Shown here: positions 1 through 64,000 of the stretch, piece after piece
How positions within the stretch are numbered: the first letter of the stretch is position 1
Layout: each line of letters opens with the position of its first letter
Source of the DNA: Thermodesulfobacteriota bacterium
GTDB lineage: Bacteria > Desulfobacterota > Desulfobacteria > Desulfobacterales > SURF-7
NCBI GenBank assembly: GCA_049320885.1
Contig: JBMORA010000001.1
Location: 210,622 to 274,621, forward strand
Length of the DNA stretch: 64,000 nt
Reading direction: 5' to 3'
The notes under the pieces: model-generated
What the model was told of the DNA's origin: nothing
The model's database searches: none
The model's input: the letters and a program-made list of their open reading frames with translations, nothing else
Translations under genes and position numbers: made by a program

Positions 1-1
1 C

Positions 2-586
2 CTGGATTACTATAAAAACAACTGCATCAACTTTTTTGTTCCGGCCGCGTTTACCGCGGTGGCTGTTCTGGAAACCGACGCCTTCCAGTTTTCCTCCTCC
101 GACCTGATAACGACCTATCATTTTCTTCGGGAATTGTTCATCAACGAATTTGCGTTTGATGTGGACAAAACACCGACCGTCCATATCCGGAAAACGCTCA
201 AGGCCTTTATCGACATCGGGATGCTGGTGCCGCATCCGACGCTTCCGGAAACCTATACCCTGACCAGCGCGGGCCTGAAAAAAATAAAATTTTTCGCTGC
301 TTTTCTGAAGACCTATCTCGAATCATACCTGGTCGTTCTTCATTTTTTTATCCGATATCCGGCACAAATCATCGAGGGAAAAGACCGCATCAAAAAAATT
401 CAGTCCATCGGCAATCGGATGTACAATCGAAAAGAAATTGAGCATGTCGAAGCGCTTTCGAAAATCAGCTATCTGAATGCGGACAAACATTTCATGGACC
501 TTGGACTCGACAAGGAAAGCGAAAAGGAAACAGTTGAATCGTTTGTTGAAAAAATTCAGCATTATCTGAATGTGCTCCAGCCATGA
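2..586 (+). CDS. C-terminal part of a PlsB-like glycerol-3-phosphate acyltransferase (5' truncated by window edge)
   Basis: Frame is open from position 2 (LDYYKNNCINFFVPAAFTAVA...) through ELFINEF. This resembles the PlsB C-terminal 'YYxNN...EF' region. The catalytic domain is outside the window. Confidence 0.55.
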   Translation: MDYYKNNCINFFVPAAFTAVAVLETDAFQFSSSDLITTYHFLRELFINEFAFDVDKTPTVHIRKTLKAFIDIGMLVPHPTLPETYTLTSAGLKKIKFFAAFLKTYLESYLVVLHFFIRYPAQIIEGKDRIKKIQSIGNRMYNRKEIEHVEALSKISYLNADKHFMDLGLDKESEKETVESFVEKIQHYLNVLQP

Positions 587-690
587 ACGGATGCAGACCG
601 GCCATCGGGTTCGACACATACCTGCATTCCGACCGCTGGAAAGTGGCAACGGAATAACCGCGTACTCTCAATTCATATGATCGGGTCACC

Positions 691-2385
691 ATGAAGGCAT
701 TACTCTTGGCAGCCGGCTTCGGAACGCGTCTGCTGCCTTACACCAGCCATACCCCCAAGCCGCTTTTCCCCATCGCGGGAAGGCCCCTGATGGATCATAT
801 CATCCGGCAATTGGAGGCCGCCGGTTGTCATGCGATCCTCATCAACACCCATCATTTGCACCAGCGGGTGGAAGAATTTGTATCGCGGCAGGCTTACCGG
901 ATACCCGTTTTCACCCGTTTTGAACCCGAAATACTCGGGACCGGAGGGGCCATAAAAAATGCGGCGGATTTTTGGGACAGCGATCCTTTTCTGGTGGTCA
1001 ACAGCGACATTGTTACCGACATCGACTTCCGGGAGGTGTATGAGTTTCATTGCCGCCATCCACATCCGGTAACCATGGTGCTCCATGATTATCGGGAATT
1101 CAATCAGGTCTCCATGAATCCGGATGGGATGGTCGTTGCCTTCCATGAAAAAGCCGGAGAATCGGATACCGGACCTTCTACACGACTGGCGTTTACCGGC
1201 ATCCAGGTAATCGATCCGGAAATTCTGGAATACATACCGGAAAAAACATTCCGCAACAGCATCGATGTTTACCGGCAGGTCATTCAGAATGGCCGCGGCG
1301 TGAAGGCCTGTGTAGTAAAAAACCATCATTGGTGCGATATCGGCACGGTGGAATCGTACAGACGAATCGTTTACGAAGCCATGGCTCCGGAGGCCTTTGA
1401 CCAAGCATTCGGTCAACGACCACCCACGCCGATTCAGCGCTCGCGACTCAAGGGCGACGGCTCCGACAGGGCCTGGTACCGTCTTGCGAGCGACGGACGG
1501 TCCCTGGTGATGGTCGATCATGGAATCCGGACCTCCCAAACCGTCTGTGAAGTCGATTCGTTTATCGCCATCGGTCGCCACCTCTCCAGGAAAGGCGTTC
1601 CAGTCCCCCGAATTCACCTGGCCGATGCCTTCTCCGGGCTCGTCTTCCTGGAGGATTTGGGAGATATCCATCTTCAGCAGGTGGTCCTGTCGGCCGAACC
1701 GGAAGACGTGAAACAATATTACCGCCGGATTATTGATCTTCTGTTTCACATGGCAACCAATGCCGCCGAGGATTTCGACCCGAGCCAAACCTATCAGACA
1801 CCTGCGTACACTCGGGAACTGATTCTCTCCCGGGAATGCGGATATTTTCTGGAAGCTTTTGTAGGCGGGTACCTGGGGCTGACGGTGTCTTTTAACGACA
1901 TGGCCCCGGACTGTGAGAGACTGGTCGAGGAGGTCATGAAACACGCCGTTACCGGATTCATGCACCGGGACTTCCAATCACGAAATATCATGGTGAACGG
2001 GGGACGAATCTTTTTCATCGATTTTCAGGGAGGGCGGCTGGGGCCCGTTCAATACGACCTGGCCTCCCTGTTGCTGGATCCGTATGTCGCCCTGCCGTTT
2101 GGGCTCCAGTTGGAACTGCTGGAATACGCCGTTGAAAAAGCCGTGGCCTTGAAGCTATCCGCCGCGGAAAGTTTCCGCTATGGTTTCCGGGCTTGCGCCC
2201 TGACCCGTAATCTCCAGATCCTTGGCGCCTATGGTTTTCTGAGCCGGGTCAAGGGGAAGACCGATTTTGAGCAATTTATCCCGCAGGCCCTGAAAAGCCT
2301 GCACCACAATCTGAACATGCCGTACCCACCGGATTATCCGGCGATCCGATCCATCGTCAATCGAATCAGAAAGGAACTGCCATGA
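691..2385 (+). CDS. Nucleotidyltransferase (MurU-like) fused to phosphotransferase (AmgK-like anomeric sugar kinase)
   Basis: N-term LLAAGFGTRLLPYT..PKPL (NTP transferase). C-term GDGSDRAWYR, LEDLGD, HRDFQSRNIM, IDFQG, YDLASLL (APH/AmgK family). Confidence 0.8.
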   Translation: MKALLLAAGFGTRLLPYTSHTPKPLFPIAGRPLMDHIIRQLEAAGCHAILINTHHLHQRVEEFVSRQAYRIPVFTRFEPEILGTGGAIKNAADFWDSDPFLVVNSDIVTDIDFREVYEFHCRHPHPVTMVLHDYREFNQVSMNPDGMVVAFHEKAGESDTGPSTRLAFTGIQVIDPEILEYIPEKTFRNSIDVYRQVIQNGRGVKACVVKNHHWCDIGTVESYRRIVYEAMAPEAFDQAFGQRPPTPIQRSRLKGDGSDRAWYRLASDGRSLVMVDHGIRTSQTVCEVDSFIAIGRHLSRKGVPVPRIHLADAFSGLVFLEDLGDIHLQQVVLSAEPEDVKQYYRRIIDLLFHMATNAAEDFDPSQTYQTPAYTRELILSRECGYFLEAFVGGYLGLTVSFNDMAPDCERLVEEVMKHAVTGFMHRDFQSRNIMVNGGRIFFIDFQGGRLGPVQYDLASLLLDPYVALPFGLQLELLEYAVEKAVALKLSAAESFRYGFRACALTRNLQILGAYGFLSRVKGKTDFEQFIPQALKSLHHNLNMPYPPDYPAIRSIVNRIRKELP

Positions 2386-3221
2386 AGGAACCCATTCGCA
2401 TTATGATAAACGGAATCCCGGGGAATGTCGCGGTCAATCTCGCCAGGCATGCCCTGGCGGACAACCGCTTTCTGGTGATACCCTGGTCGTTGACCGGACC
2501 CGAAATCGAAGCCGACCGGCACGAAATCGATGCCTTCGTTTGTCATCTGATCAGGCCCGCTGAACGGGATGAACGCATCCAGGAAATCCGGAAACAATAC
2601 GAGCGTTTTATCTCGATAGATTATACCCATCCTTCAGCGATAAACGCCAATGCGGAATTTTACTGCCGCTATCACCTCCCCTTTGTCATGGGAACCACCG
2701 GCGGCAACCGGCAGCTTCTCCTTCAGACCGTTCAGCAATCCGGTATTCCGGCGGTGATCGCCCCCAATATGGCCAAACAGATCGTCGGCTTCCAGGCCAT
2801 GATGGCCTATGCGGCCGAAACATTTCCAGGCCTTTTCAAGGGGTATTCCTTGGAAATCCGGGAAAGCCACCAGCAGGGCAAAGCCGACACCAGCGGCACG
2901 GCCAAAGCAATGGTGGAGTATTTCAACAAACTGGGAGTCCCTTTCTCCGCCGACGACATTCTCATGGAGCGGGACCCGGTCAAACAGGCCAGGGACTGGG
3001 GAATACCGGAAGCATATCTAAGCGGACACGGATGGCACACCTATACACTTGTCTCGGCCGATAAAAACGCGACATTCACATTTACCCATAACATCAACGG
3101 CCGGGATATATATGTGGACGGCACCCTCGATGCAGTCGTTTTTCTCCACCGACAGATGGAAACGGGAATTGCCGGAAAGGTCTTTTCCATGATCGATGTC
3201 ATGCGGGGTTTTCCGGCGTGA
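2382..3221 (+). CDS. dapB: 4-hydroxy-tetrahydrodipicolinate reductase (plant-type DapB)
   Basis: NGIPGN Rossmann start, IDYTHP, VMGTTGG, APNMAKQ, ESHQQGKADTSGTA, GHGWHTY, HNINGR. ATGA overlap with the upstream gene. Confidence 0.85.
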   Translation: MKEPIRIMINGIPGNVAVNLARHALADNRFLVIPWSLTGPEIEADRHEIDAFVCHLIRPAERDERIQEIRKQYERFISIDYTHPSAINANAEFYCRYHLPFVMGTTGGNRQLLLQTVQQSGIPAVIAPNMAKQIVGFQAMMAYAAETFPGLFKGYSLEIRESHQQGKADTSGTAKAMVEYFNKLGVPFSADDILMERDPVKQARDWGIPEAYLSGHGWHTYTLVSADKNATFTFTHNINGRDIYVDGTLDAVVFLHRQMETGIAGKVFSMIDVMRGFPA

Positions 3222-3249
3222 ATGCGCGGATACCATGTCCGGAATCCTG

Positions 3250-5403
3250 TCACGACAACGGAAGGGTGATCAGGAATTCCGCCCCCTTGCCCGGCTGACT
3301 GGAGCACTCGATCCGGCCGTTGAGTTTCTGGGTAACAAGATTATAGACGACATGCATGCCCAGGCCGCTCCCGCCCTGACCGCGCTTGGTGGTGAAAAAA
3401 GGTTCGAATATCTTTTCCAGAACCTGCGGCTTCATGCCCTTGCCGTCATCACGGTAATGGAACAGCAATGTATCCGTATTCCGGCTGACCGTTATCCGGA
3501 TCTCCCCCTTGCGGTCCTCTTCAAAAGCATGAACCAGGGAATTCATGACCAGATTGGTGATGATCTGGGAGAAAGCTCCGGGATGGGTGTTGATTTCGAG
3601 GTCCTCCGGGCAATCCACCTGAATGGAATGCCCGCTGCGCTTGTATTTCGGTCGCAGGCTGTTCAGAACCTCCATTAAATACCCCTTTAAATTGATCCGT
3701 CGTTTTTCACCACCGGATTGATCCACCGCCACCTGTTTGAAACTGTTCAGCAGCTCGGCCGCTCGCTGCAGGTTGGTCAGGATGAGCGTCGAGGCTTCCA
3801 GAGCGATGCGGGCATATTTTTTCATTTCCGCTGTCTCCGGTTCCACTGCCTCCGGCTGCCGGAGATAGGCCTCGGTGGTATCCTTTAAAAAAGAGGCGGA
3901 CATAACCCCGACGCCTAAAGGCGTGCTGATCTCATGCGCCACGCCTGCCACCAGATCTCCGAGAGCGGCCATCCTTTCCGACCGCAGCAGGTGGGCCTCC
4001 GCCTGCTTCCGTTCGGTTATGTCCCGCAGAATGCCGCGGAAACCGACCGGATTCCCGGCGGCATCCCTGATCAGCGTAACCGAAGTTTCAATCCAGCACA
4101 TCCCGCTGTCTTTTCGAATCAGACGCCAATCGAAAGCCTTGGTGGGAATGCCCGTGCGGTAAACGGTATTGAAAATATGAAACACTTTTTTGGCATTTTC
4201 CGCATCCATGAAACGCCGGTTGTTCATCCCGATCAGCTCTTCCTCTCCATACCCCAGTATCCGGCACATGGAGGCATTGACGACCGTAAGATTACCCGCC
4301 AGGTCCACTTCAAAATAGCCGTCTTCTATATCTGCCAGAATTTCACGATACTTTTCCTCGCTTTTCCGTAATGCGGCCTTGGTCTGATGCAGAGAAACGA
4401 TTTTTTTGCGATATTGTTCGTTGAGTTCCTGCAGTTTTTTCCTGGCCGCCGCCTCTTCTCTTCGCAGTTTTTCGGCTTCAAAATACCGCCGGTCGGCCAG
4501 CTCGATCTGCCGTTCAAACAGGGAGCGTCTCTCCCTGGCCATGGGGCTGAAATCGCGAATCATCATCATCCATCTGGCTGGCAGGGACATCTCTCTCCAG
4601 TTCAGGCAGATACGCCCATAGGGCGCATCAAAGATGTCTCCTTTTTTCAGCAGGCAGGAACCGTTCTCGATGACATCCTCGGTGATCACCGTGGCATTGT
4701 ATGGAGGATCGGTTGAATAGCCTTCGTCGAACACGGGTTTTGGGTGGAGTGACTTTTCCTGCAATTGGACCCGTTTGCCGACGATCCGGCCACGGATGTA
4801 TACGAGTGAATCACATTCCGTATAATTCAACCGGTGGACGCCGTATAATTTCTCGCAGATGTTTTTCAGCAAAGCCTGGTCATACAAGATTCTGGTCCGG
4901 GCAGGTTGATGGTGATACACCGCCGGCAAGGCGGAGAGGAGTCCGGCGGCCCATCGAGTGAAAATTCCCATGGATTGGTTCGCCACGGGGGGGTCCAGCT
5001 TGATGATGAAATCCGCCGACTCCCGCCTCAGCTGCAATAGACGGATGGAGGAAAAATTATTGAAACGCTGAATGTGTCGATGAGAAAAAATGAAACTCAT
5101 CCGGATTCCAAACAGGGACACAATGGATCGGAAAAGCCCGGCTGTAACTCCGGTTCCGATTTGGGCACCGATTTTCTCCCAGTCATCCAATGTCAGAAAC
5201 GGATAGGCCCGGCTGCAGTTCTGAAGGATGGTTAAAAAATCCGGCAGGGGGATCCAATTATGCGGTTTGGAGATGAAATCCCTGTCGGTCTGAACATCCC
5301 GCAGGAGCTCCTCTTTTTCAACTCCCAATCTGGAAAAATAATCCAACAGTTGGATCGGCGAAATACAGCGAACACGATACGAATCAATATCTGTCCAACT
5401 CAT
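3250..5403 (-). CDS. PAS-domain sensor histidine kinase with uncharacterised N-terminal sensor domain
   Basis: PAS (DGYFEVDLAGN...RDITERK), H-box AGVAHEISTPLG, N-box NLVMNS, DDGKG, FEPFFTTK, GSGLG. Start moved to ATG 5403 to avoid overlap with the upstream kinase. Confidence 0.85.
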   Translation of the reverse strand: MSWTDIDSYRVRCISPIQLLDYFSRLGVEKEELLRDVQTDRDFISKPHNWIPLPDFLTILQNCSRAYPFLTLDDWEKIGAQIGTGVTAGLFRSIVSLFGIRMSFIFSHRHIQRFNNFSSIRLLQLRRESADFIIKLDPPVANQSMGIFTRWAAGLLSALPAVYHHQPARTRILYDQALLKNICEKLYGVHRLNYTECDSLVYIRGRIVGKRVQLQEKSLHPKPVFDEGYSTDPPYNATVITEDVIENGSCLLKKGDIFDAPYGRICLNWREMSLPARWMMMIRDFSPMARERRSLFERQIELADRRYFEAEKLRREEAAARKKLQELNEQYRKKIVSLHQTKAALRKSEEKYREILADIEDGYFEVDLAGNLTVVNASMCRILGYGEEELIGMNNRRFMDAENAKKVFHIFNTVYRTGIPTKAFDWRLIRKDSGMCWIETSVTLIRDAAGNPVGFRGILRDITERKQAEAHLLRSERMAALGDLVAGVAHEISTPLGVGVMSASFLKDTTEAYLRQPEAVEPETAEMKKYARIALEASTLILTNLQRAAELLNSFKQVAVDQSGGEKRRINLKGYLMEVLNSLRPKYKRSGHSIQVDCPEDLEINTHPGAFSQIITNLVMNSLVHAFEEDRKGEIRITVSRNTDTLLFHYRDDGKGMKPQVLEKIFEPFFTTKRGQGGSGLGMHVVYNLVTQKLNGRIECSSQPGKGAEFLITLPLS

Positions 5404-5518
5404 GGCGATCCAAGTCCATTGGAGGTTGCTGGAATGGTTTGCAAGCAGAAGAGTTGAATGACTGTCGTTATGTAGCCTGTTAGCCCAAATCGGTTTAAAT
5501 TGCAATATCCTTGGTGGG

Positions 5519-7411
5519 CTATGATGGACAGGAATGCAGGGCTGGCAGGCTGTTTCTCGGCAATCGAATATGGAATCGAGACCCTTTGCCGGGCGTCGAC
5601 TGGACCTCAATATCGCCACCGTGTTCCTGGACGATTTTTTTGGTCAACAGTAAGCCCAGCCCGGTTCCGTCCAGCCCCTTGGTGGTAAAAAAAGTCGAAA
5701 AGAGTCTATTCCGGGTTTCCTCATCCATTCCGCAGCCGTCATCCGCGACGATATAGTGGATGACGGCTTTTTCCTCAAAGGCACGCAACCGCACGAACGA
5801 ACCAACCGTGGTTGAATCCTGCCGGCAGGCGTCAATCGCATTCCCCACCAGATTGGTCAGGCATTCATGCATGGCCTCCGGGTCAATTGCCGCCGGCTCC
5901 GGGAACTCCTGCAACTCCATTTCCAGCCGAATCCCGTATGTATCAGCCCTGGAGGCGTACATTTCCATGACTTCCCTTGCGATATCGGCGGGATTGACAA
6001 GTTTGGGATGTATTTTGCGGCCCTTTGAAAAATTCAGAAACGCCTTAACGAATGTCGACATCCGTTCGATGTTGCGATCCAGCATCGTCATGCCGTTTTC
6101 CAGGCGGTCGATATCGGCTTTTTGAACACCGCTTCTCAGCATGTACATGCCGCCCTCGAGGGCGGCGATGAGATTTTTAACCCCATGGGCCAAGCCGGCA
6201 ACCGTTTGACCTACAGCTGCCAGGCGCTCCGCTTCCAGTTTCTCGTTCTGTAATTTTTTTATCTCACGCAAATCCTGTATGGAAAACGCCATCCCCAGGG
6301 AGTTGCCGTCCATCAACAATTGATTCCCCACCAAACGGACAGGCACTTTCTCTCCGGATGAACTCGTGATGGTGGTTTCCGGTATGGAAACATGCTGATG
6401 GCCTTCCGTGACCTGCCGGCAGAATCCATTCGGCAGCAAATCAGCCAGGGTTTCATGGGTCAGCTCCCGCGCTCCCAGATCGCCGATGATCTTGCGGGCC
6501 GCAGGATTGATAACGGTGATGCGGCCTGTGGCATCCAGGGCCAGGATGCCATCCATTGAAGTCGAAACGATCGTCTCCAGGAAGGAATGGGCGAATTTCA
6601 ACCCGTCCCGCAACTGAATCGTCTGGGTTACATCCACGGCCATCTCCATGACGGTATCAACATCGCCTTCCAAAACCGTCAACGGAACCGTAATCACGTG
6701 CAGATGGATCGTCCGGTCGTCTTTTGTCCGCCACACATGATGACCTGTATGGAGCTGGCCGTCCTCGAAGGTTTTTCGGGCCGTGCACTCCGAGCAGGTA
6801 TGATCGGAACCTTTCAGGCCGCTGAAACAGTAGCTGCCTTCCACATCTCCCAGCATCTGTTTTGTCCGGGCATTGGCCTTGACGATACGAAAGTCCCTGT
6901 CGATCAGCACAATCTGACAGGGAACCTGATCAAACAACAACTGGTATTCCCGCCGCATCTGTTCCAGTTCGGTGACATCGATACACATTTCCACCAAAAA
7001 CGGAATATCGCCGTCCGTATCGATGATCGGCAGGGTCTGCTTGATATACCGCGTCAATCTGCCGTCTCTGTTATAGCCAATCTCCTGACTGATTCGGGCC
7101 CTGCCGTCTTGAAATGCTTTCGCGCCTTTACAGTCGGGACACAGGGTCCCCCTGTTTTTATACACGGCAAAACATTTTTTCTGACGCCAAGGCCCGAACA
7201 TCTGTTCAAAACCCTTGTTGGCATGAATCAGATTGAAAGCCTGGTCGATGACCGCGATGGCCATGGGGACGGCATCAAACAGCTGGTCACGAATCCACGC
7301 GGAAATTTGGGGTGGTGGCTGGATCAAAATCAGTCGTCTTTCCTGAACGGTATTCGAATCATGCTTGCATGTTTCCGTAGCATGGTACCGGCATCCGGTC
7401 TTGGGATGCAA
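5519..7411 (-). CDS. Cytoplasmic multi-PAS sensor histidine kinase
   Basis: Three PAS-like repeats, AGLAHGVKN H-box, NLVGNAIDA, DDGCG, FFTTKG, GTGLGL. The true start is probably near 7327 (TTG after AGGAAAG). Confidence 0.88.
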   Translation of the reverse strand: MHPKTGCRYHATETCKHDSNTVQERRLILIQPPPQISAWIRDQLFDAVPMAIAVIDQAFNLIHANKGFEQMFGPWRQKKCFAVYKNRGTLCPDCKGAKAFQDGRARISQEIGYNRDGRLTRYIKQTLPIIDTDGDIPFLVEMCIDVTELEQMRREYQLLFDQVPCQIVLIDRDFRIVKANARTKQMLGDVEGSYCFSGLKGSDHTCSECTARKTFEDGQLHTGHHVWRTKDDRTIHLHVITVPLTVLEGDVDTVMEMAVDVTQTIQLRDGLKFAHSFLETIVSTSMDGILALDATGRITVINPAARKIIGDLGARELTHETLADLLPNGFCRQVTEGHQHVSIPETTITSSSGEKVPVRLVGNQLLMDGNSLGMAFSIQDLREIKKLQNEKLEAERLAAVGQTVAGLAHGVKNLIAALEGGMYMLRSGVQKADIDRLENGMTMLDRNIERMSTFVKAFLNFSKGRKIHPKLVNPADIAREVMEMYASRADTYGIRLEMELQEFPEPAAIDPEAMHECLTNLVGNAIDACRQDSTTVGSFVRLRAFEEKAVIHYIVADDGCGMDEETRNRLFSTFFTTKGLDGTGLGLLLTKKIVQEHGGDIEVQSTPGKGSRFHIRLPRNSLPALHSCPS

Positions 7412-7600
7412 AATTTTTCTTTACAAAATGCGCCCCAACCATTTATTATACCATTTTAATATAGATTAAATTTATATATATAAATAATAAAATTTATTTT
7501 CAACCCAAAACATTATTTTCAAATCGGTTTTTTCCGAAAGCCGATTGGCGCAATCGGAAAGGCCGCAACAGAACAGGCATCGCCCGACAGGAGGAAGTAA

Positions 7601-8851
7601 ATGAAAAAAATCTTGGTCTTAGGTTCCGGTGCAGGCGGAACCATGGTAGCCACCAAATTGCGCAGGGAACTGAGCCCCTTGGAGTGGCAAATCACCATCA
7701 TCGACAATGACGACATCCACCATTACCAGCCCGGCTGGCTGTTCATTCCCTTTGGTATATATACCGCCGAGGATTGCATGAAACCCAAACGGGATTTTAT
7801 ACCCAAAGGGGTCAACTTCGTTCTGGATGAAGTGGTGGCAGTGGATCCGGATGCCCGCAAGGTCGAATGCAAAAAAGGCACCTATGAGTATGATTGGCTG
7901 GTCATTGCCACCGGCTGCCGGATCGCCCCGGAGGAGATTGACGGGCTCGAAGACTGGAAACCGGATTCCAAACGCCGGGAGCACACGTTTTTCACTCTCG
8001 AAAGCGCCATGGCGCTGTATCGGAAAATGAAATATTTTAAATCCGGACGGCTGGTGTTCAATATCGCCGAAATGCCCCACAAATGTCCGGTGGTGCCCAT
8101 GGAATTCATTTTCATGGCCGATTGGTTCTTTGCCAAAAACGGGGTCAGAAACAATATTGAAATCGAATTCGTAACCCCCAACACCGGAATTTTCACCAAA
8201 CCCATTGCCACAAAAGTATTAAGCGTCGCCGCCGAGGAGAAAGGCATCCGGGTTACGCCCAATTTCGACCTGGCCTCGGTGGATCCGGAGCAAGGAATTT
8301 TGCAGTCCGCCAAAGGGGAAACTGTTCCATATGATCTGCTGGTTTCCACCATGCCGAATCTGGGCGCGGAATATGTCGATAATTCGGGCCTGGGTGACGG
8401 CATGGGATATGTCATGACGAATCATCACACCCTCAAGGCTGAAAAATACGACAATATTTATGTCGTCGGCGACGCCACCAATGTCCCCACCTCCAAAGCC
8501 GGTTCGGTGGCCCATTATGAAGCCGAAATCGTAGTGGAGAATCTGATTCTGGAAATCGATGGCCAGGAACCGAAGCCGGCCTTTGACGGCCATTCGACCT
8601 GCTTCATCGTTTCCGGCTATGACAAGGCATATCTTTTTGATTTTAATTATAAAACAGAACCGCTACCCGGCAAATTCCCCTTCCCCGGGGTTGGTCCTTT
8701 CGATTTGGTCGGGGAAAGCTATATCAATTATTGGGGTAAGATGATGTTTAAATGGGTTTATTGGAATTTGCTGCTGACCGGGCAGGATCTGCCGCTGGAG
8801 CCTCAAATGAACATGGCCGGCAAGAATTGGCCGCGAATCGATAGCGAATAG
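7601..8851 (+). CDS. Sulfide:quinone oxidoreductase-like FAD-dependent oxidoreductase (type III SQR family)
   Basis: VLGSGAGG, HHYQPGWLF, KCPVVPME, VGDATNVPTSKAGSVAH, DGHSTCF, FNYKTEPLPGKFP, C-terminal WGKMMFKWVYWN. RBS GGAGG. Confidence 0.8.
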   Translation: MKKILVLGSGAGGTMVATKLRRELSPLEWQITIIDNDDIHHYQPGWLFIPFGIYTAEDCMKPKRDFIPKGVNFVLDEVVAVDPDARKVECKKGTYEYDWLVIATGCRIAPEEIDGLEDWKPDSKRREHTFFTLESAMALYRKMKYFKSGRLVFNIAEMPHKCPVVPMEFIFMADWFFAKNGVRNNIEIEFVTPNTGIFTKPIATKVLSVAAEEKGIRVTPNFDLASVDPEQGILQSAKGETVPYDLLVSTMPNLGAEYVDNSGLGDGMGYVMTNHHTLKAEKYDNIYVVGDATNVPTSKAGSVAHYEAEIVVENLILEIDGQEPKPAFDGHSTCFIVSGYDKAYLFDFNYKTEPLPGKFPFPGVGPFDLVGESYINYWGKMMFKWVYWNLLLTGQDLPLEPQMNMAGKNWPRIDSE

Positions 8852-8860
8852 GGGGCCCGC

Positions 8861-9544
8861 ATGACCAATGAAGAATTGATCCTTCAAAAATTGGAATACA
8901 TCGAGTCGCACATCATTCCGGTTGCCAAGTTCGGTCACAGTATCCGGGAATTGAAGGATGACCTGATCCCCCTGGGCAATACGGCCGTCCAACTGGTGAC
9001 CAAGGAATTGCAGGAGGTGGAAGCGGGTTTTGAACTTGATGATTTTTTTTTGCTGATCAAGCAGGCCATGCGCAGCACCCGGGATTTGATCTTCCTGTTG
9101 CGCCAGATGACCAGCATGATCGAGTTTGTCCGCGATCTGGAACCGTTGCTGAAATCCGCCATCCCCCAGCTCATTCATTATCTGGATGAACTGGAGCAAC
9201 GCGGCGTCTTCCGGATTCTCCGCTCCATGCTGGATGTCCGTGCCAAAGTGGCGTCGGCATATGATTCCGAGGATATCGACCAGATCGGCGATGTCGCCGT
9301 GTCTCTGCTGGGCCTCACAAAACAATTATCCGACCCCCGGGCCATGGATTTTCTGGAAAAAATGGCGGCATTGCCGGGAAAAATCGATCTCTCCGGCAGT
9401 AAAAAAACCGGTCTGATGGGCATGGTGTCGGCCGGTTTCCGCCAGGACATCCAGGAAGGTCTCGGGGTTCTGCTGGAAATCACCAAGGCGCTGAGCAGCC
9501 TCAAGGACAAAACCGCGGATTCGACCGCTGCTTCGGACAAATGA
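8861..9544 (+). CDS. DUF1641-like protein (SQR-associated)
   Basis: All-helical protein with C-terminal GLMGMVSAGFRQDIQEGLGVLLEITKAL, typical of DUF1641. Lies 9 bp after the SQR-like gene. Confidence 0.75.
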   Translation: MTNEELILQKLEYIESHIIPVAKFGHSIRELKDDLIPLGNTAVQLVTKELQEVEAGFELDDFFLLIKQAMRSTRDLIFLLRQMTSMIEFVRDLEPLLKSAIPQLIHYLDELEQRGVFRILRSMLDVRAKVASAYDSEDIDQIGDVAVSLLGLTKQLSDPRAMDFLEKMAALPGKIDLSGSKKTGLMGMVSAGFRQDIQEGLGVLLEITKALSSLKDKTADSTAASDK

Positions 9545-9713
9545 TGGCGCTGCCCGCGGCCCCGGTGGCTCTTTAATCAAACCATTCCCCGCCGGCGGGG
9601 CGATTTCCCGCCCGGCGGGCAGAAACCGGTGATACGAAAGCTCGCAATATGGATGGCAGTTTGCATGGATAGACGATTTTGCCGAAACCCTGCTGAAACA
9701 AAGGAGTCGATCA

Positions 9714-10238
9714 ATGGCCTACGCCTCGGAAAAAAAAATTTTAGTGGTGGATGATGAACCGGATGTTCGTAATTTCCTGGCGACCTGTATAGAAGATGCC
9801 GGTTTTCACGTGGAAACGGCTTCCAACGGGGAGGAGGCATTGGAAAAAATAGAATCGGATCCGCCGGATTTAATGACGCTGGACATGGTCATGCCGAGAA
9901 AATCCGGTATCCAGGTCATGCGGACCCTGCGACAACATTCCAAATGCAAGAATCTTCCGGTTATCGTCATCACGGCCCATGCCCATGACGAGTTCGGCAG
10001 CGAGGACCTGAAAAGCTTCAATGCATTTGTCTCGGGACATCGCCCCCGGTACCTCCTGGAAAAACCCGTGTCACCGCAGAAGCTGGTAAAGGCCATCTGT
10101 GAAATACTGTCCGTGGAGGCCGCTGACGATACGGCACCTGTCCCCTCGGACCAGGAAACCATCGTCCGTCTGGTGAAAAGCAGCGACCAGGAGACCAGGA
10201 AAAAGATCATCGCGATGCTGTCGAATCAATCGCTGTAA
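9714..10238 (+). CDS. Response regulator (receiver domain with short C-terminal extension)
   Basis: ILVVDDE, TLDMVMP, VITA, LEKP receiver motifs. RBS AAGGAG. Confidence 0.85.
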   Translation: MAYASEKKILVVDDEPDVRNFLATCIEDAGFHVETASNGEEALEKIESDPPDLMTLDMVMPRKSGIQVMRTLRQHSKCKNLPVIVITAHAHDEFGSEDLKSFNAFVSGHRPRYLLEKPVSPQKLVKAICEILSVEAADDTAPVPSDQETIVRLVKSSDQETRKKIIAMLSNQSL

Positions 10239-10678
10239 CGGCTGCGCCGGCGGTTCTTGCGGATCATGGAAGCGCATTCATCGTCCAGCAAATCAGCCAC
10301 GGTGATGCCGTCCAGCTTCTCATAGAGGGCGTCCGTGGCGGCTTTCCAGGCAAGGCGGGCCCTGCAGGAATCCGCCATGCCGCATGATTCGGGTGAGCCG
10401 ATGCACTCCACCAGGTCGGTCTGGCCTTCAAACAACCGGACGATGTCGCCCAGAGTGATCAAGGCCGGGTCTTTTGCAATGATATGACCACCCTTCGGAC
10501 CCCGGACACTGGTGATCAATCCGGCGGCTTTCAGCGAACGGATCAGTTGTTCCATATATTTGACGGGGATGCCCTGCTGCTTGGATATGGCGCTCACCTG
10601 AACCGGGTCGCTGTTCCAATTCCGAGCCAACTCGAGCAGGATCCGGGTGCCGTAACGGCTTCTGGTGGATAATTTCAT
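10226..10678 (-). CDS. Rrf2-family transcriptional regulator (three-Cys, IscR/CymR-like)
   Basis: MKLSTRSRYG, YMEQL, SVRGPKGG, ECIGSPESCGMADSC. Confidence 0.9.
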   Translation of the reverse strand: MKLSTRSRYGTRILLELARNWNSDPVQVSAISKQQGIPVKYMEQLIRSLKAAGLITSVRGPKGGHIIAKDPALITLGDIVRLFEGQTDLVECIGSPESCGMADSCRARLAWKAATDALYEKLDGITVADLLDDECASMIRKNRRRSRYSD

Positions 10679-10722
10679 CGCCTATGGGTACCTGTATGCA
10701 TTACCGCGGTTATGGCAACCGC

Positions 10723-15647
<4,925 letters not shown>

Positions 15648-15662
15648 TCACGTCACATCAAC

Positions 15663-15690
15663 TGTATTGCTTCAGGTGTATTGCTTCAGG
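15663..15690. repeat. Perfect 14-bp tandem duplication TGTATTGCTTCAGG x2 at the kdnA stop codon
   Basis: 15663-15676 and 15677-15690 are identical. Confidence 0.9.
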
Positions 15691-16865
15691 ATGGTGCTCA
15701 TCGAAGCAATTCTTTTTTCAATATCCGCCTCCTTCCAGGACAGCTTGATCTGCATACAGATGGTTCTGCCGATAAGGCCGTCGGAGCGGGGGCAGGAGAG
15801 CTTGCCGTAATCCGGACGATTCTCAAAAAGCTCAATGGGCAGCCTGGCGGCCGCGGACATGTTTTTCAAATGCTGCCACTGGCGGATATAATGCCAATTG
15901 TTATCGTACCAATAAAAACATCCGTCCACTCCCGCCCTGGCCAGTTCGGCGGCCGTCTGCCGGGCCCTGTTTTCATCCGGCAGCAGGAAGGCGAGAAATG
16001 TCGCCGAGTCTCCCCGGGCATCCGGTATCTGCCGGAATTCTATTCCACGGATTGCCGACAACCGGTCCTTGATCATCCGCTTATGGGTCTGCTGGGTGCC
16101 GATGATCCGGTCCAGTTTTCTCAATTGCGCCACCCCCACGGCGGCATTCAGTTCGCTGATGCGATAATTGAGCCCCAGAATCGCATGCCCCTCTTTTCCC
16201 CGGTCGGAGCCTCGATGGTCATGACCATGATCGGCATAGGCATCCGCCCTGGCGTACAAATCGGCGTCATCGGTCACCACCGCCCCGCCTTCACCGCAGG
16301 TAATGGTTTTGACGTAGTCGAAGGAATAGCATCCCATCTGCCCGAAGGTACCCAATGCTTTTCCGTTGTACGCGGCGCCCAGCGACTGACAGGCATCTTC
16401 TATCAGCAGCAATCCCTTCCGTTCGCAAAAGGCTTTTATTTCATCGATCCGCGCCATGGATCCGCACATGTGCACCGGTAATACCGCCTTGGTGCGTGAA
16501 GAAAGGGCCGATTCCAGCCCGGCCGGGTCCAGACACAAGGTTTCATCGATTTCGGAAAAGACCGGAACGGCTCCAGCCATGAGAACCGCCTCAATGGTCG
16601 CAATGAAGGTAAAGGGCGGCACGATCACTTCGTCGCCGGCCCCCACGCTGCAGGAAGCCAGGGCAATGGAAAGAGCCGCCGTGCCGCTGGAGCAGAGATG
16701 GCCATGGGCTGTCTTGAGCCGCCGGCACAGCTCCTGTTCGAAGGTCAGCGCTTTATAATGCCCCTTCCGCGCCTGATCGAACCCGTAACGAAATAGGACT
16801 CCCGTATCGAGGACATCCTGGACTTCTTTCCGCTCTTCTTCTCCAAATAATTCAAACCCCGGCAT
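15672..16865 (-). CDS. kdnA: 8-amino-3,8-dideoxy-D-manno-octulosonate transaminase KdnA (DegT/DnrJ family)
   Basis: MPGFELFG, SSGTAAL, EDACQ, SFDYVKTITCGEGG, DHGHDH, FYWYDNNWHY, IKLSW. Confidence 0.85.
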   Translation of the reverse strand: MPGFELFGEEERKEVQDVLDTGVLFRYGFDQARKGHYKALTFEQELCRRLKTAHGHLCSSGTAALSIALASCSVGAGDEVIVPPFTFIATIEAVLMAGAVPVFSEIDETLCLDPAGLESALSSRTKAVLPVHMCGSMARIDEIKAFCERKGLLLIEDACQSLGAAYNGKALGTFGQMGCYSFDYVKTITCGEGGAVVTDDADLYARADAYADHGHDHRGSDRGKEGHAILGLNYRISELNAAVGVAQLRKLDRIIGTQQTHKRMIKDRLSAIRGIEFRQIPDARGDSATFLAFLLPDENRARQTAAELARAGVDGCFYWYDNNWHYIRQWQHLKNMSAAARLPIELFENRPDYGKLSCPRSDGLIGRTICMQIKLSWKEADIEKRIASMSTILKQYT

Positions 16866-18324
16866 ATGCTGGTCTCCTCACCGGTCGTGTCTGACCGAGT
16901 TCTTGTTTTTTCTGTTTTTCATTCCGCTTTTCATCGATGGCCTTGGCTTCTTCCATGCGTTCGAAATGCCTGCCGAAATACTGCTGCATGGCCAGCCGCG
17001 CATAATAAGCCGCCCTGGTGCCGATAAATTTCTCATGGGCCACCATGGCCGCCACGGCCATCTTGTGTTCCCCGCTCTCATCCGTGGCAAACCCCACAAA
17101 CCAATCGTACCGCAGATTCGCCACCTCCCGGCTGCCCATGGAACCGGTTTTCCCGCCGATTTTCAGGCGGGACAACACCCGATCCCTGCCGGCGCCCTGG
17201 AAAGCCCGTTTGCTGGTGCCGTCCTGAACCGTCGCCAGCATCATGGTGTTGATGGATGACGCCGCATCGGAAGTGATCACCTGTCGGATGGTTTTGGGAC
17301 GGCTGTGATAGTGGATATTGCCGTTCTCATCGGTAATGGTATCGATGATCGTGGGTTCGATGAAATCCCCTTTGTTCAGGATGGTGGCGCTCATCAAGGC
17401 TCCGTGAAGCGGCGAGAGGGTTGTCTCGCGGTTGAACCCGCTGGCGATTTCCGCCAGTTCATAGGTGTCCTGGGACAAGGTCATCGTCCGGCTCTGGGAG
17501 AGAGGCAATTCAAAATTGATATTCCGGTTGAACCCAAAAGCTTCCGCATATTGCTCCAACAGATCCGGCCCCAAGTGCTTGGCCCCGATTTTCCCGAAAA
17601 TCGGATTGACGGACATGGCGAAAGATTCCTTCAGACTCATCCAGATGGTATACCGGTTCACTTGGTCCTTGAGCTGCGATCGATACAGGGTGTATTTCCC
17701 GCCGTTCAGGGCGAATTTGGAAGAGGGCTGGAAGCCGCATTTTTCAATTCCGGCCGCAGCCGTGACGATCTTGAACACGCTGGCCGCCGGGTAGGCGGCT
17801 TCGATACAGGGGTTGCCGTCCTTCCTGGTGCGATCGAATCCCGTCATGGCCAGCACCCTGCCGGTGGTCGGTTCAATGGCGACGATACCGATATAGCGGG
17901 TGTGATTCCGGTTCATCTTGTCCAGCAAAAAGGTTTGCAGCGGCAGATCGAGGCTGGTCTCCACCTTATAACATCGGCCATCCAGCTGGACATCCAATGA
18001 ATCATTCCTCAGATTACAAAAATTCCCCTGATCCAGAATGGAACGAACCTCATTTTTGCGCATCAGCTTCGGCTTCTCCACTTCCGATATTTCCGAAATC
18101 GCCGCCGTCGCCTGCTCCTCTCCATAGGACACCAATTGTTGAAAGGCCGTCCTGCTCAAACCGACCGGAAAATTGTACCCAACCAGAAAAACGATGACAA
18201 TGATGGTGGAACAGGTCAGAAGCCTCAGTTTCAGCTTGTGAAAGGCAGCCTCGCGTTTCAACCTGGACTGGTACCTCTGCCAATTGGCCTGGTCTCCGCT
18301 GAACTTGTAGAAAGAATTCTGCAT
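16852..18324 (-). CDS. Penicillin-binding protein, transpeptidase domain with N-terminal TM
   Basis: SxxK (ASVFK), SxN (SVN), KTG (GKTGS), WFVGFA. Confidence 0.85.
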   Translation of the reverse strand: MQNSFYKFSGDQANWQRYQSRLKREAAFHKLKLRLLTCSTIIVIVFLVGYNFPVGLSRTAFQQLVSYGEEQATAAISEISEVEKPKLMRKNEVRSILDQGNFCNLRNDSLDVQLDGRCYKVETSLDLPLQTFLLDKMNRNHTRYIGIVAIEPTTGRVLAMTGFDRTRKDGNPCIEAAYPAASVFKIVTAAAGIEKCGFQPSSKFALNGGKYTLYRSQLKDQVNRYTIWMSLKESFAMSVNPIFGKIGAKHLGPDLLEQYAEAFGFNRNINFELPLSQSRTMTLSQDTYELAEIASGFNRETTLSPLHGALMSATILNKGDFIEPTIIDTITDENGNIHYHSRPKTIRQVITSDAASSINTMMLATVQDGTSKRAFQGAGRDRVLSRLKIGGKTGSMGSREVANLRYDWFVGFATDESGEHKMAVAAMVAHEKFIGTRAAYYARLAMQQYFGRHFERMEEAKAIDEKRNEKQKKQELGQTRPVRRPAYAGV

Positions 18325-18424
18325 GGATGTCTTCCCGATTTTTATACGTTCTTAATGAATAGGGCTTCCGTGGCGCCGTATGATTTCATCTACCATGTTT
18401 CCCCGCCAAAAAGCGGTCGCGGTG

Positions 18425-20347
18425 TCAGGAGAGCGGCGTTCCGCTTTCAACCTTACCGTCAATAACCACAAGTCTGGGACCGCTTCCGTCATTGGCTGCA
18501 AGCAGCATGCCCATGGACAAGACGCCCATGAGTTTCACCGGTTTTAAATTGGCAACCAGAACGACCTGTTTGCCGATAATCTCATCCGGCCGGTAGACCT
18601 CGGCAATCCCGGCCACAACCGTACGTTTTTCACCGATGTCGATTTCAAGCTTCAACAGCTTTTTGGCTCTGGGAATGGGCTCCGCGGACAGAATCGTGCC
18701 GATCCGCAGATCGACCTGTTTCAGGGCATCGATGCTTATCTCCGGCTTCAGTTCATGCAGCGGCCCTTTTTCACCGGCAGCTTCTTTTTCCGGCAATTGA
18801 TCGTTTTTCAGATCGATCCTTGGAAACAGCATGATGCCTTTCGGTAACGCGGCGCCGGATGCCAGAATACCCCATTGCCGCAACCTGTCCAGATTATAAA
18901 AAGCCTGTTCCGGGTCCTGACCCAGGTGAAGTTGCATGGTCTTGGCCGTATCCGGCATCACGGGATATAGCATACCCGACACCACCCGGAGCCCTTCCAG
19001 CAGATTGTAGATGACGGCTTGGAGTTGTTTCCAGCTGGTTTTTTTCTTCGCCAGTTCCCAGGGAGCGGTCACGTCGATATATTTGTTCATCTGGCTGATC
19101 AGCTCCCAGACAGCCATCAAGGCCTTGTGAAAAGCAAATGCGTCCATGGCCGTTTCGAAATCATCCACCGCCCTGCGGGCATCCTCGTCCAGACCGAAAT
19201 GGAAGGTGCTCTCGGCTTCCTTGTCCACAGCCGGTACCTGACCGTTGAAATATTTATGCGTCATGGCGATAACACGGGAGAAAAGATTCCCCAGGTCATT
19301 GGCCAAATCCGAATTGATTCGATGCACCAAAGCGGTTTCCGAAAAACCGGAATCCAGGCCGAACACCATATCCCTCATGAGGAAATAGCGAAACGCATCC
19401 AACCCGTAAATCGCTTTCATGCTCAACGGGTCCACGACATTGCCGATACTTTTGGACATCTTGCTCTCATCCACATTCCAATAGCCATGGACATTTAAAT
19501 GCCGGTAAACCGGAATTCCGGCGGCTTTCAGAATAATCGGCCAGTAAATTCCATGTGGTTTGAGGATGTCTTTCGCCACGATGTGCTGGGCCACGGGCCA
19601 GTACTTCCGGAACGCTTCTCCATCCGGGTACCCCAATGCGGAAATATAATTGAGCAATGCATCAAACCATACATATGTGACGTAGTTATCGTCGAAGGGT
19701 AAGGTGATACCCCATTTCAAGCGTGATTTCGGCCGTGAAATGCAGAGATCCTCCAGGGGTTCCCGTAAAAAGGCCAGAACCTCGTTGCGATAGCGTTCCG
19801 GACGGATAAAATCCGGATGGGTTTGGATATGCTGAATCAGCCAATCCTGGTATTTGCTCATCCGGAAAAAATAATTCGCCTCCTTGATCAGCTGGGGTTC
19901 CGTGTCATGGTCCGGGCATTTTCCGTTCACCAGCTCCCGTTCCAAATAAAATCGCTCGCATCCGAAGCAATACATCCCCTCGTATTCGCTGAAATAGATA
20001 TCACCGCATTCATAAATCCGCTGCAGAATCGAAGTGACCAGGGCGACATGCTCCTTATCCGTGGTGCGGATGAAATGATTGTACCGAATGTTCATTTCAG
20101 GCCACAACTCTTTAAAAAGCCGGCTGATCCTGTCCACATAGACCCGGGGACTGAGGTTCTCCTTCTCGGCGGCCGCAACGATTTTATCCCCGTGTTCATC
20201 CGTTCCGGTCAGAAAAAAACAATCCGCCTCGCGCATTCCATGGAACCGGTTGATGACGTCCGCGGCAATCGTTGTGTAGGCATGCCCCAAATGCGGTCGC
20301 GCATTCACATAGTATATCGGCGTCGTTATATAGAAGGAACCTGTCAT
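18425..20347 (-). CDS. metG: Methionine--tRNA ligase with C-terminal tRNA-binding domain
   Basis: TTPIYYVN..PHLGH, YVWFDAL, KMSKS, C-terminal EMAP/Trbp domain. Confidence 0.97.
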   Translation of the reverse strand: MTGSFYITTPIYYVNARPHLGHAYTTIAADVINRFHGMREADCFFLTGTDEHGDKIVAAAEKENLSPRVYVDRISRLFKELWPEMNIRYNHFIRTTDKEHVALVTSILQRIYECGDIYFSEYEGMYCFGCERFYLERELVNGKCPDHDTEPQLIKEANYFFRMSKYQDWLIQHIQTHPDFIRPERYRNEVLAFLREPLEDLCISRPKSRLKWGITLPFDDNYVTYVWFDALLNYISALGYPDGEAFRKYWPVAQHIVAKDILKPHGIYWPIILKAAGIPVYRHLNVHGYWNVDESKMSKSIGNVVDPLSMKAIYGLDAFRYFLMRDMVFGLDSGFSETALVHRINSDLANDLGNLFSRVIAMTHKYFNGQVPAVDKEAESTFHFGLDEDARRAVDDFETAMDAFAFHKALMAVWELISQMNKYIDVTAPWELAKKKTSWKQLQAVIYNLLEGLRVVSGMLYPVMPDTAKTMQLHLGQDPEQAFYNLDRLRQWGILASGAALPKGIMLFPRIDLKNDQLPEKEAAGEKGPLHELKPEISIDALKQVDLRIGTILSAEPIPRAKKLLKLEIDIGEKRTVVAGIAEVYRPDEIIGKQVVLVANLKPVKLMGVLSMGMLLAANDGSGPRLVVIDGKVESGTPLS

Positions 20348-21159
20348 ATGCTCTCCTGTTCTCCCGTGTTTTTGATCGCCTCGATATCGATTTCCGTTTC
20401 GACGCCGTCTTCAAATTGAATCACGACGCGGTTGCAGATCACGTTCTGCCGGACGATCTTTCCCGATCGTCCGCTCACCGTTACCGGTTTGCCGATTTTC
20501 GGCGCTTTTTGGCGGAGATCGACATAAGTGTCGTTTTCAAACGTCAGACAACACATCAGCCGTCCACACTGGCCGGATATTTTCGTCGGATTCAACGAGA
20601 GTCCCTGGTCTTTGGCCATCCGTATGGAAACAGGCTCAAACTTGGACAGGAATGTCGAGCAACAAAGCTGCCGCCCGCATCTTCCGATGCCACCGCACAT
20701 TTTGGCCTGATTGCGGATGCCTACCTGGCGCATCTCAATACGGGTTCGAAACTCCTTCACCAATATTTTGACCAGCTGCCGGAAATCAACCCGGCCCTCG
20801 GCCGTAAAAAAAAAGGTCAGTTTATTCGCGTCAAAGGTGCTTTCCACCGCGAACAGATTCATTTCCAGTCTCAATAATTTGATCTGTTCCTGACAAAAAT
20901 CGTTCGCCTGTTTTTCCAGAGCGAGATTGCTCTCCTGTTGCGCGAAATCGTTTTCCGTCGCCAGCCGGCAGATTTTTTTCAGCGGGGTGGCAAGGCTCTC
21001 TTCCTCCACTTGAACCGGCAGGGAAGCAACCGTGCCGAACCCGAGCCCGTGTTCTGTTTCCACAATCACGGTATCACCGATATTCAACACGAACGCGCCG
21101 GCGTCGAAGTCGTATATTTTGCCGGCAGCCTTGAATCTCACTCCAACTACTTTTTTCAT
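20344..21159 (-). CDS. ricT: PSP1/YaaT (RicT) family protein
   Basis: FTAEGRVDFRQLVK, GGIGRCGRQLCC, KISGQCGRLMCCL. Confidence 0.9.
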   Translation of the reverse strand: MKKVVGVRFKAAGKIYDFDAGAFVLNIGDTVIVETEHGLGFGTVASLPVQVEEESLATPLKKICRLATENDFAQQESNLALEKQANDFCQEQIKLLRLEMNLFAVESTFDANKLTFFFTAEGRVDFRQLVKILVKEFRTRIEMRQVGIRNQAKMCGGIGRCGRQLCCSTFLSKFEPVSIRMAKDQGLSLNPTKISGQCGRLMCCLTFENDTYVDLRQKAPKIGKPVTVSGRSGKIVRQNVICNRVVIQFEDGVETEIDIEAIKNTGEQESI

Positions 21160-21162
21160 TGA

Positions 21163-22248
21163 CTATCCGCCCGCCATTTCCAGAATCAGCATATCCATCA
21201 CCAAACGCGCATTGGCATTGGCCTGGAGCCTTCTTTGCGCCATCCCGACAGCTTCGACAATCCGGTGCAGAGTCGCCGGGCGCCATCTATGACTGATATC
21301 CGCAATCAAATTGGTCATATCGGTATTGATGATCTTGTCCGGCGCATCCGTGAAGATCAGCAAATCCCGAAACCAGGTTTGACAAATGTCCAACACATCG
21401 GGCAGCCTTTCCTTGAGGCTGCAGAGTGTTTCCGCAAAATAAAGACGCTGACTGACCGAATGATCCGAAAGCGCTGAGATTTCCCGAAGAAGACGTTTCC
21501 GGAAAGCGCCCCACTCCGTCTCGCATATCTTCCGCGCCGTTGTCCAACTTCCGCCGGCCATCCGTGCCATGATTCCGGCTTGTTCCTGATCCAAACCGTA
21601 GGTTTCAACCAGCAATGGTTGAAGGCGTTGAGCCGGAATCGGATGAAATCTGACTTGTTGACACCGTGAAACAATGGTCGGCAACAGATCGGAGGCCTGC
21701 AGGGCCGTTAAAATGAAAATGGTCCCCACGGGCGGTTCCTCCAGAATTTTCAGCAAGGCGTTCCCCGCCTCGGCATTCAACCTGTCGGCATCGGATACGA
21801 TCACCGTGCGAACTTCGGCCTCATAGGGTTTCATGGCCAGACAGCGGCAAAGCTCACGAATCTGAGCTATTTTGATGACCCGGGCGGATGGTTTTACATA
21901 AATGATATCAGGATGTTGCCCCGAAAGTATCTTGCGGCATGGCCTGCATGTGCCACAGGGGATGTCCATTGGCGCGTCACAATCGACTCTTTCGGGGAAA
22001 ACCCCCGCCCCGGGTTCGGTCATTTCCGCCCTGTGAAGACAGTTACATGCCATGGCATAGGCCATGGCCGCATCCCGCTTGCCAACTCCTTCCATGCCGG
22101 TAAATAAAAACCCATGGGGAATGGACTGGTTTTGCAGCGTGGCGAATAAAAACCGTGCGACCTTTTCTTGGTAAATCAATATACGGGCTGCAGGCAGTTT
22201 TCGAAAGTCGAGCAACGTCTCGGAACCGGATGCGTGTTTAGTAATCAA
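21163..22248 (-). CDS. holB: DNA polymerase III subunit delta'
   Basis: LFTGMEGVGK, PCGTCRPC, HPD, NALLKILEEPP, LLPTIVSRC. Start codon uncertain. Confidence 0.92.
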   Translation of the reverse strand: MITKHASGSETLLDFRKLPAARILIYQEKVARFLFATLQNQSIPHGFLFTGMEGVGKRDAAMAYAMACNCLHRAEMTEPGAGVFPERVDCDAPMDIPCGTCRPCRKILSGQHPDIIYVKPSARVIKIAQIRELCRCLAMKPYEAEVRTVIVSDADRLNAEAGNALLKILEEPPVGTIFILTALQASDLLPTIVSRCQQVRFHPIPAQRLQPLLVETYGLDQEQAGIMARMAGGSWTTARKICETEWGAFRKRLLREISALSDHSVSQRLYFAETLCSLKERLPDVLDICQTWFRDLLIFTDAPDKIINTDMTNLIADISHRWRPATLHRIVEAVGMAQRRLQANANARLVMDMLILEMAGG

Positions 22249-22513
22249 CCCGCTCTTTTAGTTCTTTGCCGCATTTAAAAAACGGTAATTTCTTCGGTTT
22301 GATGGTGACCTTTTCGCCTGTTTTCGGGTTTCTGCCCGTATAACTTTTATAATTTTTGACAAAAAAGCTGCATAACCCGCGGATTTCAACCCGTTCCCCC
22401 TTGGCCATCGCATCGGCCATGGAATCAAAAAATATCTGGATTACCTTGGCGGCATCTGATTTGGAAATATTCGCTTCGTTTTTTAATGCGGAAATCAACT
22501 CCAATTTATTCAT
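22238..22513 (-). CDS. HU/IHF-family DNA-binding protein (IHF-beta-like)
   Basis: MNKLELI, VEIRGLCSF, GRNPKTGE, PFFKCGKELKERV. RBS GGAGG. Confidence 0.92.
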   Translation of the reverse strand: MNKLELISALKNEANISKSDAAKVIQIFFDSMADAMAKGERVEIRGLCSFFVKNYKSYTGRNPKTGEKVTIKPKKLPFFKCGKELKERVDY

Positions 22514-22629
22514 ACATCCTCCTTGAATTATAGGAATCATCGAGATCAGCGATCAGATCTGCCTTACAGGAACACGGTACAGCGCATTCATCCGCACAAT
22601 AAAATATAAGTCGGTAAAAAGTCAAGCAG

Positions 22630-23184
22630 TTATGAAAATATTTCCGGAAGATGCTCCACATCCTCCTCGCTCACGTTCACGGCGGCGAACTGCCCCAAGG
22701 CCTCAATGTTCACAATAACCCGGCCTTGACCCCGATATTGAATAAAATAGCCGATTACGCCGGCAAACGGGCCGGATATGACCATGATTCTGTCACCTTT
22801 CTTGAACCGGCTTCCGGTGATGACCGGATCATCTCCCTTGACCATGATTTTCAGGGAACCGATGGTTTCATCGGATACCGCTATGGGACCGCTGCGGCTG
22901 CCCACCAGCCTGACCACCCCGGCGGTCTTGACGATTTCCAGATATTCATGGGGATGAAGGTCGGTCTTTACGAACACATACCCCGGGAAAAGCGGGACAT
23001 GAATCATTAATTTCCGGTCCTGGCGCCTGCTTCTAACCCGTATTTTCGGAAGAAACACCTCCAGGGATTTTTTTTGAAGGCCGTCGTTGACGACATTTTC
23101 AAAGCGGCTCCGGGTATGCAGCACATACCAATGCCGAACCAGTTGCCCGTCGATCTTGTTTTCCGGCGCTCCGTTCATGTGCAC
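22630..23184 (-). CDS. NusG-paralog transcription antiterminator (UpxY/RfaH-like)
   Basis: WYVLHTRSRFE, PLFPGYVFV, C-terminal KOW GDRIMVISGPFAG. Confidence 0.85.
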   Translation of the reverse strand: MHMNGAPENKIDGQLVRHWYVLHTRSRFENVVNDGLQKKSLEVFLPKIRVRSRRQDRKLMIHVPLFPGYVFVKTDLHPHEYLEIVKTAGVVRLVGSRSGPIAVSDETIGSLKIMVKGDDPVITGSRFKKGDRIMVISGPFAGVIGYFIQYRGQGRVIVNIEALGQFAAVNVSEEDVEHLPEIFS

Positions 23185-23199
23185 AAGGTTTCCTCACCT

Positions 23200-25569
23200 C
23201 TAATAGGGGGCCGCAATCGACGTCCCGGCCTGCCCCAGGCCGTACAGCTCGATCATGACCCGGTATATCGCGTCGTCCTCCCTTCGCATGCCGGACACAT
23301 CAAGCCCCCAGCACTGGGTCGTATAACGCAAACCGATGCCGGTTTCAATATTTTTACCGTCCTTCAAATTCCGTTCATATTTCCCATAAGTAGAAAAACG
23401 ATCCGTCAGGATGAAATCCGCCATCATCAGGATGGATTTCGATATTTCCTCCGCCTGACGGAACTCCGCATAAATACGGTGGCCGCTCTCGGCCGTCAGC
23501 ATGACCGTCTCGCTGTGGGAATCAAAGCGCCGGGTGTATGGATCCCATCCAAGATCGACCCGCAAACCGAAAGCGGGCACGGGCTGCAACTCCAGGGTTC
23601 CCGTCACGGCCGAAAAGGGCTCGGGCTCCTCGGCGTCGCGGGCCTCGTTGATATCATAGGACTGGGATAACCGAAAATAGCAGAATTGAGAATAGGCGAA
23701 GTTCCGGGGCACCCCGGCGACCGAAGCTTCGTGGTCCGGCCGCTGCGCCGGTTCGAACGGCTTGCGGGATGTCACCATATTGGTGATGGCATACGTTATC
23801 CGGTTCTGCTTCTCGATCCGGTCAAAGGCGTCGAACTGGGGGTAGCGGCTTTGATCCTCTTCCGGAATGTAATCGTATACGATCTGCGGCCGGATGGAAT
23901 GCTTCAACCGGTCCAGGCCCCATTGGTTCATGGTAAAAATACGATAGACTTCCGTGGACAAGTCCAGTTTCAAATCATAGAGCTGTCGATGGAAGGAGGA
24001 GCGGGTCGAATCGGCGCCCTCCTCCCAGGCGTTCACCTGCCACACGGTTTCCCGCAAACCGACGGATGGCTCGAACGAAACATAATTCCGATAGGAAAGC
24101 GGCGCGTAAACTCGCGGATACATCTCCGCCCGCTGCCCCCGATCGCTGTCCTTGCTGTAAAAATAGATATATTCGGAAGAAAGATCCCAAAACAACGGAT
24201 TTGCCCCGGGCATTTGATGCTTCAGACCGGAAAACCGAAGATGGGGCAGTTCCTGCATGGTGTCGTCGGTCTGTTCCCAGCGTCTTTTCACCACATCGTC
24301 TTTCCACAGCAGATCCGCATCGAAACTGTATAGCGTCCAGGTTTTGTTCACGTTCAGCTGGTTTTTCCGCGTTGTCTGGTTGTACTCATCCAAACCCCTG
24401 CCATAGGTGCCGACAAAATATTCCTGGGTCGCCCGAAACCCGTTGTATCCGTCTTCGAATTCCAGCAGATAGTCCTGATCACTGACCAGGTCCAGGTCCA
24501 GCTTGGCTTTCACACCGTGGCCGAAATCCTGATCATGTTTCATGCGGAACCAGTAGCGGTCTGAATTCGTCCTCAGGTACGCGTCTTCCGTATATCCCCA
24601 GTCCTCGCTGGTTTCGCCGGAACCGTCGTCCACCTTTCTGTCCCGCAGCAGATCGAGCATCACGGCGCCCTTCGTTTCCTCACTGAAGACATACCGGTAT
24701 TCACTTCCGATCCGGTTCCCTCGCTCGGACATGGCGTTGACATACAGGGTGGCGTCCATATTGTCATCAATGGCCCAGAAAAAAGGCTGATTGACATCAA
24801 GCCCCTTGCGATCCGCATAGCGGATTTCCGGAATGAGCAAGCCGGTCTGGCGTTTGGTCTTGGCCGGGAAAGGCAAGATCGGCGAGTAGAACAGCGGTAT
24901 TTGCCGGCCCCATAAAGCCGCCTCATGCGCAATGCCGTATCCTTCAACGGTCACTTCCATGTCCGAACACGTCATTTTCCAGTCCGGATCATCGCCGTCA
25001 CAGGTCGTAACCGTTGCTTTCCTGGCCGTATACGTCGCCGGACCGGTTTTATTGATTTCATCCGCCCGGATATGAAAATTCGTCACCGTTGAATCGATTC
25101 CGCCTTGATAAATGGTCCCGATCTCTTTTTCCAGATCGAGTTCGACACGGTCGGCCGTCACCGTATCACCATCCATTTTCGCGGTCACATGACCGCTGGC
25201 GAAAACCCGCCTTAAGGCCCTGTCATACCGGACATAATCCGCCGTCAATTGCTGCCGCGACCCGTGGATGCTTACATTGCCACTGGCGGTATATTCATCC
25301 TTCCCCTGGTCATAACTCATTTCATCCGCTAAAATGCGCCATGAGCCTGTCTCCGGCTCTTGGCCAAAGGAAGCCCATTCCGTCAAACACACCATCAGGA
25401 CAGTCGACAGAATCAATCGGCTCAACCGGAACATCCAACGGGAGGCCGTCCGCCGAAATCGCTTCGGCTTCCGTTTCACAACAACATCCCATCCACCGCT
25501 GCCGGCGGACGATTTTTCTGTGACAAACGCTGGCATGACCCCCTGTGTTGAATCCGCGTTCAATCCCAT
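23200..25569 (-). CDS. lptD: LPS-assembly protein LptD
   Basis: OstA-like N-domain, TTCD..PDW, KRQTGLLIP, PFFWAI, C-terminal QCW and IELYGLG. Start uncertain. Confidence 0.85.
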   Translation of the reverse strand: MGLNADSTQGVMPAFVTEKSSAGSGGWDVVVKRKPKRFRRTASRWMFRLSRLILSTVLMVCLTEWASFGQEPETGSWRILADEMSYDQGKDEYTASGNVSIHGSRQQLTADYVRYDRALRRVFASGHVTAKMDGDTVTADRVELDLEKEIGTIYQGGIDSTVTNFHIRADEINKTGPATYTARKATVTTCDGDDPDWKMTCSDMEVTVEGYGIAHEAALWGRQIPLFYSPILPFPAKTKRQTGLLIPEIRYADRKGLDVNQPFFWAIDDNMDATLYVNAMSERGNRIGSEYRYVFSEETKGAVMLDLLRDRKVDDGSGETSEDWGYTEDAYLRTNSDRYWFRMKHDQDFGHGVKAKLDLDLVSDQDYLLEFEDGYNGFRATQEYFVGTYGRGLDEYNQTTRKNQLNVNKTWTLYSFDADLLWKDDVVKRRWEQTDDTMQELPHLRFSGLKHQMPGANPLFWDLSSEYIYFYSKDSDRGQRAEMYPRVYAPLSYRNYVSFEPSVGLRETVWQVNAWEEGADSTRSSFHRQLYDLKLDLSTEVYRIFTMNQWGLDRLKHSIRPQIVYDYIPEEDQSRYPQFDAFDRIEKQNRITYAITNMVTSRKPFEPAQRPDHEASVAGVPRNFAYSQFCYFRLSQSYDINEARDAEEPEPFSAVTGTLELQPVPAFGLRVDLGWDPYTRRFDSHSETVMLTAESGHRIYAEFRQAEEISKSILMMADFILTDRFSTYGKYERNLKDGKNIETGIGLRYTTQCWGLDVSGMRREDDAIYRVMIELYGLGQAGTSIAAPY

Positions 25570-25650
25570 TCAACCCATTGATACGGCATACCATCCCATC
25601 AGTCTGAAAGCGATTGGGAAGGCGCACGACCGTCGTTTACCGGATATCTC

Positions 25651-25679
25651 TTGAAGCCTTTAAAATTTTTCAGTATAAA
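25651..25679 (+). promoter_or_regulatory. Putative sigma70 promoter for surE-tmk-cysKS
   Basis: TTGAAG-17bp-TATAAA upstream of surE. Confidence 0.4.
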
Positions 25680-25786
25680 ACGGACCTGATGAGAAAAGTC
25701 AATATGTAGTTGCCGATCCGCGCGTTTCCGGCGGCCCGGCGAACCGGCGGACAAACGCCAGCCGAACCAAGGAAATATACCAGCCG

Positions 25787-26542
25787 ATGAGCATTCTCGT
25801 TACCAATGACGACGGAATTTTCGCCAAGGGTCTCTGGGCGCTGCAGGAAGCCCTGATGGATATCTGCCGGGTAACGGTAATCGCCCCGGACCGGGAACGC
25901 AGCGCCGTGGGCCACGGCATCACCCTGCATGAGCCCATCCGGGCCGACAGGATCCGCTTGAACGACAGGCATTGGGGCTATGCGGTCAGCGGCACACCGG
26001 CGGATTGTATCAAACTCGGGCTGCTGGAACTGCTGGAGGAAAAACCGGCCATTGTGGTATCCGGAATCAATCCCGGCGCCAATCTCGGTGTCAACGTCAA
26101 CTACTCGGGGACCGTCGCGGCCGCGAAGGAAGCCGCCTTGTATGGTATCCCGGCAATGGCCGTATCGATATCCAATTCCAAGCCGAATTATTATGAAGAG
26201 GTCGCCGGATTTGCCAAACGCCTGGCGGAAACAATCCTGCGGAACGGACTGCCGGTTGGGACCTTTCTGAACGTCAATTGCCCGGACATGCCCGTCAAGG
26301 ACACATCCGGTGTGCGGGTAAGCCGCCAGAACACCCGATTTTTTCAGGAGCGCATTGAAAAAAAAATGGACCCGCGCAACCGGCCCTATTACTGGCAGGG
26401 CTGCGACGGCAAACCGGACTTATCGGACCCGGACATAGACAGCGATGCGCTCTGCGGCAATTATATCTCCATCACGCCGATCAAATGCGACATGACCGAC
26501 TATGACATGCTCGAAAACCTGAGGGGATGGAAGATCGATTGA
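25787..26542 (+). CDS. surE: 5'/3'-nucleotidase SurE
   Basis: ILVTNDDG, SGTPADC, SGINPGANLG, YSGTVAAA. Confidence 0.96.
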   Translation: MSILVTNDDGIFAKGLWALQEALMDICRVTVIAPDRERSAVGHGITLHEPIRADRIRLNDRHWGYAVSGTPADCIKLGLLELLEEKPAIVVSGINPGANLGVNVNYSGTVAAAKEAALYGIPAMAVSISNSKPNYYEEVAGFAKRLAETILRNGLPVGTFLNVNCPDMPVKDTSGVRVSRQNTRFFQERIEKKMDPRNRPYYWQGCDGKPDLSDPDIDSDALCGNYISITPIKCDMTDYDMLENLRGWKID

Positions 26543-26543
26543 C

Positions 26544-27188
26544 ATGCTGATCACACTGGAAGGAATAGAAGGCTCCGGCAAAAGTACCCAGGTGCGACAC
26601 CTGGTTGATTTTATGCGGGAGATGGGCTATGAGTGTCTGGTCACCAGAGAGCCCGGCGGAACCAGGCTCGGGCAAAAAATCCGTACGATTTTATTGGATC
26701 CGGCAAATACCGATGTGGAGCCGCTGGCGGAGCTGCTGTTGTATGCCGCCGACCGCGCCCAGCATATCCAACAGATCATATCTCCGGCCTTGGCCAAAGG
26801 GATGACGGTCATATGCGACCGTTTCTGTGATGCGACCACCGTCTACCAGGGGTATGCCCGGGGTCTGGACCTAGGAACCATCGACCAGCTGCATCGGATC
26901 GTGCTGAATGGTCTCATCCCAGACCTGACATTGCTGTTCGATCTGCCGGTGGAGATAGGTCTGTCGCGGGCGTTTTCCGCCGTCGGCAGTGGTGACCGCA
27001 GGGAGTCCGAAACCCGGTTCGAACAGGAAGCCCTCGCCTTTCATGAACGGGTGCGGAACGGCTATCTGAGCCTTGCCCGGCTGAACCCGGAACGGTTCCG
27101 GATTCTGAATGCCGCCAGGGCGGAAACCGACGTCCGACATCAAATGATCCATGTCGTCCGGCAGCATGCGGGACGAGCATCCGGATGA
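26544..27188 (+). CDS. tmk: Thymidylate kinase
   Basis: EGIEGSGKST, TREPGG, ADRAQH, CDRF, YQG. Confidence 0.96.
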   Translation: MLITLEGIEGSGKSTQVRHLVDFMREMGYECLVTREPGGTRLGQKIRTILLDPANTDVEPLAELLLYAADRAQHIQQIISPALAKGMTVICDRFCDATTVYQGYARGLDLGTIDQLHRIVLNGLIPDLTLLFDLPVEIGLSRAFSAVGSGDRRESETRFEQEALAFHERVRNGYLSLARLNPERFRILNAARAETDVRHQMIHVVRQHAGRASG

Positions 27189-27222
27189 TATCAATTGCTA
27201 CTGATATGACAGTCAGGAAACC

Positions 27223-29502
27223 GTGATGAGTTTTTCGATTCTGGACACGATCGGCCGGACACCGCTGATCGAAATCAAACGTTTGAACCCCAACCCGAAG
27301 GTTCGGATTCTGGCCAAGCTGGAGTATGTCAACCCCGGCGGTTCCATCAAGGATCGGGCCGCGCTTTACATGATCAACGCAGGAGAAGCCTCCGGCGAAC
27401 TCACCCCTGACAAAACGGTTCTCGAAGCCACCAGCGGCAATACCGGCATCGGTCTCGCCCTGGTCTGCGCGGTCAAAGGCTACCGGCTGTTGCTGGCCAT
27501 GTCCGAAGCCGTCAGCCAGGAACGGCAAAAAATATTGAAGGCCAGGGGAGCGGACATCCTCCTGACACCGGGCCATCTGGGCACCGACGGCGCCATTGAG
27601 GAGGTGTACCGTCTGGCGCGGGAAAACCCCAAGGCCTATTTCATGACGGACCAATTCAACAATCCGGCCAACTGGCAGGCGCATTACGAAGGCACGGGGC
27701 CGGAAATCTGGGAGCAGACCAACGGCACCATCACCACCCTGGTGGCCACCATGGGAACCACCGGAACCCTCATGGGACTTTCCCGCCGCTTGAAGGAATA
27801 TAACCCGGATATCACCATCGTCGGTGTGGAGCCGTATCTGGGGCATAAACTTCAGGGCCTCAAAAATATGAAGGAAGCCTACCGTCCTGGAATTTTTGAA
27901 AAAAAACGACTCGACAAGAATCCGCATATCGATGATGAGGAAGCCTTTGAGATGACCCGGAGGCTGGCCAGGGAGGAAGGCCTTTTCGTGGGCATGAGCA
28001 GTGGAGCCGCCATGGTGCTGGCGGCCAAGGAAGCCGAGGCCATGACGGAAGGGACCATCGTCGTCATGTTTCCGGACAGCGGGGAACGCTATTTGAGCAC
28101 TTCGCTTTTCACCGTGCGGGAACAAGTGGAATTGACCTTGTTCAACACCATGACCCGCACCAAGGAAATCTTCGTTCCGGCCATACCGGGCAAGGTCTCC
28201 ATGTACACCTGCGGTCCCACGGCCCACGCCCCGATTCATATCGGCGAATGCCGCCGTTTCGTTTTTTCCGACCTTCTATCCCGCTATCTGGATTTTCGGG
28301 GTTACGAAGTGCGGCACATCATGAACATCACCGATCTGGACGATAAAACCATCCAGGGATCCGAAAAAGCCGGCGAGGGGCTCACCGATTTCACGGAAAA
28401 ACACATCCGCCGGTTTGACCAGGATCTGGCCGAGCTGAATGTCAAGCCAGCGGATGAATATCCCAGGGCCAGTCGTCATCTGGAAGATATGGTGGCCCTG
28501 GCCGGGAAGCTGGTTGAAAAGGGATATGCGTATGAAAAACTGCGTTCCCTGTATTTCAATATTTCCCGTTATTCGGATTACGGACGCTTGTCGCACATCG
28601 ATATTAATAAGGTGAGACTGGGCGCGACGGTGGATCTGGATGAATATGAAAAAGACAACCCCAGGGATTTCACGCTGTTCAAACGATCCAAGCTTTCGGA
28701 GCTGAAACGCGGTATCTACGTGAAATCGGACTGGGGAAACGTCCGACCCTCCTGGCATATCCAATGCGCGGCCATGTCCATGAAATACCTTGGGGAAAGC
28801 TTCGACATCCATACCAGCGCCCAGGAACTCATTTTCCCCCATCATGAAAACGTGCTGGCCACCGCCAGGGCTGTCACCGGGAAGCCCCTGGCCCGTTATT
28901 GGATCCACAGCGAGAGAATCCTGGTGGACGGTAAGAAGGTGGATGAAAAAGGGACTCGCCCGACACTGGACAATATCCGTCAGATGGGCTATACCGGCCG
29001 GGAAATCCGGTACTGGCTGCTTTCCAGCCACTACCGCAAACCCCTGATCTTCTCTCTCGACCGGCTGGAGGGCGCCCGGCAGGCGTTGAAACGTCTCGAC
29101 ACCTGCGTGCGGCGGCTGTTTGCGGTGCAGGCGGGAAAGTCCGTGACCGAATTGGATCAGCTGCGCTATGATATCAAACAGGGATTTGTCAGCGCCATGG
29201 ATGACGATCTGAACACCTCGGCGGCGCTGGCGGCTCTTTTTAAAAATATACGCAAAATCAATTTATTGCTGCAGAACGGTCACATCAACGCCCCCGATGC
29301 GGAAAAAATCATCGAAACATTTCGCGGCATCGACGAGGTACTGAAAATTTTCGATTTCAGCAACATGTATGCGGATTCGGAAATTCAGCGGATGCTCCAG
29401 GCCAGGGACAAAGCCCGCCTGGAAAAAAACTGGCAACTGGCCGATAAAATCCGCCAATCCCTGATCGAACACGGCATTGCCGTGCACGACACCAAAAGCT
29501 GA
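27223..29502 (+). CDS. cysS: Cysteine synthase (CysK/CysM) fused to cysteinyl-tRNA synthetase
   Basis: N-term NPGGSIKDR, EATSGNTG, GTTGT, GMSSGA, DSGERYLST. C-term YTCGPT, HIGE, NITDLDDK, RPSWHIQC, FPHHEN, HYRKPL. Confidence 0.88.
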   Translation: MMSFSILDTIGRTPLIEIKRLNPNPKVRILAKLEYVNPGGSIKDRAALYMINAGEASGELTPDKTVLEATSGNTGIGLALVCAVKGYRLLLAMSEAVSQERQKILKARGADILLTPGHLGTDGAIEEVYRLARENPKAYFMTDQFNNPANWQAHYEGTGPEIWEQTNGTITTLVATMGTTGTLMGLSRRLKEYNPDITIVGVEPYLGHKLQGLKNMKEAYRPGIFEKKRLDKNPHIDDEEAFEMTRRLAREEGLFVGMSSGAAMVLAAKEAEAMTEGTIVVMFPDSGERYLSTSLFTVREQVELTLFNTMTRTKEIFVPAIPGKVSMYTCGPTAHAPIHIGECRRFVFSDLLSRYLDFRGYEVRHIMNITDLDDKTIQGSEKAGEGLTDFTEKHIRRFDQDLAELNVKPADEYPRASRHLEDMVALAGKLVEKGYAYEKLRSLYFNISRYSDYGRLSHIDINKVRLGATVDLDEYEKDNPRDFTLFKRSKLSELKRGIYVKSDWGNVRPSWHIQCAAMSMKYLGESFDIHTSAQELIFPHHENVLATARAVTGKPLARYWIHSERILVDGKKVDEKGTRPTLDNIRQMGYTGREIRYWLLSSHYRKPLIFSLDRLEGARQALKRLDTCVRRLFAVQAGKSVTELDQLRYDIKQGFVSAMDDDLNTSAALAALFKNIRKINLLLQNGHINAPDAEKIIETFRGIDEVLKIFDFSNMYADSEIQRMLQARDKARLEKNWQLADKIRQSLIEHGIAVHDTKS

Positions 29503-29538
29503 AATGACGTCCGGACGGTTTTTCAACAAAAGGTTTCC

Positions 29539-30516
29539 ATGACACCGGTTTACTTCCCGTTTACAGCCATTTCGCCGGAAAAGGCAGCCCTGCTCGCTTC
29601 CTGTTTTGACCGGATCGCCGTATATCGACCCGCGACCCCGAAGGACGGGGAAAACAACCCCGCGGGCGTTGAGATCCGGGTTCCCATCCATCAAGACGAG
29701 GAACGTTTCGAGAACTTGTATAAATCCTTCCGGGAATGGGGGCTTCTCCATCGGCCGGAAGATTTTTCCATTTTAAAACCCATGCACCAGGACACCGTCC
29801 GTTTGATCAATGAGGAAACGGTTTCGCAAATCCGAAGTTCCCTGGGGCAGCATGGGCAGTCGGAAGCAAACGAGAAAGAGGATGTCCTGCTCCAGGCCCG
29901 GGTTTTTCTTCAGCTCGCCCGGGAATTCGACCGGCAGCAGGAAGAAATCGGCAAAGGAATGCAAACCGCGGAATGGTTGGAACGGAAGATGGTGTGTGGT
30001 CTTCTGGGCAATGCGGCCCCCGAATCCGCCGCCGCCGGTTCCGCCGCCTGCGATCCGGGCGCTTATATGACCAGGCAGCGTCTGGCCGCCTGGTCATGCC
30101 TGCTGAACAGGGATACCCGCAATCCGGTCCTGTTCCTTACCGACAGCCGTGCGGTTCTGGATTATCTGCTTGAAAACGCATCGGCGATGAAACCCGTGGC
30201 CACGGTGTCCATAAAGCCGCCGGAAGCGGAGCCAACCCAGCCGGAATGTCATCAGCGCCAAGCAATCCGGGAGATCCTGCAGCGCTTCCTGAATACACCG
30301 TCCGATGCACCCGTGGAGGAGGTTTCCCTGCCGACTTCGATGCCGCAGGACGAAGAATGGATCAAGATGGAATTGTTTCGGATCGCCGGAACCGACCCAC
30401 AGCATTTTTTCAAGCAGTTCACCGGCCCGTATGCGGTGGAAGAAACGCCCTCTGAAAACCCGCAACCCTTTTCCGCCACCCTGATCGGTTTCATTACCAT
30501 GGAACGGGCGTTTTGA
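29539..30516 (+). CDS. Hypothetical protein
   Basis: 325-aa ORF co-oriented in the operon, RBS AAGG, no recognisable motif. Confidence 0.7.
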   Translation: MTPVYFPFTAISPEKAALLASCFDRIAVYRPATPKDGENNPAGVEIRVPIHQDEERFENLYKSFREWGLLHRPEDFSILKPMHQDTVRLINEETVSQIRSSLGQHGQSEANEKEDVLLQARVFLQLAREFDRQQEEIGKGMQTAEWLERKMVCGLLGNAAPESAAAGSAACDPGAYMTRQRLAAWSCLLNRDTRNPVLFLTDSRAVLDYLLENASAMKPVATVSIKPPEAEPTQPECHQRQAIREILQRFLNTPSDAPVEEVSLPTSMPQDEEWIKMELFRIAGTDPQHFFKQFTGPYAVEETPSENPQPFSATLIGFITMERAF

Positions 30517-30713
30517 TGCCGCCTGCCCGCTCGCCGAAACCGGTCGGGTTTGTCCGGGAAGGAACTCCGAATTACCGGTTGACCTGGTAAAAAAGAAAGA
30601 AGAGGCTTGACTCGCTCCCTCAATTATATTAAGCAAATTTTTCCGACTGTTTTCACACATGGGCGGTGATGCCCGTTTTTACACAATTGAATTCTTTTAA
30701 AGGAGGCTTATCA

Positions 30714-30902
30714 ATGGCTTTTAATCCAGTTGTTGACGCAGACAAATGTCAGGGTTGTGAGGAATGTGTCGATGTTTGCCCTGTGGAAGTATTCGAAATG
30801 CAGGACGGGAAATCCGTGCCAGTGAATGCAGATGAATGCCTTGGCTGCGAAAGCTGCGTGGAAGTATGTGAAGAAGATGCGATCACAGTGGAGGAATCAT
30901 AA
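30714..30902 (+). CDS. 2x[4Fe-4S] ferredoxin
   Basis: CQGCEECVDVCP and CLGCESCVEVC. RBS AAGGAGG. Confidence 0.95.
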   Translation: MAFNPVVDADKCQGCEECVDVCPVEVFEMQDGKSVPVNADECLGCESCVEVCEEDAITVEES

Positions 30903-31096
30903 ACCCTTCGCTTTAACAATCAGTCTTTACGCATGAATCCGCCGTTACCGGAATTCTTCGGGGCGGTTCGGCATAACCACAAGACCGATTGGCGGAATTT
31001 CCAAGCCCCCGGCATATCGATATGCATATCCGGGGGCTTGCATTTTCCTGCCGTCCTCCGGTTGTTTCCATCCACCACCGGGTGGTTCCTGGGAAA

Positions 31097-32380
31097 ATGA
31101 AATCATCCCGCTTTCCCCATGTTCCTGCTTATCCCCGCTTCGCCATGGTCCGGCAGCGTCTGCATGCCGCCGCCGTGAAGGATATCGCCGCATCCGTCCG
31201 GCATGCCGTGGCCGGTTTTGCGGAAACAACCCGGATTGCGCCGGGAGGCTCGGTGGCGGTCGCCGTCGGCAGCCGGGGAATCCATGGCATCGACCAGGTC
31301 GTCCGGCATTGCATCCGCGCCTTGATCCGGAGCGGGCTTGCGCCGTATATCGTCCCGGCCATGGGAAGTCATGGCGGGGCAACTCCCCAAGGCCAGGCGG
31401 CCGTGCTGGAGAAATACGGAATAACCGAGGCGGCCATGGGGGTTCCCATCCGCCCGGAGATGGAAACCGTGGCGGTCCATGACCTTGACGGCCTGCCGCT
31501 CCATGTGGCCCGGACCGCCATGGAAGCCGACCACCTGGTTATGATCAACCGCATCAAGCCCCATACCAAATTCACGGCCCCCATTGAAAGCGGGCTCTGC
31601 AAAATGCTGACCGTCGGGCTCGGCAAGGTTGAAGGCGCGGCGGCATTTCATCGTCATGCGGTGAAACACGGTTTCCGGATCATCGAGACAGCCGCCCGGC
31701 GGTTGCTGAAACAATCGAATCTGCTTTTCGGCTTGGCGCTGCTGGAAGACGGCTACGGCCGGCTGGCCCATGTGGAGGCCCTGCCGCCGTCCATCCTGGT
31801 GGAACGGGAAAGGGAACTCCTGCAAAAAGCCTATTCCTGGATGGGGAAAATCCCCTTCGACCCCGTCGACATCCTGGTCATCGATTATATCGGCAAGGAC
31901 ATCAGCGGCATCGGCATGGATTCCAACGTCACCGGCCGGCACCGGGACATCACCGGCGATTTTTTCAGCCCGCCCCATCCCGGCAGAATCTTCGTCCGGG
32001 ACCTCTCGCCCCTGTCGGACGGCAATGGGAACGGCATCGGGCTGGCGGACATCACCACCACCCGTCTGGTCAACTCCCTGGACCGGGAAAAGACCGTCGC
32101 CAACGCCGTTGCCGCCATTTCCCCGGAGAAGGCCGCCGTCCCCATCCATTTCGACACGGACCGGGAGGCCCTGGACGTCTGCCTGCAAACCATCGGCCGG
32201 CCGCCTGTGGACACCCTCCGCATCGTCCGGATCAAAAACACCGCCAGCCTGCACCTGCTGCAGGTCTCCGAATCCCTTGGGCCATGGATCGACACCAACC
32301 CGGACCTGGAACGGCTGACCGGCTGGGAGTCCCTGGAATTCGACAGAAACGGAAACCTGACGCCTTTTCCGGAGTCCTGA
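31097..32380 (+). CDS. LarA/DUF2088-DUF362-like domain protein
   Basis: VAVAVGSRGI, PAMGSHGGAT, NRIKPHT, ESGLCKM, GKDISGIGMD, GNGNGIGLAD. Confidence 0.7.
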   Translation: MKSSRFPHVPAYPRFAMVRQRLHAAAVKDIAASVRHAVAGFAETTRIAPGGSVAVAVGSRGIHGIDQVVRHCIRALIRSGLAPYIVPAMGSHGGATPQGQAAVLEKYGITEAAMGVPIRPEMETVAVHDLDGLPLHVARTAMEADHLVMINRIKPHTKFTAPIESGLCKMLTVGLGKVEGAAAFHRHAVKHGFRIIETAARRLLKQSNLLFGLALLEDGYGRLAHVEALPPSILVERERELLQKAYSWMGKIPFDPVDILVIDYIGKDISGIGMDSNVTGRHRDITGDFFSPPHPGRIFVRDLSPLSDGNGNGIGLADITTTRLVNSLDREKTVANAVAAISPEKAAVPIHFDTDREALDVCLQTIGRPPVDTLRIVRIKNTASLHLLQVSESLGPWIDTNPDLERLTGWESLEFDRNGNLTPFPES

Positions 32381-32520
32381 GCTTCGGTGGATCTAAGCCT
32401 ACTCACCTTTATGAAACGAGTGCGCCGACAACTATGTAATTCGTTACACAAACGAATTGTCTGTAACTCCCGGGAAAAGGCAACCACCCGTCGATACGGC
32501 ATTTTCATGAACACGCCGAT

Positions 32521-32537
32521 TTGGCATACAGATTGCT
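32521..32537 (+). promoter_or_regulatory. sigma54 (-24/-12) promoter
   Basis: TTGGCATACAGATTGCT matches TGGCAY-N5-TTGCW, about 60 bp before the PilZ gene. Confidence 0.75.
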
Positions 32538-32597
32538 TTTCACCCAAAATATAAAAAACGACGAACCCAATCGACAACGGTTACCTGGAGTTTCAAG

Positions 32598-33149
32598 ATG
32601 ATGATATTCAGAAAAAAAAGAACGGAAAAACAACCAGGATCATCTGATCAAGGGAAAACCAATGATCTGCGCCGGCAACCACAACTGTTGAAACCGGATG
32701 CGGTTCTGCAAAATTTCCGGGAAGTGTCCGACTACCGCATTCCCGCCGCCTTGAAACGGCTGGAAACAACCCCGGTCTGCCAGCCGAACAACATATCCGT
32801 ATTCCGGGAAAAACGAAGCGCCACCCGGGTCGCCACCTTTCTGACAGGCGGCTACCGGACCGTGGAAAAAGGGTACAGAGGCCTGATCAGCATCGAGAAT
32901 ATGTCCCGCACCGGTATGCGGGTCAAACTGAATGCCCGCCGTCTCCTGCACATCAACGATCGGCTGATCGTCACCTTCAATCTGGACAACATCATCCATC
33001 TGCCGATTCAACGGGAAGTCCTGATCAAACACACCGATGACATCCATCTGGGGGTTGAATTCTGCGGCGACGAGTTGTACGATGGCCTCCATCTGTATCT
33101 TGGAGATGACTTCCGGGGAACCCATCCATTCGATGAAGCGTTGAACTGA
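32598..33149 (+). CDS. PilZ-domain protein
   Basis: EKRSATR (RxxxR), NMSRTG (D/NxSxxG), LGVEF. Confidence 0.8.
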   Translation: MMIFRKKRTEKQPGSSDQGKTNDLRRQPQLLKPDAVLQNFREVSDYRIPAALKRLETTPVCQPNNISVFREKRSATRVATFLTGGYRTVEKGYRGLISIENMSRTGMRVKLNARRLLHINDRLIVTFNLDNIIHLPIQREVLIKHTDDIHLGVEFCGDELYDGLHLYLGDDFRGTHPFDEALN

Positions 33150-33166
33150 AGAGAACCGGTTACAGC

Positions 33167-34312
33167 ATGACCAGCCAAACGGCGCTTGGGGACGAACTGG
33201 CGGCAACCATCCGGAAATGCACCGGCTGCGGCGCCTGCCTGAACAAATGCCGCTTTCTCCAATTATACGGTCTGCCGAAAACCATTGCCGAAACCTACAA
33301 GCCGGCTTTGGATTTTCGGCTGCCGTATGAATGCAGCCTCTGCGGTCTATGCGACGCCGTCTGCCCGGAAGGCCTGGAGCCGAGCAGACTGTTTCTGGCC
33401 ATGCGACGGGACGCCGCGGCATCCGGCCGCGTTGCCTTCGCGGCCTACAAGATCATTCTGGGGTATGAAAAAACAGGCAATTCCCCCCTGTTTACCTACT
33501 ACGGGCTGCCGCAAGGCTGCGATACGGTTTTCTTCCCCGGCTGCACATTTTCGGGAACCCGCCCCCGGACCACCCGCCATGTTTTTTCCCTCTTGCAGGA
33601 GCTAATCCCGAACCTGGGGCTCGTCATGGACTGCTGCAATAAAATCTCCCATGATCTGGGACGCCAGAACCATTTTGCCGCCATGTTCAACCCCATGCGT
33701 GATTTTCTGATCCGACACGGCATCCGCCGGGTGCTGGCGGCCTGCCCCAACTGCTACATCCTTTTCAAGACATACGGAACCGCACTGCAAGTCGAAACGA
33801 TCTATGAACATATCTCCCGCAACGGCGTTCCCGGGAACCCGGGAGGCCACGGTCCGGTAACCATTCACGATCCATGCCCCCTGCGACGGGAGGATGATGT
33901 CCATAACGCGGTGCGGGATCTGGCCGGCAGGATGGGTTTTTCCCTGCGGGAGTCGAAGCACAAACGCGATCGCACCCTCTGCTGCGGCGAAGGCGGCTCG
34001 GTGGGATTTGTCCGCGGGGATCTGGCCGATGAATGGCGAAGGCGGCGCCGGCAGGAGGCGGAAGAGCTGCCTGTCCTGACCTACTGCGCCGGATGCGCCG
34101 GATTTCTCGGCCGGGACATGCGGACCTTTCACATCGCCGATGCGCTGATTTCACCCCGGGCCTGCATCGACGGCACAGCCCCAGTCGCAAGGGCGCCGTT
34201 CACCTATCTGAATCGGTTGCTGCTCAAACGCCGCTTCAAACGGGAGCTGATGGGGGCGCAGGCGTCCGTTATGTGGCAGTCGAACGCGATATCACCAAGG
34301 GGCTGGAAATAG
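33167..34312 (+). CDS. Fe-S oxidoreductase with ferredoxin and two CCG domains (HdrD/GlpC-like)
   Basis: CTGCGAC, CSLCGLCDAVCP, FFPGC, DCC, ACPNC, HDPC, CCGEGG, TYCAGC. Confidence 0.85.
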   Translation: MTSQTALGDELAATIRKCTGCGACLNKCRFLQLYGLPKTIAETYKPALDFRLPYECSLCGLCDAVCPEGLEPSRLFLAMRRDAAASGRVAFAAYKIILGYEKTGNSPLFTYYGLPQGCDTVFFPGCTFSGTRPRTTRHVFSLLQELIPNLGLVMDCCNKISHDLGRQNHFAAMFNPMRDFLIRHGIRRVLAACPNCYILFKTYGTALQVETIYEHISRNGVPGNPGGHGPVTIHDPCPLRREDDVHNAVRDLAGRMGFSLRESKHKRDRTLCCGEGGSVGFVRGDLADEWRRRRRQEAEELPVLTYCAGCAGFLGRDMRTFHIADALISPRACIDGTAPVARAPFTYLNRLLLKRRFKRELMGAQASVMWQSNAISPRGWK

Positions 34313-34353
34313 AAAAAATGTTTGGGGAAAAAATCGTCAAGGAGCATCCGGAT

Positions 34354-35772
34354 ATGTACACAATCCTCATCATTGACGACGACAAGGCGGTTTCGAAAAT
34401 GCTGGGAGCAATGATCCGCCGCATGAATTGTGAGCCGGTCTGTTGCGCCACCATAGCTGAGGGCCTTGCCGTTTTACGGGATCGGTACTGCGATGCAGTC
34501 CTTCTCGATGTCCAATTGCCGGACGGCTATGGACTGGATATCATTCCAGCTATCCGCGCCTCGGCCTCGGAACCGGAAGTGGTTATTCTAACCGGCTTCG
34601 GAACCGCTGATGGAGCGGAAATCGCCATTAAAAATGGGGCCTGGGACTACATCCGGAAAAGCGATTCTCCCCAGGAAGTGACATTGTCTTTGAAGCGGGT
34701 GATTGACTATCGCAGGGAAAAAGACCAAACTCGCACTGAACCGGTGGCACTGAAGCTGGACCATATCGTTGGAAAAAGCAAGGCGATCAAAGCGTGCTAT
34801 GACCAAGTTGCCCGTGCGGCTGCCGGAAACGCCAGCGTACTCATCTCCGGGGAAACCGGGACCGGTAAGGAAATATTCGCCAGAGCCATCCATGCCAACA
34901 GCTCCCGCTCCGAGGCAAACATAGTGGTTGTGGATTGTGCGGCCCTTCCTGCGACTCTGGTGGAAAGCCTGCTGTTCGGTCATGAAAAAGGGGCTTACAC
35001 CGGAGCGGAAAGCACCCGGGAGGGGTTGGTGGCCCAAGCCGATGGCGGCACCCTCTTTCTGGATGAAGTTGGGGAAATGCAACCCGAAATCCAGAGGGTC
35101 TTTTTGCGTGTGCTGCAGGAGCGCAGATACAGGCCGGTGGGCGGAAGGCATGAGCGCGCTAGCGACTTCAGGCTTATCGCCGCCACCAATCAGAATCTCA
35201 ACCATTTGGCGGACAGCGGCGGTTTCCGAAAAGACCTTCTGTACCGCATCCGCGCAATCGAAATCCATCTGCCGCCTCTGCGGGAACGGCCTGAAGACAT
35301 AAGTCCTTTGGTTTTTCACTATTTGACCAAAATCTGCGATCGTTCCAGAATCGGTTTCAAAGGGGTTTCCGCCGACTTTCTGGCGGTTCTCAACGATTAT
35401 CCATGGCCTGGCAATGTCCGGGAACTCATCAATGCGTTGGAAACAGCCCTGTCCAACGCCGGTCCAGATCTTACCCTGATCTCCCGCTACTTGCCCCAGA
35501 ACATACGGCTGCACGCTGTTCGCAAGGAATTCGACCCGGCATCCGCCGTCCGCGACGGACAGCCGGGAGCCGCCTCCACCGGACCGGATTTGTCCAGGTT
35601 CCCCCTCACCTATAAAATCTTTAAAAAAAATGCCTTGGCTGCTGCGGAAAAACAATACCTGGAGGAGTTGCTAAGCGCCTCCGGGAATCGGACAGAAACA
35701 GCCCTGCGCCTATCGGGTCTTTCCCGCTCCCGTTTTTACGAACTGATCAAACAGCATAACCTTTCCCTGTAA
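34354..35772 (+). CDS. sigma54-dependent response regulator (NtrC family: REC-AAA+-HTH)
   Basis: IIDDD, LLDVQLPDG, GETGTGKE, GAYTGA, LFLDEVGE, WPGNVREL, C-terminal HTH. RBS AAGGAG before ATG 34354. Confidence 0.92.
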   Translation: MYTILIIDDDKAVSKMLGAMIRRMNCEPVCCATIAEGLAVLRDRYCDAVLLDVQLPDGYGLDIIPAIRASASEPEVVILTGFGTADGAEIAIKNGAWDYIRKSDSPQEVTLSLKRVIDYRREKDQTRTEPVALKLDHIVGKSKAIKACYDQVARAAAGNASVLISGETGTGKEIFARAIHANSSRSEANIVVVDCAALPATLVESLLFGHEKGAYTGAESTREGLVAQADGGTLFLDEVGEMQPEIQRVFLRVLQERRYRPVGGRHERASDFRLIAATNQNLNHLADSGGFRKDLLYRIRAIEIHLPPLRERPEDISPLVFHYLTKICDRSRIGFKGVSADFLAVLNDYPWPGNVRELINALETALSNAGPDLTLISRYLPQNIRLHAVRKEFDPASAVRDGQPGAASTGPDLSRFPLTYKIFKKNALAAAEKQYLEELLSASGNRTETALRLSGLSRSRFYELIKQHNLSL

Positions 35773-35816
35773 TGTCCACCTTGCCCTCTCTCCAGTCAGT
35801 CGATTAAGCGTTTTTA

Positions 35817-35853
35817 TCCGAAATTTTCGGAAAATCCGTCCGCTTTTACCGGA
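35817..35853. promoter_or_regulatory. Two TCCG-N7-CGGA palindromes (candidate enhancer/UAS)
   Basis: TCCGAAATTTTCGGA at 35817-35831 and TCCGCTTTTACCGGA at 35839-35853, 22 bp apart. Confidence 0.6.
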
Positions 35854-36215
35854 AAACAAGACCGGAATGCCCCTCCCTCCATCCATTACCATCCGTATCT
35901 TATTGTAATAATATAAAATATTTCGATATAACAATTGGCACACTTTGTGAGTTGCGGTAAAAGAACCGGCCGGAAAAGCGTGCGCTTTCGAGACAAACCG
36001 TTATGGTGCAACCCTCCATTAAAATACGGCAAGCCTCGAACAAACCCTCTATCCCCACTTTATTGGATACGGGGATGGCGGCCTACAGGAAGTGGAAATG
36101 GTCAGAGAACGTTTGCTTGGACTCAAGCAGCGATCAGCGCGCTGTCGATGGAAATCGCAGAGGGAAACGAAGAACCTGCGGAATTCGAACATTAAAATTT
36201 ATTTTGGGGAGTTGG

Positions 36216-39200
36216 ATGAAAGAAACACGAAAGGCGATATCATGTAACCGGCAGGCGGTTGCACTCGCTGCGACACTGCTGCTGATGCTTTTTGCCGGAG
36301 CCTGGTTTTACAGCGATCAAGAGCGGGCCTATCGTGAACGGATTGCCGACGAGCTGGCGGCAGTTGCCAGGATCAAGACAGGCCAGATCGAAGAATGGAG
36401 AAATGACCAGATAAAAGACGCTGATTTATTGGTGAAAAATCCGCTTTTTCATCAATCCGCGAGTCGCTTTCTGTCCCACCCGCAAGCACAGGCTCCCGAT
36501 AGCCTTTTGGCCCTGTTGCGACTGTTTCAGCAGAACAACGATTGCGCCGACATTCTTCTGGTGGACCCGGGGGGCCGAATCCGTCTTAGCTTGAACGGTT
36601 GCGAAACAAAACAGATCGGATACATGGCTACCATGGGAAAAGCCCTCCAATCCAAAAGACCGGAATTCACCGATTTGCATATCGATACTCTGTACCCGGA
36701 TCTTCATCTGTCTATAACAACTCGATTTTCTATCGGAGAAGACCCGGCGTCGCCGGCGGGTGCGGTCATCCAGGTCCTCGATGCCGCCACATTCCTCTTC
36801 CCCATGATCCGGAACTGGCCCACCCACCGGAAAACAGCGGAGGCCCTGCTTGCACGGAAGGACGGTGGGAATGTCGTTTTTCTTACCAATCTCCGGCATA
36901 GGCCGGATGCGGCCCTCAACCTGCGTCTTCCCTTGCAGCTGGACAGCGACCCTGCGGTCATGGCCGCGTCCGGACAATCCGGATTCGTGATCGGCAGGGA
37001 TTATCGCGGGACAGAGGTGGCGGCATCCATCCTGCCCGTGCCGGATTCCAACTGGTTCATGGTGGTTAAGATCGATACGGTAGAGGCCTTTTCCGGCTGG
37101 CGTTTCCGTTCAACCTTGATGCTGTCCCTGATGTTGGGCATGATCGGATTGGCGGGAACGATCAGTCTGCTGATCCGGCAGCGTGAACAAAAAAACCAGT
37201 ACCGCGCCTTATATGCCGCTGAAAGCGCCCTGCGCTCCAATGCCGAACGCCACAGCGTCATCCTCAACGCCGTCGATGCGGGCGTAATTGCAACCGATTC
37301 CCATGGACGGGTGGAGCTTGTCAATCCAGAAGCGGAACTCCTGACCGGCTGGAAAGGCAGTGAAGCCCGGGGGCGCTTGTTGTCCGAAATTTTTCGTTCC
37401 ATCGACTCCGACACCCGGGAACCGGTAGACAATCCGGCGGAAAAAGCTCTATCAGACGGCAGGAAAGTCGTTTTCATCAATCACACCCTGCTGGTTTCCC
37501 GGGACGGCTCCGAACGCCATGTTACGGTAAGTGCCGCGCCGGTCCGCGATGAGAAGGGGGAGAACACCGGCGCGGCCATGGTTTTCCGGGATGTGACCAC
37601 AAACTATCTCTCACGTCAGGCCTTGCAGCAGAGCGAGGAAAACTACAGGAAGCTGTTTGAGGATCATGTGGCCGTCAAATTAATCATCGACCCCGACACA
37701 TATGCCATTATCGATGCCAACTGGGCCGCGGCATCATTCTACGGCTGGACACGCGAGGAACTTCGGCGTATGAAAATCCAGGACATCAACACTCTTCCGC
37801 ACGCGGAAATCATGGCGGAGATGAACCGGGCACTGAACCTGAACCGGATCCGCTTCGAATTCCGCCACCGCCGGGCAGATGGCGGAATCCGCGACGTGGA
37901 AGTATTCAGCAGCAAAATCCAGGTCAAGACCAGAACCCTCCTGCATTCCATCGTGCATGACATCACTGACAGGAAAAAGGCCGAAAGGGATCGGGAACGG
38001 CTGGCGGCGGCCATCGATCAGGTGGGAGAGGCTATTGTGATCACCGATTGCGATGCACTTATCCGCTATGTCAATCCGACCTTCGAACAAATATCCGGTT
38101 TCGGACGAGAGGAAGTCCTTGGCCGCAATCCCCGTTTTCTCAAGAGCGGACTGCAAGGCGACGGGTTTTACCGGGAGATGTGGCGGACACTTATTTCCGG
38201 CCAAACCTGGCAGGGTCGCCTGGTCAATAAACGCAAGAACGGGGATTTATACACCGAGGAAACGGTTATTTCCCCGGTCCTGAACCCCCTGGGCGTCATC
38301 GACGGATATGTATCCATCAAACGCGATATAACGCGGGACCTGGAGCTGGAGCAGCGCATGCTCCAGGCCCAAAAAATGGAAGCCATCGGGACCCTTGCCG
38401 GCGGAATCGCCCACGATTTCAATAATATCCTTTTTCCCATCATCGGTTTTTCCGAGATGCTGCTTCAGGATCTTCCCCCGGAGGACAAGAAACACGAACA
38501 GGTTGATGAGATTTATCGGGCCGCCCTGCGCGCCAGCGACCTAGTGGGACAAATCCTGTCCTTTAGCCGTCAGTCGGAGGAACGGAAACTGCCCATCCGG
38601 ATTCATCCGATTCTGAAGGAGGTGGTGAAACTCATCCGCTCCACAATCCCCGCAAACATCGAGATCACCAGTCGTATTCAAAACCATTGCGGACGGGTTC
38701 TGGCAGATCCGACGCAAATCCACCAGATTGTCATGAACCTGGTCACCAATGCCTATCACGCGGTTGATGAAACCGGCGGAACCATAACGGTAGTCTTGCA
38801 GGAGACCGAAATCGGTCCGGATAATCTGGCGGCTCCGGCATTGACATGCGGAAAATTCGCCCGTATCAGCGTCTCCGACACGGGAGTGGGGATCGACAAG
38901 GCAATCCTGGATAAGATATTTGAACCGTATTTCACCACCAAGGAGCGCGGCAAGGGCACCGGACTCGGACTTTCCATCGTTCACGGAATCGTCACGGAAT
39001 CCGGAGGGCATATCCATGTCACTAGCCAGGCGGGCAAAGGAACGACGTTCGATGTGTACCTGCCGATCATGACAGGCGATGATGAAGAAGATACCACCAA
39101 AGGCATTATGGAGCTGCCTAGGGGAAACGAGCGGGTATTCCTGGTGGAGGATGAGGAACCCATCGCCCGCATGGTGACGTCATTCCTCCAACGGCTCGGG

Positions 39201-39500
39201 TATCAGGTCCACGCCTTCACGGACAGCATCGCGGCCTTGGAGTCCTTCCGCAAGCATCCGGAAGAGCAAGATCTGGTGATAACCGATATGGCCATGCCAC
39301 GCATGACGGGACTTCAACTTGCCGAGGAACTGCTCGCGGTGCGTCCGGGAATTCCGATCATTATATGCACCGGTTTCAGCGAAAAAATCGACCGTGGCCG
39401 GTGCGATGATCTTGGAATCAAGGGGTTGATGATGAAACCCGTGCTGATCAAGGAACTGGCGCTCCTGATTCGCCGGCTTCTCGGCGGGTGTCATTCCTGA
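36216..39500 (+). CDS. Hybrid sensor histidine kinase (TM-Cache-like, 3 PAS, HisKA, HATPase, REC)
   Basis: Two TM segments, GRDYRG Cache-like motif, PAS repeats, LAGGIAHDFNN, NLVTNA, FEPYFTTK, C-terminal VEDE/TDMAMP/MKP. Confidence 0.92.
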   Translation: MKETRKAISCNRQAVALAATLLLMLFAGAWFYSDQERAYRERIADELAAVARIKTGQIEEWRNDQIKDADLLVKNPLFHQSASRFLSHPQAQAPDSLLALLRLFQQNNDCADILLVDPGGRIRLSLNGCETKQIGYMATMGKALQSKRPEFTDLHIDTLYPDLHLSITTRFSIGEDPASPAGAVIQVLDAATFLFPMIRNWPTHRKTAEALLARKDGGNVVFLTNLRHRPDAALNLRLPLQLDSDPAVMAASGQSGFVIGRDYRGTEVAASILPVPDSNWFMVVKIDTVEAFSGWRFRSTLMLSLMLGMIGLAGTISLLIRQREQKNQYRALYAAESALRSNAERHSVILNAVDAGVIATDSHGRVELVNPEAELLTGWKGSEARGRLLSEIFRSIDSDTREPVDNPAEKALSDGRKVVFINHTLLVSRDGSERHVTVSAAPVRDEKGENTGAAMVFRDVTTNYLSRQALQQSEENYRKLFEDHVAVKLIIDPDTYAIIDANWAAASFYGWTREELRRMKIQDINTLPHAEIMAEMNRALNLNRIRFEFRHRRADGGIRDVEVFSSKIQVKTRTLLHSIVHDITDRKKAERDRERLAAAIDQVGEAIVITDCDALIRYVNPTFEQISGFGREEVLGRNPRFLKSGLQGDGFYREMWRTLISGQTWQGRLVNKRKNGDLYTEETVISPVLNPLGVIDGYVSIKRDITRDLELEQRMLQAQKMEAIGTLAGGIAHDFNNILFPIIGFSEMLLQDLPPEDKKHEQVDEIYRAALRASDLVGQILSFSRQSEERKLPIRIHPILKEVVKLIRSTIPANIEITSRIQNHCGRVLADPTQIHQIVMNLVTNAYHAVDETGGTITVVLQETEIGPDNLAAPALTCGKFARISVSDTGVGIDKAILDKIFEPYFTTKERGKGTGLGLSIVHGIVTESGGHIHVTSQAGKGTTFDVYLPIMTGDDEEDTTKGIMELPRGNERVFLVEDEEPIARMVTSFLQRLGYQVHAFTDSIAALESFRKHPEEQDLVITDMAMPRMTGLQLAEELLAVRPGIPIIICTGFSEKIDRGRCDDLGIKGLMMKPVLIKELALLIRRLLGGCHS

Positions 39501-39579
39501 GGCTCCCCGGCCGGGCTATCATCCAAAATTCCAGCCTCCCGTCATCTGGAAGCTGGCTCTTCGATCCTTCTGTTGTTTA

Positions 39580-40089
39580 TCAGGGCTCTTTTTTCCCGAA
39601 GTAGTCCTCGGGGGATTTTTCCAGGATATCCAACCTGTCTTGAAATTCCTTGATACGGGCGTTTTTCAAGGCAATGGACAGGGAAGGGCCCACGGCCAGC
39701 TGCCGGATGCGATCGATTTCCCCTTGCAACCGGTCCTTCTCCGCCTGGATTTTCCCTTCCCACTCCGCCCGGGCCGCCTGCGCTTTCTCTTCTTCGGCTT
39801 TTTGCTTTTTCAGCGCCTTCTCCCGTTCCAGTTCCTGATACACATCCCCGTCCTTCCAGTCCGCGGGAGTCGGTTGATTTCCGTTTGGAGAAGAGACGGT
39901 TGCTTCCTGCCCGTCGGAGGGAATTTCCGCATGGACCTTTACATCCGCCGCTGTCTCATCCGGCGCCGTATCGCTGTAGCGCTTTACGCCGTTTTCATCG
40001 GTCCAGGAATAAAAACCGGCCTGGAGCCGGAACTCCGTCGCGAGGAAAAATACCAATACGCCGCAGCACACCTTCAACAGGATTTTCAT
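39580..40089 (-). CDS. DUF4124-domain secreted protein
   Basis: Signal peptide followed by FYSWTDENGVKRYSDTAP and a coiled coil. Confidence 0.8.
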   Translation of the reverse strand: MKILLKVCCGVLVFFLATEFRLQAGFYSWTDENGVKRYSDTAPDETAADVKVHAEIPSDGQEATVSSPNGNQPTPADWKDGDVYQELEREKALKKQKAEEEKAQAARAEWEGKIQAEKDRLQGEIDRIRQLAVGPSLSIALKNARIKEFQDRLDILEKSPEDYFGKKEP

Positions 40090-40307
40090 GGAAACCTCCG
40101 TCCAGACCGCTGGGGTGAGATAAATCCAACTATCTGTTTTGTATAATATGCCATCCGCCGGCCGTCAAGAGCCGCCTGCTTCCCGCGCCATCCCCCGTCT
40201 CCGGTTCCAGCGGTCAAATCCGTTGCGGCCGCTGTGGAAATACGGTATGCAGAAACCATCCTTATTCGTTTTGATGGCAACCGTTATACCAACGTCAAAG
40301 GATCCGG

Positions 40308-41450
40308 ATGGAAATCGTTTCCAAATTATCCGATGTGGGAACCACCGTCTTCACGGTCATGAGCCGGCTGGCCCAGGAACATGGGGCCGTCAATCTCTCC
40401 CAGGGATTTCCCGATTTTGATACCTCCCCGGAATTGATCGACCTGGTGACCCGGCACATGCGGGCCGGACGCAACCAGTATGCCCCCATGCAGGGAGTGT
40501 TGGAACTCAGGCAGGCCATCGCCCGCAAAACCGCGGACATATACGGCGCGGACTACGACCCCGAAACCGAGATCACCGTCACTTCCGGCGCCACGGAGGC
40601 CCTCTACGCGGCCATCAGCGCGGTGGTCGGCCCGGGGGACGAGGTAATCATTTTCGAGCCGGCCTTTGATTCCTATGTGCCGGCCGTGCGGCTGAACGGG
40701 GGCGTTCCCGTCTATGTCACCCTGGATTTTCCGGACTACCGGATCGATTGGGACCAGGTGCGGGCGGCCTTCACTACCAGGACGCGCCTGGTCATCCTCA
40801 ACTCTCCCCACAATCCCACCGGGACCGTGCTGCTGCCCCGGGACATGGAAGCCTTCCGCCAGGTGGTTGCGGACCGGGATCTATATATCATCGGCGATGA
40901 AGTCTACGAACATATCCTTTTTGACGGGATTGTTCATGAAAGCCTGCTGGGCTATCCGGACCTCGCCCGCAAGAGCTTCGTGATCAGCTCCTTCGGCAAA
41001 ACCTACCACACCACGGGCTGGAAAATCGGATATTGCCTGGCCCCGGAGCCGCTTTCCCGGGAATTCCGGAAGGTGCACCAGTTTCTGACCTTCGCTTCCA
41101 ACACTCCCATCCAATACGCCTATGCCGATTTCCTGAAAGAAACGGAAAGGTTCACCACCCTGGGGACCTTTTACCAGAAAAAACGGGATCTGTTTCGCTC
41201 CCTGCTGGCAGGATCGCGATTTACCATCCTGCCCTGTCGCGGCACCTATTTCCAACTGCTGGATTATTCGGCGATCAGCCAGGAACCGGATACCGCCTTC
41301 GCCCGCCGGATGGTCACGGACATGGGCGTGGCCGCGATCCCGCCATCGGTATTTTACAGCCGGCGGGACGACAACCAGGTGCTGCGCTTCTGTTTTGCCA
41401 AAAAAGACGAAACCCTCCGACAAGCGGCGGACATACTATGCGGAATCTGA
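40308..41450 (+). CDS. ybdL: Methionine/glutamine aminotransferase (YbdL-like, class I PLP)
   Basis: AVNLSQGFPDF, NQYAPM, NSPHNPTG, DEVYEH, SSFGKTYH.TGWKIG, RFCFAK. Confidence 0.88.
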   Translation: MEIVSKLSDVGTTVFTVMSRLAQEHGAVNLSQGFPDFDTSPELIDLVTRHMRAGRNQYAPMQGVLELRQAIARKTADIYGADYDPETEITVTSGATEALYAAISAVVGPGDEVIIFEPAFDSYVPAVRLNGGVPVYVTLDFPDYRIDWDQVRAAFTTRTRLVILNSPHNPTGTVLLPRDMEAFRQVVADRDLYIIGDEVYEHILFDGIVHESLLGYPDLARKSFVISSFGKTYHTTGWKIGYCLAPEPLSREFRKVHQFLTFASNTPIQYAYADFLKETERFTTLGTFYQKKRDLFRSLLAGSRFTILPCRGTYFQLLDYSAISQEPDTAFARRMVTDMGVAAIPPSVFYSRRDDNQVLRFCFAKKDETLRQAADILCGI

Positions 41451-42220
41451 AAATCACCGTCATCCAGACCGATCTTTCCTGGGAAGACAGCCAACGCAAC
41501 CTGGCTGGCATCGGCGAAAAACTCCAAGGCCTTGGTGAGGAAACCCACCTGATCATCCTGCCGGAGATGTTCGCCACGGGATTCAGCATGAACGCGGCGA
41601 GCATCGCCCAGGACATGCAGGGACCCGCGGTCGCCTGGCTCCTGGAGCAGGCCGAAAAATCAAAGGCCGACATCGCCGGCAGCCTTGCCGTTCGGGAAAA
41701 GGGCCGTTTTTTCAACCGGCTGATCTGGGTCAGGCCTAGCGGGGACATCCTGACCTACGACAAGAAACACCTGTTCCGGTATGCCGGTGAAGAAAAGGTT
41801 TACACCGCCGGCGACCGGCTTCTGACGGTGGAATTGAACGGCTGGCGGATCCGGCCGTTCATCTGCTATGATCTGCGCTTTCCCTGCTGGTGCCGCAACT
41901 GGAACAAGGCCTACGACCTGGCCGTTTATGTCGCCAATTGGCCGGCCAAACGCGCTGCCCATTGGAAAGCGTTGCTGCCGGCCAGGGCCATCGAAAACCA
42001 GTGTTACGTAGCAGGCGTAAACCGGGTGGGAACGGACGGCAACGGGATGACTTACAGCGGCGACAGCGCCGTGATCGATCCCCTGGGAACCACCCTGTTT
42101 CAGAAAAGCAGCCTGGAATCCGTTCAAACAGTGGAACTTTCCTTGGCGCTGCTGCGGGAATACCGGCAACACTTCCCTGCCTGGATGGATGCCGACGATC
42201 CCGCACCCGCAGCTACATGA
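41438..42220 (+). CDS. yafV: Omega-amidase (YafV/Nit2-like, nitrilase superfamily)
   Basis: LPEMF, YDKKHLF, ICYDLRFP, ARAIENQ. Confidence 0.85.
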   Translation: MRNLKITVIQTDLSWEDSQRNLAGIGEKLQGLGEETHLIILPEMFATGFSMNAASIAQDMQGPAVAWLLEQAEKSKADIAGSLAVREKGRFFNRLIWVRPSGDILTYDKKHLFRYAGEEKVYTAGDRLLTVELNGWRIRPFICYDLRFPCWCRNWNKAYDLAVYVANWPAKRAAHWKALLPARAIENQCYVAGVNRVGTDGNGMTYSGDSAVIDPLGTTLFQKSSLESVQTVELSLALLREYRQHFPAWMDADDPAPAAT

Positions 42221-44459
42221 AACTCTGAATATTGGCCAACCGTTTGGCCAGGTAGGACAACTCGCGCTGGGCGGCTGTCAGATATTCCCGATAGTCCCCC
42301 TTGCTTTCCGGGTTGAAGGAAGTCGATACGCAGGCAAAACGGATCTCGAAAGGCATCTCCTTGACAAGGAACTCGCGATCTTTCAGGAGGGAGGTGATCC
42401 GTGCCAGCGAAGTCCTGGAGTCGTCTTTGGACGTCATGGGTTGAATGACGATCAGCAGGCGGCTGTCGACGATCCCCACGATATCGGTGTCCCGCACGAT
42501 CTTCACCAGGTCTTCCATCACCGCGGAGGTGACATCCTCGCGCGAGATCGAACCCTGGGGCACGGCCTTTTTCGGCGTGACTTTCACGGGTGTCAGCACC
42601 AGGGTTGAAAAAGGCGTATGATACCGTTTTGCGCGGCGGATTTCGCTGTCCAGGATGAACAGGGTGCTGCCCTTGTTCAAGGTCCGTTTGGGGACGCTCT
42701 TCTCCTCGGTTTTCGCCTCCGGCGCGGCAACCATCTCCCGCCGCAATTGCTCGAAACGGTCTTCGGACATCCCCCGTTCCAGCATGGCCTTCTTCACATA
42801 TCCCAGGATGGCGTTGACTTCTTCTTCGGACGCCGCCTCGACACTCAAAATATTGCGGATAGCGGCTTTGCTGTCGGCCGTGTTTTCCCCGGAACGGAGT
42901 TTTCGAAGAACCAACTCGGATTTGAGCTGGCGCATGTTTTCCTCCAGCCGGGCCATGATCCGATATTCGATATCCTTCAGCATCGCGGCATCCAGTTGTT
43001 TGTTTTTCAAGGCTCCGATCAGGTCGTTTCTGGCTTTCGCGTACATGCCGTCCAGCTGTTTGCCTTCGGTTCCGGTTTCGGAGTCGGCTTCATCCAATGC
43101 CATGCGGCTGCCGACGGTTTCGATATACTCCACCAGAATTCCGGTCAACTCGCCCCGGTCGCCTCCGCCCCTCCGGATTTCCGAGGCCAGATAAATCAAT
43201 TCAGCCGCCTCCTTCGGATGTTCCAGGATTTCATGAATCAGGATGTCGCCTTCCAGTCCGATCTCCCTGGCGCTCTGATCCAGCATCCGGGATAGGTTGT
43301 CGCTCTGCAATTCCGCTTTCAATTCCTGGATCAGGTTATAGAAATCCGCTAGGGGCATGCCCTCGGTCATCAGCCCGTGGCGGATTTTCGGCAACAACCG
43401 CCGGAGTTCATCCGCTTCCGGAATCAGCCGCACGATAATCTGGGCCAGACGTCTGATGGGAACCTCGCCTTTCCGGTATTCCTCCTGGACGAGTCGGATC
43501 AACACCGAATCCGTCAGTTCGTCGATTTCCTTTCGGATATCGTTTTCGAATGGATAGACGGTTCCCAGCGCCTTCTGGGCCTCCAGACCTTTCAGCAGCC
43601 GGCCCTTCAGCTCCATCACCCCCTCGGCAAGTCGCTTCAGATCGACATCCGCGTCGCCGCCGCGACCCACCTTATTGCGAATGGATTGGATCTGGCGGAT
43701 GATCATGGGGCCGGGCGTCTGCCCCTTACCCCGATGTTGTTCGGCAAACGCCACATCCGCCCGGATCATCTCCGCGGATATGACTCCCGGATCTTCCAGC
43801 AGGGCGGCAATGGAAAATTGGTTCTCAAAAGACTCGGAAATCGCCTCCGCCATCATCATTCCCAGCACATCCTCCGTGGTGGGGCCGGTCACCTTCGCGC
43901 GCAGGTCAACCACTTCCCCCTGAACCATCCCGCCGATCCGGTTCCCACCCGACGGAATATCACCGTCCAATGCCGATAGCTGCTGCTGTAAACGCTCCCG
44001 CAAAACGACTTCTTCGTCCAGGGTAATTTTTTTAAAAATCACATAATTGATGGTGGCACTGGCGACCCCTTTTGTTTCCAGTGCTTTTTTCATGCTCTTT
44101 ACATCGGGGGTTCTTTTCGTATCGAATACAATCTCCACCAGTGTCTGCAATTCCTCCAGGGTCATCCGCCGCTCGAAGGAAATGGACTGAATTCCGGCCT
44201 TGACGAAATAATCCGCCAGACGCGCTGTATTGATATGATAATCGACGGGTTCGTCTTCGATGAAAAACTTCTCCTGATTCATGGAAAAAATGATGGGCGA
44301 CACTTTTTTGAATCCCTCCTTGAGGGCCTCGAAAAGCTGCTCCACCGACCGGACCACCGCCGGATGTCCGGGATGATACATGGCCGCCTGGTTATATACC
44401 AGATTCATGCTTCGGCCGATCTTATCGGCCGCCAGTTTGCTCAGTTCCGGTTGTTTCAT
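42213..44459 (-). CDS. Large helical protein with C-terminal degenerate GGDEF-like domain
   Basis: C-term SEIRRAKRYHTPFSTLVL...VRDTDIVGIV. GGDEF motif replaced by DSRLL. RBS AAGGAG. Confidence 0.65.
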   Translation of the reverse strand: MKQPELSKLAADKIGRSMNLVYNQAAMYHPGHPAVVRSVEQLFEALKEGFKKVSPIIFSMNQEKFFIEDEPVDYHINTARLADYFVKAGIQSISFERRMTLEELQTLVEIVFDTKRTPDVKSMKKALETKGVASATINYVIFKKITLDEEVVLRERLQQQLSALDGDIPSGGNRIGGMVQGEVVDLRAKVTGPTTEDVLGMMMAEAISESFENQFSIAALLEDPGVISAEMIRADVAFAEQHRGKGQTPGPMIIRQIQSIRNKVGRGGDADVDLKRLAEGVMELKGRLLKGLEAQKALGTVYPFENDIRKEIDELTDSVLIRLVQEEYRKGEVPIRRLAQIIVRLIPEADELRRLLPKIRHGLMTEGMPLADFYNLIQELKAELQSDNLSRMLDQSAREIGLEGDILIHEILEHPKEAAELIYLASEIRRGGGDRGELTGILVEYIETVGSRMALDEADSETGTEGKQLDGMYAKARNDLIGALKNKQLDAAMLKDIEYRIMARLEENMRQLKSELVLRKLRSGENTADSKAAIRNILSVEAASEEEVNAILGYVKKAMLERGMSEDRFEQLRREMVAAPEAKTEEKSVPKRTLNKGSTLFILDSEIRRAKRYHTPFSTLVLTPVKVTPKKAVPQGSISREDVTSAVMEDLVKIVRDTDIVGIVDSRLLIVIQPMTSKDDSRTSLARITSLLKDREFLVKEMPFEIRFACVSTSFNPESKGDYREYLTAAQRELSYLAKRLANIQSFM

Positions 44460-44478
44460 TGTCCGCTGGTTTCTCCTT

Positions 44479-45372
44479 CTATCGGAGACAGTTTTTCTGA
44501 TACCATCTCAAGGCGTTGGCAAACGCGGCGCAGGTCCCGAAGCGTTTGCCCGGATGGTGGGCCACGGCTTTTTCAATGATCTGGTCCATCTTGACATTCA
44601 GGTTCGGATTCAGCGCGGAGGGCTTTTGACGGAAAATCCCCTCCACCGCGTCTTTCTTGTGTTTCAGCAAGTCCATGGGGGAATCGTATTCCGGCAGCGG
44701 CAATGTTCCCGCCGCCATCTGAAACAGCATGACGCCCGCGGCGTACACGTCCGCCCGCCTGTCGACGTTCGTCCCGGTGATCTGTTCAGGCGCCATATAC
44801 AGGGGTGTGCCCTGCAACAGGTCTTTTCCGGCGTCATCGCCCTTGAGAAACCTGGCAGTCCCGAAATCGGAGATGAGCGGCCTTTGGGTATGGGATTCGA
44901 TCAAAATATTGGCCGGTTTGATATCCCGGTGGACGATACCCTGTTGATGAGCGTAATCAAGGGCCTCCAGTACCTGGATGACGATGGCCAGGGTGCGTTC
45001 CAGGGGCAGAATCCGCCTGGACGGCAGCGGATGTCTCTGAATGTCCTGAATTTCCCTGGCCAAATCCCTTCCCTGGATCAGCTGCATGCTCATGAACAGG
45101 AATTCCGGCGTTTCGCCGACTTCATATATGGGAATGATATTCGGATGGGACAGAATCGCCGCGGCTTCCGCTTCCTGCTGGAAACGCTCGGCGGCCCTGG
45201 CGGTCATCATGACTTTGGGCAGAATCTTCACCGCGATCTGGCGTTTCAGGGTTTGTTGAAACGCCAGAAACACGATGGCCATGCTTCCCCTGCCGAGTTC
45301 CCTGAGGATCGTCGCGGTACCCACCTGAAAACCGATCAGGTGATGGACGTCATAGGATTGTATGGATGCCAT
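44479..45372 (-). CDS. Hanks-type Ser/Thr protein kinase (kinase domain only)
   Basis: LGRGSMAIV, AVK, HRDIKPANI, DFG, GTPLYMAPE, DVYAAG. Confidence 0.92.
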   Translation of the reverse strand: MASIQSYDVHHLIGFQVGTATILRELGRGSMAIVFLAFQQTLKRQIAVKILPKVMMTARAAERFQQEAEAAAILSHPNIIPIYEVGETPEFLFMSMQLIQGRDLAREIQDIQRHPLPSRRILPLERTLAIVIQVLEALDYAHQQGIVHRDIKPANILIESHTQRPLISDFGTARFLKGDDAGKDLLQGTPLYMAPEQITGTNVDRRADVYAAGVMLFQMAAGTLPLPEYDSPMDLLKHKKDAVEGIFRQKPSALNPNLNVKMDQIIEKAVAHHPGKRFGTCAAFANALRWYQKNCLR

Positions 45373-45628
45373 ATCCCTTTGCGATCTTTCCGAAGGTGAC
45401 GTCATGAGTTGGAAAGTAAAACATCCGCCCTGCAGCCTGATCATATTAGACCAGGAAAGTGGAGATTGCAACTCGAAGCAAAACCGCCCCCGGAGCAATC
45501 GCATGGGAATTATCTGCCGCCTTTCTGTCTTTTCGTGTTTCATCTGCGGATAGTTTTATTTTTCTCTACCGATTTTTCCCCAATAATTTCATTGTTATAC
45601 AAATTTTTTCAGAACCGGAACATTGTCC

Positions 45629-45657
45629 TTGATTACAATAAACAAAATGTTTATTAT
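45629..45657 (+). promoter_or_regulatory. higBA promoter with overlapping palindromic operator
   Basis: TTGATT-17bp-TATTAT, with the inverted repeat AATAAACA-AAA-TGTTTATT at 45637-45655. Confidence 0.7.
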
Positions 45658-45663
45658 CGTTTG

Positions 45664-45945
45664 ATGATTAAATCGTTCCGTTGCCGCGAAACTGAAAAGA
45701 TATTCCATCGTGAATTTTCGAAAAAATTTCATCGGGATCTTCATGTTCAGGCCTTTATGAAACTTAATGCGATTGACGCGGCCGTGAATCTTGAAGACTT
45801 GCGGCAGCCTCCGTCCAACCACCTCGAAGCGCTAAGGGGGGACCGCAAAGGACAGTATAGCATCAGAATCAATGAGAGATGGCGCGTGTGTTTTGAATGG
45901 TGTAACGGCAATGCGGAACAAGTCGAATTTGTTGATTACCACTAA
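45664..45945 (+). CDS. higB: HigB toxin (RelE superfamily)
   Basis: MIKSFR, DLRQPPSNHLEALRGDRKGQYSIRINERWRVCF, VDYH. Confidence 0.92.
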   Translation: MIKSFRCRETEKIFHREFSKKFHRDLHVQAFMKLNAIDAAVNLEDLRQPPSNHLEALRGDRKGQYSIRINERWRVCFEWCNGNAEQVEFVDYH

Positions 45946-45955
45946 GGATGCCATT

Positions 45956-46270
45956 ATGACGAAACATCGAATTTCACCGATTCACCCTGGTATGTATCTG
46001 AAGGAATTACTCGACGAGTTACATATAACCCAATACCGTCTTGCTCAGGATTTGGGCGTGCCTGCAATGAGGATCAATCATGTTGTTCATTGTAAAAGAC
46101 CGGTAACGGCCGAGCTGGCATTGCGCTTGGGACGTTATTTTAATCAAAACCCTCGCTATTGGATTAATTTGCAAAGCCGGTATGATATGGATGTTGTCGA
46201 AGATGCTCTTGCAAAACAAATATCTCGTGAAATAAAACCATTGGCGACAAAATCCGGGCAAGGGCGATAA
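45956..46270 (+). CDS. higA: HigA antitoxin (Xre HTH)
   Basis: PIHPG..LKE, TQYRLA..LGV, VTAELALRLG, YWINLQ..YD. Confidence 0.92.
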   Translation: MTKHRISPIHPGMYLKELLDELHITQYRLAQDLGVPAMRINHVVHCKRPVTAELALRLGRYFNQNPRYWINLQSRYDMDVVEDALAKQISREIKPLATKSGQGR

Positions 46271-46316
46271 CGCAGCCATATGGTTTGTAACCAAACAATT
46301 TTGCCGGAGTATTTCG

Positions 46317-47147
46317 ATGCCCCCTGAAGAAACCGCCATTGATGTCTGGATGCAGCATCCGAATCTGGATTTCATCAACCATGCCATGTTCGCCTCCCTG
46401 CGAAGGTGGATGGGCATGACGACGGTGACGGAACCGATCCCCGTGGAGTGGACCCTCGCGGCCATGGATCAGGGCCGGGTGGGAAGGGGTCTGATCAGCG
46501 CCTGGTGGGGTCCCCAGGGGCCGTTGATTGCCAACGAGGAAGTCGCCGGGCTGGTGGAACGGCATCCGGACCGCTTCATCGGCATCGGCGCGGTGGATCT
46601 GCACCGGCCCATGGCGGCGGTCCGGGAAACCCGCCGCTGCATCCGGGAGCTGGGTTTCAAGGGCATCCGCATTGTCCAGTGGTTCTGGAACCTGCCGCCC
46701 ACGGACCGGCTGTACTACCCGGTGTACGCGGAATGCGCGGCCCTGGAGGTGCCGGTCTGCCTGCAGGTGGGCCACACCGGCCCCCTCTGTCCGTCGGAGC
46801 CGGGCCGGCCCATTCCCTATATCGACCAGGTGGCCCTGGATTTCCCGGAGCTCAAATTGGTCTGCGGCCATATCGGCTATCCCTGGACCACGGAAATGAT
46901 CGCCGTGGCCACCAAACATCCCAATGTATTCATCGACACCTCGGCCTACACGGCCAGACGCTACCCCGGCGAGCTGGTGGAATACATGAAACGGAACGGT
47001 CGCAACAAGGTCCTCTTCGGCACCAACTACCCCATGATCACCCCGGCCAAATGCCGGGAGGATCTGGGCTCCCTCGGCCTGGACGACGAAACCTTGGCCT
47101 TGTTCCTGAGCGGCAACGCGGAACGGGTTTTTGCCATCGCCGATTAA
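46317..47147 (+). CDS. Amidohydrolase-2 family metallohydrolase
   Basis: HPDRFIG, YPVYAEC, VGHTG, GHIGYPW, IDTSAY, LFGTNYP, GNAERVF. Confidence 0.85.
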   Translation: MPPEETAIDVWMQHPNLDFINHAMFASLRRWMGMTTVTEPIPVEWTLAAMDQGRVGRGLISAWWGPQGPLIANEEVAGLVERHPDRFIGIGAVDLHRPMAAVRETRRCIRELGFKGIRIVQWFWNLPPTDRLYYPVYAECAALEVPVCLQVGHTGPLCPSEPGRPIPYIDQVALDFPELKLVCGHIGYPWTTEMIAVATKHPNVFIDTSAYTARRYPGELVEYMKRNGRNKVLFGTNYPMITPAKCREDLGSLGLDDETLALFLSGNAERVFAIAD

Positions 47148-49120
47148 TCGATTAAAACCAGCGTTTCATCTTCAAGCCCCTGCATCACCCCGGCGGACAC
47201 GCTGCCCAGCACCAGCCGTTTGATGCCCGAGAGGCCGCGTTTGCCCATGACCACCAGGGAGTATCCGTCCTCCCGGATTTTGCGGAGCAGGGCCGCGGGC
47301 ACGTCCGGGCCGGATTCGATCAGTTCCAGGGCCATGCCGCGCTCCAAACCGAGGATTCGGCCCATCCGTTTCCAGGTGGTGGCCGCCTCCCGGGCTGTTC
47401 CGGACAGCACATGCACGCAATCGAACGCCATTTCCGGACGATGGGCCAGCAGGCGGTCCAGGCATTTGATCACCAACAGGCTGGTGTCCGACAGATCCAG
47501 CAAAACGAGCATGCGGAACGGCTTTTTACCCGGCCCCGCCAGACAGAACACCCGGCCCCTCAGACGGTGCATCAGCCGCTCCTGCCAGACCGCATCCCGG
47601 TTGCGGGCCACCAGAATCATGCCGTAGCCGCCTTGAACCACGGCTTCGAGGATGGCATTCGCCGGGTCGTCGCTGACCAGCATGCATGAATCAGCCACCC
47701 GTGGAACCACAGACGCCTCGGACGACCGGTTGGCGCCAAGCCAGCGTCTGAAGGGTTCTTCCGCCCCGACCAGGCTTTCCGGCTCCGAAGCGTCCGGAAG
47801 AAACATGGCCCGGACATGCCGCACCGGCTCCGGCGCTGCAAGCCAGTCCAGCAGCCTTTGAAAAACGGCCGCGTCCTCCGGCGCCGTGATAGCCCACAGT
47901 TGCCGCGCCGGATTTCGTTTCAGCAATTTGTGTTCCAGATCGGTCCGGTTCCGCCGCCAGGCGGGCCACCTGGCGCAGGCAAAGCCCTGGTCCAGCGTGA
48001 CCCGCTTGAGGCAGCTGCCGCAATCCACGCAGGGCGTTATCCGCAACCCCTGCCGCGCTTTTTCCAACCAGCGGTCATCGGTTCGCAGGGGTCGCCCCAA
48101 TCCGATGAGATCCGTGACGCCGTCATCCAGCAGTTGTTCGGCGGTTGCGGCATCCAGGATCCGGCCGGCCAGGATCACCGGCGTCTTCAAACGTTTTCGC
48201 AATCCGGCCGCATCTTCCCGAAGATAGGCCGGTCTGGACGCCAGCGCCTTGTAGTCGGCGGAAAAATAGGAGTTATAGGATCCCGCGGATACGGACAGGT
48301 AGGCAATCCGCTCCTGCTGCAGCCGGGTTGCCAAGGCAGCGGCCTCGTCCGGTTCGATGCCTTCAGGAACCCATTCCCGGAGCTGGAGTCTGAATCCCAC
48401 GGGAAAGGATTCGGGCAGCCTCTGTTTGACGGCCTGGAGAACCTCCAGGGGGAAACGCAGGCGATCCGGCAAACCGCCTTGGATCGCCGAAGGCCTTGTA
48501 TTGGTAAAAGCCGACAGGAACTGGTTCAATAAATATCCCGAGGCCCCGTGCAATTCCACGCAATCGAAACCGGCCTGCCAGGCCCGCTGGGCCGCCAGGG
48601 CGAAGTCACGGGCGACCCGCCGCATATCGGTTTCTTCCATGCCGGTGGTCCAGCGGTTTACCAGCAACAGCAGACGCTGGGTCAGGGCGAACCGTTTCTC
48701 CAGGGGAAAGGAACGGACAAAGTCGGTCAGCGAGGCGACCTGGAAGGCCAGGTGTTTTCCGGTAACTGGCGTGGGCAGAAGCGGCCGGTCGCCCCGGGCA
48801 AAACGTCCGGCATGATTGAGCTGCAGACACGCCGCGGCTCCTTCCCGGCGGATGGCGCCGGCCAGCTCCCGCAGGCCGTCAATCTGGGCATCCCGATCCA
48901 CCCGCAGGTTATGCAGGGAGGTACACCCGTCTTGCGCGACCGCGGCATTGGCCACCACCACCATGGCGACACCCGTTCCGGCCAGTCGGCGATAATGATC
49001 GATCAACATGCCGCTGACCTGCCCGCCGGGCAAGGCATAACCGGTGAATACCGGAACCGCCACCAGCCGGTTTCTCAGTTCCAGGGAACCGAGTCGAAAT
49101 GGGAGAAACAGCGAGGACAT
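47144..49120 (-). CDS. NADH:flavin oxidoreductase (OYE family) fused to universal stress protein domain(s)
   Basis: LRNRLV, QLNHAGR, AGFDCVELHGASGYLLNQFLS, GRPL, CVDCGSC. C-term VVMGKRGLSGIKRLVLGSVS. Confidence 0.8.
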   Translation of the reverse strand: MSSLFLPFRLGSLELRNRLVAVPVFTGYALPGGQVSGMLIDHYRRLAGTGVAMVVVANAAVAQDGCTSLHNLRVDRDAQIDGLRELAGAIRREGAAACLQLNHAGRFARGDRPLLPTPVTGKHLAFQVASLTDFVRSFPLEKRFALTQRLLLLVNRWTTGMEETDMRRVARDFALAAQRAWQAGFDCVELHGASGYLLNQFLSAFTNTRPSAIQGGLPDRLRFPLEVLQAVKQRLPESFPVGFRLQLREWVPEGIEPDEAAALATRLQQERIAYLSVSAGSYNSYFSADYKALASRPAYLREDAAGLRKRLKTPVILAGRILDAATAEQLLDDGVTDLIGLGRPLRTDDRWLEKARQGLRITPCVDCGSCLKRVTLDQGFACARWPAWRRNRTDLEHKLLKRNPARQLWAITAPEDAAVFQRLLDWLAAPEPVRHVRAMFLPDASEPESLVGAEEPFRRWLGANRSSEASVVPRVADSCMLVSDDPANAILEAVVQGGYGMILVARNRDAVWQERLMHRLRGRVFCLAGPGKKPFRMLVLLDLSDTSLLVIKCLDRLLAHRPEMAFDCVHVLSGTAREAATTWKRMGRILGLERGMALELIESGPDVPAALLRKIREDGYSLVVMGKRGLSGIKRLVLGSVSAGVMQGLEDETLVLID

Positions 49121-49141
49121 ACGCTCCTTATGCCGAATCGT

Positions 49142-50257
49142 TCAGCCCGCACCGCCGGATGATTCGGTTTGATAATCGTAGCGCCCTTCATTGCGGCGGA
49201 TATTGCGTTTTTCCCATTCCTGGCGGTCGTTGTTGAAATGCCGCATCAAAACCGGCAGCCGCTGCAGCACCCCCAGCTCCGACGACGGCCTCCAATCCAG
49301 CAGCGCATGCGTGTATCCGGCATCCACGATCAGCGGCCGGTCCACATAGTCCAGCATCCAGCGCCGTTCATAACGGCGTTGCCCCAGCAGAACCTTGAAG
49401 CGGTTGCGGATGAACAAGGCCATGCCGGCGGCAACGGGTGGAACAAAGATCGGCCGCGCCGCGGAATCGAACCCCATCCCCTCGCGGATGAGGGGGAAGA
49501 GTTCCCGGTGAAGCGTGCAGCCGCTGGGGGCGGCAAACAGTCTTTCCAGCGGCGCCAGCCGGTGGGATGCCTGAAGCACCTTCCGGACCGCCCGCACCAG
49601 ATCGTCTCGATGGATATAAGGAAAACCGGAGGTCCCCTGCCCCGGCACCATCCTTCCGCTGGGCATGGGGCTGCTCCACATTCTGATCAGGCTGTACAGG
49701 GGCGGCAGTTCGCACCAGTCGCTGAATACGCCGCCGATGCGCAACGAAACGCAGGGGATGCGATCATGGTAGTCCATCAGCATGGTTTCACCCAGCGCCT
49801 TGGATCTGGCGTAGGCCACCTGCCCGACGGGAGTGGATTTTTCCGTCAGCATCCGTCCCGGAGGCGGCGGCGGAAGGGAGGCGATGCTGCCGGCGAAAAC
49901 AAACCGTTTGGCATTGACGGCCACGGCTGCATCCAGGGTGTTTCTCAACCCGGCCACATTGATCCGTCCGTATTCCGGCAGCCATCGTTTTCCATAATGA
50001 TAAAACGCCGCCAGGTGTATGACAACATCAACCCCGCCATACCGTTCCCCCATTCGGCTGGTCCAGTCGACCAAGCTGCGGGCATGGGTGATGTCGACGC
50101 CACCCCATTCCGCTCCCCGGGCCTGGTTTCTCAGATCCCGGGAAGGCGGCCGCCGGTCCAGCCCCAACACCATATGATCGCGGCAAAGATCCACGCATAT
50201 GGCCGACCCCAGGTAACCGGAAGAACCGGTGACCAGGACGACGGGAAGACGGTTCAT
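49142..50257 (-). CDS. NAD-dependent epimerase/dehydratase (extended SDR)
   Basis: VTGSSGYLG, HLAA, YARSK. Confidence 0.85.
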   Translation of the reverse strand: MNRLPVVLVTGSSGYLGSAICVDLCRDHMVLGLDRRPPSRDLRNQARGAEWGGVDITHARSLVDWTSRMGERYGGVDVVIHLAAFYHYGKRWLPEYGRINVAGLRNTLDAAVAVNAKRFVFAGSIASLPPPPPGRMLTEKSTPVGQVAYARSKALGETMLMDYHDRIPCVSLRIGGVFSDWCELPPLYSLIRMWSSPMPSGRMVPGQGTSGFPYIHRDDLVRAVRKVLQASHRLAPLERLFAAPSGCTLHRELFPLIREGMGFDSAARPIFVPPVAAGMALFIRNRFKVLLGQRRYERRWMLDYVDRPLIVDAGYTHALLDWRPSSELGVLQRLPVLMRHFNNDRQEWEKRNIRRNEGRYDYQTESSGGAG

Positions 50258-50412
50258 GGATTTCACCAGGCGCTCCTCCGTAATGGGATGGAATTTTTGC
50301 CACACTTTATTATCAACATATTGTTTTGTAAATAAATTACGGATATAATGCAAGGAAATTTCACCACCGGCGACGCCCTGGAAAAGCAGGCGAGGATAGG
50401 ACAGGAAACAAC

Positions 50413-50441
50413 TTGCTGAACTTTAATCGATTTGGTATAGT
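50413..50441 (+). promoter_or_regulatory. Putative sigma70 promoter (extended -10) for the actin-like gene
   Basis: TTGCTG-17bp-TATAGT with TG two bases before the -10 element. Confidence 0.5.
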
Positions 50442-50726
50442 TGCTGCATTGTCATTGTTACCGATAATGACCGATAAAGAGTCATCCCGACAGCATAACC
50501 CCGAAAACAGCCGTGCCGATGAGGAACAGATGGATTTGCGGATATGCTGCGGATGAAGTCCCGTGGCATTCACCCCAGAGATGAAAGGGCCGAAGCATCC
50601 GTCCGGCAGCATCCGGCGGGAATTCCTGCGCGCAATGACGTTCGATTTCCGTGTTGTACGCGGCCCCCTGAAACGAGATCAGCCAGCAAGTCAGCAAACG
50701 AATTTATCGGAGAGGAGGAAGGAACA

Positions 50727-51818
50727 ATGGTCGACAAAAACAAGAAGCCCCTCAAGAAGGACGCTGCCGAGATGGTCCAGGCATTTGAACAGATTTTGAA
50801 GCAACCGGAGGAAACCTCGGAGCTGAGCCAGAACGCCATCGGCGTGGATATCGGGACTTCGAAAACCGTCTACGCCGTGAATGGTAAAGAGAGCGGAAGC
50901 AAGGATTATTTTTCCCAACTGAACGCCTTCATCGAGGTCCCCTACTCCCGTTTTACTGAAAACATATTGAAACAAAACAAAATCCACCATTACAAACTCG
51001 GGAACTCCCTCATCGTGTACGGTGACGGCGCGGAACTCTTCGCCAACATGCTGAATACCGAAACCCGGCGCCCCATGCGCAACGGCCTCCTGAACGCCAA
51101 GGAAGCCAATGCCATTGAAATCATGAAGGGCATTCTGGACGACATGATCCCCTCCGCCGCCCTGCCCAATACCCCGCTCTGCTTTTCCATCCCCGGAGCG
51201 CCGAAGAATGCCACAACGGATATCATCTATCACGAGGCGATTCTGAAACGCCATCTGGATGAAAAAGGCTTCAAATCCCGAAGCATCAACGAGGGCATGG
51301 CGGTTGTTTTTTCAGAACTGGAAAAGGAGAATTTCACCGGGTTCGGCATCAGCTGCGGCGGCGGGATGTGCAATGTCTGCCTGTCCTATCTCTCCATCCC
51401 GCATATCACCTTCAGCATCATCAAGGGCGGGGATCATATCGACGATGCAGTGGCCTCGGTCACCAATGAGGTCAACACCCGCATCCGGGATATCAAGGAG
51501 AATCAGCTCGATCTGCTGGCGAAGGCGGACAATGAGATCGAGGACGCCCTGCAGATCTATTATGATGATCTCATCCGGACGCTGATCCGCTCCATGAAGG
51601 AGAGTATTGAACAGACGTCGAAGATTCCAAAATCGGATGCCCCCGTCCCGATTGTGCTCAGCGGCGGCACGGCCAAACCGAACGGATTCAGGGAGCGGTT
51701 TGAAAAATGCCTGAAAGAGGTGGACTTCCCGCTGGAAATCAGCGAAATCCGGCTGGCCAAGGACCCGCTGAAAGCCACCGCCAACGGCGCCCTGATCGCC
51801 GCCATGTACGAAGGTTGA
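50727..51818 (+). CDS. Actin-fold ATPase, volactin-like (not MreB/FtsA)
   Basis: Phosphate-1 GVDIGTS, RRPMRNG, FSIP, INEGMAV, phosphate-2 ISCGGGM, GGDHID, adenosine IVLSGGT, ATANGAL. RBS GAGGAGG. Confidence 0.75.
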   Translation: MVDKNKKPLKKDAAEMVQAFEQILKQPEETSELSQNAIGVDIGTSKTVYAVNGKESGSKDYFSQLNAFIEVPYSRFTENILKQNKIHHYKLGNSLIVYGDGAELFANMLNTETRRPMRNGLLNAKEANAIEIMKGILDDMIPSAALPNTPLCFSIPGAPKNATTDIIYHEAILKRHLDEKGFKSRSINEGMAVVFSELEKENFTGFGISCGGGMCNVCLSYLSIPHITFSIIKGGDHIDDAVASVTNEVNTRIRDIKENQLDLLAKADNEIEDALQIYYDDLIRTLIRSMKESIEQTSKIPKSDAPVPIVLSGGTAKPNGFRERFEKCLKEVDFPLEISEIRLAKDPLKATANGALIAAMYEG

Positions 51819-51940
51819 CAAGGATTGACGGACGCGGTTTTTTTCGGCGAAGCGAACGATAATGTCTGCTCCCCGGATTCCGGATTTCATCTGATCGGTA
51901 TCGTGGCGACCGATACGGATTGAAAGGGAGTTTATTGTCC

Positions 51941-53407
51941 ATGATCCAACTCTCCGAACCCGAAAGAATACCGCCGAAGGAGTATCGGCAGCGAATCGAA
52001 AAACTGGCGGAGCAAATCTCCGATCCGGTAAAAAAACTGCGATTCATTCATCAGGCCCTTGCCGACTATTCGCTAAACGAATCCGTTGAAAGCGGGGGAA
52101 AACATCGACGGAAAACGGAAGCGGCAAAAGGCGGGGAGTCCCTGTTTCGCAAAAACGGCAACCACCGGCCGGAGGAAACCGGAGGCGCGGAATACCGGCT
52201 CCAGCCGCCCCTCGCCGGCAAATCCCGCCATTACTTGGTGTATCTGGTCTGCGGCATGGGGGTGATGCTCTTCGGATTTGCCTTTATCCTGTTCCTTTCG
52301 AACGGAAGCCGGTATGGAAACCTTTTCGGTAAAACCGCTGCAAAAACCGAAACCGATGTCTTTCATTATATCATCCCGACGGTGACGTCGGAATTGTCCC
52401 CGGCGCCGGTTTTTCCCAAAGCCTTGCCGGGAGAGGATGCGCAGAAGCCGCCGGCATTCCCCGAATACCTGGACACCCTGATCTGGATGATCGAAAAGAC
52501 AGCCGAAAGCGAGTATTACAGCAACCGGTTGCGGATCCACACCGGCCAAACCGTCGACAACACCCCCCGGCGCTACCGCCGGATTCCGATCCAGGCCGCT
52601 TCCAGCCCGAATGACTGGCCGGCCACCGGCAACGTGGCCGGCATTCTGTTCCATGCCGCGGAAAGCGACATCTATGAGTTCAAGCCGGAAATGACGCAAT
52701 CCATCAAGGAATACAGCCGTCTGCTGGCCCGGTATCTCCGGAAAAAAAAAGCCTATCACTATTTTATCGACCGGTTCGGCGAGGTCTACCGCTTGGTCCG
52801 CGAGGATCATGCCGCCTATCACGCGGGAAATTCGATCTGGGCCGATTCGGAAAACATTTACCTGGATTTAAACAATGCCTTCATCGGGATCTGTTTCGAA
52901 GGCAAGGATTTCGAGCACAACCCCAAGGGAAAGTCGAAAACCGGCGGGAACGGCGACTCGACTCACATCGTTGCCATGGCGCAATCCTCCATCAATGAGG
53001 CCCAGTTGCGGTCGGGAAAGGAGCTGACCGACTGGTTGCGGGTGAAATACCGCATTTCGCAGAAAAACTGCGTGCCCCACGCCCTGGCATCGGTGAACCC
53101 ATACGATCTGCTGATCGGACATCATCTGGACTTGTCATATGAGTTCCCGTTTGATATGTTTGGGTTGAGCAACAAATATGAAGAACCGATTCCTGCCATT
53201 ACCGAATTCGGGTTTTCCTGTAACAACTATTTTGTCCAGGTCATGAAGGGGAGGCTCTGGCCCGGCATTATCCGTTCCGAGGAAACCCTTCGGCAGCGCG
53301 CCGATGAAACAAAAATACCGCTCAAGGAATATCGAAAACTCCTGAACAACCGGTTCGCCGGATTGTTCAAATGGCAAAAACAGATCAAACAATCCGAAGG
53401 GTCCTGA
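51941..53407 (+). CDS. Membrane-anchored N-acetylmuramoyl-L-alanine amidase (Amidase_2/PGRP-like)
   Basis: TM (YLVYLVCGMGVMLFGFAFILFL), ILFHAAES, YHYFIDRFG, AYHAG, IGICFE, VPH, HLD. Confidence 0.78.
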   Translation: MIQLSEPERIPPKEYRQRIEKLAEQISDPVKKLRFIHQALADYSLNESVESGGKHRRKTEAAKGGESLFRKNGNHRPEETGGAEYRLQPPLAGKSRHYLVYLVCGMGVMLFGFAFILFLSNGSRYGNLFGKTAAKTETDVFHYIIPTVTSELSPAPVFPKALPGEDAQKPPAFPEYLDTLIWMIEKTAESEYYSNRLRIHTGQTVDNTPRRYRRIPIQAASSPNDWPATGNVAGILFHAAESDIYEFKPEMTQSIKEYSRLLARYLRKKKAYHYFIDRFGEVYRLVREDHAAYHAGNSIWADSENIYLDLNNAFIGICFEGKDFEHNPKGKSKTGGNGDSTHIVAMAQSSINEAQLRSGKELTDWLRVKYRISQKNCVPHALASVNPYDLLIGHHLDLSYEFPFDMFGLSNKYEEPIPAITEFGFSCNNYFVQVMKGRLWPGIIRSEETLRQRADETKIPLKEYRKLLNNRFAGLFKWQKQIKQSEGS

Positions 53408-53498
53408 AACCGATCGGGCAGGACGCCGTCACCGTCTCCCTGAACCGGAGATTCCGCCACGCCTGACCGAATCGAGAAAAAAATGGAGCCATACGTGC

Positions 53499-54452
53499 AT
53501 GAAGACGCTCAAAAGGAATTGCCCGCATTGCCAGAGTGAAAAAACCGCCCCCATCCCCCAAACATCCGTCGCCAGACTCATCGGTTACTTGGTACCCCGC
53601 CGACCCTATTTATGCCTGGATTGCCGGAAGCGTTTCAACCAGTATGAAAATCCGCTGAAAACCGTATCCGCCAAAATCATGGCCGGCGCCGCAGCCGTTC
53701 TGCTCCTGTTGATCCTTTTCCTTGTGATGCGGCCCCAAACCCCGCAACCGCAGCCGGAAGAACAGGCCCCCTCCATGAGAATCCCCGCCAAGCAGGCGGA
53801 ACCGGAAGCCATGCAAATCCCCAAAATGCCGTTGGAGGAAAAGGGTGCGCCCTTGCCTTCCGGAGAAACGGCCGAGGCCTTGCCGAACCCGAATCAGCCG
53901 GAAGCGGTTCCCGTTCCAACGGCAGATCAGCCGCTGCCCGCCGAAACCGCCCCCCCGGCAAAGGCCCCGGCATTGGAACAGCAGCAGCCGGTCGCCCCAA
54001 CGGCGGAAACACCCGTGAAACAACTGCCGGAGGGACCCCGGCCGATTCCGGCCGCGGTGACTCCCGGAACGGAGTCCACACCCGGTGACAGAAGGGAACG
54101 CGTGACGGCTTCCCCCCATGCGAACCAGCCAAGAACCCTGAAACGCATTTCCGTCCAAAATACCGATAACGGTCCGACCATCCATATCCAGGCGGACGGT
54201 CCCATCGATGCCCATCAATCCTTCTTGCTCCCCGACCCGCATAGACTGGTCATCGACCTTGCGGGGAAATGGGAAAAACCCGGATTTTACGCCATGGCGG
54301 TGGAACACGATCTCATCCGGTCGGTCCGGGTATGGAAACATGATAAAAAGCTGCGGATCGTCTGCGATCTGCAATCCGGCCTGGGGCGGGAACCGGTTTT
54401 TAAAACAGCTTCCGACGGCTTGGTCGCCGAGTTGGGCGCAACGCCCCCCTGA
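53499..54452 (+). CDS. Zn-ribbon / TM / Pro-rich linker / AMIN-domain protein
   Basis: CPHC...CLDC, hydrophobic helix, P/A/E-rich linker, C-term FLLPDPHRLVIDL...VRV...LRIVCDL (AMIN). Confidence 0.78.
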   Translation: MKTLKRNCPHCQSEKTAPIPQTSVARLIGYLVPRRPYLCLDCRKRFNQYENPLKTVSAKIMAGAAAVLLLLILFLVMRPQTPQPQPEEQAPSMRIPAKQAEPEAMQIPKMPLEEKGAPLPSGETAEALPNPNQPEAVPVPTADQPLPAETAPPAKAPALEQQQPVAPTAETPVKQLPEGPRPIPAAVTPGTESTPGDRRERVTASPHANQPRTLKRISVQNTDNGPTIHIQADGPIDAHQSFLLPDPHRLVIDLAGKWEKPGFYAMAVEHDLIRSVRVWKHDKKLRIVCDLQSGLGREPVFKTASDGLVAELGATPP

Positions 54453-54482
54453 CGTTATCGAAAACGGAAAGGAAACGGATGG

Positions 54483-55577
54483 ATGGTCGAACGAACCGAC
54501 GAAATGGCACCGCGCTTGCCGAAGGTCACCACAAAGTTGAAAATGCCCGGCATGCTCCTGAAGTTACCAGGCGCCGTCAAACTGGCCATCGCCGCGCTGG
54601 TGGTGCTGATGATCGCCTTTAATGCCCTGTTCACCTATGTGCAGCCCAATGAATTCGGCATCAAGGTCGTGCGCATCGGTATCAACCGGGGAGTCCAGAA
54701 GGAAATTTACACGGCCGGTCTGCACTGGGTCATCCCCGGTTTTCAGCAGATCTTCCGCCTGCCGCGGGACATTCAGGTTTTGGAGCTGACAGCGTCGCCG
54801 AAGACCGCTGCCCTGCCGGCCCGGAAGGATCGGGTCGCCCATATTCAGACATCGGACGGTTTTTATGTGGATGTGGATGTTTCCATCCTGTACCGGATCA
54901 ATGACCCCTTTCTCGTGTTCACCAAAATCGGCCCCGGCAGCCTGTATGAGGATAACGGGATTCTGCCGAAGGCGGAGCCCGCTCTCAAGGAAACCTTGGG
55001 CAAATTGACCACCGAAGATTTTTACAACAGCCCCTTGCGGGTGAAGAAGGCACGGGAAGCGCGGGAACTGCTGAATGCGGAACTGAATCCGAAAGGCATC
55101 CAGGTTGAGCAGGTGCTGGTGCGCTATTTCGTTTACAGCCCCGAAATCCAGAAAAACATCGAGGAGAAAAAGCTGAAGGATCAGCTGGTGTTTACGAACC
55201 AGGCCGCGGCCCGGGCCGCCAAGGAAGAGGCGGAATTGAAAAAAGTCATCCAGGAGGGTCTCGTGATGGTGGATGTGGAGCTCGAACAGGGCCGGGCCTA
55301 TGTCACCCGCAAGGAAGCGGAAAAAGATCTGTATGTGCGGACCAAAAAAGCCGAAGCCGACCTGCTGGTGAAACTGGCGGATGCGGAAAAAGTCCGTTTG
55401 AAAAACGATGCCATGAAAGGCGTCGGTTCCGAACGGATGGTGGGCTTAAAAATGGCGGAAGTGTACAAAGGGCTGGATCTCATCGTTCTGCCCAGCGACG
55501 GCAGCGGCGGCGTCAATCCCCTTGATTTGAACAATGCCTTGAACCTATTTGATGTCCGCAAGGGAGATACGCCATGA
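54483..55577 (+). CDS. SPFH/band-7 (prohibitin/HflKC-like) membrane protein
   Basis: TM followed by YVQPNEFGI, GLHWVIP, TSDG..VDVDVSILYRI, and an AEA-rich coiled coil. Confidence 0.85.
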   Translation: MVERTDEMAPRLPKVTTKLKMPGMLLKLPGAVKLAIAALVVLMIAFNALFTYVQPNEFGIKVVRIGINRGVQKEIYTAGLHWVIPGFQQIFRLPRDIQVLELTASPKTAALPARKDRVAHIQTSDGFYVDVDVSILYRINDPFLVFTKIGPGSLYEDNGILPKAEPALKETLGKLTTEDFYNSPLRVKKAREARELLNAELNPKGIQVEQVLVRYFVYSPEIQKNIEEKKLKDQLVFTNQAAARAAKEEAELKKVIQEGLVMVDVELEQGRAYVTRKEAEKDLYVRTKKAEADLLVKLADAEKVRLKNDAMKGVGSERMVGLKMAEVYKGLDLIVLPSDGSGGVNPLDLNNALNLFDVRKGDTP

Positions 55578-56641
55578 AACGCTTCCTGTTCCTTGCCTTC
55601 CCGCTGATCTGCTGTCTCTGCCTGCCGGCTTGCCTGCTGTACAGCACCGGCGAAAACGAAGTGGGCGTACGTACCCGGAAACTGGCCATCTGGGGACCGC
55701 CGGGGGTCGAGGAGCAGGTTTATGCCCCGGGCTCCACCCATGTGTTTCTGCCCTTCATCAATGACTGGCACACCTTCGACACCAAACTGCAGAATCTTGA
55801 AATGGTCTATGAACCGTCACGCGGAGAGCGCCGGACCCATGATGATCTGCTGTTCAAGAGCATCGACGGCAACGATATCGGACTGGACGTCATCATCGCC
55901 TACCGCATCGACGCCGCACAAGCACCTTACATCCTGCAGCATGTGGCCGTCGACAACCACACCCTGCGGGAAAAGATCGTCCGCACCATCGCGCGCAGCA
56001 AACCCCGCGATATCTTCGGCGAGTTGACCACCGAAGAATTTTACGTGGCGGAAAAACGGGAACTGCAGGCCCAGAAAGCCAAGGAAGTGCTCCAGGAGAT
56101 GCTCGGCCCGATGGGGATCATCGTCGAAAAAGTGCTCACCAAGGATTACCGGTTCAATCGCGAATACCAGAAGGCCATCGAGGACAAAAAAGTCGCCGAT
56201 CAGCAGGTGCAGAAAAACAAATCCGCCCGGCATGCGGCCCTGGAGGAATACAAGCGCAAACTGGAGGAAGCCAAGGGCGAGGTGAACAAGATGATCGCCG
56301 ACGCGGACGGCGCCTATCGCAGAGCCAAAATCGAGGCCGATGTATACTACGAGCGGCAGCAGATGATGGCGGAGGCCATCAAGGCGGAAGGAATCGCCGA
56401 AGCCAAAGGCATCCAGGAGATGAACAACGCCCTGGCCGGTTCGGGTGGCGAAGCGCTCGTCAAACTGCGCATCGCCGAGGCCCTTCAGGACAAGAAAATC
56501 ATGCTGCTGCCGGTATCCACCGGGGGGATGAACCTGAAAACAACGGATATCAACCGGCTGATTGAAACCATGGGAATCCGCGCCATGGCCGGAAACGATT
56601 ACAAGCAACGCAGTGTCGAAAAAGCAACCGATACAAGATAA
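55574..56641 (+). CDS. SPFH/band-7 protein, possibly a lipoprotein
   Basis: Signal peptide with LPAC, ENEVGV, SIDG..IGLDVIIAYRI, YQKAIEDK, coiled coil. ATGA overlap with the upstream paralog. Confidence 0.85.
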   Translation: MKRFLFLAFPLICCLCLPACLLYSTGENEVGVRTRKLAIWGPPGVEEQVYAPGSTHVFLPFINDWHTFDTKLQNLEMVYEPSRGERRTHDDLLFKSIDGNDIGLDVIIAYRIDAAQAPYILQHVAVDNHTLREKIVRTIARSKPRDIFGELTTEEFYVAEKRELQAQKAKEVLQEMLGPMGIIVEKVLTKDYRFNREYQKAIEDKKVADQQVQKNKSARHAALEEYKRKLEEAKGEVNKMIADADGAYRRAKIEADVYYERQQMMAEAIKAEGIAEAKGIQEMNNALAGSGGEALVKLRIAEALQDKKIMLLPVSTGGMNLKTTDINRLIETMGIRAMAGNDYKQRSVEKATDTR

Positions 56642-56736
56642 CGGGTTGCGCCCTTGCCATCGAGGAGTCGGTCGCCCCATGGTGAAACCGCCCGCAGGAT
56701 GGGGCCAAACCCGCCGCTGGAAACGGGAGGCCGGCG

Positions 56737-58065
56737 ATGGCGCATGCAACGATATCCAACCCCTACCGCCGGCTGATCGCGCGGATCAACCGCTTTCCCC
56801 AGGGGGCGCCGCCGTCCCGTCTGCTCCATGCCATCCTGAAAATGCTCTATACGGAGCAGGAGGCCGGATACGTCTCCCTGCTGCCCCTCAAGCCCTTTGC
56901 CCTGGAAAAAGCCGCCCGGATATGGAAACTGCCGCTCCGGAAAACACGCCAGATTCTGGACGAACTGGCAAGCAAGGGATTGTTGCTGGATATCGAAATC
57001 CGGCAGCGCCCCCTGTATCTGGTGCCGCCGCCCATGGCCGGCTTTTTCGAGTTCTCCATGATGCGGGTGCGCCGGGATCTGGACCAGAAAAAACTGGCGG
57101 AACTGTTGTATCAGTATCTGAACGTGGAACAGGATTTCGTCCGGGAACTCTTCACGGCCGGGGAAACCCGTCTGGGACGGATCTTTGTCCACGAACCGGC
57201 CTTGCCGGAAGAAAAGCTGCTGGTCCTGGATTATGAAAGAGCCAGCCATATAATCCGGACCGCCGGCCATATCAGCGTCAGCCTCTGTTACTGCCGCCAC
57301 AAGATGCGGCATCTGCGCCGCGCCTGCGACAATCCCCTGGAAATCTGCATGACCTTCCATCAGGCCGGCGCCTATCTGATCCGCCGGGGTATCGGCCGCC
57401 GGGTCGATGCCGCCGAAGGCTTGGATCTGCTCCAGGAAGCCCAAGGCCGCAACCTGGTCCAGTTCGGCGAAAATGTCCGCGAGCAGGTGAATTACATCTG
57501 CAACTGCTGCAGCTGCTGCTGCGAGGCCCTGCTGGCGGCCAAGCGCTTCAGCTTCGCCAGACCCGTGCAGACCTCCCCGTTTCTGCCCCGTTTGAATCCG
57601 GAAACCTGCATCGGTTGCGGGAAATGCACGGCGGCCTGCCCGGTGGAAGCCCTGAAAATGACCGCCGGAAATCCCGCCGCCCGGGAAAAACCGGCGCCAC
57701 GGCTGGACACGCAGCGCTGCCTGGGTTGCGGCATCTGCGTGCGCAACTGCCCGACCGGGGCAATGGTTCTGGAACGGCGGCGGGAACGCCTGTTGACGCC
57801 GCTGAACAGCGCCCATAACGTGATTTTAATGGCCATCGAACGCGGCAAATTGCAGCATTTCCTCTTCGACAACCGCATCCTGTGGCATCACCGCGCCATG
57901 GCCCTGGTCCTGGGCGTCATCCTCCGCCTCCCGCCAATCAAACAGGTGTTAGCCCTGCAACAGGTGAAATCACGGTATCTCGAATACCTGATCTCCAGAA
58001 CCTTTATGACGGAAAAAAACAATCGGGCACACCCTCCGCTTGACATCCCGGCCCACATTGACTAA
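56737..58065 (+). CDS. 4Fe-4S dicluster domain protein
   Basis: CYCRH, ICNCCSCCC, CIGCGKCTAACP, CLGCGICVRNCP. Confidence 0.85.
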   Translation: MAHATISNPYRRLIARINRFPQGAPPSRLLHAILKMLYTEQEAGYVSLLPLKPFALEKAARIWKLPLRKTRQILDELASKGLLLDIEIRQRPLYLVPPPMAGFFEFSMMRVRRDLDQKKLAELLYQYLNVEQDFVRELFTAGETRLGRIFVHEPALPEEKLLVLDYERASHIIRTAGHISVSLCYCRHKMRHLRRACDNPLEICMTFHQAGAYLIRRGIGRRVDAAEGLDLLQEAQGRNLVQFGENVREQVNYICNCCSCCCEALLAAKRFSFARPVQTSPFLPRLNPETCIGCGKCTAACPVEALKMTAGNPAAREKPAPRLDTQRCLGCGICVRNCPTGAMVLERRRERLLTPLNSAHNVILMAIERGKLQHFLFDNRILWHHRAMALVLGVILRLPPIKQVLALQQVKSRYLEYLISRTFMTEKNNRAHPPLDIPAHID

Positions 58066-58132
58066 AAGATCCCGAAATTGTCCGCTGGACAACCATATCG
58101 ACAACAATTGTATAAACAAAGGAGCGTATTCC

Positions 58133-58456
58133 ATGGGAGATTTTCTCATCAACGTGTTTCTGGACGACAAAAAAATGCAGGTGATCGAAGGCGCCGGTCT
58201 CGCCGGCCAGGTGACGGATGTGGCCGGGAAGAAAGCGATTCAAGTCAAAGTCGCGGAAAAGGAACAGAAAAAGCTGGCCAAGGGGTTCCCGGATCTGGAA
58301 ATCGGCGCCGACAATTCTTATGTCCTGCCCGCGGAAGCCGAAACCAAGCTGCTGGACATCATCGGGCAGATGAAGACCCTGGATGTCATGAAAGTGGCCA
58401 TCATGAAGCTGTACAACCCGCTGGCCGGCAAGGCTCCCCGCTCGGCCCAGCGGTAA
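58133..58456 (+). CDS. Hypothetical protein (107 aa)
   Basis: RBS AAGGAG and codon usage typical of the window. C-terminal KLYNPLAG. Confidence 0.75.
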   Translation: MGDFLINVFLDDKKMQVIEGAGLAGQVTDVAGKKAIQVKVAEKEQKKLAKGFPDLEIGADNSYVLPAEAETKLLDIIGQMKTLDVMKVAIMKLYNPLAGKAPRSAQR

Positions 58457-58533
58457 AGACCGACGATTCATTCCGACCGGTTCCACTTCAAGATCGACCG
58501 CCCGTATTTCCAAGGGGGCTGCAGCGCCTGGGC

Positions 58534-60195
58534 TTATTTCACGAGATACCGCTTTGCCGTGCTGTAGGTGCTGTACCCCCCGCTCACGATCCGCGCCGTG
58601 AAACCGTTCTGGGTGAGAATCCGGTACGCCACATAGGCCCGCATTCCCACGGCGCAGAAAAGGATGTACCGCTTGGTTTTGTCCAGGCGGTCCAGCCGGG
58701 ACCGCAACCGGTCCACGGGGATCCGGACGGCGCCCTCGACGGCTCCCTTTTCCTCGATCTCCGACGGATACCGCAGGTCCATGAGCACCTCGGTGCGGGG
58801 GTCGTATTCCCCCAGTTCCCGCCAGTCGATTTTTTCCAGGTCGCCCTTCAGGATATTGGCCGCCACGAAACCGGCGATGTTGACCGGATCCTTGGCGGAT
58901 GAATACGGTGGAGCATAGGCCAGCTCGAGTTCCTCCAGGTCGTACACCGTCATGTTGCCCCGGATGGCGGTGGCCAGCACATCGATGCGCTTGTCCACGC
59001 CGGAGAAGCCGACGATCTGGGCGCCGAATAGCCTGCCGGTGCCCGGAGCGAACAGCAGTTTGACCGCCATGGGAGTTGATCCCGGGTAATACGAAGCATT
59101 GGAGCCGGAATGGGTATAACTGGCGACGAACGGAATCCCTTCGGCCGTCAGGGTTTTTTCATTGACGCCGGCAACGGCCGCCGTGAGTTCGAACACTTTG
59201 ACGATGGCCGTTCCCAGCGTGCCCCGATAAACCGCTCTGCGTCCCATGGCGTTGTCCGCGGCGATGCGTCCCTGTTTGTTGGCAGGTCCGGCCAGGGGTG
59301 CGAGGGACGGCCGCCCGGTGACCAGATGGGGGACTTCCACCGCGTCGCCGACGGCGTAAATGTGAGGATCGCTGGTCTGCATGGCGTCGTTCACCCGGAT
59401 GCCGCCGCTGGCACCGATGGCCAACCCCGCCTGACGGGCCAGTTCCGTTTCCGGGCGCACGCCGATGGACAGAATGGCCAGATCACATTCGAATTCTCCC
59501 CCGGCGGTGGCCGCCACCAGCCGGTTGTTCCGGTGGGAGAAGGACCTGAGGCCATCCTTCAGGTGGCAGACCGCCCCCTTGGTCTGGAGGTGATCCTGAA
59601 CAACAGCGGCCATTTCCACATCAAGAGGCGGCATGACCTGGTCCGCCATTTCCACCACGGTGGTTCTAATCCCTCTGCTTATCAGGTTTTCCATCATTTC
59701 CAAGCCGATGAACCCGCCACCCACGACAACCGCCGATTGCGGTTTGCGTTCATCCACATAGGCCTTGATACGGTCCATGTCGGGAATATTCCGCAGATAA
59801 AAAATGCGCTCGCTGTCGATTCCCGGCAAGGACGGCCTGATGGGTTCGGCACCCGGGGACAGAATCAGCTTGTCATAGGTTTCGACGGTTAGCTTCCCGG
59901 TGGTCAGGTCCTTCACATGGATTCGTTTTTCTTCCGGCTCGATGCGCATGACCCGGGTATGGGTCCGGACGTCAATGTTGTAACGCGCCCGGAACGCTTC
60001 CGGAGTGGTGAGCAGCAGTTCGTCCCTCTCCTTGATGGTCTCGCCGATATAATACGGCAGACCGCAGTTGGCGAAGGAAATATATTCTCCGCGTTCAAAC
60101 AGGATGATGTGGGCGGATTCATTGATTCTGCGGGCCCTGGCCGCGGCGGTGGCACCGCCGGCGACACCGCCGACGATCAGAAGCCGGATACTCAT
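58534..60195 (-). CDS. CoA-disulfide/persulfide reductase with C-terminal rhodanese domain (Npsr/Cdr-like)
   Basis: GGVAGGA, SFANCGLPY, GGGFIGLE, YAVGD, LAGPANKQG, YAPPYS, rhodanese FCAVGMRA. Confidence 0.9.
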   Translation of the reverse strand: MSIRLLIVGGVAGGATAAARARRINESAHIILFERGEYISFANCGLPYYIGETIKERDELLLTTPEAFRARYNIDVRTHTRVMRIEPEEKRIHVKDLTTGKLTVETYDKLILSPGAEPIRPSLPGIDSERIFYLRNIPDMDRIKAYVDERKPQSAVVVGGGFIGLEMMENLISRGIRTTVVEMADQVMPPLDVEMAAVVQDHLQTKGAVCHLKDGLRSFSHRNNRLVAATAGGEFECDLAILSIGVRPETELARQAGLAIGASGGIRVNDAMQTSDPHIYAVGDAVEVPHLVTGRPSLAPLAGPANKQGRIAADNAMGRRAVYRGTLGTAIVKVFELTAAVAGVNEKTLTAEGIPFVASYTHSGSNASYYPGSTPMAVKLLFAPGTGRLFGAQIVGFSGVDKRIDVLATAIRGNMTVYDLEELELAYAPPYSSAKDPVNIAGFVAANILKGDLEKIDWRELGEYDPRTEVLMDLRYPSEIEEKGAVEGAVRIPVDRLRSRLDRLDKTKRYILFCAVGMRAYVAYRILTQNGFTARIVSGGYSTYSTAKRYLVK

Positions 60196-60221
60196 GCAAA
60201 TCTCCTTTTGATTGTTCCCAT

Positions 60222-60338
60222 CTACATGGGCAGCAGTTCGTCCCCGATCAGTTTCCACAGGGACATCCGTTCCAGAACCGCCTGCAACTCGTCCCGTATT
60301 TCTTCAAACTCGCGTATGATCTGACAATATTCTTTCAT
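60222..60338 (-). CDS. 38-aa small protein resembling the Rrf2 C-terminal dimerisation helix
   Basis: MKEYCQIIREFEEIRDELQAVLERMSLWKLIGDELLPM. AAGGAGG lies 6 nt before the ATG and the stop is 26 nt before the reductase start. Confidence 0.6.
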   Translation of the reverse strand: MKEYCQIIREFEEIRDELQAVLERMSLWKLIGDELLPM

Positions 60339-60576
60339 GGCATACCTCCTTGCCCGACCCGTTCGCAAGGCATCCCGAAAATTTCCCCGGCTGCCGCACG
60401 CATCGACGGGTTTGGCTGTTGGTGCTCGTTTTTTTTCAGCACGATCGAAACATAATGCCGGCAATCCGGAAATCAAGCTGCAAATTGACTTTGAAGTCCG
60501 AACAGGATACAAATGCGGATATCCGCGGTACGGGATGGCCGAATCACAAAACCGGAAAATATATAGGAAAATCAGG

Positions 60577-61803
60577 ATGCGGGAGCGCTTTACCAACAAA
60601 CGGTTCGTTCTGGGAGTCTGCGGCGGCATCGCGGCTTATAAAAGCGTGGAATTGCTGCGCCTGCTGATCAAACAAGGCGCTTCGGTGCGCGTCATCATGA
60701 CCCGCAACGCAGCCGCCTTTGTCGGGCCGCTTACCTTTGAAACCCTTTCCAGCCAGCCGGTTTGCTGCGATCTGTTCCATGACCGGGAGGACGGCGCCAT
60801 TCGCCATATCCAGTGGGCCCGCGAGGCCCATGCCGTGATCATCGCTCCGGCCACGGCCGACATGATCGGAAAACTGGCCAACGGAATCGCCGACGACGCC
60901 CTCAGCACCTTCCTGCTGGCGGTGACCGCGCCCCGGTTGCTCTGCCCTTCCATGAACACCCATATGTATGAAAATATCGCCGTCCAGCGGAACATCGACC
61001 GCCTGGAGGCGGATGGGTACCGGATCATCGAGCCGGATGCGGGCGAGCTGGCCTGCGGCACCACCGGCCCCGGCCGCCTGGCGGATCCCGCCCATATCGT
61101 CGACCGGCTGTATCATCATCTGCGCCGGAAAGACTACAGCGGCAAACGGGTTCTGGTGACGGCGGGTCCCACCCGGGAAGCCATCGATCCGGTCCGCTAT
61201 ATCAGCAACCATTCCTCCGGCAAAATGGGCTATGCCCTCGCCCGGGCCGCGGAATACCGGGGAGCTGACGTGACGCTGGTCTCGGGTCCGACGAATCTGG
61301 CGCCGCCTTCCGGAGTCAAAACCGTTGCGGTGGTTTCGGCCGGGGACATGGCCGAAGCCGTTTTCCAGCATGCCGAGGATGCGGATCTGATTATCAAGGT
61401 GGCGGCAGTGGCGGATTACCGTCCTGTGGAGACCGCCCGTGGCAAGATTAAGAAAACCGCCGCTGAGTTCCATCTCGTCCTGACAAAAAACATCGATATC
61501 CTTGCGGAACTGGGACGGCGGAAAAAAGGGCGGATCCTGGTGGGATTCGCCGCCGAGACCGGAGACCTGGATGAATATGCCCTTCAAAAGCTGCAGGCCA
61601 AACAGCTGGACATGATCGTCGGCAACCTGATCGGTTCGCCGGGTTCCGGCTTCAACGCCGACACCAACCAGGTGACCCTCTATCATGCGGACGGATCCCG
61701 GGAGACGTTGCCGGTGATGTCGAAAGACGGGATCGCCGACCTCATCCTGGACAGTATCTCCGCCCGGCACCTGGGCGGACGGACGGATCATGAACAACCA
61801 TAG
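60577..61803 (+). CDS. coaBC: Phosphopantothenoylcysteine decarboxylase/phosphopantothenate--cysteine ligase
   Basis: GGIAAYK, APATA, PSMN, LACG..G.GRL, TAGPTRE.IDPVRYISNHSSGKMG, AAVADY, GFAAET. Confidence 0.96.
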   Translation: MRERFTNKRFVLGVCGGIAAYKSVELLRLLIKQGASVRVIMTRNAAAFVGPLTFETLSSQPVCCDLFHDREDGAIRHIQWAREAHAVIIAPATADMIGKLANGIADDALSTFLLAVTAPRLLCPSMNTHMYENIAVQRNIDRLEADGYRIIEPDAGELACGTTGPGRLADPAHIVDRLYHHLRRKDYSGKRVLVTAGPTREAIDPVRYISNHSSGKMGYALARAAEYRGADVTLVSGPTNLAPPSGVKTVAVVSAGDMAEAVFQHAEDADLIIKVAAVADYRPVETARGKIKKTAAEFHLVLTKNIDILAELGRRKKGRILVGFAAETGDLDEYALQKLQAKQLDMIVGNLIGSPGSGFNADTNQVTLYHADGSRETLPVMSKDGIADLILDSISARHLGGRTDHEQP

Positions 61804-62497
61804 GGAGAAAGCCTCTCTGCTGCTCGACGAAGTCGAGGCATACCTGCGATACTTGGCCGATATGGGTTGCCGCGGGCTGGATTGCGGACCCGCCGGTCTA
61901 GAAAAACTCCAGCGCTGGGGAATCCCGCCGACGCTGCCGGCCATGGAAAGCCTCGATGATATCCGCAGGGAAATCGGCAATTGTCGCCGGTGCCGCTTGT
62001 GCAGCGGCCGCAGCCGGATCGTTTTCGGGGCCGGGGATCCCCGGGCAAGGCTGGTGTTCGTGGGTGAAGCCCCCGGATTCGAAGAGGACCAGTGCGGTGA
62101 GCCCTTTGTGGGAGCCGCCGGCGAGTTGCTGACCAAGATCATCAAGGCCATCCAATTGACCCGGGAAACGGTGTATATCTGCAATGTCGTCAAATGCCGC
62201 CCGCCGGAAAACCGGACACCATCCCCGGAGGAAATCCGGGCCTGCATGCCTTTCCTCAAACGGCAGCTGGCCGCCATCCGGCCGGAATTCATTTGCACCC
62301 TCGGTTCCGTCGCCACCCACGCCCTCCTGGACACCGCGCGGCCCATCTCCATGATCCGGGGGCAGTTTACCCCTTATGGGGGAGCACTGGTCATGCCCAC
62401 CTATCATCCGGCCTACCTGCTGCGGAATCCGGATAAAAAGCGGGATGTTTGGGAAGACATGAAGAATCTGGCCGGCACCATGGGAATACGGCTTTGA
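61790..62497 (+). CDS. Uracil-DNA glycosylase family 4
   Basis: CRRCRL, GEAPG, PFVG, KCRPPENR, TYHPAYLLR. Confidence 0.93.
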   Translation: MNNHREKASLLLDEVEAYLRYLADMGCRGLDCGPAGLEKLQRWGIPPTLPAMESLDDIRREIGNCRRCRLCSGRSRIVFGAGDPRARLVFVGEAPGFEEDQCGEPFVGAAGELLTKIIKAIQLTRETVYICNVVKCRPPENRTPSPEEIRACMPFLKRQLAAIRPEFICTLGSVATHALLDTARPISMIRGQFTPYGGALVMPTYHPAYLLRNPDKKRDVWEDMKNLAGTMGIRL

Positions 62498-62675
62498 ATT
62501 CATGAATTATATATTGACTTTTTCAGCCCTGACGGTTTACAAAAGCCAATTTTAAGCTATTGATACATGGTTGCAGCGGCGGCTTTTGGGCTTCCGCTGA
62601 ACCTTTTTTCATCACCTTCTGGATTGCAAGCAGTTTCAGCTGGTGTTCCGACATCTCACGAAAGGAGACGCAGGC

Positions 62676-62999
62676 ATGGCGGAGGACAAGAAGGCCAAGG
62701 AAAAACCCATCGAGAAGATGACCGCAAAGGAATTACGGGAGGCGGCCCTGGGTCTGCCCGGGATCGCGGGCGTCCATGGAATGAATAAGGACGAACTGAT
62801 CAGCGCCATCAAGAAAGCCAAAGGAATCAAAGAGGAAGAAGGCGGCAAAAAGGACACGTCCATCCGGGATTTGAAGCAGAAAATCAAAGTCCTGAAAGCC
62901 AAACGGGTCGAGGCGCTGGAGGCCAAGGAATCCAAGCAGGCCGTCAACCTGAGACGGCGCATCAGCCGACTGAAAAAAAGAGCCCGGCGGGCGGCCTAG
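62676..62999 (+). CDS. Small basic protein with Rho N-terminal-like domain
   Basis: KMTAKELRE...GMNKDELISAI and a basic coiled-coil tail. RBS AAGGAG. Confidence 0.75.
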   Translation: MAEDKKAKEKPIEKMTAKELREAALGLPGIAGVHGMNKDELISAIKKAKGIKEEEGGKKDTSIRDLKQKIKVLKAKRVEALEAKESKQAVNLRRRISRLKKRARRAA

Positions 63000-63019
63000 C
63001 GCATGACGCGATACCGTCA

Positions 63020-63655
63020 ATGACCGCGGCCTTTCTGCCGGGAACCGAAACCATGGGGAAAACCTCGCCGAATCCATCCGTCCGGATTCGACCGGGACAC
63101 ATCGCTTTTGATATCGACGGGGTCATCGCCGACACCATGTCGCTGTTCATCGAAATCGCCCGTTCGGATTATCGGATCGACTGGATCCGGTACGAGGAAA
63201 TCACGAGCTATTCCCTGGAGGAGGTCGAAGGCATCGATGCATCCGTGGCAGGGGCCATCATTCAGAAGCTGTTGGATGGGAATTATGACGCGCCGCTTCT
63301 GCCGATCCAGGACGCTCCGGAAGTACTGTCGCGGATAGGCCGCGTACGGACGCCGCTTCTGTTCGTGACGGCCCGTCCGTACCCGGGTCCCATGGCGGCC
63401 TGGCTGGCCGAAACCGCCTCCCTGGAACCCGCGGCGGTGGAAATCGTCGCCACCGGATCATTCGAGGCAAAAACCACCGTGTTGCTCGAACGCGGTATTA
63501 CCCATTTCGTGGAAGACAGGCTGGAGACCTGTTACGGCCTTCAGGCAGCCGGGATCACGCCGATTCTGTTCAAACAGCCCTGGAACCGCCGACAACATGA
63601 TTTCATCGAGGTCGGCTCATGGCGGCAACTGGAAAACATGATTGACTTTGAATGA
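63020..63655 (+). CDS. HAD-superfamily hydrolase (5'-nucleotidase-like)
   Basis: FDIDGVIAD, VTAR, FVEDR, QPWN. The start may be ATG 63053. Confidence 0.8.
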   Translation: MTAAFLPGTETMGKTSPNPSVRIRPGHIAFDIDGVIADTMSLFIEIARSDYRIDWIRYEEITSYSLEEVEGIDASVAGAIIQKLLDGNYDAPLLPIQDAPEVLSRIGRVRTPLLFVTARPYPGPMAAWLAETASLEPAAVEIVATGSFEAKTTVLLERGITHFVEDRLETCYGLQAAGITPILFKQPWNRRQHDFIEVGSWRQLENMIDFE

Positions 63656-64000
63656 GCGCGGAAACCGTCACAGAATGGATCGGGCTGTTTGTCGAGTCGT
63701 TGATGTCCGAAAAAGGCTATTCGGCCAATACCGTCCGGGCCTACCAAAAGGACTTGACGGAATTCCTGAAGTTTACGGCCGGAGAAGGCGGGAAGGAAGA
63801 CAGCCGGAAAATGGATCGGGTGACCCTGGATGGAATCGATGGCCTCCGGATCCGGGCCTATCTCGGTTTTCTGTACAAAAAGGGCAACCGGAAATCCTCC
63901 ATTGCCCGAAAGCTGGCGGCCTTGCGCTCCTTTTTCCGTTTTCTGGTCAAGCTGAAAGTGCTGGACGGGAATCCGGCGGAAGCGGTCATGACTCCCAAAC
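63652..64000 (+). CDS. xerC: Tyrosine recombinase XerC (3' truncated by window edge)
   Basis: Translated by hand from ATG 63652: ...EKGYSANTVRAYQKDL...IRAYL...SSIARKLAALRSFFRFL...NPA...PK. ATGA overlap with the upstream gene. Confidence 0.85.
   Translation, partial: MSAETVTEWIGLFVESLMSEKGYSANTVRAYQKDLTEFLKFTAGEGGKEDSRKMDRVTLDGIDGLRIRAYLGFLYKKGNRKSSIARKLAALRSFFRFLVKLKVLDGNPAEAVMTPK

Follow-up and report, generated by a model that had tools for sequence, protein, structure and literature searches.

The window, that is, the whole stretch of 64,000 nucleotides that was analysed, contains five genes that follow each other on the forward strand between positions 50727 and 56641. The first (50727-51818) encodes a protein of 363 aa belonging to the Pfam family Volactin (PF25216), referred to below as the actin. 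It is followed by the gene of an Amidase_2 protein (51941-53407; 488 aa), by that of a protein associating a zinc ribbon and an AMIN domain (53499-54452; 317 aa) and by two SPFH genes (SPFH1, 54483-55577; SPFH2, 55574-56641), whose products match Pfam Band_7 with 102.6 and 79.1 bits. The gaps between consecutive open reading frames, from the actin to SPFH2, are 122, 91, 30 and -4 bp, so that the five co-oriented genes described by the earlier note, with gaps of about 120, 90, 30 and -4 bp, are present with the domains that it had announced. The sequence GGAGAGGAGGAAGG is the ribosome-binding site ahead of the actin ATG, and AAGGGAG precedes the amidase ATG at 51941. Kyte-Doolittle hydropathy detects a single hydrophobic segment in the amidase and another in the AMIN protein. 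Because of this, and because the amidase and AMIN domains have to reach peptidoglycan, we infer that both domains are periplasmic and that the N-terminal tail of the amidase and the zinc ribbon are cytoplasmic.

The actin matches PF25216 with 263.3 bits (cut-off 35) over profile positions 2-321 out of 321, and with 264 bits in a search of the whole genome. A lysine-rich N-terminal extension of about 38 aa lies ahead of the phosphate-1 motif. The segments GVDIGTSK (with D41, G43 and T44), SCGGGMCN and LSGGTA are taken to be the phosphate 1, phosphate 2 and adenosine motifs, in which residues D41, G43, G211-213 and G313-314 are invariant among 26 sequences of the clade defined below. The protein is a cytoplasmic ATPase of the actin fold and presumably forms filaments. 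It is not an MreB, as it scores below the cut-offs of PF06723 MreB_Mbl (21.1 versus 27) and of the NCBIfam model NF010539 MreB (18.4 versus 293). MamK is its best NCBIfam match, though a sub-threshold one (NF040964; 35.8 versus 400), and the Pfam survey of the window included no mam-type family; an assignment to MamK was thus rejected. A profile search of solved structures, in a database copy from which the BeeR-type entry 8R2N may be missing, returned no close structure, the best E-values (8e-4 to 0.02) being those of EutJ, which came first, MreB and MamK.

Although PF25216 is named for a haloarchaeal member, it is widespread in bacteria. The family counts 2237 database relatives at E<=1e-5, with bacterial names or no names among the matches listed, and is found in 50 of the 401 genomes of the order to which the window belongs. 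Calling the protein an archaeal-type actin, as had been done before, is therefore misleading. The named database relatives sharing 44-64% identity with it are Acidobacteriota. The genome also carries a canonical MreB, which lies elsewhere and scores 496 bits, together with another MreB-like gene, so that the module would be an addition to the usual shape cytoskeleton and not a replacement of it. AmiC-type amidases are likewise encoded in the host genome.

The second gene product matches Pfam Amidase_2 with 58.7 bits (cut-off 26). Its predicted transmembrane helix lies at 52235-52291 (forward strand), which corresponds to aa 99-117 counted from the ATG at 51941, or to aa 106-124 in the numbering of a longer open reading frame. 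One such segment is found at about the same place in all 23 relatives (Kyte-Doolittle), and 43 out of 44 full-length metagenome relatives have one too. The periplasmic part (52448-53404, forward strand; aa 170-488) is predicted to comprise a beta-rich lead-in specific to the family, a core with the Amidase_2/PGRP fold and a helical C-terminal extension. The AlphaFold2 model of this part, built from 120 sequences, has a mean pLDDT of 88.9, and its top Foldseek matches are AmpDh2 (4bpa), AmpD (2y2b), AmiD (3d2z), AmpDh3 and T7 lysozyme, each with a probability of 1.00. Residues H238, E241, D243, Y272, H294, E320, H380, H395 and D397 are invariant in an alignment of 23 sequences as well as in the one of 120 sequences. 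H238 belongs to the motif GILxHxxESD and H380 to CVPH, the latter aligning with the histidine region of the amidase 7f5i. Amidase_2 enzymes use two histidines plus an aspartate or a cysteine, together with a general base, these residue roles being those of AmpD and T7 lysozyme. The third zinc ligand, which could be D397 or H395, does not map from sequence; for this reason catalytic competence is considered only likely. The best fold matches AmpDh2, AmpDh3 and AmiD belong to the same Pfam family. However, these are lipoproteins or soluble periplasmic proteins that are not known to have a cytoplasmic tail, whereas the family described here adds the tail, the transmembrane helix, the beta-rich lead-in and the helical C-terminal extension.

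The cytoplasmic tail of the amidase (51941-52234, forward strand; aa 1-98) has a conserved core at about aa 8-48, with the consensus LPPxxYRxxIExLAxxIxDPVxKL+F. Across 23 sequences, P11, K32 and L33 never vary while the remainder of the tail does, this core being the sole conserved portion of the enzyme on the cytoplasmic side. The motif DPVxKL+F was seen in all 22 tails listed, including those of the distant group in which the amidase gene precedes the actin gene. The motif of about 50 aa is predicted to be helical (pLDDT about 75). A search with a profile of the tail retrieved 53 cluster representatives out of 1.84 billion, with nearly all the matches located within residues 1-60; its occurrence is thus almost confined to the N-terminus of such amidases. 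One of the 53 (P0262) joins the tail to an Amidase_3 domain, which is unrelated to Amidase_2.

The third protein carries a four-cysteine zinc ribbon (53520-53624, forward strand), with CxxC...CxxC at C8, C11, C39 and C42 of the translation, followed by a transmembrane helix predicted by hydropathy (53673-53729, forward strand; aa 59-77). A linker rich in proline, glutamate and alanine connects this helix to the C-terminal AMIN domain (54147-54377, forward strand; aa 217-293), which matches PF11741 with 32.8 bits for a cut-off of 20.5. AMIN domains direct proteins to septal peptidoglycan.

Linkage between the actin and amidase genes was examined in the 401 genomes of the order. Actins sharing at least 58% identity with that of the window form a clade (clade A) with an SH-aLRT support of 100, which is present in 23 genomes, that of the window included. 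In all 23, the amidase gene lies directly downstream of the actin gene on the same strand; in G705 and G773 the pair spans a contig break, and the form found in G668 is long or split. Conversely, the profile of the amidase family detects 24 of the 401 genomes, which are these 23 and one more (G550), where the amidase on contig C30 has no actin nearby. In independent data, the amidase abuts the actin at 65 of 80 metagenome loci whose actins share 44-64% identity with that of the window, two of the 65 (L143 and L179) having been assigned by eye. Among the 15 misses, just one (L144) is informative and has an actin without amidase; when only loci flanked on each side by 1.5 kb or more are considered, the amidase is found in 28 out of 29. 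The actin gene comes first in 15 of these 65 loci and the amidase gene in 50, the two genes being often only a few bases apart or overlapping by 4 bases (e.g., L146 and L147). Linkage has thus been kept through an inversion of gene order, which argues for a functional relationship instead of the inheritance of one operon. The coordinates indicate that the gap from actin to amidase reaches roughly 430 bp in one family, so that co-transcription is not assured everywhere. The genes flanking the pair vary among loci and include LysM proteins at two of them (L062 and L067). Linkage of the actin and the amidase extends over distant lineages and either gene order and is far beyond chance, and the link that the earlier note had held to be the most certain proves to be that of a strictly linked pair.

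The third gene is also recurrent. A homologue of the AMIN gene (cluster c5) occupies position +2 at seven further loci, and the ribbon is kept in three of these (L001, L002 and L063) and missing in four (L003, L004, L006 and L008), that is, in 4 of the 8 homologues when that of the window is counted. L007 lacks the gene, as do most other families of Desulfobacterales. Furthermore, an analogous protein with a zinc ribbon, a transmembrane segment and a SPOR domain adjoins the amidase at 13 metagenome loci; SPOR was confirmed by Pfam in both of the two proteins tested, and the ribbon and one transmembrane segment are found in all nine listed. SPOR binds the denuded glycan made by amidases. The AMIN gene, whose linkage had been ranked as less certain than that of actin and amidase, is thus better supported than this ranking implied, since it recurs with AMIN or SPOR, though not universally. 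As judged from these comparisons, the neighbourhood is conserved for the actin, the amidase and the zinc-ribbon protein and not for the SPFH pair, and the conserved unit is one of three genes, not the five initially proposed.

A paralogous clade of actins is linked to another wall enzyme, which also has a cytoplasmic extension. Of the 37 actins that fall outside clade A, 29 are followed by a gene that encodes either a class A PBP with a receiver-like cytoplasmic extension of about 150-190 aa or a free copy, of about 143 aa, of this extension.

Several known systems resemble this module in part. The bactofilin BacA works with the single-pass M23 endopeptidase LmdC in Hyphomonas and Rhodospirillum, according to the passages of PMC10945521 concerned with it, and with the class A PBP PbpC in Caulobacter, according to those of PMC12448750; in both accounts, the conserved N-terminal cytoplasmic tail of the enzyme is the recruitment determinant. 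As in these cases, a cytoskeletal gene lies here beside one that encodes a single-pass wall enzyme with a conserved cytoplasmic tail, and the actin family includes an amidase-linked clade and a clade linked to class A PBPs. This likeness is functional and does not imply homology. The candidate polymer here has an ATP-binding actin fold whereas bactofilin is nucleotide-free, the hydrolase is an amidase and not an M23 enzyme, and its tail of about 50 aa is predicted to be helical whereas that of LmdC is a beta-hairpin; binding of the tail to the actin would be the counterpart of the recruitment seen with BacA.

In the MreB/RodZ/Rod complex, a bacterial actin is coupled to wall enzymes via single-pass adaptors with a small cytoplasmic domain. 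The module likewise associates an actin, a wall enzyme and a single-pass protein with a small cytoplasmic domain. However, its actin lies below the MreB thresholds in a genome that has its own MreB, its enzyme is a hydrolase and not RodA/PBP2, and the domain of its adaptor is a zinc ribbon and not the helix-turn-helix of RodZ. VolA (HVO_2015) of Haloferax volcanii, a member of PF25216 like the actin of the window, forms dynamic filaments and affects the change from rod to disk, and the main text of the article, as far as consulted, mentions no bacterial relatives (PMC10869688). Haloferax has no peptidoglycan, hence partners and target must differ. BeeR from Verrucomicrobiota, which polymerises with ATP and has a disordered N-terminal extension of 30-50 aa as its hallmark (PMC11929497), and Bbp ('big bacteria protein'), found in Desulfobacterota (PMC10580974), are both described as actins resembling MamK, with an unknown function, in bacteria that are not magnetotactic. 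The extension of about 38 aa and the MamK likeness of the actin recall them, a comparison made by description only. By contrast, the Bbp cluster of Ca. Electrothrix gigas is made of an actin, a hypothetical protein and a Kelch-like protein and includes no amidase (PMC10580974).

Taken together, these data make it reasonably probable that the region 50727-54452 is a three-part envelope module, in which a link across the inner membrane joins the actin to a tail-anchored amidase, a wall-binding zinc-ribbon protein being the third part. Coupling would occur via the conserved tail of the amidase and its core DPVxKL+F, so that stem peptides would be removed from peptidoglycan only at the places and times of actin assembly, which would position this reaction or activate it. 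The protein with the zinc ribbon may link the assembly to one given wall state. The AMIN and SPOR domains of the partners suggest as its site the division septum, cell separation or some other place of local wall remodelling. The module would act as an accessory to canonical MreB and AmiC-type amidases.

The data on linkage and on the tail would also fit if the actin-fold protein were an ATP-driven switch and not a filament, controlling the amidase through its tail by a conformational change without positioning it. FtsA and the FtsEX ATPase are the comparison cases for such a switch. The actin fold includes non-polymerising ATPases, and the profile search of solved structures ranked EutJ first. 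Regulation is also suggested by the histidine kinase and the sigma-54 response regulator located alongside the module at some loci and by the receiver-like domain of the paralogous clade. However, two tandem actin genes are found at three metagenome loci (L159, L171 and L196), as is often the case in filament systems, and the volactin of H. volcanii, the namesake of the family, forms dynamic filaments in vivo (PMC10869688). Pure switching is considered rather unlikely. It is improbable that the two neighbours are functionally unrelated, with the actin serving a cytoplasmic task, such as the positioning of DNA or organelles, and the amidase being an ordinary periplasmic AmpDh-like enzyme of recycling or autolysis. 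Some Acidobacteriota relatives of the actin (P0095, P0102 and P0120) carry a fused HU DNA-binding domain, which hints at DNA-related roles within the family, and linkage has its single exceptions in G550 (C30) and L144. Against this stand the two-way co-occurrence (23/23 and 23/24), the adjacency in two gene orders, with 28 of the 29 well-flanked metagenome loci, and a conserved cytoplasmic tail that would be superfluous for a purely periplasmic enzyme.

The earlier note had proposed that all five genes form one machine, an SPFH microdomain or cage housing the actin-guided amidase. The SPFH genes start 30 bp after the AMIN gene on the same strand, no terminator-like site was called between them, and the arrangement is the same in L001. 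However, L001 (genome G500) and the window come from a single genus, and these two are the only places where the pair lies beside the module: L002, also of this genus and with an actin 89% identical, has an MCP gene in its stead. SPFH orthologues sharing 68-69% identity are on contigs other than that of the actin in three relatives (G584, G649 and G718), and no SPFH gene was found clustered beside any other actin locus in the genomes of the order or in the metagenome neighbourhoods. The two proteins are not HflK/HflC (TIGR01932, 20.9 versus 134.4; TIGR01933, 33.8 versus 159.4) and match generic Band_7 only. We judge that they are mere neighbours lying outside the module; a five-gene machine is thus very improbable. 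It is hardly credible that the locus is a mobile, phage-derived cassette for lysis or partition, or an anti-phage defence system. The family does have a patchy distribution (50/401 genomes in the order; 12/401 in the phylum sample), and Amidase_2 is common in endolysins, several of which are among the Foldseek matches. However, PADLOC returned no match for any of the five proteins, the Pfam survey of the window detected housekeeping genes but neither an integrase nor a transposase nor any phage gene, and the pair remains chromosomal at loci whose flanks differ.

Beyond the actin-amidase module itself, the paralogous clades suggest a tentative generalization, possible but held with less than even confidence: Volactin-family actins could be a second widespread actin cytoskeleton directing the bacterial wall, apart from MreB/FtsA. 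Each clade would be dedicated to one peptidoglycan enzyme (amidase or class A PBP) captured via its own cytoplasmic N-terminal domain, and the zinc-ribbon proteins with a transmembrane segment and AMIN or SPOR would be readers of the wall state.

The spatial placement of wall hydrolysis is understood mainly for the divisome, where FtsEX, EnvC and NlpD act with amidases. The pair formed by bactofilin and LmdC is a more recent case. No account of the actin-amidase linkage was found by full-text searches covering open-access papers and preprints, and this linkage points to a so far undescribed cytoskeleton-guided cutting of the cell wall. If this is true, an actin other than MreB/FtsA and a tail-anchored amidase would constitute a new route from cytoskeleton to wall, with a sister clade using a class A PBP. 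It yields a hypothesis that is concrete and cheap to address, namely that the tail motif of about 50 residues binds the actin. It could also assign a role to those bacterial actins that are known by their solved filaments but not by their function and, should BeeR and Bbp prove to be kin, it would provide the first functional lead for these orphan bacterial actins.

The DNA stretch 50727–56641 contains five genes on the forward strand, separated by gaps of 122, 91, 30 and −4 bp. The first gene (50727–51818) encodes a full-length member of the Volactin family of actins (Pfam PF25216, 263 bits vs a cut-off of 35), which falls below the Pfam threshold of MreB (21.1 vs 27) and below the NCBIfam cut-offs of MamK (35.8 vs 400) and MreB (18.4 vs 293). 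The second (51941–53407) encodes an Amidase_2 protein (Pfam, 58.7 bits), for which hydropathy predicts a single membrane segment at aa 99–117, counted from the ATG at 51941. The product of the third gene (53499–54452) carries an AMIN domain (Pfam, 32.8 bits), a single membrane segment predicted by hydropathy at aa 59–77 and, at the start of its translation, a CxxC...CxxC ribbon. The fourth and fifth genes (54483–55577 and 55574–56641) both encode SPFH proteins matching Band_7 in Pfam. The earlier note had described this same arrangement; gene order and gaps, Pfam domains, membrane segments and ribbon all agree with it, so the observation holds in all its details.

The module is surrounded by ordinary chromosomal genes, namely divergent SDR epimerase and OYE/Usp genes on its 5' side, genes for a 4Fe-4S protein and a CoA-disulfide reductase on its 3' side and, more distantly, those for MetRS, LptD, SurE and Tmk. 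The Pfam matches of the window include no mobile-element family, and a defence system was considered and rejected, PADLOC giving no match. In a consensus scan for promoters and terminators, all matches within 50727–56641 fall inside coding sequence and none in an intergenic spacer of the unit; the actin–amidase spacer folds no better than shuffled sequence (z = 0.41). The genome (Desulfobacterales, 5.6 Mb, 98% complete) encodes elsewhere a canonical MreB (496 bits), a second MreB-like protein (188 bits) and two Amidase_3 proteins.

Other genes of the window deserve a mention in their own right. The OYE/Usp gene (47144–49120, reverse strand) encodes an Old-Yellow-Enzyme-type flavin oxidoreductase with a C-terminal universal stress protein domain (Pfam), and a homologue occupies the same place in L001, a locus of a named relative. 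A 759-aa ORF (27223–29502, forward strand) encodes a complete class I cysteinyl-tRNA synthetase joined to a PALP (cysteine-synthase-like) domain. Two large ORFs of the reverse strand are poorly assigned: one of 1263 aa (10723–14514), with SIS and GATase_6 as sole matches, and one of 748 aa (42213–44459), which has no Pfam match and adjoins a Ser/Thr kinase gene.

Conservation of the actin–amidase neighbourhood, the association that the earlier note held to be the firmest, is borne out in genomes as well as in metagenomes. At eight loci of named relatives, the actins are 67–91% identical and the amidase gene lies directly 3' in 8/8. PF25216 is present in 50/401 genomes of the order and in 12/401 genomes sampled across the phylum. 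Among the 29 order loci returned, 20 encode an actin whose identity to that of the window is 58% or more, and all 20 have an amidase match downstream (at L039 and L040, the match covers the N-terminal part only, as far as the flank reaches); none was found at the nine loci with actins 40–47% identical. With G584, G500 and the window, these 20 loci make 23 genomes, in all of which the amidase adjoins the actin, across a contig break in G705 and G773 and in a long or split form in G668. A reverse search of the 401 genomes of the order with the amidase profile retrieved 24 genomes, i.e., the same 23 and G550, whose amidase gene follows a 4Fe-4S gene on contig C30 and has no actin in its vicinity; this latter genome is 88% complete, 7% contaminated and split into 800 contigs. 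In a maximum-likelihood tree of 74 actins (quick search), the amidase-linked actins form a single group of 27 rows (SH-aLRT 100), comprising 23 labelled as linked to an amidase, one database sequence and L068, L040 and L082, whose missing label is accounted for by contig ends or the split form.

A metagenome scan with the actin alignment as query returned 80 loci with actins 44–64% identical, and a profile search of their flanks revealed that the amidase abuts the actin in 65 of them. This count includes 63 loci assigned by script and two, L143 and L179, reassigned from coordinates because an over-long ORF call overlapping the amidase had led to their misfiling. Amidase_2 was confirmed by Pfam in 8/8 and Volactin in 5/5 of the metagenome proteins tested. 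The actin precedes the amidase in 15 of the 65 pairs and follows it in the other 50, where the two genes are co-oriented and in many cases a few bases apart or overlapping by 4 bases. In 14 of the 15 loci lacking the amidase, no more than 900 bp separate the actin from a contig end on one or both sides. The sole informative miss is L144, in which the actin is flanked by a VWA gene on one side and by cytochrome-c-assembly and HemA genes on the other. Of the 29 metagenome loci whose flanks measure 1.5 kb or more on each side, 28 possess the amidase. Because this linkage outlasts both a swap of gene order and great divergence, it provides strong evidence that the actin and the amidase constitute a functional pair.

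Some metagenome loci display further arrangements. Tandem genes for Volactin-family actins are found directly in front of the amidase at L159 (2141–4244), L171 (1–2060) and L196 (4411–6560). Two further types are represented by L161, L166, L177, L188, L189, L193, L194 and L202. One is a longer conserved run encoding a Crp-like regulator, a Zn-ribbon/SPOR protein, the amidase, the actin, a histidine kinase and a sigma-54 response regulator; the other has, behind the actin, genes for a protein of about 810 aa with TPR, Big_7 and AAA_16 domains and for a protein of about 400 aa without assignment.

The SPFH pair, which had also been proposed as a member of the system, does not belong to it. Among the eight loci of named relatives, it is retained beside the module in L001 only; in L002, from the same genus and with an actin 89% identical, an MCP gene stands where the pair would be. 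Furthermore, its orthologues, still paired and 68–69% identical, lie on different contigs from the actin in G584, G649 and G718. The SPFH genes are a separate two-gene unit that happens to adjoin the module in the genus of the window. The second SPFH protein (55574–56641, forward strand) has a hydrophobic, cysteine-rich N-terminus (MKRFLFLAFPLICCLCLPAC...); because this resembles a lipoprotein signal, the anchoring of the two SPFH proteins may differ.

The linkage of the AMIN gene stands in part. Homologues are found 3' of the amidase in seven further loci, and the gene is retained in 6/8 named-relative loci (the contig stops just past the amidase in L005, and a convergent MobB gene takes its place in L007). 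The ribbon is present in the homologues of L001, L002 and L063; it has been lost in those of L003, L004, L006 and L008, in which only a short N-terminus precedes the membrane segment and AMIN. Directly upstream of the amidase, 13 metagenome loci encode proteins of one cluster. A C-terminal SPOR domain was identified by Pfam in both members tested, and the nine sequences of the cluster that were printed all carry a CxxC...CxxC ribbon at their start and a single membrane segment around residues 180–250. Since these proteins share the ribbon and the single membrane segment, the predicted architecture of zinc ribbon, membrane helix and wall-binding domain recurs, with SPOR in place of AMIN. The third partner is frequent and not universal, because LysM proteins flank the pair in another Desulfobacterales family (L062 and L067) and the metagenome type with the protein of about 810 aa has no ribbon/membrane/wall-binding protein.

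In 23 aligned amidases, the cytoplasmic part (aa 1–98, hereafter the tail) is variable except around residues 8–48, where it reads LPPxxYRxxIExLAxxIxDPVxKL+F, with P11, K32 and L33 invariant. The consensus of 120 database relatives opens with this block as well, and its DPVxKL+F core is visible in the 22 printed metagenome tails, including those of the reverse-order group; a hydrophobic segment follows at about residues 100–145 in 43/44 full-length metagenome amidases. A 60-position tail profile retrieved 53 proteins from 1.84 billion representatives, nearly always at residues 1–60. Pfam assigned 14 of the 23 submitted to Amidase_2, eight, which are fragments or long-linker forms, to no family, and one (P0262) to Amidase_3. 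P0262 keeps the tail and the membrane segment, and the Amidase_3 domain behind them differs in fold from Amidase_2 while catalysing the same reaction. From this one swap, selection would seem to bear on the tail joined to an amidase and not on a specific catalytic domain. A metagenome scan with P0262 as query, run for its genomic context, gave no match; both P0262 and the actin P0080 (58% identity) are ENA singletons on contigs of 4661 bp, and they are probably encoded by the same one.

The full-length amidase model, built on 23 sequences, is poor (mean pLDDT 51.4), although within it the tail is predicted to be helical at residues 13–23 and 29–52 (pLDDT ~75). The fold search therefore used a model of the periplasmic part (aa 170–488) built on 120 sequences (mean pLDDT 88.9), whose top matches are AmpDh2, AmpD, AmiD, AmpDh3 and T7 lysozyme (probability 1.00 each; target-normalised TM-scores 0.4–0.6). 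The residues H238, E241, D243, Y272, H294, E320, H380, H395 and D397 are invariant. H238 and H380 probably occupy the positions of the two zinc histidines of the family, an assignment accompanied by a partial alignment to 7f5i. Database relatives are named "peptidoglycan recognition family protein" or "N-acetylmuramoyl-L-alanine amidase".

A further 37 actins (38–49% identity) fall outside the amidase clade and have a different neighbour pattern. In 11, a class A PBP of 735–827 aa follows, with a membrane segment around residues 150–200 and Transgly from about residue 235. In 18 others, the next gene encodes a soluble protein of about 116–220 aa homologous to the N-terminal extension of that PBP, and then comes a ParA/MinD-like ATPase (11 loci) or an extension-less PBP (L025, L029 and L081). 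The remaining eight have other neighbours, four of them adjoining HrpA. Thus, this actin family includes two clades, each tied to its own type of wall enzyme, and both enzymes bear a cytoplasmic extension. The PBP extension has no Pfam match and looks receiver-like, the Atlas lead being "response regulatory domain" (score 0.96, a lead only). Homology with the amidase tail was considered and rejected, as the two alignments bear no likeness. The extension measures about 150–190 aa, and a free copy of about 143 aa precedes a ParA/MinD-like ATPase. This sister pattern is seen in L085 (G613:C102, 3276–9572), L104 (G523:C91), L025, L029, L081, L107 and others, L085 carrying both forms in tandem (actin, REC-like protein, ParA-like protein, actin, long PBP).

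Several points run contrary to a uniform wall role of these actins: the single linkage exceptions on G550:C30 and at L144, the ribbon loss in four AMIN-gene homologues, actin–amidase spacers reaching roughly 430 bp in one family, and the HU-fused actin relatives of Acidobacteriota. In these last proteins (P0095, P0102 and P0120; about 51–52% identity), the actin is joined to PF00216, an HU-type DNA-binding domain; P0120 additionally has PF18291.

The simplest account, by analogy, would be a coupling of cytoskeleton to wall of the BacA-LmdC or BacA-PbpC kind. According to two reports, the bactofilin BacA is bound by the cytoplasmic tail of the enzyme, LmdC (PMC10945521) or PbpC (PMC12448750). 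Here, the wall enzyme would likewise be coupled through its cytoplasmic tail, whereas the polymer would be an ATP-binding actin, a candidate filament former, in place of a bactofilin; volactin itself forms dynamic filaments in Haloferax (PMC10869688).

Database relatives of the actin are named "hypothetical protein" or "actin-like ATPase involved in cell morphogenesis". Two bacterial orphan actins described as MamK-like, BeeR, with a disordered N-terminal extension (PMC11929497), and Bbp, which occurs in Desulfobacterota (PMC10580974), have features in common with the actin family of the module, and the authors of both give the function as unknown. Mad28 of magnetotactic Desulfobacterota was also considered, from passages of the literature in which no link to the module was found. 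A full-text search of open-access papers and preprints found no paper linking a Volactin-family actin to an amidase or a PBP, the volactin literature being archaeal or general among the matches listed. Since the coupling principle has been published for the BacA systems and the present linkage was not found in print, the principle is already known and the players are new. AMIN and SPOR domains associate with septal or denuded peptidoglycan, and these partners of the pair point to division, cell separation or local remodelling as the process in which it would act.
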